Shown here: positions 1-64,000 of the stretch, piece by piece
Numbering within the stretch: position 1 is the first letter of the stretch
Layout: each line of letters starts with the position of its first letter
NCBI GenBank assembly: GCA_951406725.2
Contig: OX597816.1
Span: 99,200,001-99,264,000, forward strand
DNA length: 64,000 nucleotides
Reading direction: 5' to 3'
Source: Octopus vulgaris
Taxonomy: Eukaryota
Notes under the pieces: model-generated
The model's database searches: none
Told to the model about the DNA's origin: nothing
Seen by the model: only the letters and a program-made list of their open reading frames with translations
Position numbers and translations under genes: made by a program

Positions 1-2
1 AT

Positions 3-455
3 AAGATTGAAGCTATCAATACCTTTGAGGTTTCACTCCTTACATATGGAGCAGGGGTAATCGCATGGACAGCAGAAAAACTAAACAGCTCAGACAGAAA
101 GACAAGAAAGTTGTTGACTAGATATGGGATACGCCATCCAAAACGTGACACAGACACTCTGTATGTACCAAGAAAAATAGGGAGAAGAGGACTGATTGGA
201 TGCGAACACAGAATTAGAGCAGAGAACCGCTATTATTGGAAGAAAGAAGGTCAGGCTTGTATAGGATAGAAGATTGTAAAGATAAAGTCTGTAGAAGCAT
301 TTGAAAATAAATGAAACTGAAAACAGGTGGATAAAGAAAATAATGCATGGAAAAATCCATAGGGATACAGAGAAAAAGATGGCTGTGAATGACTAAAAGT
401 GATTTAAAACTGGAAACGGAGGCTCTAATCTGTGCTGCCCAAGAGCAATTACAAC
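3..455 (+). mobile_element. R4/Dong-clade non-LTR retrotransposon, decayed fragment of the region C-terminal to the RT core
   Basis: The frame from nt 3 reads KIEAINTFEVSLLTYGAGVIAWTAEKLNSSDRKTRKLLTRYGIRHPKRDTDTLYVPRKIGRRGL. After frameshifts it reads WIKKIMHG and RWL*MTKSDLKLETEALICAAQEQ, which are typical R4/Dong motifs. Confidence 0.85.
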
Positions 456-460
456 AAAAT

Positions 461-793
461 AGAAGTAGTGGGGGAGTATCATAGCCATATGTTGAGAGGA
501 ATTCTTTGGGGTTTGAATAATTCACCCTTGGAAACATGAATGTTTCGTTCAACATCCTTAAACAACTCTTTGAGCGGGATGGGCTACTCAACCAAAAGAA
601 AATTCTAACTGGGTTCCACCTGCAAGGTCATGCGCTGCTTATCTTGATATGAGATCTCCATGTTGCGCACATATAGTTGTGATGCATATACCTAGTGTAC
701 CCTTATCAGACGGGTAGTCATGATGGGTATACTGGGCTTCGTATATTTACCCCAGTGTCACTTTGATGGCATGCACTGCTCTCACACTCAATG

Positions 794-829
<36 letters not shown>

Positions 830-1625
830 TGGTCCCTTATTCGAGGACTTTTTGAGCGGGATGGGTTACTTGACCAGAAGAAATTTCTAACTGGGCCCCA
901 CCTGCAAGACCATGTGCTGTTTATTTTGATATGAGATCACCGTGTCGCGCATATATGGTTGTGAGGTATGTGCCTAGTGTACCCTTATCAGACGGGTAGT
1001 CCTGATGGGTATGCTGTGTTTTGTATATTTTACCCCAGTGTCACTTTGATGGCATGCACTGTTCTCTCATTCAATATTAATAATGCAATACCAGAGACTA
1101 GCTCTCATGGTTTCTGATCTTGATTTGAATATATTATCATGTACATGCTTTGTCTTGGTATAAATGATGGGCTACAGCAAATATCCTGCTCCATACCACA
1201 GATTGCTTGCCGGTTGTTTGACCATAACCATTTGAGCATGTCCCTAAGTGGCTGAAGATATGTGCATCTCTGATCACGAGCAGGAGTCTTGGGAGAGCAT
1301 CATAGTCATGTGTTGTGAGTAATTGTTTGGGGTTTGAATAATTCCCCTCTGGAAACATAGGTGTTTCGTTCACCATCCTTAAAGAACCCTTATTCAAGGC
1401 CCTTTTGAGTGGGATGGTCTACTCGAAAAGTTTAACTGGGCCCTTACTACAAGCTATTTATCTTCATAACAGATCATCATGTCGCGTACATTGGCTGTGA
1501 TATATGTGCCTGGCTTACTCTTATCAGACGCGTAGTCATGATGGGTATATTAGGCTTTGTATATTTCTATCCCAGTGTTACTTTGATGGCATGCATTGCT
1601 CTCTCACTCAATAAAACTTATAATA
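461..1625 (+). repeat. Three tandem, differently 5'-truncated copies of a repeat ending in TAA-type tails (probable R4/Dong 3' UTR)
   Basis: The blocks CTTATCAGACG-GTAGTC-TGATGGGTAT and CTTTGATGGCATGCA recur at about 700/770, 985/1045 and 1520/1582. Copies lie at about 461-790, 834-1072 and 1090-1612. A clear (TAA)n tail runs from about 790 to 828. Confidence 0.75.
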
Positions 1626-3397
1626 AGACACTAGGCTAGCGACTTAAGGATACTCAGTAAAGTTTCGAAAAGATAACAGTACAATAGTTTTTGGTCGACA
1701 TTCTAACTTTCTACCAATCTGCACCCAGTGAAATTACGATCATATCAATAATTATGTTTACTAATTAGGACACGGTCGAATACTTTGTGTAACGTAAACT
1801 GATTATACCGCCGCCATTTGTTGATGGGTGCATATTTATCGGTTTATGACAGCGGAAGGGTTACCATATAATTTTTAACTATGTTATTGAATATAATTAA
1901 ACACGTAAAATAACTACAATTATCTTCGAGAAGTTATTTTAACAATCGAATACCCGATAATTTGAAAAAAGTCGAATTCTTACTCAATAAAGTTATGCTA
2001 GATTTTGTTACCACCATTTTTGTTTTGACCTCATATCTAATCTATATATTTGCTTCTCATTGCATTATTTTTCAATACGTATCACTCGATTGACGATGGT
2101 TATTAAATCCTAATGCCGGTGTTACCCGGCTACCCCGATTATGTTTTGCTATTTTGCTAGTGTTGTCTTCGCAAATTTCATATGCTTTTGAGGTTATTTC
2201 TACGTGTGTTCCATAGTTTGTAATTTTTACATCCAAATCATGGATGATATCATAGTGGGAATGGATTCCCTTTCACTGAATGCTACTTTGACTCCATCGA
2301 CTAAAGTTTTTTCACTTTACCCAGTTTCTATCTGCGACAAGTGGAGGCTATTCATTTGCTACTATTTCCGTTGTTGTTCAGCTCGGTATATTGTTGCCGT
2401 TTAATTGTGGTGTAGCCTCAAGAGAATTGACATATTACACTATACTCATCTTTCATGATAAAATGACAGTGCATGACCTCTTATATTTGTTAAAAGATAA
2501 GCTAAATAAGCCGTGAATTATTTATTTCAATTTTATTAACTGGATATTTACATATTGTCTCTGAGTTCTCTTTCTACCTTTTTGCTTCCCTGCATTTGTC
2601 AATCTCTTTCTCTTTCTTTATATCTCACTAGAGACAGAGAGAGAAAGTGACTGAGTGTGTGAGTATGTGTGTGTGAGTATGTGTGTGTGTGTGTGTGTGT
2701 GTTCGTGCGTGTGTGAGTGTCTGGAAAAGAGACCAACATAGACAATATACATAGAATATATATTAGTATGTATGTATGCATGGATGTAATCGAATGACTT
2801 CCTTATCAAATATTTGGAGTGTTAACCTGTTTATGTTTGTTTTCTGGAGCAAATCAATGCTTATAAACCAAAAACTTTATCAATGTTTTATTGTCTAGGA
2901 AACTGTTCCAGTGACCTTTATTAACCATAAGAACATCAAATGATCAGATTTTTAGTTATTTGATATAGGAGTCGGCCATTAAGCATTTATTTCCTTTCCC
3001 TGAGGTTAGCAGGAAACCCATCAGTTGCTGTTTTTTTAGTATTCAAACTATATTTTTCATGTCTTACTTCGCATCTCTCACTTTGTTGGGAATACAATAC
3101 AAATTGTTATCATGCCATAAATGTTTCATCGTGTGGTAAGATAAGATTTTATATATTTTTTCTGATTACTAGTCTAAGGAAGAAAATATATAACCTATAG
3201 AACATAGGCTCATAGTTGCAAAAGCAATTTTTAGTAGTTGTAATATTATGTTTATAACGGGTTTATGAACTTAAACAAAACTATTTACCTAATGTACTGT
3301 GCAACAATAGCAAGAGCTGTGTACGTTATTATAGCGTAAAATGATGAAGTATCTCATTTTCAGCTATTTATGTTGGGAACAATAGTCTAGTCAAAAA

Positions 3398-3914
3398 TCT
3401 ATATATATAAAACTGTAGTTGTGTGAGTGTCTGTCTCCTACGATTTAGATTCCTAACTCCTCCCACATTTTGCGGTGCAGTTTAACCAAATTCGGGTATC
3501 TTATAGTCGTGTTTAATATCAAGCCCGTCTGGCTATTAGCGCGCATCTACGATGAGTCTACGATTTTTAAAATAATTTAACATCATTTTTTATTCCATTT
3601 TAATGCATAATTTTTCGTGTGTCGATGGCGGCGGTGTTGGCGTCCACGCTCAAACACCTGCACCTGTGTTTGCTTCTCCCCATTCTTCCCTCCCTCGTGA
3701 AGCTGTGGGGAAGGGAGTGTAAGGAAATCAACGTCGTAAAGCGTTGTCAAGGAGACCAGCGTTCTTTTAGAACAACGAATTCATGACTTGAAGACACCAA
3801 AACAGAAATGGCTAAGAAAGCCCGAATTGGCATCTATAAGGGAAGTAACTCTCTAAAAATGCTTATATAGTTATTTCCCTCACAAACCCGAGCAACGCCG
3901 GGCGATACTGCTAG
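3398..3914 (+). mobile_element. Non-autonomous Helitron, 517 bp, both termini intact
   Basis: 5' end A|TCTATATATATAAAACTG. 3' hairpin CCCGAGCAACGCCGGG at 3887-3902, followed by CTAG|T. Inserted between A and T with no target-site duplication. Confidence 0.9.
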
Positions 3915-6029
3915 TTTTATATAATTTTCTTCATAGTACAATAGTTAAATGACGGAATAGTGGGTGGCAGAGTCGATGTGTACTGGACTACTAGTCGAGA
4001 GGTTATACTGCTTTAACACTTTCATTGTCATATTTCTAATAAAATATGTTTTCTTCATTTCAATTGATTATGGAAATAATGAAGTATTTTGTCAAGTAAC
4101 TTTGTCTTATTAAGCTGGTGTTATGAGGCAAACTTACATGAAACTTTCTTTTTAGACAATTTTATAACAGAAAGGTTGCATCATAAAACCATATAAGGTC
4201 TCACTAGGTTGTTATCAAAAGAATTAAACTTTTAAACTTCAAGGACCCAATTTATTTAGTTCTGTGTAGATACTATCATATGATAAAATTTGGCATTTAA
4301 AGCGCTAGTAGCGGCATGCAGGGACATTTCCATAACATGCAGATCTAGGTAGATCCTCTCACACCAAACTTTTATTTAGGATTCGAACATGATTATCTAG
4401 ATTTCAAGACATTACTAACTATACCCGGTTTTCAAAATGGTACACAACCTGTAGGACCTGAGAGTCATCATGCATTTAGCCCTTTGTTATTGGGGTAGAG
4501 TTTCGCCAAGTAGTTTATGCTAAATACTAACCGGCCTTTCCTTCTTATTTGAAAGGTATATTTAAATTATGACACCTGATTCTATTTAGTCCAATAACCT
4601 AAACAAACCTGTAGTTAGACCGCGATTATTTGAGGTTTAGCAATTTGTAAAACTAGTTATTTTTGAATATGCAGCATAAACTTTGGGATGCCCGATCAAC
4701 CCCTAATTGAGACTTTTCAAGTATCTTCCTCTTTATACCTGTAAATTACACCAAAATTGTTGTTCTTGAAGGTCTGCATGATTTTATATGGTAACCGAAA
4801 TATAACATTAATCGTTGTGCAGAAAGCTAATAGAGCAATGTGTTTTGTCTGACACTTTAACTATTATGCCAATCCACTGCTCTTCGTTGAATAAATAATG
4901 AATGAGGGTTTTAATCAATTTGAAATTCACCACCGCTTAGAAATTAAAAATCTGAAAGATAACTTGAAATTCTCATCAAACTCCGTACAAAGAAAAAATA
5001 TATCAGCTTTTCAAAGCTGACGATACTTTCATGTTCTCCTCGAACATAGATATCAGATTCTAAATATATTGAACTTACATCTTACAGAAACCATCATTGC
5101 AAATCTATAGAATCAGTTAACGATGAAATAGGTATGGATATCTTTGATCTCTTGAAGGCAACATATAGAAAATCAATATAACTCAAGTCATCACAAACTA
5201 ATTGTACATTAAGGACATTACAATGCTCATGATATATTCATTAGTAGAAAGAAAAGAATTGGTTGGGCGACAGACAAATTGCTTTGTGGCATTTAGTTTT
5301 ATCTAAAGTTTGAGCTCAAATCCCACCGAAATCAAATTTGCCGTTCATATTTATGGCATTCGATAAAATAAGTTCTAGTTATGTGATGGTATTGATTATT
5401 TTCATCGATACCGGCTAGATGAAAACGTGAATCGACTCTTGAAAAATTTTAGAGAATCATGCAAAAATGATGCGACTAAATATCGCAAATCATTTCCTTC
5501 AACATTCAACAAATTCTACAGCTACGGTCGTACACTGTACTATTCAATAATTTAAAATGTCGGTGAGGATGCAGTAACAAGCAAATGTATAAATATGGAA
5601 TTTATTTAATTTTACATTTTTAGAAGCACCCCTCTATAGTTCTCCTTTCCACTGTGGTCAATAAAGTAATTGTCAATGAAGTAAATGTACCCTCGAAACT
5701 ATGTGGACTAGTGCTATATGTAGGAACTCGTATTCCTACATAAAATGCACCAAAAGTTTGATTTTTTTAAAACTCAAATGACTTGAAAAACATAATCGAT
5801 CGAACTGACACTAGTAATCATTTATAATCTGCTTCTTTTTTGTTGCCGAACCAACAAAGCTTGTTAAACGGTGAGAAACAAACACAGACACATACACAAA
5901 CGAAAAGTATACGTTTGTCTTGTGTGCGCGTGTATGGGCTTGTATATTGCACTGCTTGTATATGTGTCCCCCTTCTATTTTATTTGTATGTTTCTTGTTC
6001 TATTCTGTCTTCCGTCGTTAGATTGCGGG

Positions 6030-6800
6030 TTGTGGGGTGTTACTTTACGTTAGTGTTTTCTGTTGAGGATCGGCCCACTTTCTATTATTTGTCAACTCAG
6101 TATTCTGTCTGAGTGTTGTCAGTTGTATGTGTGGATACAACCTTAACTTCTATATTATCTATGGAGCCCTTGTGTTCTTGTTTGGTATGTTGGCATAGCA
6201 TCCACGAGCTTTTCTCCTCCGTGAGCTCTCAACAGTGGCTTTCGCCCACTCTTTTATGCTATGGGCTGTCTCTTCTATATACGTCGTCGTCATCTTTATG
6301 CATCGTGCTTCTGTACGTCTTATTCTCTAGAATTCATTCCTAGTTTTTCAGTTTGTCTATTGACTTGCCCTACACACTACCCAGCTCCTATCAGTACAGT
6401 TGTTCTCTTTCAAAAGTCTGTTCTACTGATCAGGGATTTTATGTCCTTTCTACAACTATAATTCGTAGATTCAGTTTATTTAACGCTTTTTAAAAATGAT
6501 ACGCTAGTTCACCTACAGGAGTAGCGTCAACAAACATGACGCTTTGGTATTTTGGCTGTTATACCATGAGCTAGCCTTCTCTATTTTCTTCTTAGTCCTT
6601 TTTATATTATTCCATCGCGGGCAGATCCCATTTGCCTCATTCTCTATTCTGGTCAGGAATTTTGTCGTGGCTCTTTTGTACACCCTGATCCTGTCTTTTT
6701 CGCTGTATCCAGAGATTTCGATATATGCATGCGATGGATGAAATGCTATATGCATCTCTCTAATTCCGTTGGTTGGCACTGCGGCAAACGTTTCACGATA
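6030..6800 (-). mobile_element. Decayed Penelope-like element: RT C-terminus, linker and GIY-YIG endonuclease
   Basis: Minus-strand frames give ISGYSEKDRIRVY..., KASSWY, VMFVDATPVGELA, LNLRIIVVERT, IKSLISRTD and YIEETAHSIKE (a decayed YIGET motif), with many stops and frameshifts. Confidence 0.7.
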
Positions 6801-7134
6801 CAAAGCCTGCTATCACAATATTGAACTTAGTTTCCAGCCAGTTCAGTGTCTAACACAAGTAGTCTGGTATTGGGGTGCTTAGTAGGGTAGTCTACCGTTT
6901 ACCTAATACTCCGGTGGATGAGGTTAGCTATTTACTGGATGCTTTCCATGGTGCTAGCTTTTAGTTCGGGTTCATAGATATTCTCTTGTGTGTGTTTTTA
7001 CCAGTATCTTGATATCATCGACTTAGCGAGAGAACATGGTTTGGGCTAGCTCTCTGCTAAGTGTTCCTCAGTTTTCTATCCTACGATACTATAAACCGTT
7101 TGGTCACATCGCCTCCGCACGGTTTACGACTCGT

Positions 7135-7245
7135 AAATTCACTCACAGACATTGATAGCACTGGAGCTATACTAGGAGATACTTTTCCGAGATGTCATGT
7201 AGTCGGGCTGAACACCGGATTACTTAACCACACAACCATGCCAGC
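7135..7245 (-). mobile_element. Degenerate head of the tRNA-derived SINE family seen at 10095-10540
   Basis: TCACTCACAGAC...CTATACTAGGAGATACTT...CTTAACCACACAACC aligns by eye to the 5' half of the 10095-10540 copy. Confidence 0.55.
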
Positions 7246-8562
7246 ACTTCTATATAAAATATTTGTAATGTGAGAAAAATTATTACTTTTGGATTGCAAT
7301 CTACTAGAGATATCAGTGTGCAATTGTAAACGCTTTTGAGTCTTTAGGTTCGTGAAGCGGCAGCAAGTGTTGACTTTTAAACTAGATACTTTGTAATAAT
7401 GAATAATGAACATAACCTTGCAGTCTATCTTCAAATGCTGCCGAAATAGATTTGTCTTTTATTCTTTCTGATCAATAAAATGTTAACATCATTCAGAAAG
7501 CTGAATCCAATAAATTGATTTCGAATCACACATAAAATATGAATCATTAGTAGAAATTTATAATTAGCGTTGCTCCTCAATATTATAAGTTCTAATCATA
7601 TCGAAACCAAATCTCTCTTTAATCTCTCCCGAATTCATATTGTAGGGTCCCCTAATATTTTAGGTTAATTTGGCTAACTACATCGCTATCATTCACTTCA
7701 ATAGCTTTTGATCTAAGTTTGCAAAGCGTTAATAACACCGATTCTCTTATATTTGTAAAGAAGTCATTACATATTGCAAATAATAAGTATCGACCAATTC
7801 AAGCGGCGTAAATATAAGTAATGCCAGTTAAATAAATAAGTTCAAATGCAAAACGAAATGGTACTGCAGATTTGGAAGTTCAAAAAGCCCACAGCCAGTT
7901 ATGATGCTTAGCCGGTCTTTTAGTTCTAATCGAACAGACCCTGATCAAAGATGATCTAACATGACCATTTTTTGAGATATGTGTAGTTTCTTTACTTAAT
8001 ATGATGGTATGCAATTTGTGATTGCAGATAGTTTCCCTCAAAATTAGCAACATTATATAACAGTGAATTAAGCTATGCTAAAATTTGTATATGTTGATGA
8101 AAGATTTCTGCCATTTCTTGTAATTATTACTATTGATTTTTACTACTAATATGAGGAGGCATATATTTTCAAACTTGTACAGTAATCGTACGGATAATAT
8201 TTTATAAGAAATATTAGAATTATTGAATAATACAACTACAGTACATTCTGATACCTATTAAATTAAAAATTCTGCTAGCCCAAAATTTGCTTGCCGATTT
8301 ACAGTGTTAGCACTGCTACCCATCCAAGTACTGACTACTATTTCACTAGTTACACAGATGCCTATCGAAAAGTATTTTGTACTCTTATGCGTCTTCATAC
8401 ATATGAACCAAATGCTGTATGTACCATTCCAGTGCCTACTAAACATTCTAAGAGTTATTCTCATGTCTACATATAAGTGCACCAACATACCTTGTCGGGA
8501 ACGTATGTTAATAATTATATTTCTTTGTCAGGTTAAATGTGATCTTGCTCTCGAACAAATGC

Positions 8563-8790
8563 ACTCTCTTACTCTTTACTTGTTTCAGTCATTTGACTGT
8601 AACCACGCTGGAGCACCACTTTTAGTCGAGCAAATCGACCCCAGAACCTATTCTTTGTTAGCCTAGTAATTATTCTTTCGGTCTCTTTTGCCGAACCGCT
8701 AAGTTACTGGGACGTAAACACACCAGCAACGGTTGTCAAGCGATGTTGGGGGACAGACACACACACACACACACACATACATATATATAG
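8563..8790 (-). mobile_element. 3' half of a tRNA-derived SINE with an internal CA/TA microsatellite
   Basis: TTACTTGTTTCAGTCATTTGACTG...CTTTTGCCGAACCGCTAAGTTAC...TGTCAAGCGATG matches 10105-10275. Confidence 0.85.
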
Positions 8791-8904
8791 ATACAAGCAT
8801 TTTGTGGGAACGTGAGGCAGAGACAGTCTCCTCGCCTCACCCAACCTGTAACCCGACCACATCTGTCACATCATTAAACAACCTCAGTTGCATTCACTGC
8901 TTTC

Positions 8905-9795
8905 AGTCGCTCCTCTCCTGCTCTCCTAATCTCCCTCTCCTGCTCTCCCTCTCCTGCTTTCCCTCTCCTGATCTCCCTCTCTCCCTCTCTCCCTCTCTCC
9001 CTCTCTCCTTCTCTCCTGATCTCCTTCTCTCCTGATCTCCTTCTCTCCTGATCTCCTTCTCTCCTGATCTCCTTCTCTCCTGATCTCTCTCTCTCCTGAT
9101 TTCCCTCTCTCCTGATCTCCCTCTTTCCTGATCTCCCTCTCTCCTGATCTCCCTCTCTCCTGATCTCCCTCTCTCCTGATCGCCCTCTCTCCTGATCGCC
9201 CTCTCTCCTGATCGCCCTCTCTCCTGATCGCCCTCTCTCCTGATCGCCCTCTCTCCTGATCACCCTCTCTCCTGCTCTCCCTCTCCTGCTCTCCCTCTCT
9301 CCTGATCTCCTGATCGCCCTCTCTCCTGATCGCTCTCTCTCTTTCTCTCCGTCTCTCCTGATCTCCCTCTCTCCTGCTCCCTCTCTCCTGATCTCTTTCC
9401 TGCTCTCCTGATCTCCCTCTCCTGATCTCCTGATCTCCCTCTCCTACTCTCCTGATCTCCTGCTCTCCCTCTCTCCTGATCGCCCTCTCTCCTGCTCTCC
9501 CTCTCTCCTGATCTCCCTCGCTCATGCTCTCCCTCTCTCTTTCTCTCCCGGTCTCCCTCTCCTGCTCTCCCTCTCTCTTTCTTTCCCGCTCTCTATTTCT
9601 CTCCCTCTCTCTTTCTCTCCGTCTCTCCTGATCACCCTCTCTCCTGCTCTCCCTCTCTCCTGATCGCCCTTTCTCTTGCTCTCCCTCTACCCTGCTCTCC
9701 CTCTCTCCTGCTCTCCCTTTCTCCTGATCGCCCTCTCTTCTGATTGCCCTCCCTGTCTCTCTCTTCCTCTCTCTCTCTTCCTCCCCTCTCTCCTC
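8905..9795. repeat. Polypyrimidine 16-bp minisatellite (CTCTCTCCTGATC[T/G]CC)n
   Basis: Consecutive CGCCCTCTCTCCTGAT units at 9181-9260 and degenerate units on both flanks. This explains the REGDQERGRSGE ORFs. Confidence 0.95.
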
Positions 9796-10012
9796 CAAAG
9801 ATGTCAATAGACGAACAATGCTATCATTGTTGTTGCTTATTATTGTTAATGTTGTTGTTGTTATTGTTACTTTCTTGGTGGAAGTGATGGCGATGAAGGG
9901 TGGCGGCGGTGGTTGAGTGATGCGTGACGGTGTCAGACATTACCTAACACCATTGACGGTTCTTACTTTATCTACATAATCACTCACACACATACACACA
10001 CACAAATTCAGT

Positions 10013-10058
<46 letters not shown>

Positions 10059-10094
10059 TACAAGTGTATAAATAGACACATACGTACATATGTT

Positions 10095-10310
10095 CTTTTA
10101 TTCTTTTACTTGTTCCATTCATTTGACTGCGGCCATGCAGGAGTACTGCCTTTAGTCAAATAAGTCGACCCCAGGACTAATTCTTTGTAAGCCTAGGACT
10201 TTTTCGTCGATTTCTTTTGCCGAACCGCTAAGTTACAGACATAACCACACCAACATCGGCTGTCAAGCGATGGTGAGAGTACAAACTGGTACAAACACAC
10301 ACACACACAT

Positions 10311-10361
<51 letters not shown>

Positions 10362-10540
10362 CATACGTACATGTATACACGTCAGGCTTCTTTCAATTTC
10401 CGTCCGCCAAACTCACTCACAAGGCTTTGGTTGGCCCGAGGCTATAGTAGAAGACACTTGCCCAAGATGCCACGCAGTGGGACTGAACCTGGAAACAAGT
10501 AGTTGGTAAGCAAGCGTCTAACCACACAGCTACTTCTACG
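10095..10540 (-). mobile_element. Near full-length tRNA-derived SINE with an internal microsatellite
   Basis: The minus-strand head has Pol III A/B-box-like motifs (TAGCTGTGTGG...GGTTCAGTCCC). A central (TG)/(TA) tract follows, then a tail ending GAACAAGTAAAAGAATAAAAGAA. Several copies occur in the window. Confidence 0.85.
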
Positions 10541-11671
10541 CTATATATAACAGGTTTCTGCGCTTTGCGTTCAAACCCCTCCTAGACAAACTAATATGAC
10601 ATAAGTTCATTCAAGAAATGGCAGTTGAGAACAGCTCCATCCGAGGAAAAATATTCTCAAGAATAAAATACTGTCCTAAGTTGAAATGCCGTTAAAGAAA
10701 AGAACAGGCCGAAGATAAATGGTCAAATGTGGGCTCGTGTTTCTGCTGACAGTTGCCCTGTTTCTAGAAAGTAAAGAATTTGTGCAAAATGAGTAGAACA
10801 CTGCTACAACCTGGGTAATTTGCGTTATTAAACAAAAATGAGCTTAGAGAACTAACACAGGAGTGACCAGTGGTCTTTTTATGAACAACACTGACAAATA
10901 CAGGTATATCAAATACCATACAACAAAAATTCTTGATTTATTAAAACTATCTTCACCTCTAGAGGATATGGCACAATTACTAAATGGAAATTGACAACGG
11001 CCCCATATGAAACGAACAATATCAATGAGCTCGTTTGTTTTCTATTCTTTCTAATGCACACACATACACACACACATAGACAGACAGAAATAAGAAAATG
11101 GAGGGGATTAATAGGTGGTTCACCTACTTTTAGACATTATATTATGTCAACTTATTTATCAAAATGACAATTACAAGAATATACATACATATATAACATA
11201 TGCTTTACATATAAAAAATATTAATATATAAAGATACCAGTAATTATTAAAATATAACATGTGTGTATACATGCATGCATGCATGAACATATGCATGTAT
11301 GTACACGACGAGTTTCCATAGAGTTTCACCGAAAGTGAAACAGTGTAGCGTGCCGATTCATCTACCAATCGCAGCTTAAACAGCTTTGAAGTGTTAACAG
11401 GAAACACGTTCAAAAGAAAATTAAAAGATGCAGGAATAAGCACAAACAGAACGTGAATATTGATAGTCAATGCACCCGTGTATAGAAACGGATCCAAGAT
11501 CTGCTGCGACACCTATTTCCCCTAATCCAAGCCCAAAATAACCTCAAACTCAGTCCCATCTTACCGCCTCAGGTCAAAATTTCTGTTGACCAACTTAAAA
11601 GCAGACTCGCCCCTTCCAAATACCTGGCGCCCACGCGCACTCACATGCTCGCACACACATGTATAGCTACA

Positions 11672-14600
11672 CTAGCAGAGGTACCTGGCGTTGCCCGGTT
11701 ACATTCAATTGAAGAATTAGACTTTTCTGTTATATATATAATGGATACACACACACATATAAGTATATTAATATAAATACATGAAAGTACATGAAGTTTG
11801 TTAAAAAAAAAGGGGGGATCATGTATATACCTCCTGGCTGTTGAGATTATAACACCTAGTTGTAAACAATGTTCCTTGTTTTTCCTTGTGGAGCAAATAG
11901 AAAAAGGCTTCTTTTGGTTCCTACTCTTAAGCAGCCAACATACAGTTACCCATGCGAGAAGCAGGGCTATTCCAAGAAAAGACCAGCTACAGCGAGGGTT
12001 TGACCCTGAGATTTGTTAATGGACATGGCAAAGCTGACACGAAGGTGGGGTTTGCAGTCTTCTGAATGTAAATGGAATTTCTGCTCCTGATGGAGTAAGA
12101 GGAATTCTTGGAATAAAGACGTCATCACTTTTTCCACATCCAGAAAGAATGATCGCCTCGATAACGTGTGACATCATTTTCTTTATCACCAGTCTCTTAG
12201 CGGTTCCAGATTGCGGAGTAGCATTACAGGAGTTCCAACTTTAAGTGCTAATATGTGTGGAGGTAGTCCAGGAGGCTCCAGTGAATTGAGAAATTCAGGA
12301 GGATAGTTCAGAACTTCATTTATATCTGGAATTGTATTAACAGACTTGTAAGTGTGTATAGTGTCGGGAAGAGAATGCATTAGCTGTTGATTAATTTTGT
12401 TAACAGCGACGTTTTTTGGAGCTAATATTGCTCTTTCACACAGCCAATTATGATTTTGGTAGTTTTTTGTGAAGTTGGGAAAGACTTTGTTTTTGGGGTC
12501 ATCTACAGAATTAACAACAGAGGAAAATGACCACGCTTCCATTTGTCCTGCAGCATCGAGAGGCATCTTGCCTTCACCAAGTGTGAAAATGTCCTGTGCA
12601 AACTTTGTGCATTTTGTCGCCGTGTAGCTGAGCTCTCATGTTAGTGGTGAGACTGAGGATTGTAACATGATGCCACAGAGTAGAGGACTGTAGGCATGCT
12701 TGGATTTCATCTGCTCTAGTGCCTTTCGGAATGACAGGAAGAGTTTGCCTCAAATCACCTGACAACAGAAGCGTTACACCCCCCCATTGGAGCCTGACAG
12801 TCTCGGATGTCTTTCAGGGCTCTATCCAATGCTTCCAAAGCTCCCTTGTGAGCCATAGTGTACTCATCCCAGACAATTAGATGACACATTTTAAGTACTC
12901 GTCCCTGATCTGAGCTTTTGTTGATGTTGCATGAAGGCATTTCGGATGCTGCTAAATTGAGAGGAGTTTAAAAGTTGAGTGTGCTGTCCTGCCACCGGGT
13001 AACAAAGTAACTGCAATGCCAGAGGAGGCTATGCTGCCTAACTTCTGCAAAGAGAAGCTTTGTAATAAATGTTTTTCCTGTCCCCCCCAGGAGCATCGAG
13101 GAAGAAGATTCGTCCCTCGCGTTGACGTACGCTGTTAAGAATAGTTATGTAGACCTGCAGCTGATCCGGAAGTAACTTAGGCTCATTTTCAACAATGTAC
13201 TTTGAAAGCGCTTGAGTGTCGTAGGTTGTTTCACGAATGACAGCAGTGGGAAGGCTATTTGACCCAGACCTGAATGCTTGTGGCAGGCCATACATCGACA
13301 ATTCATTTCCGCCCAGTTTAGCAATTCTGTCTTCAATGTCAATGAGTGTTTTGTTATAGATTTCATTGCTGATACCCTCCATGTCAGAATAGAGCAGTTG
13401 AGCTTGGCGCTGAAAGTCTTCAGCCAGGTCTCTATATTCGAGCCATAGAGTGGCCGGATCACACAGTTCGCATGCCTGTAGTAATACTGCAAATAGTGCC
13501 CTGAGACTTTTAGGTGATTGTGATAAAGCAGCCTCTCCTAAAGTTGCATCCCATTGTGCACCATCTTCTGACAGACCTTGTCGATAGCAGGCTTCTCTGT
13601 ATGCTGTGCAGACATGTCCATGAACGGATTTTAGGGCCTGGAAAGACGTTGGCCCTATGACCTCATGCTGTAGTAGACGAAGGTAGAAGCACCCTTGTTG
13701 AGTGGGATGCAGTGTATACTCACCCAAGGCAAGTGTGAAACTTCATGCCAGGGTATCCATGAACATTTTGATCTGCTTTCCGTGGGGCCCATTTTTTTCC
13801 ATTCCAAGTGTAGTACGATGGATCCATTCGCTCAAGGTTTGAGCGAATGGATCTACTTGACAAAGCTTGAAGAATGCAGTGAGTGTACTATCCCTTGGTT
13901 CCTCTGCCAACAGAGAAGCATTAGCATCGGTGAAGTACACTATTTGACCATTTTCCAGGTGCACTGCAAGCTGTTGAATGGCGGGGTGTCGTTGGTGAAT
14001 TGGAAAGCCAAAGATACGCCAGAAAGCCTCGTTGCTACTCTTGTACCGTCCCATCTGATAATGCGTCACTTCATTCTGGCAGTATTCTTGTTGAAGTCCA
14101 AACATTGCAGCGTCAGATCCCTTGTTTAAATATTTACATATTTGCAAACGTACTTGATGGATTTAACAGAGTTGCAAAACTCAACGTTGATGTGGGCATT
14201 GAAAGTCTTTGACAGGAGTGGGCAGTATGGAACAATCCATCTATTATCAATACCGTGCTGTCCGATAGTTGCTGGAAATCTTTTTGAACATATGCTGTCC
14301 TTCAAGCATGGTGAGTTTATGTTGAATCCACGCCCACATGGACCATGTACCATGTTTACTTTAACTATTTCGTATAGCTCTTTTGTCTAAAGCTGGATCA
14401 GGAAACTCTGCAGAGATTATGTTGTCGATGTCATTGGAATTGATCTTCACTGAGATCCAAAGCAGAATATGAGCACGTGGAAGGCCCCTTTTTTGCCACT
14501 CGATTGTGTACATGTCACATTGTATGGGCTCAAAATGTATCACAAACTGGAATTGTAGGCCCGTCTCTCGCAATTTCGATCAATTGAATCTTGTCCTCCC

Positions 14601-15366
14601 TCTTGTATAGAGGTGCACAGCTGCAGCGAAATTCATTTTTGGACTTTCTTCTATCGAAGGCATTTTAACAAAATTGCTTCCGTAAAAACGGTGAAAATAT
14701 TATTAATTTCCCCAAACAGGGGCACAATTCAATTTTTAAACAATAACCAAAAGGGGAGGGTTACGGTTTACAATTATTTAACAAGTGCAACACAACAACG
14801 TTTCCCTGACGAGGAACCAACAAATGTGATTACAATAGTCAAACAGTAATAATAATAACAACAAACCTTTTTAAGTTATCCCCATTTATGTGAAACCACT
14901 TATTCAAGTTCAAGTCATTGATGCAATTTTATACGAATTGCTAATACACACACAAACACACATAATAAGGGTGAAAAATTGAATATTAATTTGATTAATA
15001 TGAATTGAAAACCAGTGGTGTAGCATATAAGACCATAGCGGATCTTCTTCTAGCAAAATGGATGACCACTTGTTAATGGTTCATCCCTGTTATATAATAC
15101 TTTCACTTTAATAGTTTCAGTATTAAAGTGAAAGTGTCTGCATTACAAAAGAGGTTTTTGTTTCACTTTTAACACGTAATACTGAAATAGTGGAGAAGAT
15201 ATGATATTGCTGTGGGGTCGCCTTAGGGAAAAATATTTTTTTTTGCCGATGACACTCCCCGGACCTTAAGTAAGGCATGTGTAAAATGTGAATGAAATCG
15301 GTTGTGTAGTTCTCAACTTTTAGGGAAAAACACAGACAGACACACATTCTCAGTTTTATGTATAGA
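11672..15366 (-). mobile_element. Helitron, 3.7 kb, both termini intact, internally deleted
   Basis: On the minus strand the 5' end is A|TCTATACATAAAACTGAG at 15366. The 3' hairpin CCGGGCAACGCCAGG is followed by TACCTCTGCTAG|T ending at 11672. The element encloses Rep-helicase fragments. Confidence 0.92.
11855..14530 (-). pseudogene. Frameshifted Helitron Rep (HUH) / Pif1-like helicase
   Basis: Rep motifs: YTIEWQKRGLPRAHILLW (HUH motif with H>R), MVHGPCG, HINVEFCNSVKSIKYVCKY. Helicase motifs: FFLDAPGG (Walker A, frameshifted), LIVWDE, GDLRQTLPVI, LPPHILALKVGTPVMLLRNL, FAMSINKSQGQT. The sequence is split over many ORFs. Confidence 0.93.
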
Positions 15367-15391
15367 TATATATATATATATATACATATAT

Positions 15392-15548
15392 ACGAGCTTC
15401 TTTCAGTTTCTGTCTACCAAATCCACTCGGATAGCTTTGGTCGGCCCGAGGCTATAGTAGGAGATAATTACCCAAGGTGCTACGCAGTGGGACTGAACCC
15501 GGAACCATGTGGTTCGTAAGCAAAGTACTTACCACACAGCCACCGCTA
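15392..15548 (-). mobile_element. 5' half (tRNA-like head) of the SINE family at 10095-10540
   Basis: GCTTCTTTCAGTTTCTGTCTACCAAATCCACTC...GCAGTGGGACTGAACCC...CTTACCACACAGCCAC. Confidence 0.85.
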
Positions 15549-18237
15549 CGTCTATAATTTTTTTTTTGTCACAACTAATTAATCTAGTCGTTTATTTCTA
15601 CCGAAGCTTCTTATACTAATACAATAAATTAGCAAAGACATTTCGGTAGCGAAAATTTCCTTATATCGCAATATTTGAATCATAGGGCTATGAAATTCTA
15701 AATAGAGTAAACGAAAAGGATTGCATTGTGTCAAACTGTTAACAATGAATACTTCATTTGATATTCTATGAGCCAGCAATATCCTGAGAGTTGGACATTG
15801 ACTTTGGAAATACTGTGAGATAGAAGTGCAGGGCGGTAATATTCCTGTGTCGCATTTTTCATTCCAGTCTTGTGTGAAGAAGTTAAAAACTGAGCAAAAA
15901 TACGTATTTCATAGCACTTATATGATGAGTAATTCAAGAATGCATTTAATCTAGCACTGCATTCTAATAAGTTTGTAATGCTATTAGATACGAGTGTCGA
16001 CATTGCGACCCGTCGTACACACGTACATCCCGGTGGAATGAGACAGTTATAACTAAGTGCGTTGAACAGCGTCACTTCACCATTGGCTTCTTGCACCAAT
16101 GATAGAAAAGAAATTGTCAGTCCCACCATATTTTACTTGCTTAATTACTACCTAAATACAAAAAACACAATTGATAGCTCAGTAATTTACCAAAGTCTGA
16201 GAATCTGCAACGAGTCCATCTGTACTCTAACAAATGTTATCAGGTCGATAATATTCATGAGGGAATCTATTCCATAGTAATTCAGTTAATCGTGTAAATT
16301 TTGATTAACTCTTGTCTGTATCTATGGCAACGGTATTAATCCACATACTGCAGCTCTTTCACTCCCCTCCAATGAATTTATTTAATAAATTAATTCACAC
16401 TTGCCTTTGAGTGTTCAATTTAGCAGACATAAATTAACGATTAAAGAATGATCTTATGTCTTCAATTTGTTAATTAAATGTTTGCTCTCATCTTGAGCAT
16501 TCACAAATTCCCACTCGGAAGCTGTCTGCTTCTATGGTCATATTTAAACAAACGCATTGTTGAACGAAGCCTTTTTGCGCATGAACTTCTAACATCATTG
16601 CATTGTTTTTTGTTTTTGTTTTTGTTTTTTGTTTACTTCTTTCCTTTTACTTTTAATACAACTTAGTATTTTCTATGTTGCGGCAATTAAAAGTCAGATG
16701 TCTTTTGTTTGATTTTTTTCTGATTGAATTTCTTTGTTCTTCCTTGACGCAAGTTAAATTCAATTTTTCATATTACTTTTACTTTTCATTATAATAAATC
16801 AAGCATTTTGCGAAAACAACGGCTGTTCTTGTTTCAAAAAGTAAACAGGATAATCAATAAACTCACAAATTTTGTCGATCAGAAAAAGCATTGAAAAAGA
16901 CGAAAAAAAAAAAGACTCAGGGCGGAAAGTATTTAATGTCTATCAAAATAGTTTCAAGGATTTATTTTACTTTACGCATTTTTTCAATTTATTTATTTCA
17001 TTTTCATTCATTTATTATTAGTGTTTATATTTGCGTTCAAAATTTTATATTTTGCCTTCGACTTTGTAAAATACTCCGTTTATCCTTATGCTTTTTATAA
17101 GAAATTTAATATAATCTGTGATTCTTTCTTTACATCAGGAATTTTGTCATCGTTTTACAAAACTCAAGTATTTTGTTTTCAGAAACATTTTATAAAACAT
17201 TTACTCTGCCGCCTTCATTTGTCAAAGAAGAATAAATGATTTTCCTGTGGGAGGTGATTACAATAAGATAGAAGGATGCACGACGTTTTTAATTAGAAAG
17301 TTTAGGCATCCACAACAGTAAATCGTCAAGCAATCGATGTGCCTGGAGCCAATAGGTTGATGTTACGTGTACAGTAAGTACACACACACATACATACACA
17401 TATATACACATACACACACAAACACACATATACATATATATATATATATTATACACACACACACATATATACGTTTGTATGTATGTATATATACTCGTTT
17501 GTGGAAATAAAGAGGATGTATTGATGTGATTGTATTATGTTATTAGCGCTCATAATTTAGGTTTATCGTGCTTTCTGTTGTTCCAATTGTCTTTTTTTTA
17601 TTCGGTATTCTCATTGTGCAACATAGCACTGTTCTGGGTTTGCTTCGTTGCGGTGTTTGCTGTATGCAGACCCTATCATTGCTACATTTGGCATTTTGTT
17701 ATTTATTTGTTTGCGTCCTTTTTCAATATTTTAAAGGCACCTATTATTATAAATTATGTTTGTTTTTTATTCCCCATATCCTGTTTAACTCTATTCTCAA
17801 TCCTGCTTGCTCATATTTCTAAGATATACGACTATTTGTGGTGATTTATATGTCGATCTCAAACCACTTTCAACGTTCAAGACAATAGTCCTTCGATTTC
17901 CATAAGCAAACTGTGTTACGATGTTATTTTTATCACACTCTAAAAGCAACCCTTTAAATATGTAAATTGGTATATCCAATAACGTTACATACCCACCTAT
18001 ATGTAGTGGCTATTTAAGCAAGGAGTTCTTGGATAATTAATGGGTTGATGAGTGCTGATGAAGGAACTAAAACTCACGAAATATGACTCATTACTTATTT
18101 TTTATTCCTCATTATTTGCTTACATCTGGTGTGTCGGATATAAAACGTCGTAACAAAATCAGAGCTGTCTGAAATTTCTATGGAAAATCTGTAGAGATAT
18201 TTATCATCTCCTTCGTGTGTTTGTGTGTGTGTGAGTG

Positions 18238-18281
<44 letters not shown>

Positions 18282-18599
18282 TTATACTGTCTTTTTGCTG
18301 CTGATATTTCACAATGCCATCACACTCTGCACTGTACAAAAGCTCCGAATCTGACTTGCTTGTGTGCGTCTTTGTATGTACGTATGTATATATGTGTGTG
18401 TGTGTGTGTGTGCGTGTGTGTATGCGTATGTGTGTATGCATGTGTGTGTGCATATGTGTGTGCATGCATGCATGTATGTATGCATGCGTGTGTAACGCTG
18501 TATGTAGGTACGTACATATGCTTGTTTCCGTTTCTGTCATTCAAAAATGTAATAGAATAAGCAAACACAACTAGTAATGATATCAGAACCAGGAGCATA

Positions 18600-19450
18600 T
18601 GACTGTATAGCAATGTTCTTAACCACTCTGCGATGTCTGCTCTGTACTGTGACCTTTATCTATCATCAGCTTCATTATATGCTTTCGGTTGTTTCTGGTT
18701 ATCCTGTGACTCATTTTAAAAAGCCTCCAATAGCCCGAGTTTTTCGTCCTCGTAAATTTCTTTTTGTTACGTATTGGCAATCATCTTACCACGGTTTTCT
18801 CTAGTCCCACAAATAGCTTTCTTTTTTTTCTATTTTACAGTTTGTGTAGGTATTTTCTTCACATGTATCGGTTACATAAGCTTTTGTTGTTTATTGCTGG
18901 CGTTTTGATGACAGAAAATATCTGTTGTTTTCCACGCATTATTACTTTTAGAATTACATTGCCGTTATATGGATAATATTTTTAACCTACAGTAGATATT
19001 TTAATTTCTCTGGTTATAGGAAGCACCTATTTCCTATTTTGTCCAACTTTGTACTGCATTATATTTTTAGATTTCTAATGCATTATCTTAATGAGATCAT
19101 TTTGTTTTCGTTTTCTTGTTTCTTCTAGTTTTGTTTTACGTCTAACCACCGAAAGTGTTAACATATTACCTTATTTTATATACTTAATTTCTGTTTTATT
19201 ATTTTTTAATATGTCCCCATAGCCTTTTCCTTGATATATATTTTACAGTGTGTGTGATTTATTAATTCGTAAGTGTTTGTAAGTCAGTGTTTTGTCCACA
19301 TTTTGTATCTCTATTGAATATTAGACTGTATTAATTTCACCCTTTTCAAAGTTATATTAGTGCAGTTTTCTGAGCAGAATTTCATAGCACTTCTTCATGT
19401 AAACATATGTAAAAACCAAATGAATCTATTTCTATTTATTTGGTATTTGC
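18600..19450 (-). mobile_element. Possible heavily decayed RTE-type RT fragment
   Basis: Only weak minus-strand remnants such as ISRKRLWG, spaced roughly as in an RTE RT. Very degenerate. Confidence 0.3.
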
Positions 19451-19934
19451 AGAGTAAAAGTTAAGGCTATCCAAATAAAGTAGTTGATTGCTGAACTCAG
19501 AAGCTATGTCTGTCCAACTCCAGTCTAGTTTAAGAAGGTAGTTATATCAAACAATAAGAAATGAGGAAAGGAAGTCATCGACGAATAGTCTTCTGATAAT
19601 AGGGATGCGATTCAATTTTATAGTTACAGTTTAACATAGCATCAGCTGAATTGTTTATCATTTATTCATGGCATGCTTGATATGCTTGCGTCTTACCACA
19701 ATTTCATGGCGGTATCGAAGAATTTGGACTCTGAAAGTAATTGGAGAATTAAATGACAAAATGCGATCGGAGACTTTTGCTGCCTTATATTATTTGCGTC
19801 TCCAACCACTCTGAAAATTTGCTCTATTTAAGTCGGCCAAATTTCCCATTTACTTTGCTTGAAATCAGACTACCAGTACTGAATACATAAACACATTCAT
19901 AAATGCATACATAGGGACAATGATAGGGATAAAG

Positions 19935-20330
19935 AAATTAGACATACTAAATATATTAAATATATTAAATATAATAGTTTCGGCATGAAATATAGAATAT
20001 GCATATATGCAAAACGAGAGAAAACAAAAGCTGGAGACTTTTAGATGCTGAATTTTTAATTATAAATATATAGATATTTATATTAATAGCTCCAAATTAC
20101 TCAGAGTACAAACGAAAATTAAAGGGGAGAAAGACAGACGTTATAAATTCAATAGCTGATTCTGGGGGCTCGGAGATTCATAATAATATTGGTAAATGTA
20201 GTTCATCACAATATCCAGGCGTATGGATGCAATTAACATTAGATAAGACGACACACCGTAGTCTAAGTTTGAATCTTTTAAGCACTACCTAATGTTGTCT
20301 ATATGAAGAATCTTTGGATATCAGACGTGG
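19935..20330 (-). mobile_element. Repeat related to 54120-54845, probable PLE 3' end
   Basis: Shared blocks ATATATGCAAAACGAGAGAA, CGTATGGATG and AGTCTAAGTTTGAATC. The minus strand gives LHPY/IHPYG, resembling the end of a PLE GIY-YIG domain. Confidence 0.55.
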
Positions 20331-20361
20331 ATTATATACACACATATATAAATACATGCAT

Positions 20362-20363
<2 letters not shown>

Positions 20364-20408
<45 letters not shown>

Positions 20409-20837
20409 TGTACATATAATATACATATATAGATATAGATAGATAGATAGATGTACATATAATATACATATATATATAGATAGATAGATAGATGTACATA
20501 TAATATACATATATATATAGATAGATAGATAGATGTACATATAATATACACATATAGATAGATAGGTAGATAGATAGATGTACATATAATATACACATAT
20601 ATATAGATAGATAGATAGATGTACATATAATATACACATATATATAGATAGATAGATAGATGTACATATAATATACATATATATATATATATCCATGCAT
20701 GTATTTATATGTGTGTATATGTCTATATATATATATATATATATATATACATTCATATATTGATATATAAATATGTATGTATGTATGTATGTATATATAT
20801 ATGTGTGTGTGTATATATATATATATATGTATGTATG

Positions 20838-20900
<63 letters not shown>
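20364..20900. repeat. Composite (TA)n/(GATA)n array with an approximately 42-bp higher-order unit
   Basis: The anchor GATGTACATATAATATACA recurs seven times between 20407 and 20680. Confidence 0.9.
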
Positions 20901-20901
<1 letters not shown>

Positions 20902-22435
20902 ACTTAGATATGTTTCGACCAAAGATTGGTCCAGGTCATGTCCAACTTAATAGCACCACCTTATAAGATTATCTAAATCCTGCCTGTTTAAGTCAAATTT
21001 TGTTTATGGTCCATTCGAGCAGTGAGTTCTTGTTGAGTGAGTTATATACAGGTATGAGTGGCTTATCCGGTATTCCTTGAAGAAATCTGTCCACACTCTG
21101 TTTAATGTTGATGGGATCCTTTTCCTCTTTGATCTGTTTCGGGACAATGTTAAACAGGGCAGGGCCTGTCGAGGAAAAGAAATTGTGTTGCAGTGTACCT
21201 ATATGCTGTGATCCTGAATTGGGCAGGGGACGTATGGCCCGTGGCCCCAGCCTTGGATGAACCTTGAAACTAATGTTCAGGTCGTTTGGGTAAAGTTGGC
21301 GGTATATTCTCCATATCGTACAAATGATATACCGCTCGAGGCGGCGCTGGAGAGAGTAGAGTTCCAAGGCTTTAAGGCGGTCCCAATAATCGAGAGCAGT
21401 CATGCCTTCAATTCGTTTAGTGAGTGCCCTCTGCGGTGACTCAATACTCCAGATGTTTTGTCTTGTATGGGGAGACCACAGTGGGCAGCAGTATTCGAGT
21501 TGTGGCCGTACAAAGGAGGAGAAAAGTGGTATGATGACACCTTGTTCTCTAGACCGGAAGGTTCTTAAGATCCAGGAGCCCATCCTACGAGCTATATCGA
21601 CCTTATTGTTGATGTGGGCACTTCAACTGAGATTGTCATCAACAATTACGCCCAGGTCTCTGATATTGTTAGAGGCTGTGAGCGGTTCCCCTGAAGGAAG
21701 AGAGTATGGCTGTTTTAGTGTGGACTTTCTTCCAAAATGCATCAGCTCAAATTTTCCCTCGTTCAGTTGCATTTTGTTTTTGTCTGCCCATTGACATCAT
21801 ATAGATTAGAGTGGAGTTGAGTTCGGTCTGCGTCTTCATTGATGATTTGCTGGAGCTTAGTGTCAACAGCAAATATTTTCACTTTCCAGTGATGTACGAC
21901 ACTGGAAAGGTCATTTATGTAAATTATAAAGAGGAGCGGGCCCAAGACAGTCCCGTGAGGGACACCGCTGGTGACTTTTGCTGGGCTTGAGTGGACTCCA
22001 TCGGCTACAACATGTTATGTTCTATTCGGCAGGAAATACTTAATCCAGGGTAGAAGTTTTCCACGGATTCCAACATTTGCTAATTTTGAGAGTAGGATAT
22101 TATGCTCAACCCTGTCGAACGCTTTACTGAAGTCAAGATATATGACATCAGAGTTCGAACCTGTTTCCAAGGCTTTAAGTATATCTTCAATGTGGTGTAA
22201 GAGCTGTGTTAGACAATCCCTGCCACAACAAAAGCCATGCTAATTTGCATTTAGGAGTTTGTGGGCCTCCAGGAAGTCAGCTATCCTTGATATTAACACT
22301 TTCAAACACTTTAATGATGTGGGAGGTGAGTGAGATTGGGTGATAGTTGACAGCGAGATATCTGTTTCCCTGTTTGAAAACCGGGATGACAGACTGCGAT
22401 AGAAGCTATTTCGGTATATAACCTGAGTCTAAAGA
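20901..22435 (-). mobile_element. 5'-truncated CR1-like LINE (decayed RT plus 3' end)
   Basis: Motifs: VIPVFKQG...NYHPISLTSHIIKVFE, YLDFSKAFDRV, SGVPHGTVLGPLLFIIYINDL, KIFAVDTKL (mutated FADD), FVRPQLEYCCPLWSP, NKNSLLEW. Stops and frameshifts are present, and the 3' end abuts a TA microsatellite. Confidence 0.9.
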
Positions 22436-22849
22436 ATTCAGGTTGTAAAAATTTTCAAAATAATAAAAAATTAATAACAATAAAAAAAATTGCAAGTTAC
22501 TGTTTCACCCTAGGTTAAAACTGTTCTACGACTATGATCAAAGTAATGCCAGCTGTGACTACAACTTTTTATATGCTGTGTCTTGGAATATGCTATTATA
22601 TAGTGTGCGGTTTTTAAATGGTTAAATAGGATTTGTGTTTTCAGAAAATTGAATTCTGTCCCATAGCGGCCCCATGTTAAGTCGAAAATCAAAAGCTTTT
22701 TCTGGCTGAATCTGAAGGAATGGGCAGTTCCCATGGCCTTCATCAGCCCTATGAGTCCACGGCGATTCATATCATTAATGTTCTTGAATCATTGCAAATG
22801 AACGACTTCTTAAATGGGCATGATATTCTGGGAAAGAATGATAAACTGT

Positions 22850-23330
22850 AATGATTAATACGTAATCTAAGGTGTAATATACAATAAGGGTGGTGAGAGG
22901 ACATGACATAGGTTCAGCAACATTCGAAAAGCAGTGATTATTAAATTATATTCAGAAAAAGTTGTGGCTGGATTATGTCTGTGAGTGACTTTATACCAGT
23001 TAGCAGGGGGACTCTTTTTAGATGCGCTCAAATATGTTACTATGTGCAGCAGAGACGCCAATCCATATGTTAGAGCAAAGCTTCATACTGGTCCTCAGCT
23101 AGCTATGTCCAGTGTCAATAATTGTTGGAATATGAAGTAACATCAGACTCTGAAACGAGAGTCAGTTATTGGGATGAAATATTAACTATGCTAAGTCTGA
23201 TCTTTTTATTTTCCATATGAGATGTCGTATTGTGATAGTAAGACCTTACATTTGAGTCGCTTTTTAAGTCTCTAGCGGCGTACTCCGCATGAGCCCATAA
23301 ATTTAGACATGAGAGGTGTCTGTGTTTATT
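22850..23330 (-). mobile_element. Possible decayed Penelope-like RT fragment
   Basis: Remnants IYGLMRSTPL (compare IYGLPK...PLRP), LVSESDVTSY (compare LVSFDVTSLF) and WYKVTH occur in the expected order. Confidence 0.4.
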
Positions 23331-24857
23331 TGCTATTGAACGGACAAGATTAGCATATCCTCATTGAATGATGCCTTCAATGTCTCGCTTCATGCAGTTG
23401 ATGTGTGTTTGTTAAGGTTGTGAGGGCACGATGCATGAATGGGAATTCAACCATAAATCTTACTATATAAGTTCTTAGTCCTTCAGAACAGGATTAATAA
23501 CATCATTACTCATAAATATATATATATATAAGGGTGGTGAATTATGTAGGGTGCAGTATCTAAAACTATTTTAAACTGACATATGTGCCATGATCGTTGA
23601 TCTATCAAATCGAGAACTTCAGATTTGTTCAAGAGTGATATTAACTTTACAACTAAATTACATCGCAATTATCTCTAAAAATCGTTTCACTTTTCCAATC
23701 ACCGATATTGTTTTAATCAAATAAACCAGATTCTTTTAGAGACTTCGGGAATCAATAACGTTTTTGTCGGCATGGTGAAATGTACAAATCTACAGAGCTA
23801 CCAAATAAAATGACTAAGAATTTGCAATATATTTTATAAATTTTATTTTAAAATAGTATAATACCCAAACAAATTGATCCTATACACAATTAGATTGAAT
23901 AAATTCTACTTTCGCTAAAACGAGAATGATTTAAGACTCTTAACATTTCATGAAGCTCCTACAATAAATTGACATTAAAATCAATAGTTTCTGTCTCCTT
24001 TGGGAGTTATAGCACAGGAAGGAAACCTTGTAGGTTTGTTATTTAGTAAGGGAAAAGTGCAAGGTATATAAAATCGGAAATAGATTTAGTTTTCCCTCTC
24101 TCAGAGTTGTGATATGTCATTTACAAGACAGAACTCTAGAATTAACAGCCATTTGCCTCTTGCAAACTTGTTCGTCACACTTTCAGAAGTACAGACAACA
24201 TTTTCTGATACGCACATGGATACTAAAAATGTAGAAGCACACTTAACCGCATACGGAAATATACAAATATGTATATTTACAAAGACACCCCACAGGTGTG
24301 ATCTGCATAAATAAGCATGCATCAGACATATATTATATGTGTAAGTCTTTGTGAATGTTTTGATATGAAAGAATATAAGTTATCAGACGGAAATTTTAAG
24401 AGAAAATGCTCAAAATCTATATTTTAGATCTTCAGCAAATGTCATACAACATATAACAACATCAGCAATACTACCGGTGGCGAAAGCAGTCATAACTCTA
24501 GAAGCAGCAGATGCAGCATTCACTTAACTAGCAGCCCAATGTGATGATACGTTAGCTAGCACATGATTAACCTTTATTTATTCAAGACGGAACTGATTAA
24601 TGAAAGCGAATAACATAAACTAGTTATCAAATCTGAAGCAGCGTTAGATGAATTAATAACTATAACAGTACATGATGATGATCGAAAAATATGTGAAGCA
24701 CACACACACACACATGTATATATCAAAGTAACGTCGCTTAGAGTTTTAAATACTAGCACGCTCTGATGTTTAAAATAAATGTAATGATCATCTGTTTAAA
24801 CTTGTATAGAGACATATGTATGTATGTATATATATAGTTTATATATAGCGTGCATAT

Positions 24858-24897
<40 letters not shown>

Positions 24898-26324
24898 TAC
24901 TTCATTATCACGTATTCAAACGCTCCAGAAGTACACACAGACGCTTAGTCATTAAAAAATACAGCATACACAAACATACTCACACATTCACACTGACATT
25001 GAGACACATAGAGTACTATATATATTGCAAGTAAGATGTTTTATCAGTAGTTATTTTATAGGTAGCGATAGAATTAATTTATCTAAGGAACAAAGATGAA
25101 AATCAATTTCGTCAATCCAATATTCTGCAAATTTTCTTCGGAACTGTGCTTTACTTCTTAAAATATGTGTAATTAGAAGACTAAAGCGTAACTAGTAAGA
25201 AATCACATTTTTCGCTTCACCAAGATATATATATGATACTATGTTAATATGAATAAAATCATCGTCGGGTGTATACTTTATAATGTGCACTCACTTAGAG
25301 ATTAACTACATATTATAATGCCAACAATATTTCGAAGTAACTACACAATGCATCTAGCATTAAATAAAATCACTATTGCAGAATTATCATACTGACATAT
25401 ATCTCCACGATTAGACACATGCATATTTCCATACATTTACGTACATTTATTTGGATGATGCTAACATTGATATGAAATTTCACCAGTCTCTGTCTCGTGA
25501 GCATCAATCATGTCTTGTTTAGAAGATTATGTTTTTCCAGACCAAGTGTATAAGATAAATTCAACATACCTATAAAAAAATGCAACAGTGAATCTCTGGA
25601 ACAACAAGTTGCAACCAACGAAAAAAAAAATATCGATTATATCTAGTTTCTATAGAAAATATTGCACATGTGATCAGCAGCTGATCACGAGTGCAATATT
25701 AGCGTACTACTGTCTAATGCGACGCCATGACTTTGCTTAAATATTATACAATGAAATCATTTAAAATTCTTAATATAAATATAGAAAATACCACAGCTGG
25801 TCAAGCCATAGACATATACCAAAGGTTGGGATATTTGTCAAACATTCACATAAAACCATTCGGCAAAAGAAAAAGTAATATGTTTTACACTTTTGGTAAG
25901 GAGGAAAAATGAGAATAATGTGAAGGTTTGAGGCTCAGCGTTCTTGCTGATATAAAACAATTTCCTTGATAATCACAGAAGAGGAGAATATTTACGAACA
26001 ACAATTTTCGAACAGCTAGCTACTATACCTGTATTAATAATTGACATTTGTTGTAATAACAATTTGTGCTGTTGGGCGAGTTCTTATATGATAAAATGGC
26101 ACTAGTTTCGTGTTTAACGGGAAGAAAGCGACCTCTTTACACACGCTTTACAAAGAGACTTCTAGTGGAAAAGTTAACATTTAGAAGCTCTGAGGTCGCA
26201 CATCTAAATGTACTTTTCGCTGTCCAAATACCAGCGATTAATCTCGCTTTTCCATTAATTAGAAAATGCCTTCACTTAATTAAAAATGAAATACAATATA
26301 TAAGCGTGCATAACAATATAAGAG

Positions 26325-26492
26325 CATATATATATATATATATTTATGCATACATATATATTATATATATATATATACATATTATATATATATATATATA
26401 TATATACATATAGATTATATATATATATATATACATATAGATTATATATATATATATACATATAGATTATATATATATATATACATATAGAT

Positions 26493-26582
<90 letters not shown>

Positions 26583-26643
26583 GATTATATATATATATAT
26601 ATATACATATAGATTATATATATATATATACATATAGATTATA

Positions 26644-26693
<50 letters not shown>

Positions 26694-26697
26694 TTAT

Positions 26698-26728
<31 letters not shown>

Positions 26729-26755
26729 TATTCATATATATATATATATATATAG
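26325..26755. repeat. (TA)n array with a periodic CATATAGAT interruption
   Basis: CATATAGAT recurs about every 22-28 nt within (TA)n. Confidence 0.9.
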
Positions 26756-27504
26756 TTCTGTATGTGTCCGTATCGCATTTCTTTTTTAATTAATTGCATT
26801 ATCGTCATCAAGAAGTTATTTTCTAACTAATAAATAGGAATTCATCACCGGAAGTTGAATAGCGATATCACCACGTAGGATTCTTCTTTTATGGTCACTG
26901 TGGACACTGATAGCAATAAATATCCTGACGTCATGCGTGTAACTAAATCTGAGAGCTATCTTAGATGGTGTGTATACCTCTTGATTTTTATATCTATATT
27001 ACTTGAAAATCGTTATTTTCCAAAGTCGTTGCCGATATGAAGCGGTTAAAGCAATATTGGCATAAAATATATCCAAATTTAAACCAATTTATTGCTACTG
27101 AATTTCAAATATGATTACCCCTTCTGGACTTGAACAAATTATTATATATATATATCACAGACTTCGTCACCGATTTTGTGCTATATTCATTTAGTGGTCT
27201 CAGCCATTTCTCTGTAGTCAGTATACATGCTAGGGCATCGACTTCAAACTTTCAGCTAATGCCATCCGCTCAAGTATGCGTTTCAATCTTTATCGAACAG
27301 TTAATCAAACGATTTTATATAATGGGACACACCACTGTTTCAGAGAGGTTAATATAATTAGACATAAGAATGTAAAAGCACATATGGGAGTGTATGCCTA
27401 TGGGTTTGTACATAATTGTATGCATATGTCGAAATGTATGTGAGTGTGTGTGTGTGTATGTATGCATGCACGCATGTATTATGATACAGACATGGATGCA
27501 TGTT

Positions 27505-27930
27505 AAGAAGTTTGCTTCTGAACCATAGTCTTACTGCGTAGTGCCATGAGCATGTGTCTCTTACTATAGCCCCGAGGCGGCCAAATCTTTGGACTAGATT
27601 TCATAGACGGAATCTGAAAGAAGCTCGTCATGTGTGTGTGCGTGTGTCTGTGTGCGTATGCACGCGTGTGTGTATGTGTGTGTCTTTGTGTTTGTGTGTA
27701 TGTACGTGAGCACGCGCGTGTGTTTGTATCTTTGTCACCACTATTGCTTAACAACCAGTTTTCATGTGTTTTCATCCACGTTACCTAGCGGTTTAGTTAA
27801 AGGGAATGATAGAATAAGAATGGCTCTTAGAAAAACAATTAAGAATGAGGTCGATTCGTTCGACTAAAATTATCCAAGGTGTTACACCAACATGACAGCA
27901 ATCTAATAACTGAAACAAGTAAGAGATGAA
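27505..27930 (+). mobile_element. Degenerate copy of the microsatellite-containing SINE, followed by (GATA)n to about 28049
   Basis: CTATAGCCCCGAGGCGGCCAAA...CTGAAAGAAGCTCGTC, a central TG tract and the tail ACTGAAACAAGTAAGAG. Confidence 0.75.
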
Positions 27931-27933
27931 AAT

Positions 27934-28049
<116 letters not shown>

Positions 28050-28224
28050 CGAATATTTGAATATTCATTCTTAATATGTCTAGATAAGTTCCGACGTAAA
28101 ACATGTTAGTCGTTGTAATGTACGTTACAGGTGAATAGTTTCTCCTTTTTACAGCGACAATGTGCTCAGCACACTTGAACACTTTTAGGTTAGTAGCTCA
28201 AAGTATAATCGAATCTATCAGCTT

Positions 28225-28398
28225 GATCTAGGCTCTAACAGAAAAAGCTACCACGGTGCTATTAATAGTTAAGTAGGGGTGGTTTGAGGATACATTGTTA
28301 TATTGCAGGGTTTGGTTCGGTTTCCTATACGGATAGTAGAGCCCATTATGTAAGTCTAATGTAACGTCAAGAAAATAAGTTACCTTAGGGTTGATATC
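28225..28398 (-). mobile_element. Penelope-like RT C-terminal fragment
   Basis: The minus strand reads DINPKVTYFLDVTLDLHNGLYYPYRKPNQTLQYNNVSSNHP, the PLE FLD...YRKP...SNHP signature. Confidence 0.85.
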
Positions 28399-28408
28399 AA
28401 AAATGATA

Positions 28409-28457
28409 TCTTACAGCTGTTTGCGGGATATTTATTACATCCCTTCATCGGAGACGG
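28409..28457 (-). ncRNA. Inverted, core-mutated copy of the hammerhead at 28577
   Basis: Minus strand GTCT-CCGATGA-AGGGATGTAATAAATATCCCG-CAAA-CAGCTGTA-AGA, with two core substitutions. Confidence 0.75.
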
Positions 28458-28576
28458 TGTGAGAAGATGATTAATTAATAATTAATTTAGATAAGATATG
28501 AAATAGAGAGTGAAGTAGAGGAACGAAAATAGATATCTTCTCTAAATTTCCTATTACTAAACCATCTTATCAAACC

Positions 28577-28624
28577 GTCTCTGATGAAGGGATATAATAA
28601 ATATCCCGGAAACAGCTGTAAGAC
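28577..28624 (+). ncRNA. Minimal type I hammerhead ribozyme (PLE-associated type)
   Basis: Stem I GTCT/AGAC, core CTGATGA at 28581-87, stem II GGGATAT/ATATCCC, GAAA at 28609-12, palindromic stem III ACAGCTGT, and a GUA cleavage triplet at 28618-20. Confidence 0.88.
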
Positions 28625-28836
28625 CTATTTATAAATGTTCTAAAATCTTCACAGCCTTGGTTTTTTATCATTCTGAAAACAAATTCTTTATATATACACA
28701 TGCTGATATATGACCTACGTTGAACTCATTATTCGCATAATCACCGAATCTGGAGCTTAACTATGGTCTATCCATAGCACTTACTCAGCATTACCTGACA
28801 CCTTTGGATCTTATTGACACCATTACCTCTCATAAC

Positions 28837-28837
<1 letters not shown>

Positions 28838-28904
<67 letters not shown>

Positions 28905-29074
28905 ATAAATATATATGTGTGTGTGTGTGTATAAATATATATGTGTGTGTGTGTGTGTATAAATATATATGTGTGTGTGTGTGTATAAATATATATGTGT
29001 GTGTGTGTGTGTATAAATATATATGTGTGTGTGTGTATGTGTATAAATATATATGTGTGTGTGTATGTGTATAA

Positions 29075-29118
<44 letters not shown>

Positions 29119-29197
29119 AAATATATATATATGTGTGTGTGTGTATGTATGTGTATAATATATATATATGTGTGTGTGTGTGTGTGTATGTGTATAA

Positions 29198-29241
<44 letters not shown>

Positions 29242-29503
29242 AAATATATATATATATGTGTGTGTGTATGTATGTGTATAAATATATATATATGTGTGTG
29301 TGTGTGTGTATGTGTATAAATATATATATATGTGTGTATGTGTGTGTATGTGTATAAATATATATATATGTGTGTATGTGTGTGTATGTGTATAAATATA
29401 TATATATGTGTGTATGTGTGTGTATGTGTATAAATATATATATATGTGTGTGTGTATGTGAGTGTGTGTGTGTGTGTGCTTGTATGTGTATAAATATATA
29501 TAT
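28838..29503. repeat. Composite (TG)n-TATAAA-(TA)n higher-order microsatellite
   Basis: About 20 units anchored on GTATAAATATATAT. This is the source of the HT/YI ORFs. Confidence 0.92.
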
Positions 29504-30595
29504 CTTTGTGAGATTAGTAGATTCAGAAGCACTTTGCTATTGGATAGTAAAAAGTCGAAGGCTGCTCGTGCGAATCGAACCCACATATCCTGTAGACATC
29601 TTTGTCTATCTATTTTCAAAGCACTATTCTTACCAGCGAGAATTGCATGCATTTGACATCTTAAGAATTTATGAATTTTCTAAAGAGTGTGAAATAATTC
29701 TGTTTGGAACAGTTGACCTCGAGGTACTGAGAGCTATAAATATGATGCAGTTCTACTTTTGCTCAAAACATTTAATTGCACACTCTACTGGTTATGCCCC
29801 CGGTAATCTTTAGGATTCATACTTCCATAACGTTTTAAAGACAACGATACGCCGCTCTCAAAGTTAAAACTTGTGTTTTATCTATATATATATAAAATTA
29901 TAACAAAAACCTAATAGCAAATATTTGCTATATTTTATTCATTATTCATTTTTACAAGTGAGCTTTGTCGAATACCTCAAAATGCTGTTTATGCTAAACA
30001 TATTTAAGCAATAAAAACATATCAACATATTGCTTGTTTTTGTAATTTGTTTTTGTTGCTTTTTCTCTGCTCAAATAATATGAAAAGAATAGACATTAAT
30101 TAGTGGAAACTAAAATCAGAAGCAACTACTGTTTATGAAGCCGTTGGCCATTGTCAAATGTGAAACATTTTAAGAGGTTAAAAAAGTGAGATACACCATT
30201 TGCATAATATTATTCATCAGAAATACATTCCTGCCAGGAAATCGTCATTATTTCTTATACAAATCAAGCGTAGCTTAGAGTGGGTGATATTTATTTGTTC
30301 GTTGGCTATAGGGGGAAATAACTTAAGTAACTTTGATGTTTAAGAAGATAATAGATATTGCCTGTTAATGTCCTCTTCTATGTAAATGAGATTAGAATTA
30401 TGTACAACGTAAAATAAACACACGCGCACATAGCTGCATATATATGTGAGTGTATACATATGCGCACATCCTTGAAACAACATCTCTTCGTTCTAAAACA
30501 AATCAGATGTAAACATACATATATAATATATATAGATATATGTATATAGATATATGTATATATATATGTATATATATATACATATATATATATAT

Positions 30596-30626
<31 letters not shown>

Positions 30627-30640
30627 AATATATATATGTA

Positions 30641-30683
<43 letters not shown>

Positions 30684-31941
30684 ATGTATATTCGTATGCA
30701 TGAACATATAAATAAGTAAATGTATACATATATGCGTGTGTGTAATATATATGTAAATATATATAAATATATATACGTACGTTGGAGTATACATATACAT
30801 CTGTACGTGTGTCTAATCATGTAATATGTATGCGTGTAACCGAGTGCGCGCGCGTGAGCGTGGGTGTGCGAAGCGGACGCAGGCAATATGACACTTAGAG
30901 ATACCTACGTATAGTTTCAATGCTTCCAACTGTGTGCTAAAGCAGATTTTCAATATATTCAATTTCTATACTGAAAGACCTATTTTGAGTCTCTTTATTT
31001 ATTCGAATACATTTTCTGTTTTAGGGGCATCATAGGCATCATTATCCCCATAATCTTCCTTTCCACCTCCTGCTCTTCCTTCTCCACCTTCTTCTCCTTC
31101 TTTTTCGCGCCTTCACCTCTCATCTTGTTCTTATTCTTATTTTCCCCTTAGCTTCTTCAACACCACTAGTTTCGCAACCATTAGTATTATCACAGACGTA
31201 ACTATTCCGGTGTTATATTTAATAGTATTACTATTAGTATTATTAATATTATACCTGTTTTGTGCTGTTGCTATTTCTATTGTTGTTATTGACCTTGCTA
31301 TTTCTTTACAGGGTGACGTGGATAATGTTTTTAAATATAAATATACATATAGTTGTGATGTTCACGTCTTCTCTATGGATAGTATGTATTAAAATTTTCT
31401 AATATGAAAGGGAAAGTTAGTAACTTGTCTGAATTCATCCAAGATCTCTGCTCCTATACCTAATATATTCACCTAAATAAGTATACTAAAAAGAATTATA
31501 CATTAAAACGAGCGCGTGGGTGTTTAGCTAAATATGGTCGATGGAGTATACATACGTGACGTTTCTCGTTTAAATATAAGCATAGAAAGATAAGTATACG
31601 TATTTTTACATATTTGCACCTAAACATGCTATATAAAACAACGTATGACTATAATATTGCATTGTATTTCATGCATGTAACCGTTGATGAAATGTGCGGC
31701 ATGATTATGCTTACGAACACCCGCTTCTTTCTATATACTTCTGAACATTATACATAAATTTATTTCACATTGCCTCACTACTATCTAGTTTCTGAAAATT
31801 AACGTCATATCGCCAGGAAAGTGTAGCATGCGATACACCAACTCCGTGTTCACTGGTGCTGACTGGGTTGCGCACACTATTTTTGTCTCACACAAATAAA
31901 TATACGCGTTTGTTTATGTTGTAGGTGAGCGTGTATATATA

Positions 31942-31984
<43 letters not shown>

Positions 31985-33187
31985 CTGAGTGTACACAATT
32001 GTGTGTATTACGAAGATTATATATTCGTAAACAACATTTTGTTTAGTTGTTTAAGACTGTATTTACACGAGCATCCACGTGCGACATGAAAGCCATGAAA
32101 TATAATCTATTTATTTCACCTGTTTGATAGAAATAACCAATAATCAAAAGAGTTTATGAGTTGGTAAACTGAACTAGAGACTCATTTAAGACAACAACTT
32201 TTGATATATCTTTATTATTTATTTATATATTGTATTATTTTGCTTGACATCCAGAACGACATCAAGCAATGTGCAACTTCATGAAAGGAGTCGTTATACA
32301 CCATCGTTGCAGCTAAAGATGAGAATTGTATTTGAATCTAGAGGATCAAAGCAATATATGTTGTAAAATCGAATTCTTTGAAAACTGGAAACCAAAAGAA
32401 GAAAATAGCGTATATATTAGTTTATGGATACTTTGAAATCATGAGATTGTCAATTGATGTTGCTTAGAAATAGTGAACGGTCCCTGAATTGAACAAACAT
32501 CTATTGAATCTTACATATATTTGTAAATTTTCTTTTCTAAGTCATCATGAAAGGGAAATTTTTTGTCAAAATCTATCATCATTTTTCTGCTGGAGAACTA
32601 CCTTCATGTGTCTCAGTTTTTCTCTTCGCCTAATTTGCAACGCCTTCATATACAAATTTTTTATGTAATTCAAGCTCCTCTGAGTGATAATATACTTTAA
32701 TCCTCTCCCGAATAATTGCTTTGATAGACAGTTCATTCTTTACAATACGCAGTGTTCTTTTTTCTTCAGTCACATTACTAATTGCCTGTTTTTGGTGAAT
32801 ATGCTCCTTTTGAAGTGAAAAAACGAAAAACAACGTTCATATATGTGCTTTCAGCGTGCTCGAATATGTTTTCAATTTGTCGACGCATTCACTGTCTCCA
32901 ACTGATGATGACAGTTTCAAACATCCGATTTCAGCTAATTCCCTCAACCTTCCTAATATTAAGAAAAATGATTATCATCGAAAATACGATGCTTGACTCA
33001 TTCCTATTAAGAATTTTTACATCAAGTCGAAGCGCCTTAATTTATTATCCCTTACGAAAGATGGTGTATGACACGTATACACATACTAAAGAGAAATATT
33101 TATGTATTAATACAACATCGGTAGAATATTCAACAATTTACATAACATAGTTCTTTTGTCTGTCGAAATATTTTTACCATTCTGCTT

Positions 33188-33224
<37 letters not shown>

Positions 33225-34188
33225 TAAATACCCAGCGATGTTTCCTCCTCTAGTATCAAAATATACTTAATGTATTTATTGTTGTAGTTAGGAAGCAATT
33301 TATATAACCAAAGAACCCAACTGTGAAGTGAAGGGGTCATCTAGAACTGTAATCGATGAAATAGCAAAATATATTTTAATGGAATTAGATGCAAGGTAAA
33401 ATATTAAAAAAGAAATATTCATAATAAAAGAAACTCAATTTTAGCGTGATGTAAAGAATTTTATGTTCACACACACACACATATGTATAGGAAAAATTGT
33501 AAAATGGAAAGTTTCAAGCTGTTGCAAATTATACTAAATACCAATTTCCAATAAAGACGGAAGAACTATAACGTTGGCAACTTTATAAAGTATGTTAACG
33601 AACCCTGTGATGAACTGTAATTGTTTGCAAGTTTTTAGAGAAATACATTATTTAGAACTCAGTAAGATTACTAATAGGCAAATTGAGAAGAAAATCAATT
33701 TTATTTGCTTTGTTTGATTTTCTTTAATGCATTTATCATATTTTGCTCTTAGCATTCATCATTGTTTCTTGACTGATATGAAGTTAAATTGTAGCACACA
33801 TAATAGAAAATATTTCAGACAGAAACACAGCTGAACGTTTAGTTAAATTACCTGTATGAGACCAATACTAACCTCTTCCTGGCGGGGGATGGGTGTATGT
33901 TAGTATGTATGTATCGATTAATTCTTGATTTTATTTTCTAAGACAAGGCCACTGTCAATTAACATCGTGTATAATGCTGAAATACAATGTATTATGTGTT
34001 TGGAGATGAGAACAACTTAACATTAAAAAAGAAATTCTTAATGAACCCCATGAGAACCCCACAATATTTTATTCTTGAAAATATTTGGTTTAAGTTCTAA
34101 CTAGAACTGTGCATCTTAAAATCATCTCGCCTGTCTCCATATCAGAGATTATAAAGTAGTAAGCTCACGATAACTCTGCATATATATA

Positions 34189-34308
34189 TCACCGTGATCA
34201 CCGTGACCGACCTAGCTATCACATGTTGCTACACATCGCTGGTCACAATGCGTTTCGCATTGTTTTAGCCTTTAAACGACGCCACCCCGCTGGCTAAGCG
34301 AGCAGGCC
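34189..34308 (-). mobile_element. Isolated 3' tail of the tRNA(Arg)-like SINE, inserted in (TA)n
   Basis: Matches 54934-55046 and the reverse complement of 40828-40946. Confidence 0.85.
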
Positions 34309-34447
34309 GCGCATATATATATATATATTTGTGTGTGTGTGTGTTATGTATATGTGCATATATATATATATACATATATATATATAATAATAATAAATGC
34401 AAATGCATTAAATACTATAAAATGTACACGTAGGAGACACACAAGGA

Positions 34448-34563
34448 CCCCAATTCTTCATCAGTTATCGACCAAAGATACTAATATCAGTTTCGTGCCT
34501 TTAACGATAAGACTGAAAACATCATGTATCGGCGGCACTCGCAAAAGTTGCGGAAAATTAGGG
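34448..34563 (-). ncRNA. Putative permuted, doubly pseudoknotted hammerhead-like ribozyme (copy A), in an approximately 34390-34970 repeat
   Basis: Minus strand: CCCUAAUUUU ccgcaacuuuugcga GUGCC gcc GAUAC a UGAUG uuu UCAGUC^ UUAUCG uuaaa GGCAC GAAACUGA UAUUA GUAUC uuuggu CGAUAA CUGAUGA AGAAUUGGGG. All core nucleotides are present and stems I and III pair. Confidence 0.75.
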
Positions 34564-35175
34564 CTCGAACAAACAAGAGAATATGGGGTGGGCGTACGAA
34601 AGTAAACAAATGCAATTTGGAGACGATAGACGAAGGCACAATAACTACAACTTTTCGGCCAAACACAAGAATGATGGGTAACGCCTAGAAGAAATCGTCA
34701 ATGGGTATAAGAAGAGAAAATGTTGACCAGCGGGCTATGTGTCGAGTGGTGAAAAGCCAGAGATGGGAAAATTAGTCAAGTGTCACGTGTGGGCAGTAGA
34801 CAGACGGGAAGGAGGATGAGAAGAGGGGTAGAGAGAGAGAGATCAGGGGAAGGAAGGGAGAAAGTCTACAATTAAGAGTGAGAAGACGAGTGGGAGAGAG
34901 GAAGTAGGGATATTTGAAAAGGAATAGGACGACGAGAGAGAAAGAAAGAAGATGGAGTCGCAAAAAAATATAAAAACATACTGCTGTATAAATAAATACA
35001 CATACATATATTCATACATACACACACACATATGCACCACGAAGGCTCCACTTCGAAGTCACTATTACCTCACGCGTACAAGTTAGATAAACTTGTACTC
35101 TAAAAAGTTGTGTAAGGTTTCAGTCTAATGTTAAATAGCTTTTGTATGTACCTGTACATAGAAGCAAACATTAAG

Positions 35176-35208
<33 letters not shown>

Positions 35209-36344
35209 GTGGGGGATTTATGCATGTATGTTGTCTTCTGTTTTTAATTATTTAAATTCTTCCTCTGATGAAGGAGCTAGTTTCTAACAGAGATATAACG
35301 CTCCATCTTTTGAATGTAGATACTATAAAACAGAAGATAGTTACGTATGTATATACGTACATGTGTATTCGTGTTTGTATGTATGTATGCATGCATGTAT
35401 TTCCGTAATACTCGGTAACTACTCCGCCATAGATAAAATTAATTTTACAAACGCACTCAAATATGTGACATCTCATTGTCAGCGGCGGTTAAGAAATATT
35501 ACATGGAATTTATCAATTCCGACGGTTACAAGTCCGCCAGCGTGATTATGACTAGGTTTCAAATTTTGTTACCTGTCTTGCAATTTTTAGCAAGAGGAGG
35601 TTAGCCAATTGCATGAACTCAATTGGTATTTAATGTACCAACCCAGAAAGGATAAAAAGTGAAGTTAACTTCAATGGCATTTGAACTGAGGACAGGAAGA
35701 AATGCCACAAAGTACATTATCCGACGCGCTAACAATCGTTGCCTTAGCTATTGCCAGATAATAACAGCTTCATTTATGTGCGTATATTACATCTTGCTTA
35801 TAAACCGAGTGCATTAAAAATGAACACAGTTGAAGCGAAATAAAACTTTTTACTACTGCCATTATATCATATTAGCAATTTCTTTGTCTCTTATAATTTA
35901 CAAAAACGATCAATTAAGTTGAATGTAAGAAATTACTATAATTATAAAAAAATTATATTAGATTTATATTTTTACTTTACACAAAACCGATTTCGGTGAT
36001 AATGTAGATTTTTCTCTTTATACAATATTGATAAATTATTTTTTCCACTTTTATGATCTCTGCAGAGTAAATAGCAGATACTGTTTTGATTTGGTCTCTT
36101 ATTTTTATCAGTATATCACAACAATTCGTTGTTAAATCTATATTATATTTCAATCTATCATAAAATTGACAATATAGTTTTGGTAAAACTATAAATTACA
36201 TTAGCAATTACTATGAAATTTAGTTTTTGTTATTAATGTATTCATTAGAATGAAGTTAAAAACGCACTGCGTCATCGTTATTCGTCGGCGTCCGAGCATA
36301 AACTAAGTTGTCCAGCATGGTTATGATACTACGTGTGAGTGCCT

Positions 36345-36500
36345 ACGTTTGGCGGTGGATTGGCTAAATCAGTGAATTTTGAGACACAATGCTTTTCAGT
36401 ATTTGCTTGAGAACAACGTTCTTCGCATTCTGAGCTCAAATCCGGCAAAAGTCGACATTATCTCTATCTTTCTGCGACGATAGAATAAGTACCAATAAAG
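36345..36500 (+). mobile_element. Degenerate MetaSINE-like SINE
   Basis: TTCTGAGCTCAAATCCGGCAAAAGTCGAC...GATAGAATAAGTACCA resembles the reverse complement of 51991-52220. Similar relics lie near 5260-5390, 35590-35750 and 53640-53780. Confidence 0.55.
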
Positions 36501-38999
36501 TCCTAAGGTCGTCTGAAATCTGCCATCAAATTTCTGACTTTGTTCCTATATAAGATATTATCAAGTCTACAATAAGAATTCATTTGTATTAAATAAATCG
36601 TTATTGTTAATAAAGAGACCATTAAATCCTGGAAATAGGCTGCATTTTGCATATAAAAAGGGAATATAAAATCACATAAATATGGGGCTGATTCTTGCAA
36701 AGAGAAGGAAATGGCTTTGTTCTATTGAAAAGGAATGAGAGTTGCAAATATGGCATCACAGTCTGCTAAAGGATATGTAGTTTGAAACTCATCACTTTAT
36801 AACATGGTACAAATGTCATCAGGGATAATTTTCTTTTCTTTGTTTCTAGGACAAAGTAAAGTAATATAAATTATGTATACAATTACCTGTATATGTTCTA
36901 TGATGGTCATTAACTCTTCAAGGAAAACTTCATACAGACCATTCCGGTTGTGATAACTTTACGTAAGAGTTTAAAAGTTGCAGGCTGTTACATTCTAAGA
37001 GAAAGGATTGAGTGCCTGACAATATAGATACTTTATACTACTTGATTTTGACGGTTAACATTCGAAATATATATAAATTATTGATTTGGGATTTAGATGA
37101 ATAACTATGTCTATTTGTATTACAAATTGATCGTCTCTTCACTTAAGATGTATCTAAAACTAAATATGGAAACTATTTTTATAAAAACAATTTTCAAAGC
37201 ATTTGAAAAAAAATTTCTTCCGTCAATATCCCTTTTTCTAAGGGGAGAAATTTTCGTGATTCTCTATCAGTATAATTAAATTTAATATTCATTAAAAGAA
37301 ATACAAACTGCTTGTGATTATGTTAAATAAAACATAACTAATAAGAGGGTAAACTTCAGAAACACAAAGTACGTGCGGTGTAAGATCCTCGTAAACGTTA
37401 CTATATCAAAAGCGTATCATTTGATAATCTTCACTGGCGTAGGTGTTGTTTTGGCAAACCTTTCTAAACCGTGGTTTAATATTTGTTTGCTGATATTCTT
37501 ATGGAGGGTTCTGTGTTAATAACTTTGGAGCTGTTCGTTGTAAAAGCTGAAAATGTATATTCATATAAATGCGAATATTAATGTTAGAAGCGCTGTCATT
37601 GAAATTTTGAATAATAGAAATTCTTATTTTACAAGCAGTTAAGAAAACCCAGATCTATTTTCGCAATTCAGTTCTGAGAGATGAATTTTATAATATCTTC
37701 TACAACATTCAAAGATATTTCATCTGCTACATTGCTATAATTAATGAGATTTTCAGCGATTCGTTATAATTATTTACAACAGAAATAAGTACATTTACTG
37801 AAAAGATTTTTCGTATGTAGGAAATTTTCGATTATGATCTACTTAATCGAATCAAAAATCCGTTCACTTTATAAATACCATTTTCACAATATGAAAACTA
37901 TTCAGATTCATTATTTCGTACTGTACATTTCCGTAGGCTTATTTCTTTCATGAACATTTCAGCTCCACTTTTCAAAGTAATATATTTATTAAGTTCTCTA
38001 ATCTTTTTCCAGATAACATAGTCTTCACAAATAATTCATATCTGGAAAGAATTCAGCAAAATGAGAATTTTTTAAGGTAAAAAAACATCATAATTTCTTT
38101 GATTTTCAAGTCTACTAGACGTTTTAAAACGCATCCAGTTGGCGCCCGGCTATATTCAGTGAAACGATTATACGCTGGTTATTTTAACTACGTTTAGCGC
38201 TGAAATATCTCTAACTCTGATGCTGCGTGAATTAACTTTACACTGAAATCTTGTTTTTCCTTGCTATTGCACCTGTGCCGATGTTAAACAAAAATACATT
38301 TAATAAATTCTGTATCACTTTCATTAAAACTGGCCACCTTTGAGGAAAACATATTCACCAACTCAGGACAACGAATCTTGTCCAGATTTCATACGAATTC
38401 GAGACATATCAATAGTTGAGCAACATTGGTAATGACTACCGATTTCAAACATTGTTTAATGTTATTTTTTAAATATATTTTTCAAACCTTGTCCTCTAAC
38501 GAGGAACTTTCTCATTTTCTCCACATTTGACATTTTGTGAATAAATGTCCATGATACTATAGGTCTTCATCTATATCTTTGTTTTTTCAATTATGTATGG
38601 GGCTTCATGTGATTTTTGTAATCATTTTACTTGAACTATTATATGCTATTTTTTTCTTTTTCAAAACCATACATATGTACTTTCTTAGCCTTTATTGATC
38701 TTTTGAATAACGTGAAACATTAGCCGGAAAACATATCTCGTGTAACGTTGAGTTCACTTTCATATGGCAATTTATGTTGGTACTAGGTTATTTTACAGAT
38801 TCAATCGTTTGTATAAATTTTTTCAATACTTTAAGAAAAATTAACTAATAGCTTTACGATAAATCTTAAAACTATAACTAATGTTAAAATGGGTTTGAAT
38901 ATTAATATATTTAAATTATATAATTAATTCAAAATTAAAATATTTAAAACTTTGTAATTATTTAATCAGTTTTATTTTCTACAAACTTACTTTAGAAAT

Positions 39000-39230
39000 T
39001 GGTAATGCTTCTCGATAGCACTGCCAGGCCAGAGATCTTTGGTGATTGTCCGTAGGTCCCGGCCCGAAAGTTATCCTGAACAGGCGGGTCAGGTGTCTCT
39101 CGTCGACGCCCAGATCCTGCCCGAGAGCGCCGTCGCACCTCCTCTCCACTAATCCTCTATAGAACGCCTTTGTTGTAATGAAGTCGCACAAATTTGGTCC
39201 CGGACGGCAGAGTTGCTTCAGAGCAGCAAA
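39000..39230 (-). mobile_element. L1/Tx1-type LINE fragment (region upstream of the C-terminal zinc motif)
   Basis: A GC-rich island in AT-rich DNA, reading TTKAFYRGLVE...LFRITFGPGPTDNHQRSLAWQCYREALP. Confidence 0.65.
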
Positions 39231-40531
39231 ATAATTTTGATAATTGACATAAAAATTCAGGTCGACTCCTGTATTACTCTAAAATTTGACAATGCTATAC
39301 CAGTAATATCTTCAAGTTGATTAAAGGTATCAAAAACCTGTTCAAGAATTGTGTGCTCTGAAACTTTAGACGGAATCAGTGCCTCATTGATATATTTAAG
39401 ATAATTATTAAATCCTCACAATTTCTTATTACATGAAATGAAATTTCTCTTACGTCATGAATTACTCCTGTTAAAATGCAAACAAAACAATTCACATTGT
39501 TCTATTTCCTAAGTCCTACTAGTTAAAATAATCGACTAACTGGTGGCTTTTCCGTTGGCCTCAACGATGAGCATTTAGTTTTTCATCCAAATTTCTACTG
39601 ATACAATTCATATGTAAGCATTTCAATTCCTCAAACAAGAGTGTGGTTAATAGATATCTAAGGTCAATACAAAGTGATACAATATGGCAAGGCCATTCCT
39701 TTGAATAATATGTACGATCCAGAGATAAAATGATGTGGAAAGCAATTTGACCCAATATTCTTTTACTGTTCCGAATCCTGATAAATATAAATGACCTCAG
39801 TCAAATATCCGGAATGGGCATGGCGAGATATATTATTCGATGCTCTGAGACTGCCAATTTGTAACCTTAATTTAATGATTTATATATTACTGAAATGCTT
39901 GAGACTAACGTACACTACCACTATGTTATATATGCAAACTGGGTTTGGTTAAAAAGCTAAATATAATAAAGGAAAGCATTCAATAAGAGAATTGCTAGAA
40001 CTTGCTATCACTTGGGGCCAAATATATAGTCAAATATGTATATCTACTGAGACTTCTTTAAAAATATTCATATTAAGTACGACAGTTCAAGAAGGTATTA
40101 TAAATATATAAAAAAGATTAACAATAATATAGGAAGAGGTATTATTATAAAATTATATCATTATAGCACCAAAATAATGTGAAAGATTAGTCTGTGATGG
40201 ACAATTGTTTTCATTTCATTTTTGTTATGGTTATAGCACAGCTGATTTTACAACACTCTTTACAAATTAAAGTAGGGAAAAAAGTTAGTTTTAGTTCATT
40301 GTCTGTGTGTAAGTCTGTTTTTGTGCTTACGTGGGGTTGTGTGTATGGTGAGTGTGTGTGTGTACGTCTGGGCTTCGATTTTTTGTTTCTTTTACTTATT
40401 CCATTTTTTATGTCAAATTAAATATCTCTCATACTGTGAAAGAAACAAAAATTATTGAAAACCTAACAGCTACACGGTAAAGGCTCACAATGGGACGCAC
40501 TCACACAGACACACACACATACACACACATA

Positions 40532-40580
<49 letters not shown>

Positions 40581-40765
40581 CTACATATATGTATGTATAC
40601 GCTTATGAATTTATTTTGGAATGATTCTTGATGTAGAATCATCTGTTAAAACATTGTTATTCTTAGAAATGGTCATCTTTTGCCAATTAAATACACGCAA
40701 CATGACTGAATACCAAATATATAGTGCGTGTATTTAATCAGCAAAAATATGACCCTCCCCAAGTA

Positions 40766-40827
<62 letters not shown>

Positions 40828-40831
<4 letters not shown>

Positions 40832-40939
40832 CCTGCTCGCTTAGCCAGCGGGGTGGCGTCATTCGAAGGCTAAAACAATGCGAACGCATTGTGACCAGCG
40901 ATGTGTAGCAACATCTGATGGTCTGGTCGGTCAAGTGAT

Positions 40940-40946
<7 letters not shown>
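40828..40946 (+). mobile_element. Isolated 3' tail of the tRNA(Arg)-like SINE, inserted in (TA)n
   Basis: TTGGCCTGCTCGCTTAGCCAGC...TGATCACGTGA, flanked by long (TA)n tracts on both sides. Confidence 0.85.
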
Positions 40947-40986
<40 letters not shown>

Positions 40987-40988
40987 CA

Positions 40989-41020
<32 letters not shown>

Positions 41021-41538
41021 CCCACACACACATATGCATGTGTGTGTGCGCGCGTGCGTATTTGTTCGTTCCTCTATATATATAATGTATGTTTTAGTTA
41101 TTTGAATTTTTCTAATATTTTCTAGTTCCTAACAAAGAAAAGGTCTTCAAGTTTGATTGTATAACCTTAGAATTGCCTATTTCTATGATAGTGCCTTTGA
41201 ATCTGATTCGGTGTAAGTGTGCTCAGCTAATATAAGATTAACCAACAAAGAAACCATAGAAACCAGTCATATATTTATTTTTTACATCAACAAGACACAT
41301 CCTTTGATGTGTAGAATAATTCTCTGTGATGAATTCATTAATTTCGTAGTTTTGATGGACTTTTTTTTACCCAATTTGATTGGAAATTTGCATTCGTTTG
41401 GCTTGAAACACAACGCTGCAGTTTTCAGTCCCTCATTGCTGTTATCACTATTTATCTAGAGGTCAGTTCTAAATAAGCGTAACAATTAACACAAGACAGT
41501 TCAACAGTGATTATCAAGTCATTCTGAAATTGAGATAT

Positions 41539-41986
41539 ATTGTACTGTTGCAAATGCATACACTGCATTTATTCATGTCACTGATTAATTTGCGCAGAAA
41601 AATCATTAGTACGAGAACATCTCATCTTTGCCCATTGAAAACCTATCTAAAATAAAGTTTCTATACGATCGCAGTAGCGGTCCGAAATTGCAGCGTTAAT
41701 CTCCTCAAATAAAGCTCGCTCTTGTTAAAACAAGCATATTAATTTAACGACAAGCATATTACTTTAAAACAAGCATATTAATTTAATATGCTTGTTTTAA
41801 TAAGAGCGAGCTTTATTTGGGGAGATTAAAGCTGCAATTTCGGACCGCTGCTGCGATCGTGTAGAAAGTTTATTTTAGATAGGTTTCCAATGGGCAAAGA
41901 TGAAATGTTCTTATACTAATGATTTTTCTGCGCAAATTCATCAGTGACATGAATATATGCAGTGTATGCATTTGCAACAGAACAAT
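41539..41986. repeat. Approximately 450-bp fold-back palindrome (MITE-like)
   Basis: Arms of about 200 bp are reverse complements, for example CTGTTGCAAATGCATACACTGCAT / ATGCAGTGTATGCATTTGCAACAG. The centre is AAAACAAGCATATTAA-T-TTAATATGCTTGTTTT. Confidence 0.95.
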
Positions 41987-43402
41987 CACGAACTTTAAAT
42001 ATTTTCATACGTACAGCGAAAACTAATACAGCACTAAGTTATAAATGAGTATGTACATGTTTAAGCGTGGAGGCGTGTTTCAATGAATGTAGGTATGCAT
42101 ACAAGTATTCAAATACATATATCAATTTCTGCTGTTGACGCCATCAAAATTATCAATATTTTCGTGAAGGTGTGAAACTGTAATGAATTTTGAACGATAA
42201 CTGATGTGGAAAGGGAATTTCCAAGAATAATGTGTAAACTTTTCGTTTATTCCTTTGACGTCCTTTTGTTAATTTTTTTAATATTATTTAATTTAATGCC
42301 ACGCTCTTTCTTATCTTCACTCATTTTGGAATCTTTTTATTCACCTCTTTGTCTTTCTCTCTCTTTTCCTCTCCCTTGCTCTGAGCACACTACCTTCATT
42401 AGCTTTCTTTCTAATTTCTCCTCTCTGACCTTTTTCTTCCATTCTATCTGTTTTTCTTTCTTTCTATTTGCCACTTTCTCCTTTTACTTTGCTTCCATCT
42501 CTACCCCGGCCTTTTTTCTCTGCCGTTCATCATTGTTCTCTCACTCTCTCTTTTCTGCTCTCGGTATCTCCTTCCAGCCCCTTTTCTCCACTTGACCGCT
42601 AACTTGTACAGTCAAGCTTCTTCTGACAATAGTGTCCTTCTTAACCTCCAGCACTGGGTTCGTTTTGTTCCGCCTTTCGTTCTACTCATGTCTAACTTCT
42701 CATCTCTCCTCTTTCCTTCCATTGATATAGGACATCATTTTCCATTGCGTTACTTTTGTCTTGTCTGAATGTTGCATAAGAGCCGTACAGCTTTTATTTT
42801 GTTTGTATATTTATATTTGCGACACCTACCTGTGCTATGTTCGCTCATTATTTCCAGCAGCTTTTGATGCTTTGCCACCGAAATGAACAATGTTATCGTT
42901 AAAAGCATGAAACTGTAAAATTATAATGATTTTAGGAGATAACTGACGTGGAAAGAGCACGTTCGTATGTTGTAAGGTTTCTGTTTCTTCTTTTGACTTC
43001 CCTCCGTTTGTGCATATACACACACACACATATACATATGTGTGTGCATGTGTCTGTGAGTGTGTCTCCATGTGTGCGTGCGCGTGTGTTAGTTTGTACG
43101 TATATGTGTCAACCTCATCAGCATTTGAACTCACAACATAAAGTCGGAAGGAACAAGAATCAAACGATAATATAATTGAAAAGAAGAAATGAAATACGTG
43201 TCCTCCCTCGTTACGGTCTACGACAGATTATGAGAGCCAGAGAAGTAATTATAAGCATGCGGGAAACTATTGGCAGGTAGAGGGGTTACCGATTATTTAA
43301 GCAGGGAAACCTAAATAACTATTCACTATTAATATACAGTAAATATATATATATATATATATGAATGTATGTACGCATATATATATATAAAACTATACAC
43401 AC

Positions 43403-43665
43403 ACAAAATTAAGAGGAATGACCACCAAAGTGGAGTCCTAATATGCTAAATATAGATGTCAAATCGCTATTACCACTAAGAGTGTGTCCTCAAGAAAAAT
43501 TTTGGTAAAACGCCAAAATGTACAAATGAGCAAGACAATTGAAAATATACGTGGTGGTCATTCCTCTTAATTTTGTATGTAATACAATTTTTAATCTTCG
43601 GATTTTTAAATATGCTAAGCCACTGGTTTTAATTGATTAACATCAATTTCTACCCCGATTATTTA
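43403..43665. mobile_element. Repeat in (TA)n with a perfect 25-bp inverted duplication (PLE-type inverted terminus, inferred)
   Basis: ACAAAATTAAGAGGAATGACCACCA at 43403-27 and its reverse complement at 43552-76. The distal end resembles 14962-15030. Confidence 0.65.
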
Positions 43666-43816
43666 ATTATATATATATATATATATGTAAGTAAATATTT
43701 AAATGTTGTGTATGTTTCCATTAGTAAACCGATGAGGCACGTTCACTGATGTCATCCAGGATATACATACAATTATCGCTAGATCTGCGATCTACATCGG
43801 AAATCCCCTTCTAACA

Positions 43817-43901
43817 TCACCTGAGGGATGCACCACATCCAGTTGTATAATATTCCACCCGCGAGGGAGAGATGCAGGATGCGTTGAAATGACCGTTGTG
43901 A
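43817..43901 (+). ncRNA. Degenerate type I hammerhead relic
   Basis: TCAC-CTGAGGG-ATGCA...TGCGT-T-GAAA-TGACC-GTT-GTGA. Stems I and II are recognisable and core A9 is mutated. Confidence 0.4.
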
Positions 43902-44799
43902 GCAATAAGGTTTCTTGTATATTCCATTTTCCGTCTCTATGATAGTTATGTACATATAATTACTTTAAATTATAAATGCTAATTTAAAGATTTGAACACT
44001 AGAAAAATTTAGGTAGTAGTAACATGTTTGGGTCTTTATTTACCTCACATCGACTGTTCCATTCATACTTAAGTGCCACTAGTTTAGGATTACGATATTA
44101 ATCCTGAGTAAATATAATATATTTTTAATATACAAAATTGTAAAGACCCTATGCTCGCACACTTTCTGACTTATTGGAGCTACACAGTTGCATTCTTCAA
44201 CCAAACCTTTCATTTATATAAAGCTCTATTTATCTTGCATAAATGTATAGCCATTAAAATCTACACTTACTATTAGAAGCAATCATCTTTTTCTAACTTC
44301 AAAATCATGTGATTGTTAAAATACCTTGTTACTATAATTTGAAACATCACTGACACATCATTGTTTCGTGCATCATTGCTTATAACATTAGCCCCTTTCC
44401 TCAGCGTTAATTTTGTTATTGTTTATCCCTCATAAACCCCCAAACATTATCAGTTTTTAGTAAACATACTTTCACTATAATTTAGCTATTGTACTGAAAT
44501 CATATAATTCTGTTGTGAAAAGCATACGAGCTTTGATAATTACTTCTGCTTTGTGACTCAACAGTTAGTCGAAAGTTTAACTTGAATTTATCTATTATTT
44601 TGATACCATTTTTCATATTTACCACACGGAGTGGTAGGGGTTGTTAATGTCCAAACCTTACGCTTCATTAGGCTTACGACTTTTACAATACATACTTTTA
44701 TTTTCACTTAAGCTTTCAATGTGTGTATATCCGTTTTCTACCTTAGCCTATTTGCTAAAATATTTTTACGCCTTAATTCTCGACTTCATACATTATTAT

Positions 44800-44844
<45 letters not shown>

Positions 44845-44845
<1 letters not shown>

Positions 44846-45254
44846 TAATAAATAAAACATATGCATATATACATACATATATGTACGTAACTACCTCTAC
44901 ATATACATGCATATATGGGTACAGGACACCAAAAAAACGTCGAACACAATGAGCAACGAAAACATAAACACAAAACCAAGGAAATGGACATTTTTCTTAG
45001 ACAACGAAAAAATAGAGTACAGGACATACAAAACAAGGAAAATTCCCCTTCTTCAGTCGCCTTTGTTTCATCTACTCCACGTTTCGAAGGTCAAGGCGAT
45101 ACATGACTTTAATGAAACTTTCCTTCCCGCGAAATTCAAATTAAATAAAATTCGAGATTTTTTTGCGGAGGGGTAAAAATAGTAACAAAAACAGGACAGT
45201 AACGACAGTACAAAATATAAACAGTAAAATACAGGACACGGAGAATAACAGTAA

Positions 45255-45260
<6 letters not shown>
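44845..45260 (-). mobile_element. Non-coding interspersed repeat between (TA)n tracts, hosting hammerhead-like copy B (PLE-derived, inferred)
   Basis: Sharp boundaries at the microsatellites, strand-biased composition, and the ribozyme-like motif inside. Confidence 0.55.
45045..45173 (-). ncRNA. Putative permuted, doubly pseudoknotted hammerhead-like ribozyme (copy B)
   Basis: Minus strand: CCCCU ccgc...gcgg GAAGG aaa GUUUCAUU aaag UCAUGUA^ UCGCCUU ga CCUUC GAAACGUGG agua GAUGAAAC a AAGGCGA CUGAAGA AGGGG. The topology is the same as copy A with different stem sequences. Confidence 0.78.
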
Positions 45261-45341
<81 letters not shown>

Positions 45342-45641
45342 TATTCATACCTATATCAATACATGCACACACACCTATATGTGGATGTAAGAGTGCGATT
45401 AATAGAATATTTTAAAGCACCACTGAATTTGTAGCCGAATAATATAAATCTTGAAACAAGCAGAAGTGAGATTAGCGATTGTTAGAACCTTTAATTTCTT
45501 TTAATTCTTTCTTTTTAGAATGACATACTGTTTTTCAAAATTTCAAAATAATCTTACCGTCTCATGTAAATCAAACTTTCCAATATTACGCATTGCTTGG
45601 TCATGTGCCAAAAATTGAAACCAATATTACGCATTGCGATA

Positions 45642-45840
45642 AGACGGTGAGCTGGCAGAATCGTTACTGTGCCGGACAAAATATTTAGCGACATGTTCTT
45701 CCGGCTTTACGTTCAAATGTCACCGAGGTCAACTTTGCTTTTCATTCTTTCGGAGTCGATGAAAGAATTACTTGTTAAGCACTAGGGTTGATGGAATCGA
45801 CTTCCCTCGAAATTGCTGGGTTTGTGCCAAAATTTGAGAC
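45642..45840 (+). mobile_element. Diverged MetaSINE-like SINE
   Basis: GGTGAGCTGGCAGAATCGTTA...GTTCAAATGTCACCGAGGTCAACTTTGCTTTTCATTCTTTCGGAGTCGATG. Flanked by the direct repeat CCAATATTACGCA. Confidence 0.75.
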
Positions 45841-46262
45841 CAATATTACGCACGGCTACGTCTCCATAATCAGTATATTTTTGGTCACTATTAACTCATC
45901 AGTCATACCTATAACAAGACACACAGACATAAAATTTACTTTTCCCTTAAGATAAGATCAGCAAAAATATGATTCCATCTGGTGACAGATCAATAGTTTG
46001 ATGGACACAGTATATAGGATTATTCATTTAAGTCTACTGGTTGAACTACAGCAACGTTATAAGAATTGTCTTATATTTATTAGAGAATTACTCTATTCAT
46101 TGATGAAGAGCTTTCACATTTAATTTTACTATGTAAATTTTGACATCGACGCCGAAATTTTGTTTCCTTTGGCTTCGTCAGGCTAACCATTTATTTATGT
46201 ATGTGGTTGTGTTTATGCGGATATAGACAGACAGGCAGATATATAGATAAATAAACAGACAA

Positions 46263-46345
<83 letters not shown>

Positions 46346-46816
46346 TGGCACTCTCAGTTTACGACATGGTTTCTGCGTGCTGCATTCTACTACTCCTCGA
46401 ACGTATATCGGATAACCTGTAATATGTCATAAATTACATAAAAGAAGAATTGACACATAATCTTATGTCAGTTATATTTTGATAAAAAAACTACCTGTTC
46501 TTTTAGACGTTAGAAATTGATCTTCGAACACACCACGTTTTGTTGTGTATATGCGCCACGTCTTGTTATGAATATGATATGCCATAATATATTCTTTCTG
46601 TTCAAAACACATTCGCTCACAGACACATACGAATATATATATAATTATTCACAGATATGTATTCGTATATTTCATTCTCAACTACTCATACCTACATTAC
46701 TATTAATAATGTTATTAAAATCCCACTCCACACCTAAAAAGTAGAATATTTGTTGGCTACATTGTAAATTCTCGTACAGATATATGTGCGTTAAAACGAT
46801 TAAAAGTGTGTGTGTG

Positions 46817-46905
<89 letters not shown>

Positions 46906-47259
46906 TCTCGCATATATGATTTAACATAACGAATTGGAATTGCAATCATGAACTCCCCCAAAACATATGACAGACCAACGGAAACCAAAATAAAACAGAA
47001 TAAAATAGCAAGTTAGATGATAGATTAACTTTATACCTATTGCTTATTCTTTCCCACTTCCCAAGCATGATCAATAAAACTTTGAAGTGACATTGTGTAA
47101 AAGTGAAATTATTGCCCAAAGAAAATGTTTTGCACGATCTCTTCAGCAACCACGAAGATAATACGTGCATTAAAATCGTCAAAATCTCATTTCAGTATTT
47201 CAATAGAACCGAAAAAGTTGAGCTGAAAATTAAAGAAAACACGAAATTCTTGTAAACAA

Positions 47260-47670
47260 GACGAAAAATCGAAATTGTACGGGTCAAGGAGTGCGGCAAA
47301 CATTCTGACCCTGTTCTAACCGATCGGAAGCAGCTACAACAGATTGATAACTACCAACAAGCATCTAGAAATACATTAGCTTCGCCATCTGACTTCATTC
47401 CATCTAAAGACACTGGTTGACACCTTGGTCTTTCAAACAGGGAAGACCTTAAACTCTGCTCATATTAAGAAAACTGTAGTGCACCTCATCCCCCTCACAC
47501 ATGAGTGGAACTCAGCTAGCATGTTCACATTTGCTGCACAACGCTGCGTCTCATTGTCACATTTGACGGTTCATGTTTGGCGGAACCATTCACAACCTAG
47601 TTAGGATCGCATCACAAACTCTGGACATTCTTTTCAGGATCAAAGTATATATCAGCCCCAAAACGAGGGT
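47260..47670 (+). mobile_element. Possible decayed RTE LINE 3' coding fragment
   Basis: Weak remnants resembling the RTE ETWT...IKKL and RLRLxGH motifs. Confidence 0.35.
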
Positions 47671-47674
47671 CTCA

Positions 47675-47748
<74 letters not shown>

Positions 47749-48388
47749 AGAGAGACACACACACACACATATGCGAGATATGTAACTATATATATATGTA
47801 CATATGTATTTATTTATTTATTATACATGTGTGTGTATATATATATGTATATGAATATATGTATGCATACTTATACAGGTGTGTGTGTGTGAGCGCAATG
47901 TAGAACATTATCGTCCTCTTGAAGTGTATTAAGCCAGATTCATGATACAGTGTTGTTCTTTTTTTACTTCAGACACTCAGATTCTCCTTTTCTTAATGAT
48001 ATATTTATTTTCAACAATTCTCGATTATTGAAATAATCACCCTTTCTCAACTGCAGTTGTTTCTAATCACTACCAACCAATTTGTCTATCAGGCGTATGT
48101 AACTTGTGCCTTGAGGAAGCCTTATGCATCCTATTAAGTAATGAAAACCTGGTAAACAAGCATGCTGAGAAAATACTGGGAAGTCCGCACCGCGTCTAAT
48201 ATGCACTTTCAAGATTCAGCACTGTGAAATAATAATATTCCAGGGAACTTTCTCCCGCTTGTATTCTCCGCTATCCATGTGTGTGTGTGTCGGGTTGAAT
48301 TTCTGTCTATATAGAAATTTCTGTCTGTATATATGCATTGTAAACGCGCGTTTACAATGCATGAATGTATGCACCTACATAAGTCAAC

Positions 48389-48421
<33 letters not shown>

Positions 48422-48964
48422 GGAGAGAGAGAGAGAGTGTATGTGTGTAAGTGTGTGTATGCACACACGAGCATACGTGTATGATTATGCTTGTGAGTTT
48501 ATGTATGTACATTTATTCATATATGTGTATGTATGTGAGTGCGCGGACATATCCGCATTTGTGTGCGTGTGGGTATATCCGTATGTATGAACGTATGTGT
48601 ATATGTATACATACGTATGTATACGTATATGTAGATTTATATACATATGTATAAAGATAGATTGATAGATAGATAGATAGATAGATAGATAGACTGATAG
48701 ATATGTATATATGTATTTATGTGTGTGCGTGTGCGTTTCTATGCGTGTATGAGTCCGACCGTTGAATCTTAAAGGCCAGCTTAGGACAATCGCATGTGGA
48801 ACCAATCATGAAGAACAAATCTGCAGTACAAAGAAATAAAATACCAATCCCTTCAAAATGGCAACTACTTTAACAGGTGGAATCACCATTCCACCATATA
48901 TCAATTATATACATATATAAATAAATACACACATATGTTATATAAATATATATATATATATTGA

Positions 48965-49148
48965 TAGAAATGTTAAGACAACAAAAGGATGAAAGAGACC
49001 TCAATATTATGTAAATAGAGGAATTTATCTGTAAATGTAATATGTGACAATTATTCGGAAGCCATGATAAACCTCCGAGTTTCGGATGTCGGGTTGGAAA
49101 TCCACCCCGACATGGCTACCGAATAATTGTCACATATTACATTTTCAG

Positions 49149-49151
<3 letters not shown>
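48965..49151. mobile_element. PLE-type terminal fragment in (TA)n with a 40-bp inverted duplication and half a hammerhead
   Basis: ATCTGTAAATGTAATATGTGACAATTATTCGGAAGCCATG at 49027-66 matches the reverse complement of 49111-50 with 2 mismatches. Between them the minus strand has a stem followed by CGAAACTCGGAG, with no CUGANGA half. Confidence 0.65.
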
Positions 49152-49192
<41 letters not shown>

Positions 49193-51470
49193 GAGCGTGC
49201 GTGTGTGTGTGTAGGCAAGTCATAATTAAAAAAAAAATAGTGGAAACAGCAAAAGTCAAACGGACGCACACAGTGAATATATTAGAATGACACCCAGAAA
49301 CTGACACAGTTTACGATGGAAAAAGAAAGGGATGAGACATTTGGAACAAATCTCTTCGTCAGAAAGAGGAAAGTGGGAAATGTCCAAAATGAAGGAAAAG
49401 TCTAGTCCGTGAAAATTATGTTGATCGGTGTATGGCTGAAAAATAACTAACTGGAAATGGAGAGAGATAGTGATGTTTGAAGGCAGGTGAGTGCGAAAAT
49501 TACCTATGTTTGTGTGTGTTTTAATATATGTGCGCGTATGTGTTTGTGCTTATGTGAGTGATGTGTGTGTGTGAAGGAGCGAAGTGAATAGCTTAGTAGC
49601 AGTAGTTATCGGTCGTGAGGAGAGGTGATGTGTGTGTAAGTTCGTTGGTATTTCTCTGTGTGTACATATGAATGTGCGTGAGTGCCTATGTATGTGCATG
49701 TGTGTACGTGTGTATATATGTGCTTGTGTATGAGCGTGTGTGAGTCGGTGTTGGTGAAGAGTTTTGGTAGAATGTGTGTGTGTGGTAAATATGTTTGTAT
49801 TATTTGGGAGGTGTAAGTTATGTACATGGGTATGTGGAAGAGTGTAGAAGATAAATTTAAACTTGAAAAATTAAATTACATCAAAAGATCTTTAAAAATT
49901 TTAATTAGAATGAACTTTAAACATTTTTAAAATTAAAACTATAAAAATTAAATTTAACATAATTAATTAAATTATTCATATATTGTGTATATGCAACCAC
50001 TCAAGCAAAAAAACTACCTAGAATGTGTACAAATAGAATACCATATACCTTAGAAAATTAATCTCGCTGCTGAGGAGGTAGCAGCTCTCCAAAACTGTTA
50101 ATTTCTTGCAACTGTACAAGTCGTAGGGACTATAAGTTTGTGTTAGCGATGCAGCATAAACTTAAATGTGCTTCGAAAAGTGTTGCCCACATTCGCTTGG
50201 AATAACACTTGTTTATAAATGCCCTTTCATTTCTGTAACGTAGTCTATTGTTGTAAATCGGGAAAAATTAAATATTTCGTGGACTACTTGAAAAACAACA
50301 CTGTCCCAGTATTGTTCAAATTAAGATGTATGCTTGACTAGTACATGTCTGTGCATTGAGCTCTCTTCTTCACCTCTTTCCCATTTTTCCCCTCCCTCTT
50401 TCTCTCTCTCTCTCTCTCCCTCTGTAAATAGATATATGGATGGATGGATAGATAGATAGATAGATAGATACATACATAGCAGCACATGCACACGCACGTG
50501 GCACTCACACGTTGTATCTGTTATATATTGTGAAACATTTACGTTTTGTTGGCTAATCAACCAATAATTACCCCCGGCGCCAACTAAATTCTATCGTTTG
50601 ATTAGTGATAATTGCTCAGTACAAAATCTATTTGCTGATATAAAGGGAAGGATAAATGTATTTTTTCAGTACTATTGTATCTTATAATATAGAGTGACAG
50701 GCAATCTAGGATTTCGTGTTTATAACATTCTTGTTTATAATCGTCAGTCAAGTATGTGCTTCAGATTAGTGTTAGCTTGAAAATGAGTCTTCAGTGAAAT
50801 ATATAGCCATCTAATATGTCAAGGAGTCTACTTGTATTTCAGATTTCTTGCATCCGCCAATAAAACATTCCACACAAAAGAAATAATTAGTTAATAATAT
50901 CGCATTTGGAGGATTGAGAATAGATTAGGTTAAAATGACTGAAGATATTTGTTTGCAGTCCTTATTTTTCTCAGTTCAAGTACCGCTAAGGTTAAATTTG
51001 CTTTTCATCTTTACATGTTTGAAAAATAAGGCGTATGGAATATATTTGATCGGTTATACTCTCTGCTCTATTCAAATGGACATACTCACGTAACGACCCA
51101 ATTTTATACATATTGCAGCAGTGATGGATGCACGGCAAAATGCCATGTGGTACCAGATTACAGAATCGATTTGAAAAACAAAGTATTTTCGTTTTGCAAT
51201 TTTTGGCGTCGAAATGAGTTTCATCTTTTTTTTTGTGTGTGTGTCGACAGAGATAGATAGAGAGAGAGAGAAGGAAAGAAAGAAAGAGGAAGAAAGAAAG
51301 AAAGAAAAAATGGATAACATGGAAGTTGTGGTTTCAAAATGAAAACAAAATCTTTGATTCAATATGAGCAGTAGAGGCTTTTCAACAACCTTCTTTTTAC
51401 GTGGGTGACGACGTTTACATAAACTTTGAATGGTGTAACAATATATCATAATTATATATAGCATTATATA

Positions 51471-51960
51471 TCATCATCATCGTTTCACGTCTGCTTTACA
51501 TGCTGGCATGGGATGGATGGTTTGACTGAGGACTGGCAAGCCAGGAGGCTGCAATCAGGCTCCAGTCTGTTCTGGCATAGTTTCTACAGCTGGATGCTCT
51601 TCTTAACGCCAACCAGTCCGAGAGTGTGGCGGGTGTTTTTTTTAAGTTCCACTGGCACGGGCACCAGTCAGATTGCACTGGCATCGATCACACTCGAATA
51701 GTGCTTTTTACGTGACTCCGGCATTGGCGCGACTGATACTTGTACCGTCGGCACGTAGAAAGTACCATTCGAGCATGATCGTTACCCTTACCATCTGACT
51801 GGTGCCCGTGCCAGTGGAACTTAAAAGAACAGCCACCACACTCTCAGAATGGTTGACATTAGGAAGGGCATCCAGCTGTAGAAACCTTGCCAGACTAGAC
51901 TGGAGCCTGTTGCAGCTTCCTGGCTTGCCAGTCCTCAGTCAAACCGTCCAACGATGATGA
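51471..51960. mobile_element. Two head-to-head 3' parts of a SINE/RTE-like repeat with (ATG)n tails
   Basis: GGAAGGGCATCCAGCTGTAGAAAC...CCTGGCTTGCCAGTCCTCAGTCAAACC on + at 51860-51946, with the inverse at 51519-51605. Confidence 0.85.
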
Positions 51961-51990
51961 TATATAATGATATATATAATTATGATATAT

Positions 51991-52220
51991 ATTTCTTTAC
52001 TACCCACAAGGGGCTAAACATAGAGGGGACAAACAAGGGCGGACAAAGGGATTAAGTCGATTACATCGACCCCAGTACGTAACTGGTACTTAATTTATCG
52101 ACCCCGAAGGGATGAAAGGCAAAGTCGACCTCGGCGGAATTTGAGCTCAGAACGTAACGGTAGACGAAATACGGCTACGCATTTCGCCCGGCGCGTTAAC
52201 GTTTCTGCCATCTCGCCGCC
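51991..52220 (-). mobile_element. Young full-length tRNA-derived SINE with a MetaSINE-like central domain
   Basis: Minus strand GGCGGCGAGATGGCAGAAACG...GAGGTCGACTTTGCCTTTCATCCCTTCGGGGTCGATAAATTAAGTACCAG. Nearly identical to 60890-61110. Confidence 0.85.
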
Positions 52221-53915
52221 TATGATAATTATGATATAATGTTACACCATTCAAAGTTTAGGTAAACTTCGTTACTCACTTACTCACTCTCTCTTTCTCT
52301 CTATCTTTCTCACATTCACTCTCTCTCTCTTTCTCTCTCCCTCACTCCCCCCCTCTCTCTCTCTCTCTCTCTCCAACAATAATGAAACTCATTTCGACGC
52401 CAAAAGTTGCAAAGGGAGAATGCCTTACTTTTTAAAATCTATTCTGCAGCCAGCCTGGGATTATTTCTTAGTCAAAATCGTGCGGGTGAAACAATAAAAT
52501 AATACCGTTTTGTTTTACTTACCAGTTATTGATTTCTGTAATATTGTCAACAGTTTTCTACACAAGCTATGTGTATGCAGTAAAAACTATACCTACAAAT
52601 GTGTTTGTATATATGTACGTGCACAAACACGGACACATACGCACGTATATACGCACAAACACACGCGCACCCACACTTGCGCGCACACATATTTGTGTAT
52701 GTATATCAGTATATATATGTGTGTTCATAAGTATATAATAATGCATATGTACCTATTTAGAAAGACATACACTTTCAAGCACTTACTCACCTTTGCCCTA
52801 ACCGAAAACAAAGATATAAACTGAAGGTCTCTGAGGAACAAATATACTTGCATGATATGCCATTTTGAAATATTTGAAGTTACTATCCAAATATAGTAGT
52901 GTCGGACGTCATACACTAAATCTAAATGCTAGTAAAATTATGATAAATGAAATCCCAAAGACACAGAAATTGCGGTCTGTCTATCTGATGGTAAAACTCG
53001 ATGGTGATTTCTTCACAGAGATGACAGAAAGAAACAAACATATCGCTGAGTGCAATTCTCAAAGGATATATTTGAGGCTGGGATGAAGGATTTCTCAAGA
53101 AATCTATGTAAACAGGAGTTAATCTGACGTCTTCTGCAAACAGAAATGAGCTCATAATGCTTCACTAATGATTGATTGTCAGATACGTTCGTCTTCTCAT
53201 GTTGATACGGTGTAAGAAAAGAGTGCAAAAAGGGAAAAAAAACTAACACAAATTCTAATTACAGTTAACACTAAAATCAGAAATATGTCTGGTAAGCCGT
53301 ACAGGTATGCACAGCTTTAATGTGTTTTTAACCTGAGAGTATATGATAAATATCTATACGCGTTGGGATTAGGTTCTTTTCGATGTGATAGTATTTTAAC
53401 AAGTTCTTTTTATACAATAACGATTGTAAAAGAAATACAATACAGAGGCTTTCGTTTTATATTATTATCAATCTTCCACATTTGTTTTTCATATCACTGT
53501 CTTCAACAATAGCTGTCGCCGTGATGAAACTCCGTTTCTCAAATCAGTTATTTTCTCATGTTTATTGCTGACATTTCTACAAATATGTAAATATATTAAT
53601 TTCTTTCGACAATGATAAAGGTCAATTTTAAAGAAGGGGAGGTAAAAATCGATAGCACCGATCACAGTGTAATGACAATACGTAATTTATCGACACGCCA
53701 AAGAGAAAAATGATAACGTGACCTTCGAATGATTTGAATTCTAGTCAGAATGTTCCTGGGATTCACTACAGCATCAATTTTGGCGCAATACAGTCCGGAC
53801 ATCTGTACCATTCGTTAAAACATTTAAATATATTGAACAGTGGAAATTATTCATAAAACTTTCATGAATAATGGATTTCAGTTCTCCTAGTGAAGTATTA
53901 GTCGGGGTTTCTTTC

Positions 53916-54080
53916 TAGTAAATGAGAAACTATCCATTCTGTAAAGGTGTGTGCGCGTGGTTGCACATGAACACACACACTACATACACTCATATATATA
54001 TATGTGTGTGTGTGTTTGCTTATGTGCAACCGCGCACAGGCACATACACCTTTATAGAATGAATAGTTTCTCATTTACTA
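53916..54080. repeat. 165-bp hairpin element (MITE-like, TA-flanked)
   Basis: TA|GTAAATGAGAAACTATCCATTCTGTAAAGGTGT ... ACACCTTTATAGAATGAATAGTTTCTCATTTAC|TA, with a CA/TA/TG centre. Confidence 0.8.
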
Positions 54081-54119
54081 AATATGTGTGTGTGTAGAAG
54101 CAATTATTGGAATAAGCAA

Positions 54120-54845
54120 ATTAGACACATTAAATAGATTAACTACATTAAGTACATCAGTATATATGCAAAACGAGAGAATGCAAAAGGTGGAAACTTT
54201 CAGAGTATGAATGAGGGATTTATATGTATTAATGCGTATATATTTATATAAATAGAGTACAAAGGATGTGGAGTATTGTTATTATGAGTCCGAAAGCTGT
54301 TATAATGCTGGTAGATGTTGTCCATCGCAAAATCCGGCCGTATGGATGTATTTAACATAGGATAAGATGATCCTCCTTCCTCAAGGTAGAGAAGACCTTA
54401 CATTTCAGGTCTAAATGCAGAGAAGTTCAAAGACGGAATGTTTAAATATGGAGAACTAAAGTGTATTGGATTCGGAACTGGGGGTGGGGCTATTGAGAAA
54501 GGGAATGGTGAGAGGAGGAAAGATAGTTGAAGAAGAGTGAGGATTTAATAATGAGGCTAGTAAGGGAATGGCAAATATTTGCCATTCCTTTTTTCACTAT
54601 CTCAACCAATAATTTTATAGACTTCATTCCCACACTTCAACAAGCTCAACACAATAGACTACCGTTCATATACTATCGACCCCACCCTTCTATTCACCTT
54701 TTTACTCCAGCTCAACCTGATCCCTCTGATAGCCTCTCTTTACCTTGTGGGATGATCTGCTGCAAAGACTTCGGAGTCTAAGTTTGAATCCTTTGAGCAG
54801 TAATAAATGTTTTCTCTACAGAGAATATCTGGATCTCATCTGTGA
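54120..54845 (-). mobile_element. Probable PLE 3' fragment (family of 19935-20330) with about 400 bp of extra internal sequence
   Basis: Shares blocks with 19935-20330 at both ends. The minus strand reads EDHLILC*IHPYG. Confidence 0.55.
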
Positions 54846-54933
54846 ACTTTATACATATATATGTGTATGTGTGTATATATGTATGTACGTATATATGTAT
54901 ATATCTACGTATATATATATATATATATATATA

Positions 54934-55217
54934 TCATCATGTGACCGACCAGTTCATCAGATGTAGTTAAACATCGCTGGTCACAATGCGTTCGCATTGT
55001 TTTAGCCTTCGAATGACTCCACCCTGCTGGCTAAGCGAGCAGGCCAACAGAAGAAAGAGTGGGAGAAAGAGTACAGCAGGGATCACCACACCCTGCCGGA
55101 GCATCGTGGAGCTTTTAGGTCTTTTCGCTCAATAAACACTTACAACGCCCGGTCTGGGAATCGAAACCGCGATCCTACGACCGCGAGTCCGCTGCCCTAA
55201 CCACTAGGCCATTGCGC

Positions 55218-55218
<1 letters not shown>
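54934..55218 (-). mobile_element. Full-length tRNA(Arg)-like SINE (octopus OR-type, inferred)
   Basis: Minus-strand head GGCGCAATGGCCTAGTGGTTAGGGCAGCGGACTCGCGGTCG...GGTTTCGATTCCC, with A and B boxes and TCG at the anticodon position. Confidence 0.85.
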
Positions 55219-55266
<48 letters not shown>

Positions 55267-56565
55267 GGAGTGGAGGAACTCTTTAAAGTCAACGGCCAGC
55301 CAATACTGGGTATACAATTTTTTTCCTACTATTTCTTATGGACAGCGAGAGTGAGTGACACCTAGTTTCGTTAGGGGATCAGTTTAGAACAATGGTGTTG
55401 ATTGCTTCTTTTTGGGATATCTATTATCTTTTTTAGAGAGTGGTATTGGGTGTGTCCAAGGCCTCTCATCACTTTAAAAAAGCATTATGCACAGACATCG
55501 CTGAACGTACCGGCATGCGCATTTTATACTCGAGAACGAGGAAATGACCATCGTGTGTGCATATCCTTATTCACCTTTATTTCAAGATTTCTTGCCAATA
55601 GAGAAAGAAGTGATTTCTAACCTAGACCCTAAGGCTCCTTCTTTAGAATTTCAACAACAGCAACAGTGTATTTTGTATGTATGTATGTATGTACGTATGT
55701 ATGTATGCATGCATATATGTATGTGCAGGTTTGCATGTTTTTTTCTGTGTGTATTGTCATGCATATAGTTGCATAGCTAGACATGCTCATATATACTTAA
55801 ATGATAAACTTCTGGGAAGTTTTACAGATTTTTACAGATCCAGTGATGGATTGGATCTGTAGTCTTTGAATCAGTTTTCATTTTGGTTTTGAGAAACTTA
55901 ATTTCTTAAGATTGATATGTATGTATATATGTATGTATGTATATGTATGTATGTATCTATGCATACATACATGCATGTATGCACGCTCGTATGTATGCAT
56001 GTAAGTATGTATGCATCTATCTATGTATATAGATTTTGTTGAACAGGCATGTGATCGAAACAAATGCAAGTAAAATATCTTCCTCTCGCCTTATTAGCTG
56101 CACTGTGTCAATTGTAAGATACAGTCAGTTCTTTTGTATATACTATTATCGGGAAAAAGCAAGTAGTTATCTTGCGTGGAGTAGAAAATTAACAGCAGAA
56201 TACAGATTAAGATAACGGACATTTTACTAATTATAGCCAAGGAAAATAACAAAAAAGAAAAATATCTCTACACATGATCCAATTAACTATATATGTAGAA
56301 AATAATGACGTTATACCTGTCAAAGATAGGTAACTGACGTTGTTAATCTAGTGAGATTTATTCAATTAATTTAAAGAAGAAAGCAGTATATTTAGCAATT
56401 CACCTCTTTCCTCTTTACTGACATTCAGAAACGCGTGTTTTCTGTGACTCGGGTCCTGTTCTTACATATATCTACTGATATATTTTATGTGCGTGTGTAC
56501 GTACATGTGAGTGTATGTGTGTATATGTGGTGCAGGTGTACACACACATGGATAATTTCACTTCA

Positions 56566-58577
56566 TCTATGACTATAAAACTCAAAAATGTGTGTGCGCG
56601 TGTGCGTGCATGCATGCCTTTTTCTGCGTTTCCATATTTTTCATCCGATTTTGATGAAATTTTTTTTTTATTAAGTGGCAAATTTACCCAGACAGGTCAC
56701 TGCAGCACTACCGATACGTAGAGATACCCACTTCTAGGAGAAAAATCGATAAAACTGAAGGGACCCCCCCCCCCCCCACACACACACACTTGTTGCAAAA
56801 AAAAAGGCAAAAATTGCAAAAAAAGGACATAAGTTGCACGCGAGAAAAGTTTTAACAGGAACGTCCGATTTTGATAATTTTGGTGTCAAAAGGACCATCA
56901 CGTTGCGACATTTCACACAAATATTTTGCACTGCCATGAAACCTGATTCCCAAGAAAATTGCGAAAAACTTTTAGAAAAAATCGACTTTTCGTATTTTTG
57001 CAAAGATACACTGTAGAAAACGTTTTACTGGAAAGTCCGATTTGGTTTTTTTACGGCAAAAACTGACATGTAACAGCGGTTCTATCCGTCCAAAGGTATC
57101 CCTGTGCGATAAAATAAAACGCGAAAAACTGTGAAAAAGACGATTTTTATACACTTTTTTCCCCTTTAAATCTTCGAAAACTTCTTACTGCTTCGGTAGA
57201 TTGCATTCAAACTTTACACAATATTTACTCTTCCTAAGGATAATGTTAGGAGACTCAAATTTGCACAGAATTCATCTGTATATGACCAACAACTGCGAAA
57301 ATCTGAATAGAAAATCGTTTTTTTTCCCTAAATACCTCATATTTGACCGACCATGAAGGCCCAGCTTTTCAGCGACAACTTATCGGGGGACTTCTCGAAG
57401 CAACTTCTCACCGTTGGTGATGGCACAGCTCCCTCCGATACAGTTGGAGAGATGACTGTCTGACACGTAGGCACACATGTGGACACTGTAGATGGCCGCT
57501 GTTTTCCCCGATCTGCACATAAACTACCAAAACCTGAACTGGCTGTGCGAAAGAACCATATTACCTCCCAAAAATACATTTGTGACGAAATTCAATGAAA
57601 ACCTATTGCGAAGCCTTCCTGGAAACCTCCACACCTACAAGTCTGTGGACACTTGTGGACCAAGAAAAGGCCGTTAATTTTTTCACAGATTTCCTCAATT
57701 CCTTGGACTCTTACAGACTAACGCCTCATCAACTGTACCTCAAAATTGAAGCTCCGGTCATGCTGGTGGGGAATCTGGAGCCACCACGTCTGTGCAACGG
57801 AACACGGTTAGTGGTAAAAAAATATGCTGCCTCATGTTATTGAAGCAACAATTCTTACGGTTTGCGGCATCGGAGACGTCTTTATATCCAGGATACCTCT
57901 TACTCCATCAGATAAGCAATGCCTCTGTTCCTTGCGTAGACTTCAGTTACCTCTTCGACTTTACTTTGCCACATATACTTCGGATGCTCAAGAGTCGGAT
58001 GCCCCCCCCCCCAAATCTTCGTGTTTACCCCGAAAGCCAAAATGAAAGATGTCGTCTACCGTGAGATGCTGTAGGCCTTCTAACATACCGCACCTTCCCT
58101 ACTGAACCGGTTTATGATGAGTGAGTACTACTGTGGCCATTCTTGCAAAATTACTTGTTTTTCTCCAGTCTTTTTTATTATTTTGTTCACTGTAGCTTCT
58201 CAATATCCTTGCAGATGGCTTGAGTTTTTGCATCACTGAACCCACTGCTTTTCATGTGAACGAAAAGGACGTTTATACCTGTGAACGGTTAACAATCCTT
58301 TTCAGGGCTATTATGAGAACGATAACACGGCCCCTTTCAGGGACACTTTACATTCAATTATTGCACCCCCTGCGATGCTCTTGTGGCTTTTCCAAGCCTA
58401 TTCATCCTATTGTTACTACATTATTTTGGTCTATGAGGAAAATCACTTCATCCACAATGTCAATGTTTGCTACTTAACGCAAGAAATACTCAGAGATGTA
58501 CAGCGAAAAAATGGTTGAACCTATTAAGATCATTGCCGAGTACTTAGTACCCGAGCAACGCCGGATACCCCTGCTAG
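56566..58577 (+). mobile_element. Helitron deletion derivative, 2.0 kb, both termini intact
   Basis: 5' end A|TCTATGACTATAAAACTC. 3' end CCCGAGCAACGCCGGA-TACCCCTGCTAG|T. Confidence 0.88.
57350..57990 (+). pseudogene. Helitron Pif1-like helicase fragment
   Basis: AVFPDLHINYQNLNWLCERTILPPKN, FLNSLD...PHQLYLKIEAPVMLVGNLEPPRLCNGTRLVV and RRLQLPLRLYFA. Homologous to 12000-12560. Confidence 0.9.
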
Positions 58578-59124
58578 TATGTAACAAATGTCCTCGAAAA
58601 AATATAATTGTTCAAATTAATATTTCACCTCCTTTCAAAAGCGATTAAAAGAGTCCGACTTATGATTTACACTACGACTTCGTAAAACCAGCCACGATTA
58701 CACAAAACAGACCCATGGGTTGGGGGGTGTCACCGAATGGTCAAAGGTGTCATCCGCCAGGAGCAGGGAATCACCAACAATTGGAGGGAACAGTGACGGG
58801 ATGTTACAGCGCATACCCCCATACTACTACTACTACTACTCACGTTTCGGGATTACTATTAAAGGTAATTGCAAATCTTTATAAAATAATGAAATTATCG
58901 GTGAGATTATCGTGTGGAAGGATAACGCGAAATGATTTCAATTTTATGTATTACATCAGTGATCAATCAAACTCGTACAATGATGTCTATCTTTTCTTGT
59001 TTGATTGAGATATCAGCTCCTAATGGATCTTTAGACAAGCTGTTGTGAGATAACGCATATCTTAGACATTTTAAACCTGGCAGAGGTTATGTTTCTTGAT
59101 CTCCATGCAGCTGCGTTTTTAAGA

Positions 59125-59548
59125 GACAAAGAGAATGAAAATACAGAAGAAGGGGAGAAGGAGGAGAATGAAGAGGAGAAGAGGAGGATGAGCATGAAGA
59201 GAAGAAAGAGGAGGAAAATAATAAAGCAGGAGGGAAGAAACAAGAAGAGGAGGAAGAGAATGAAGAGAGGAAGAGGAGGAGATAATAAATCGGAAGGGAA
59301 GAACGAGGAAGCGGAGGAAGAGAATGAAGAGGAGTCGAAGAAAAAGGAGGAGGAGGAGAAGAATGTAGGGGAGGAAAAGTATAAGCATGAGGAGAGGAAT
59401 TAAGTGGAGGAGAAAGAGAGGAAGGGGAGGAGGAGAATAAAGTGGAGGGGAAGAAAAAGAGGTGGAGGAGTTGTAGGAGATTGAAGAGGGTAGAAGGTAA
59501 AGGGGAGGAGGAGAAGGGAATGAGGAGGAGGAGGAGGAGGAGGAGGGG
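59125..59548. repeat. Purine-rich low-complexity (GAG/GAA) tract
   Basis: Almost entirely A/G on the + strand, ending in (GAG)n. Confidence 0.9.
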
Positions 59549-60580
59549 CGTCTCCAGCGCTAGGACAATTTTGACTTGTGGTTTGAACTCAGCGCAGAAA
59601 GACGGAATGATTACAGATATTTATGCAATAACGTAAGGTACTTCTTCAAATCGCCGCCCTTATTTCCTATATTCATTGTAAGAATTCAGCTCACATAAAT
59701 TTTACACTAACAATTGTGAGTTGTTTCATTATATTGCATTAACTTACAGCTTGGTGGGCTGGTCAGATTTCTGAGAGATGTATTTCAGCAATAGATTCAT
59801 TGCAATACTAGAATCAGGATTCGAACTACCAACTGTTTAATTATCATTCGCAATGCACTTTCATTTTGGATGTCTTATATTCATATTATTACACAATAAT
59901 ATCCTCCCTATTTCAGAAGAAACATTAGAACTCTTTATGGTTCATAATGATTTGGATGAGAAAAATATTTTCTACATCAATAACTACTGAAAACATTCAT
60001 TAGATGATGATATAGAATATTCAATTACGGGCATGGAAATATGAGAACCTTGAATTAGATATTCAGAGTATCCAATTCAAAGCCTACATAGGAACAATTG
60101 TATCAGGCAATAATTTAGAACAACGTAAATATGTATTAGTAATATTGTTGGGTACAGTTATTCGAATATGCCGCTTAATCATCAATAATGTTTCAAAAAA
60201 AGAACATTTTATGTATTCTCGTATCCAATGTCATTAGAAACTATGAGATGATTTGACAATGAATCCCTATAATTGGAAAGGCATAAAAGTGTTGTTTTGT
60301 GTCTCCTAGTTGAATGAAAGTGGTATGTGAATATAGACGAAAAATATGCATGCACAAACATACACACACGCATTTTATATTTGCATATTTGATCTAGTTC
60401 GTTTGAAATTTGAGCATATCGTTGGATGCAGGTTTCCAAAGAGTGAGTAACACACTTAATATTCCTGTGAGTGTGTGTGCCTGAGTGTGTATTTTTGTAT
60501 GCATTCATGCATATATGTGTGAAACAGAGAGAGAGAGAGAAGGATGAAATCCTAAAATGTCTGAATTATGATATAGGCGT

Positions 60581-60880
60581 GGAGGCACATGGTCTAGGGG
60601 TTAGAGCAGCGGACTCGCGGTCGAGGGATCGCGAGTTCGAATCTCAGACCCGGCGATGTGTGTGTTTATGAGCGAAGCACCTAAGCTCCACGCGGCTCCG
60701 GCAGAAGGTAATGTCGAACTTCTGCTGACTCTTTCACCACAACTTTCTCTCACTCTTTCCTCCTGCATCTTGCAGCTCACCTGCGACGGACCGGCGTTCC
60801 GTCAAGGTGGGGAACTTATACGCCCAGGCAACCGGGAAACCGGCCCTGATGAGCCAGGCATGACTCGAGAAGGAACAAAC
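60581..60880 (+). mobile_element. tRNA(Arg)-like SINE with a V-domain-like 3' part
   Basis: The head is homologous to 54934-55218. The 3' part CCTGCGACGGACCGGCGTTCCGTCAAGG...CCGGCCCTGATGAGCC resembles the V-SINE domain as I recall it. Confidence 0.75.
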
Positions 60881-60889
60881 ATGATATAT

Positions 60890-61110
60890 GTTTCTTTATT
60901 ACCCACTAGGGGCTAAACATAGAGGGGACAAACAAACGAATAACGTCGATTACATTGACCCCCAGTGCATAACTGGTACTTAATTTATCGACCCCCGAAG
61001 GGATGAAAGGCAAAGTCGACCTCGGCGGAATTTGAACTCAGAACGTAACGGTAGACGAAATACGGCTACGCATTTCGCCCGGCAAGCTAACGGTTCTGCC
61101 AGCTCGCCGC
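60890..61110 (-). mobile_element. Young MetaSINE-like SINE
   Basis: Nearly identical to 51991-52220. Confidence 0.85.
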
Positions 61111-61364
61111 CCGATGTAGGCAAACTTTTACAACTTAACAAATAAACTTCATTTACAAAGTTTAAATTTACTCTAAATCACATTTCTTAAACTAGCCCTT
61201 GAATGATGATTTCGGCGTAGAACCTCAGCCTTTATCTGCTACGAGATCGAATCCACCGGTTATAGCCGACTATGATACAGCGTTTCAATGCAAAAACATT
61301 TGACCTACCGTGCATTGACATCATTCATAAGCCATTGGTGAGCTTTCACATTGATTTTGTGTGA

Positions 61365-61406
61365 GATATGTATGTGTATGTATATGTGCATATATAAATA
61401 TAAACG

Positions 61407-61461
<55 letters not shown>

Positions 61462-62114
61462 ATATATGTGTGTGTGTGTGTATGTAGATATGGGCATATA
61501 TACATACATATATAGATATGTAAAGCTACTTATCGAAGCGATATTCAGTACATAGATAAGGCTAGACATTTCCGTAGCCAAGTCTTTCAGGTTTTAATGT
61601 GTACAAATGTGTTAAATATAACTTCACGTAAATGTAATCATTATTGCTTTGTGTGCCGCCATTTAATTAATTTCAATTTGATAAAGCTTTGCACCCATCA
61701 GCAAGTTTGTCGTTTTCTGATTAAATATAAAACGGCTTTTCATAGCGAGCGGATTCGGTTTCCGTAGCTAATAAAGATTTACGACGCAGAAAAACGTATC
61801 CTACGGTCAGATGATTTCACTCAGAACCGAATACTATTTTATACTCATTGTCAATAAGGCTATGAGGAGAATTTCTGTGTAAATAAAGTATCCATAGCGA
61901 AGGTCTTTCCACGATTGAGTTTACTCTCACATGCTAACTAAAAATTTACACCTATATTTCAATCATCACAGCTCAATGTGCCTCTAGATAAATGTACATA
62001 CATACATACATACATACATAAACATATATATATATATATATTTATATATGCCTTTGCGTGTGAGTATGTATGTGTGTATGTATATATGTATATGTGCATA
62101 TATAAATATATACG

Positions 62115-62145
<31 letters not shown>

Positions 62146-62232
62146 GTGTGTTTGTGTATGTAAATATGTGCATATATACATATATAGATATGTGCAGCTA
62201 GACATCGAAGCGATATTCAGTACATAGATAAA
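61365..62232. repeat. Direct duplication of a microsatellite plus unique block (61365-61560 and 62065-62232)
   Basis: ATCGAAGCGATATTCAGTACATAGATAA and TATGTGCATATATAAATATA occur in both copies, about 670-710 bp apart. Confidence 0.8.
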
Positions 62233-64000
62233 TTTATAAGTATGGCATATGTCATTGCACCACTATGAAATAGGCTTGCGGTATTAATGGATAGTCAGGC
62301 CCATCTTGTTGTTTATAGATTATTTTTACACACCTTAGATACTATATCTTCGCTGTTCATATCTTTGAGAAAGTATGATCAGCAGAAAATACATTTCTCA
62401 TTCTCTCTAAATGTCAATATATGATTCTACTTTGGATTGTTCAGCAGGATACCACAGCATTTTTTTTCTTATCATAATACACTATTACAATGCCGTAGCA
62501 AGTCTGCTGTGAATACGAAACACTAATGTTTAAAATATGATACATGTTCCTATGTAAATAGGAAAAGAAAACATTTACATATTACCATATAACAGATGAG
62601 GTATTAATTCAAATGCTTATCACAACTCCACACATAAAACATGATAATAAGCTGTTTATCACATTGCATACTATGAATATAATATATATATTCCTCATAT
62701 TCTGCAAAAACTACATCAAGAAAGATTTATTTGTATGTTTGAGCATCTCTCCAATCAGTATATCCGACATCAGTAAGAAATTATGAAATCAGCTACGAAA
62801 CACTTGTTCGTGCATAAAATATACTTCCTCACAGAATTTGAATTATTCAACATAAGGATTAACCAAACCACATTAGATCATACAGTCATAATATTGTTGT
62901 CATTGCTTGATATATCCTCTGATGTCATAAACGTTTATTACGACTCCAATTTTTCAGACTATCAATCACATGATTTATATATGTATCTACCATACTACTT
63001 TTTGATAGGTCTGACCTCCAATAATCTTCAAGTGGTCGATATTTACGTAAGTAGTTGATTATATGTGCAGTAGATATTATGAAAACAGGCGGCATATGGT
63101 TATATCCTTTTATGTTATGAGTTCAAATCCCATGCAAGGTCGAAATGCATTTCCAATTCCAAGTTCAATAACCTAAATCCGAGTTGAAAGGAAACTAGAT
63201 ATTGGAGATCGATGTTATTGATAATACATTAGAAATCGTTACTCTACCATATTTTTCAAATATTTACCTAAACACATTTAGCGTTCCCAGCAGGTAAATC
63301 TTGAGAGAAACCATTAACAGTTAAAATCATCTTAAAATGAGGCTGGCCGTTTGATCATTTTAATACAACACTAAAATGTAGAAAGACACACATGTATTCA
63401 CTTTCATACACACATGCATACATATATTCTTACATATATACTTGCATATATATATATATATATGTTCGAGCACACTTGCCTATATGCTCCCGTATCTACG
63501 TATTTCTACTACAAGCATGTATATAGTATTCATGTATTATCAATAGCACAAATAGATGTAAATTTGTCATTTCTGAACATACGATTAAAGGGCAGATAAC
63601 TGTATGCATAATGATTGAAACCAGAAAATGAATACAACTAAGTGTTATCTGGCATACGTAAAATGTCGAACCCTCATATATGTATGGATGGATGGATGCA
63701 TGCATGCATGCATGCATGCATGTGGTTTAATGCTCTATTAAGGTAAGATCAACAAGATATCCCTTCCACTTTCTGCATCTACCTTCTTGTTTTTTTTCTC
63801 CTGTGGAAGCATCTTGTTCTTTAAATTGAATAGACCATGTGCTCAGAATCTGGAGACTGCTCGGATATAGAAGGAATGTCATAAAAACCTACTTCTATCC
63901 TCGTCTTCAATGCAAAAAACAAGAAATATATTAGTAGCTCTTATCTTTAAACTGTTTATATATATATATATATATATATACACCACTGCACGACCCAAAA

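Follow-up and report, generated by a model that had tools for sequence, protein, structure and literature searches.

A predicted permuted hammerhead ribozyme with a four-way junction in stem II, carried by non-coding Penelope-like repeats of the octopus genome

Introduction

The numbering of the hammerhead core and the role of its G10.1-C11.1 pair are established knowledge. Hammerheads of types I-III share one circular order of three blocks, C-G-S, in which block C holds CUGAnGA, block G holds GAAA and block S holds the cleavage site. Two non-circular permutations are on record (Eckert et al., 2023; PMC10085705), namely type SGC (HRIMA-1 and its variants), which was found only in metatranscriptomes, and type CSG, known from two metagenomic sequences; natural hammerheads of both types cleave in vitro. 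In the sections of that paper available to us, stem II of type SGC directly pairs blocks G and C, type CSG likewise has a direct stem II, the blocks are assumed to be uninterruptible, and the search descriptor requires stem II to lie directly between blocks G and C. The pseudoknot-containing hammerhead (PMC11300833) resembles the fold described below in that additional helices and a pseudoknot surround a short stem II, but there the stem II loop makes the pseudoknot, G10.1-C11.1 closes that short stem, and the available text makes no mention of a permuted order.

In animals, hammerheads are described from non-LTR retrozymes and Penelope-like elements (PMC7229834, PMC4209133, bioRxiv 10.64898/2026.07.22.740005). 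According to the accessible parts of these sources, they are type I or minimal hammerheads in units of 150-450 bp, often with a short stem III that needs dimers, and the 2026 retrozyme preprint (bioRxiv 10.64898/2026.07.22.740005) searched for type I motifs only. Naiads were reported to be without canonical hammerheads in the text available of Craig et al., 2021 (PMC8557442), which leaves eight 'HHR_half_core' cases unexplained, Naiad_Ovul among them. The same text gives 5' truncation, partial tandems, inverted copies and a tail as hallmarks of Penelope-like elements (PMC8557442).

In the available portions of the mostly open literature searched, including PMC8557442, PMC4209133, PMC7229834, PMC13725137, PMC10162972, PMC3088659, PMC11300833, PMC6154101, PMC6765202, bioRxiv 10.64898/2026.07.22.740005 and bioRxiv 10.64898/2026.09.16.752053, we found no earlier report of SGC or CSG hammerheads in animal genomes or in Naiads. 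Nor did this literature yield a natural hammerhead with helices between A9 and G10.1, a comparison that has Weinberg 2015, cited for extra-helix hammerheads, outside it. Here, we analyze two divergent repeats, copies A and B, in a 64-kb stretch of Octopus vulgaris DNA (the window), and the families to which they belong.

Results

Architecture of copy B

The original prediction described copy B as a permuted hammerhead with a given set of helices, their order, a core and a GUA triplet. Every arm was found at its minus-strand place and pairs as predicted. The features are as follows.

45045..45173, minus strand: copy B, predicted type-SGC hammerhead with a four-way junction in stem II (arms located, pairing checked, shuffles run)
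45173-45169 / 45049-45045, minus strand: helix IIa, 5 bp; 5' arm 45169..45173, 3' arm directly after A9
45127..45168, minus strand: hairpin X, arms 45168-45165 / 45130-45127, 4 bp
45126-45122 / 45090-45086, minus strand: helix Y, 5 bp; 5' arm 45122..45126, putative functional stem II
45126, minus strand: G, putative equivalent of G10.1, paired with C11.1 (45086)
45118-45111 / 45072-45065, minus strand: helix J (the GUUUCAUU helix), 8 bp, linking stems II (Y) and I at their distal ends; putative role after the interaction helix of PMC10085705
45106-45101 / 45082-45077, minus strand: stem III, 6 bp
45099-45093 / 45063-45057, minus strand: stem I, 7 bp
45093..45106, minus strand: block S, with the stem III 5' arm, GUA triplet, predicted scissile bond and stem I 5' arm
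between 45100 (H17 of GUA) and 45099, minus strand: predicted scissile bond
45077..45090, minus strand: block G, with the Y 3' arm, GAAA (G12 at 45085) and stem III 3' arm
45045..45063, minus strand: block C, with the stem I 3' arm, CUGAAGA core (45056-45050) and IIa 3' arm
34448..34563, minus strand: copy A ribozyme of the same architecture, H17 at 34511, C3 at 34464; the closing pair of X is mutated

The core elements CUGAnGA, GAAA and NUH each adjoin their own stem, as in a hammerhead. Their order, however, is cleavage site, GAAA, CUGAnGA (S-G-C) and not the circular C-G-S of types I-III; judged from sequence, the blocks of copy B are those of type SGC, the non-circular permutation of PMC10085705, with two predicted pseudoknots. 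The bases before GAAA pair with the upstream strand of Y, and those after A9 pair with a strand further upstream to give IIa. Hairpin X is flush against both IIa and Y, with zero unpaired bases between them. We infer a layout in which Y acts as stem II, IIa and X create a four-way junction by their insertion between A9 and G10.1, and J provides the interaction helix of stems I and II. The type-SGC assignment and the inserted junction go beyond what had been named for this locus.

Two details of the original prediction were revised. It had made the 8-bp GUUUCAUU helix part of stem III, a placement that we dropped in favor of the interaction helix J. It had also called the 3-nt linker after Y the same in A and B; the length is shared and the sequence differs. 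The linker between stems I and II is short, as in type SGC (2 nt in B, 5 nt in A).

Chance controls on the fold

We built a descriptor of the whole architecture (stems I and III, Y, IIa and X), graded in tiers. Within the window it matched only copy B, at all tiers and with 35 bp, and copy A. A set of 3516 dinucleotide shuffles of the window, searched on both strands, gave 127 matches at any tier, 10 of them full-tier and the best with 32 bp. None of the 3516 shuffles thus attained the 35 bp of copy B, in agreement with the claim that such a fold is hard to obtain by chance. Among the loci listed that match the core pattern in foreign sequences, none of 119 from metagenomes exceeded the lowest tier, and none of 120 from viruses passed any tier; the viral matches listed look like one coding motif.

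Nested folding, which cannot form the two crossing helices (pseudoknots) of the fold, lends the structure of copy B no support, with an MFE z of -1.08; out of the six helices it recovered IIa, X, III and the 8-bp one. An Rfam scan of the window returned no hammerhead among the 150 matches listed of 231, which were microsatellite-driven miRNA-type and other weak matches.

Repeat families A and B

Both copies lie in repeats:

44845..45261, minus strand: 5'-truncated copy of family B, a non-coding Penelope-like unit ending in (TA)n; 91-93% identity to other copies over 45261-44825
34390..34983, minus strand: older copy of family A; 75-78% identity to other copies

A first look gave 2754 candidates for family B and 673 for family A. 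Forty B candidates were scored at 96-100% identity over the ribozyme region. B copies end at a common 3' position, some 250 nt beyond the predicted cut, and their 5' ends vary. The 30 closest carry a microsatellite at the 3' end (28 copies), a 3' tail (5), a partial tandem (8) or an inverted partial copy (3), and 27 of them have an intact core. Copies of family A (81-89%) are older than those of B; its consensus has an 11-bp IIa, a 6-bp X and a 5-bp Y. The core is intact in 17 of 30 A copies and diverges by 5.0%, little less than the 8.3% of the rest, which suggests that most genomic copies decay.

The units are about 0.8 kb long (832-875 nt) and hold no ORF. With their 5' truncation, partial tandems, inverted copies, tail and microsatellite targets, they have the anatomy of non-autonomous Penelope-like elements. 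Subfamily B3 includes a dimer whose 836-nt unit is repeated head to tail and which has two full-tier ribozymes, as well as a trimer recognized by 832-nt spacing, so that at least two tandem units each carry a ribozyme, as in non-LTR retrozymes.

Two further observations concern these units. After the tail, both B and A units contain a GT...AG stretch with branch-point-like and pyrimidine-rich signals, which resembles the intron of the Penelope 5' UTR; no spliced joint at this guessed intron was seen in contigs of four runs guessed to be RNA. At one locus, an inverted duplication begins exactly at the predicted cut and overlaps via both stem I arms, as fold-back priming would give.

Genome-wide spread and covariation

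The genome (2.8 Gb, 227 contigs) was searched with patterns, and the reversed patterns served as controls. The core pattern with a spacer of 23-25 gave 4072 matches versus 16 in the control, and a spacer of 10-22 gave 273 versus 61. At a spacer of 26-40 there was no signal (85 versus 83). A further pattern gave 3155 matches versus 2. Among the first 30 position-ordered genomic matches, 9 reached the full tier, 3 the middle tier and 18 none; 10 of the 30 start inside the ribozyme.

From 192 distinct instances, we hand-grouped about 140 into 13 subfamilies, truncated and singleton instances being left out. From alignments made on sequence alone we derived a consensus for each subfamily, and 10 of the 13 can be parsed into I, III, Y, IIa and X, with differing helix sequences; B2, F and G do not parse into the fold. 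The pairings and the core, which the original prediction expected to hold in family consensuses, are thus retained in these ten. The cleavage triplet is GUA, GUC or AUA across subfamilies, and hairpin X has 4-11 bp of differing sequence in those other than B.

For a covariation test, helix columns were taken from subfamily B alone and applied to five related subfamilies. The 175 cells comprise 25 two-sided compensatory changes, 15 one-sided changes that keep the pair, 110 unchanged pairs, 23 broken pairs and 2 gaps. Stems I and III show covariation, as expected of a hammerhead. Two compensatory pairs in Y distinguish A from A2. Together, the parsing of 10 of 13 consensuses and the 25 compensatory cells in 175 argue for selection on the permuted fold in more than one repeat family, as had been proposed. 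An eight-sequence MAFFT alignment across families was out of register and was not used.

The junction was examined separately by shuffling the region upstream of stem III and counting how often the observed pairing of Y, IIa and X was attained. It was attained in 0 of 1000 shuffles in each of A, B3, C and D, and in 1, 12 and 19 of 1000 in E, B and E2, respectively. Counts were insignificant for N (306), N2 (188) and B2 (90, mis-parsed), each of 1000, and A2, F and G fell short of the full tier in this control. By these counts, and with this strict descriptor, six or seven subfamilies give the junction good support, and the Naiad-type ones give it weak support.

All ten parsed consensuses have 0 bp of direct stem II between blocks G and C, and the fold is therefore no plain member of type SGC, although it would work like one. 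In all ten, Y opens with a G-C pair (its C fixed by the search anchor in most), and the G paired with C11.1 sits on strand Y, away from A9. The first pair of IIa is U-A in eight and A-U in two. Helix J has 4-8 bp across consensuses and corresponds to the type-SGC interaction helix; its placement differs from that of the Eckert type because the J partner comes after Y.

The fold in Naiad 3' UTRs

A 3' UTR motif of the Naiad_Ovul/Naiad_Obim type occurs 273 times in the octopus genome (0 in the control) and has the S-G-C junction fold. Among 30 loci with a Naiad C-terminus, 15 have the motif downstream, on the sense strand and within a 1.5-kb flank. One RT fragment upstream of a Naiad-type motif matches RVT_1 (E 1.3e-5, below the curated cut-off).

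Published Naiad consensuses were read by eye for part of the 54 (7 of 59 supplement parts; 60 of 81 matches), to which the following statements are limited. Eight 3' UTRs have the S-G-C order and the same junction with unrelated helix sequences, and seven matches have the C-S-G order, in which stem II is direct and an interaction helix is present:

S-G-C with junction: Naiad_Ovul and _Obim; Acropora _Aacu, _Anas and _Amil (_Amil assigned by file order)
S-G-C with junction, continued: Morbakka Naiad-2, Pomphorhynchus _Plae, Clytia Naiad-3
C-S-G: Nippostrongylus Naiad-1, -2 and -3 and _Hpol (all four by header), two of Pristionchus (by order), and one of _Asuum/_Ptep

Naiad_Esco and _Smim read as S-G-C with stems I and III, and stem II was not made out. 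The motif was not seen in the 3' ends of 1_Chem, 2_Chem, 1_Movir, Dcar, Omin, Adux, 1_Skow and 1_Dst, of which the Dcar, Omin, Adux and 1_Dst consensuses are marked incomplete. The nematode consensuses read here correspond to the type-CSG form. Since SGC and CSG are circular permutations of each other, the two forms may share one non-canonical ribozyme ancestor.

The expectation that longer copies would lead to a Penelope-like RT/GIY-YIG element was borne out in one respect, in that the fold lies in Naiad 3' UTRs; a coding element with A or B sequence was not found. From sequence comparison, the fold appears to be a Naiad type of ribozyme and may be the one that Naiads were reported to lack. 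As a separate observation, in the consensus text available, Naiad-1_Chem, -2_Chem, -1_Skow and -2_Skow have no hammerhead, and members of a family have different 3' UTR segments conserved among them, which may represent a further structured RNA.

Search for a mobilizing protein

Searches of the genome for GIY-YIG and Naiad RT did not turn up a coding element whose UTR is A- or B-like. Naiad fragments were absent from the top 60 A and B loci, and families A and B, without an ORF, are not autonomous Naiads, which would have an ORF with an N-terminal GIY-YIG and an RT ahead of the UTR. An RT upstream of the UTR was found in one case, the separate Naiad family with the shared fold, known from the RT fragment and the C-terminus. 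A and B resemble the Naiad UTR in fold only, and the Naiads of the octopus genome are broken remnants.

Intact, young Neptune-type ORFs of 781 and 753 aa are present in many copies, with an RT, a C-terminal GIY-YIG and an upstream ORF. The permuted motif is absent from the UTR of the intact Neptune-type elements themselves. These elements are candidates for the source of the protein that mobilizes B copies. B-like copies beside Neptune-type or Naiad ORFs are mostly separate insertions; Neptune fragments occur in 5 of 120 loci matching the motif pattern versus 0 of 30 mostly random loci, a difference that is at most suggestive. At one locus, a single hint, an inverted B-like partial tandem is joined without a microsatellite to a 5'-truncated Neptune-type ORF, as if in one insertion.

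By eye, a minimal hammerhead of type I and canonical order lies in the Neptune-type 3' UTR, on the sense strand and 3' of the GIY-YIG ORF, and another of the same type and order lies in a separate repeat upstream of the B3 dimer. On this reading by eye, canonical and permuted hammerheads would coexist in the octopus genome.

5' ends of copies and RNA contigs

We scored 5' boundaries in the first 100 position-ordered matches of the 4072-match pattern. Twenty-seven of the 100 copies start in the interval from 0 to +14 relative to the predicted cut, the majority of them at +5 to +11. No copy starts at -14 to -1; the upstream 15-nt bins hold 2, 2, 4, 4 and 3 starts, and 57 copies extend to the edge of the stretch examined. 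In the held-out part, fetched after the pattern had been noticed, 17 of 70 copies start at 0 to +14. With a downstream-only anchor, scored by eye in a sample that overlaps the first 100 copies, 17 of 100 start at -1 to +13, 7 (four distinct junctions) at +14 to +38 and 1 at -24 to -2.

This pile-up just 3' of the predicted bond is a possible footprint of cleavage in vivo, and its distribution is compatible with an RT that copies the 3' cleavage product, a few bases going missing where the insert is joined. Alternatively, starts at +5 to +11 might stem from an RT that stalls at helix Y. Of four runs guessed to be RNA, three have contigs that read through the predicted cut; a head-to-tail joint seen in contigs of such runs can also be explained by genomic tandems and was not taken as evidence.

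Discussion

Copy B is probably a self-cleaving S-G-C hammerhead with a four-way junction, carried by a non-autonomous, Penelope-like and retrozyme-like unit of about 0.8 kb whose tandem transcripts would be cleaved and then copied by an RT. This explanation draws on sequence, covariation, repeat anatomy and the fold in Naiad 3' UTRs, from which we infer the steps of transcription, cleavage and copying. The predicted backbone would exit the core after A9, form IIa with an upstream strand, pass through hairpin X and re-enter as G10.1 on Y, so that stem II is one arm of a perfect four-way junction and helix J ties stems I and II. Tandem copies would be transcribed, and the transcripts cut after the NUH triplet into unit-length RNAs, possibly ligated into circles. 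A Penelope-like RT/GIY-YIG protein would copy these RNAs back into (TA)n sites, and copying of the 3' cleavage product would give inserts that start just past the cut.

Since a precedent for helices inserted between A9 and G10.1 of a natural hammerhead was not found in the literature searched, the A9/G10.1 site could be distorted by the junction. It is conceivable, albeit unlikely, that the core is active while IIa, X and Y are a switch or scaffold, and that cleavage proceeds via a refolded form, with either a short direct stem II and one extra base after A9 or a pairing of two tandem units. In the text available of PMC4209133, Penelope-like hammerheads often place a single base between positions 9 and 10.1 and function as dimers, and a 1-nt bulge after A9 would allow B, B3, E, E2 and D a direct stem II of 4 bp, rich in wobble pairs. 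However, A, A2, C, N and N2 allow the same bulged stem no more than 1-2 bp, and, in the consensuses read by eye, the coral, jellyfish and acanthocephalan Naiads lack a G-C at the bulged register whereas Y, IIa and X persist.

We consider it very unlikely that the fold is a conserved, non-cleaving RNA element descended from a hammerhead, such as a binding site for the RT/endonuclease, with the 5' ends piled up by RT stalling at the pseudoknot. The starts at +5 to +11 do run into the 3' arm of Y, which spans +9 to +13, and contigs of runs guessed to be RNA do span the predicted cut, as this reading would have it. Nevertheless, few starts fall in the helices that an RT would meet first (+14 to +38), the distribution ends at the predicted bond, and all catalytic positions together with an NUH triplet (GUA, GUC or AUA) are kept across unrelated subfamilies. 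Lastly, it is extremely unlikely that the AT-rich repeats pair by chance and that a flexible descriptor and the relatedness of copies inflate the result: although a loose descriptor with minimal stem lengths is attained at full tier by 35-526 of 1000 shuffled upstream regions, and the MFE z of copy B is only -1.08, this reading is contradicted by the window shuffles (0 of 3516 equal the score of copy B), the junction control, the foreign loci, the fixed-column covariation, and a layout common to unrelated subfamilies and to Naiads of other phyla.

Compared with type SGC, the predicted self-cleaving octopus fold has 0 bp of direct pairing and places IIa and X between A9 and G10.1. With type CSG, as described in the available text, it shares the cyclic block order and the interaction helix, whereas the ends of the octopus form are opened in the added helix after A9. 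The carriers resemble Naiads, as far as PMC8557442 was accessible, in their (TA)n targets, partial tandems, inverted 5'-truncated copies and 30-40 bp tail. Like animal retrozymes and Penelope-like hammerheads, in the parts of PMC7229834, PMC4209133 and bioRxiv 10.64898/2026.07.22.740005 at hand, they are non-coding tandem units with one ribozyme per unit and a Penelope-like tie; in contrast to these, they are 832-875 nt long, with a stem III of 4-6 bp and a pseudoknotted core, and are not type I hammerheads.

More broadly, it is likely that non-circularly permuted hammerheads are native to and ancient in Naiads across animal phyla. They would share one topology and occur in two forms, of which nematodes have CSG, and cnidarians, an acanthocephalan and cephalopods have S-G-C with an A9-G10.1 four-way junction. 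The latter form would be new to the literature searched, active in vivo, and multiplied in the genome to thousands of copies, with the cut recorded in their 5' ends. If true, non-circularly permuted ribozymes would move from uncultured RNA circles into animal genomes, in thousands of copies. Naiads, among the most abundant Penelope-like elements, would have seemed hammerhead-free because searches assumed the canonical order, with the half-cores as a trace. The CUGAnGA block and the stem II strand would not need to be contiguous, which would offer a new natural scaffold for structural work and engineering, and the pile-up of insert ends at the predicted cut would make the role of Penelope-like hammerheads in retrotransposition directly testable.

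Other features of the window

The window is rich in microsatellites, which swamp the repeat finder. Minus-strand ORF fragments at 12186-14162, which we take to be Helitron-like, include a match to the Pif1 2B domain (E 1.7e-12). A minus-strand fragment at 20993-21794 presumably resembles the C-terminus of a LINE reverse transcriptase, and had no Pfam match. An inverted repeat at 41539-41986 is MITE-like, with 209-nt arms that are 93% complementary and a 30-nt spacer, and a tandem array of a 16-nt CT-rich unit lies at 8822-9543.
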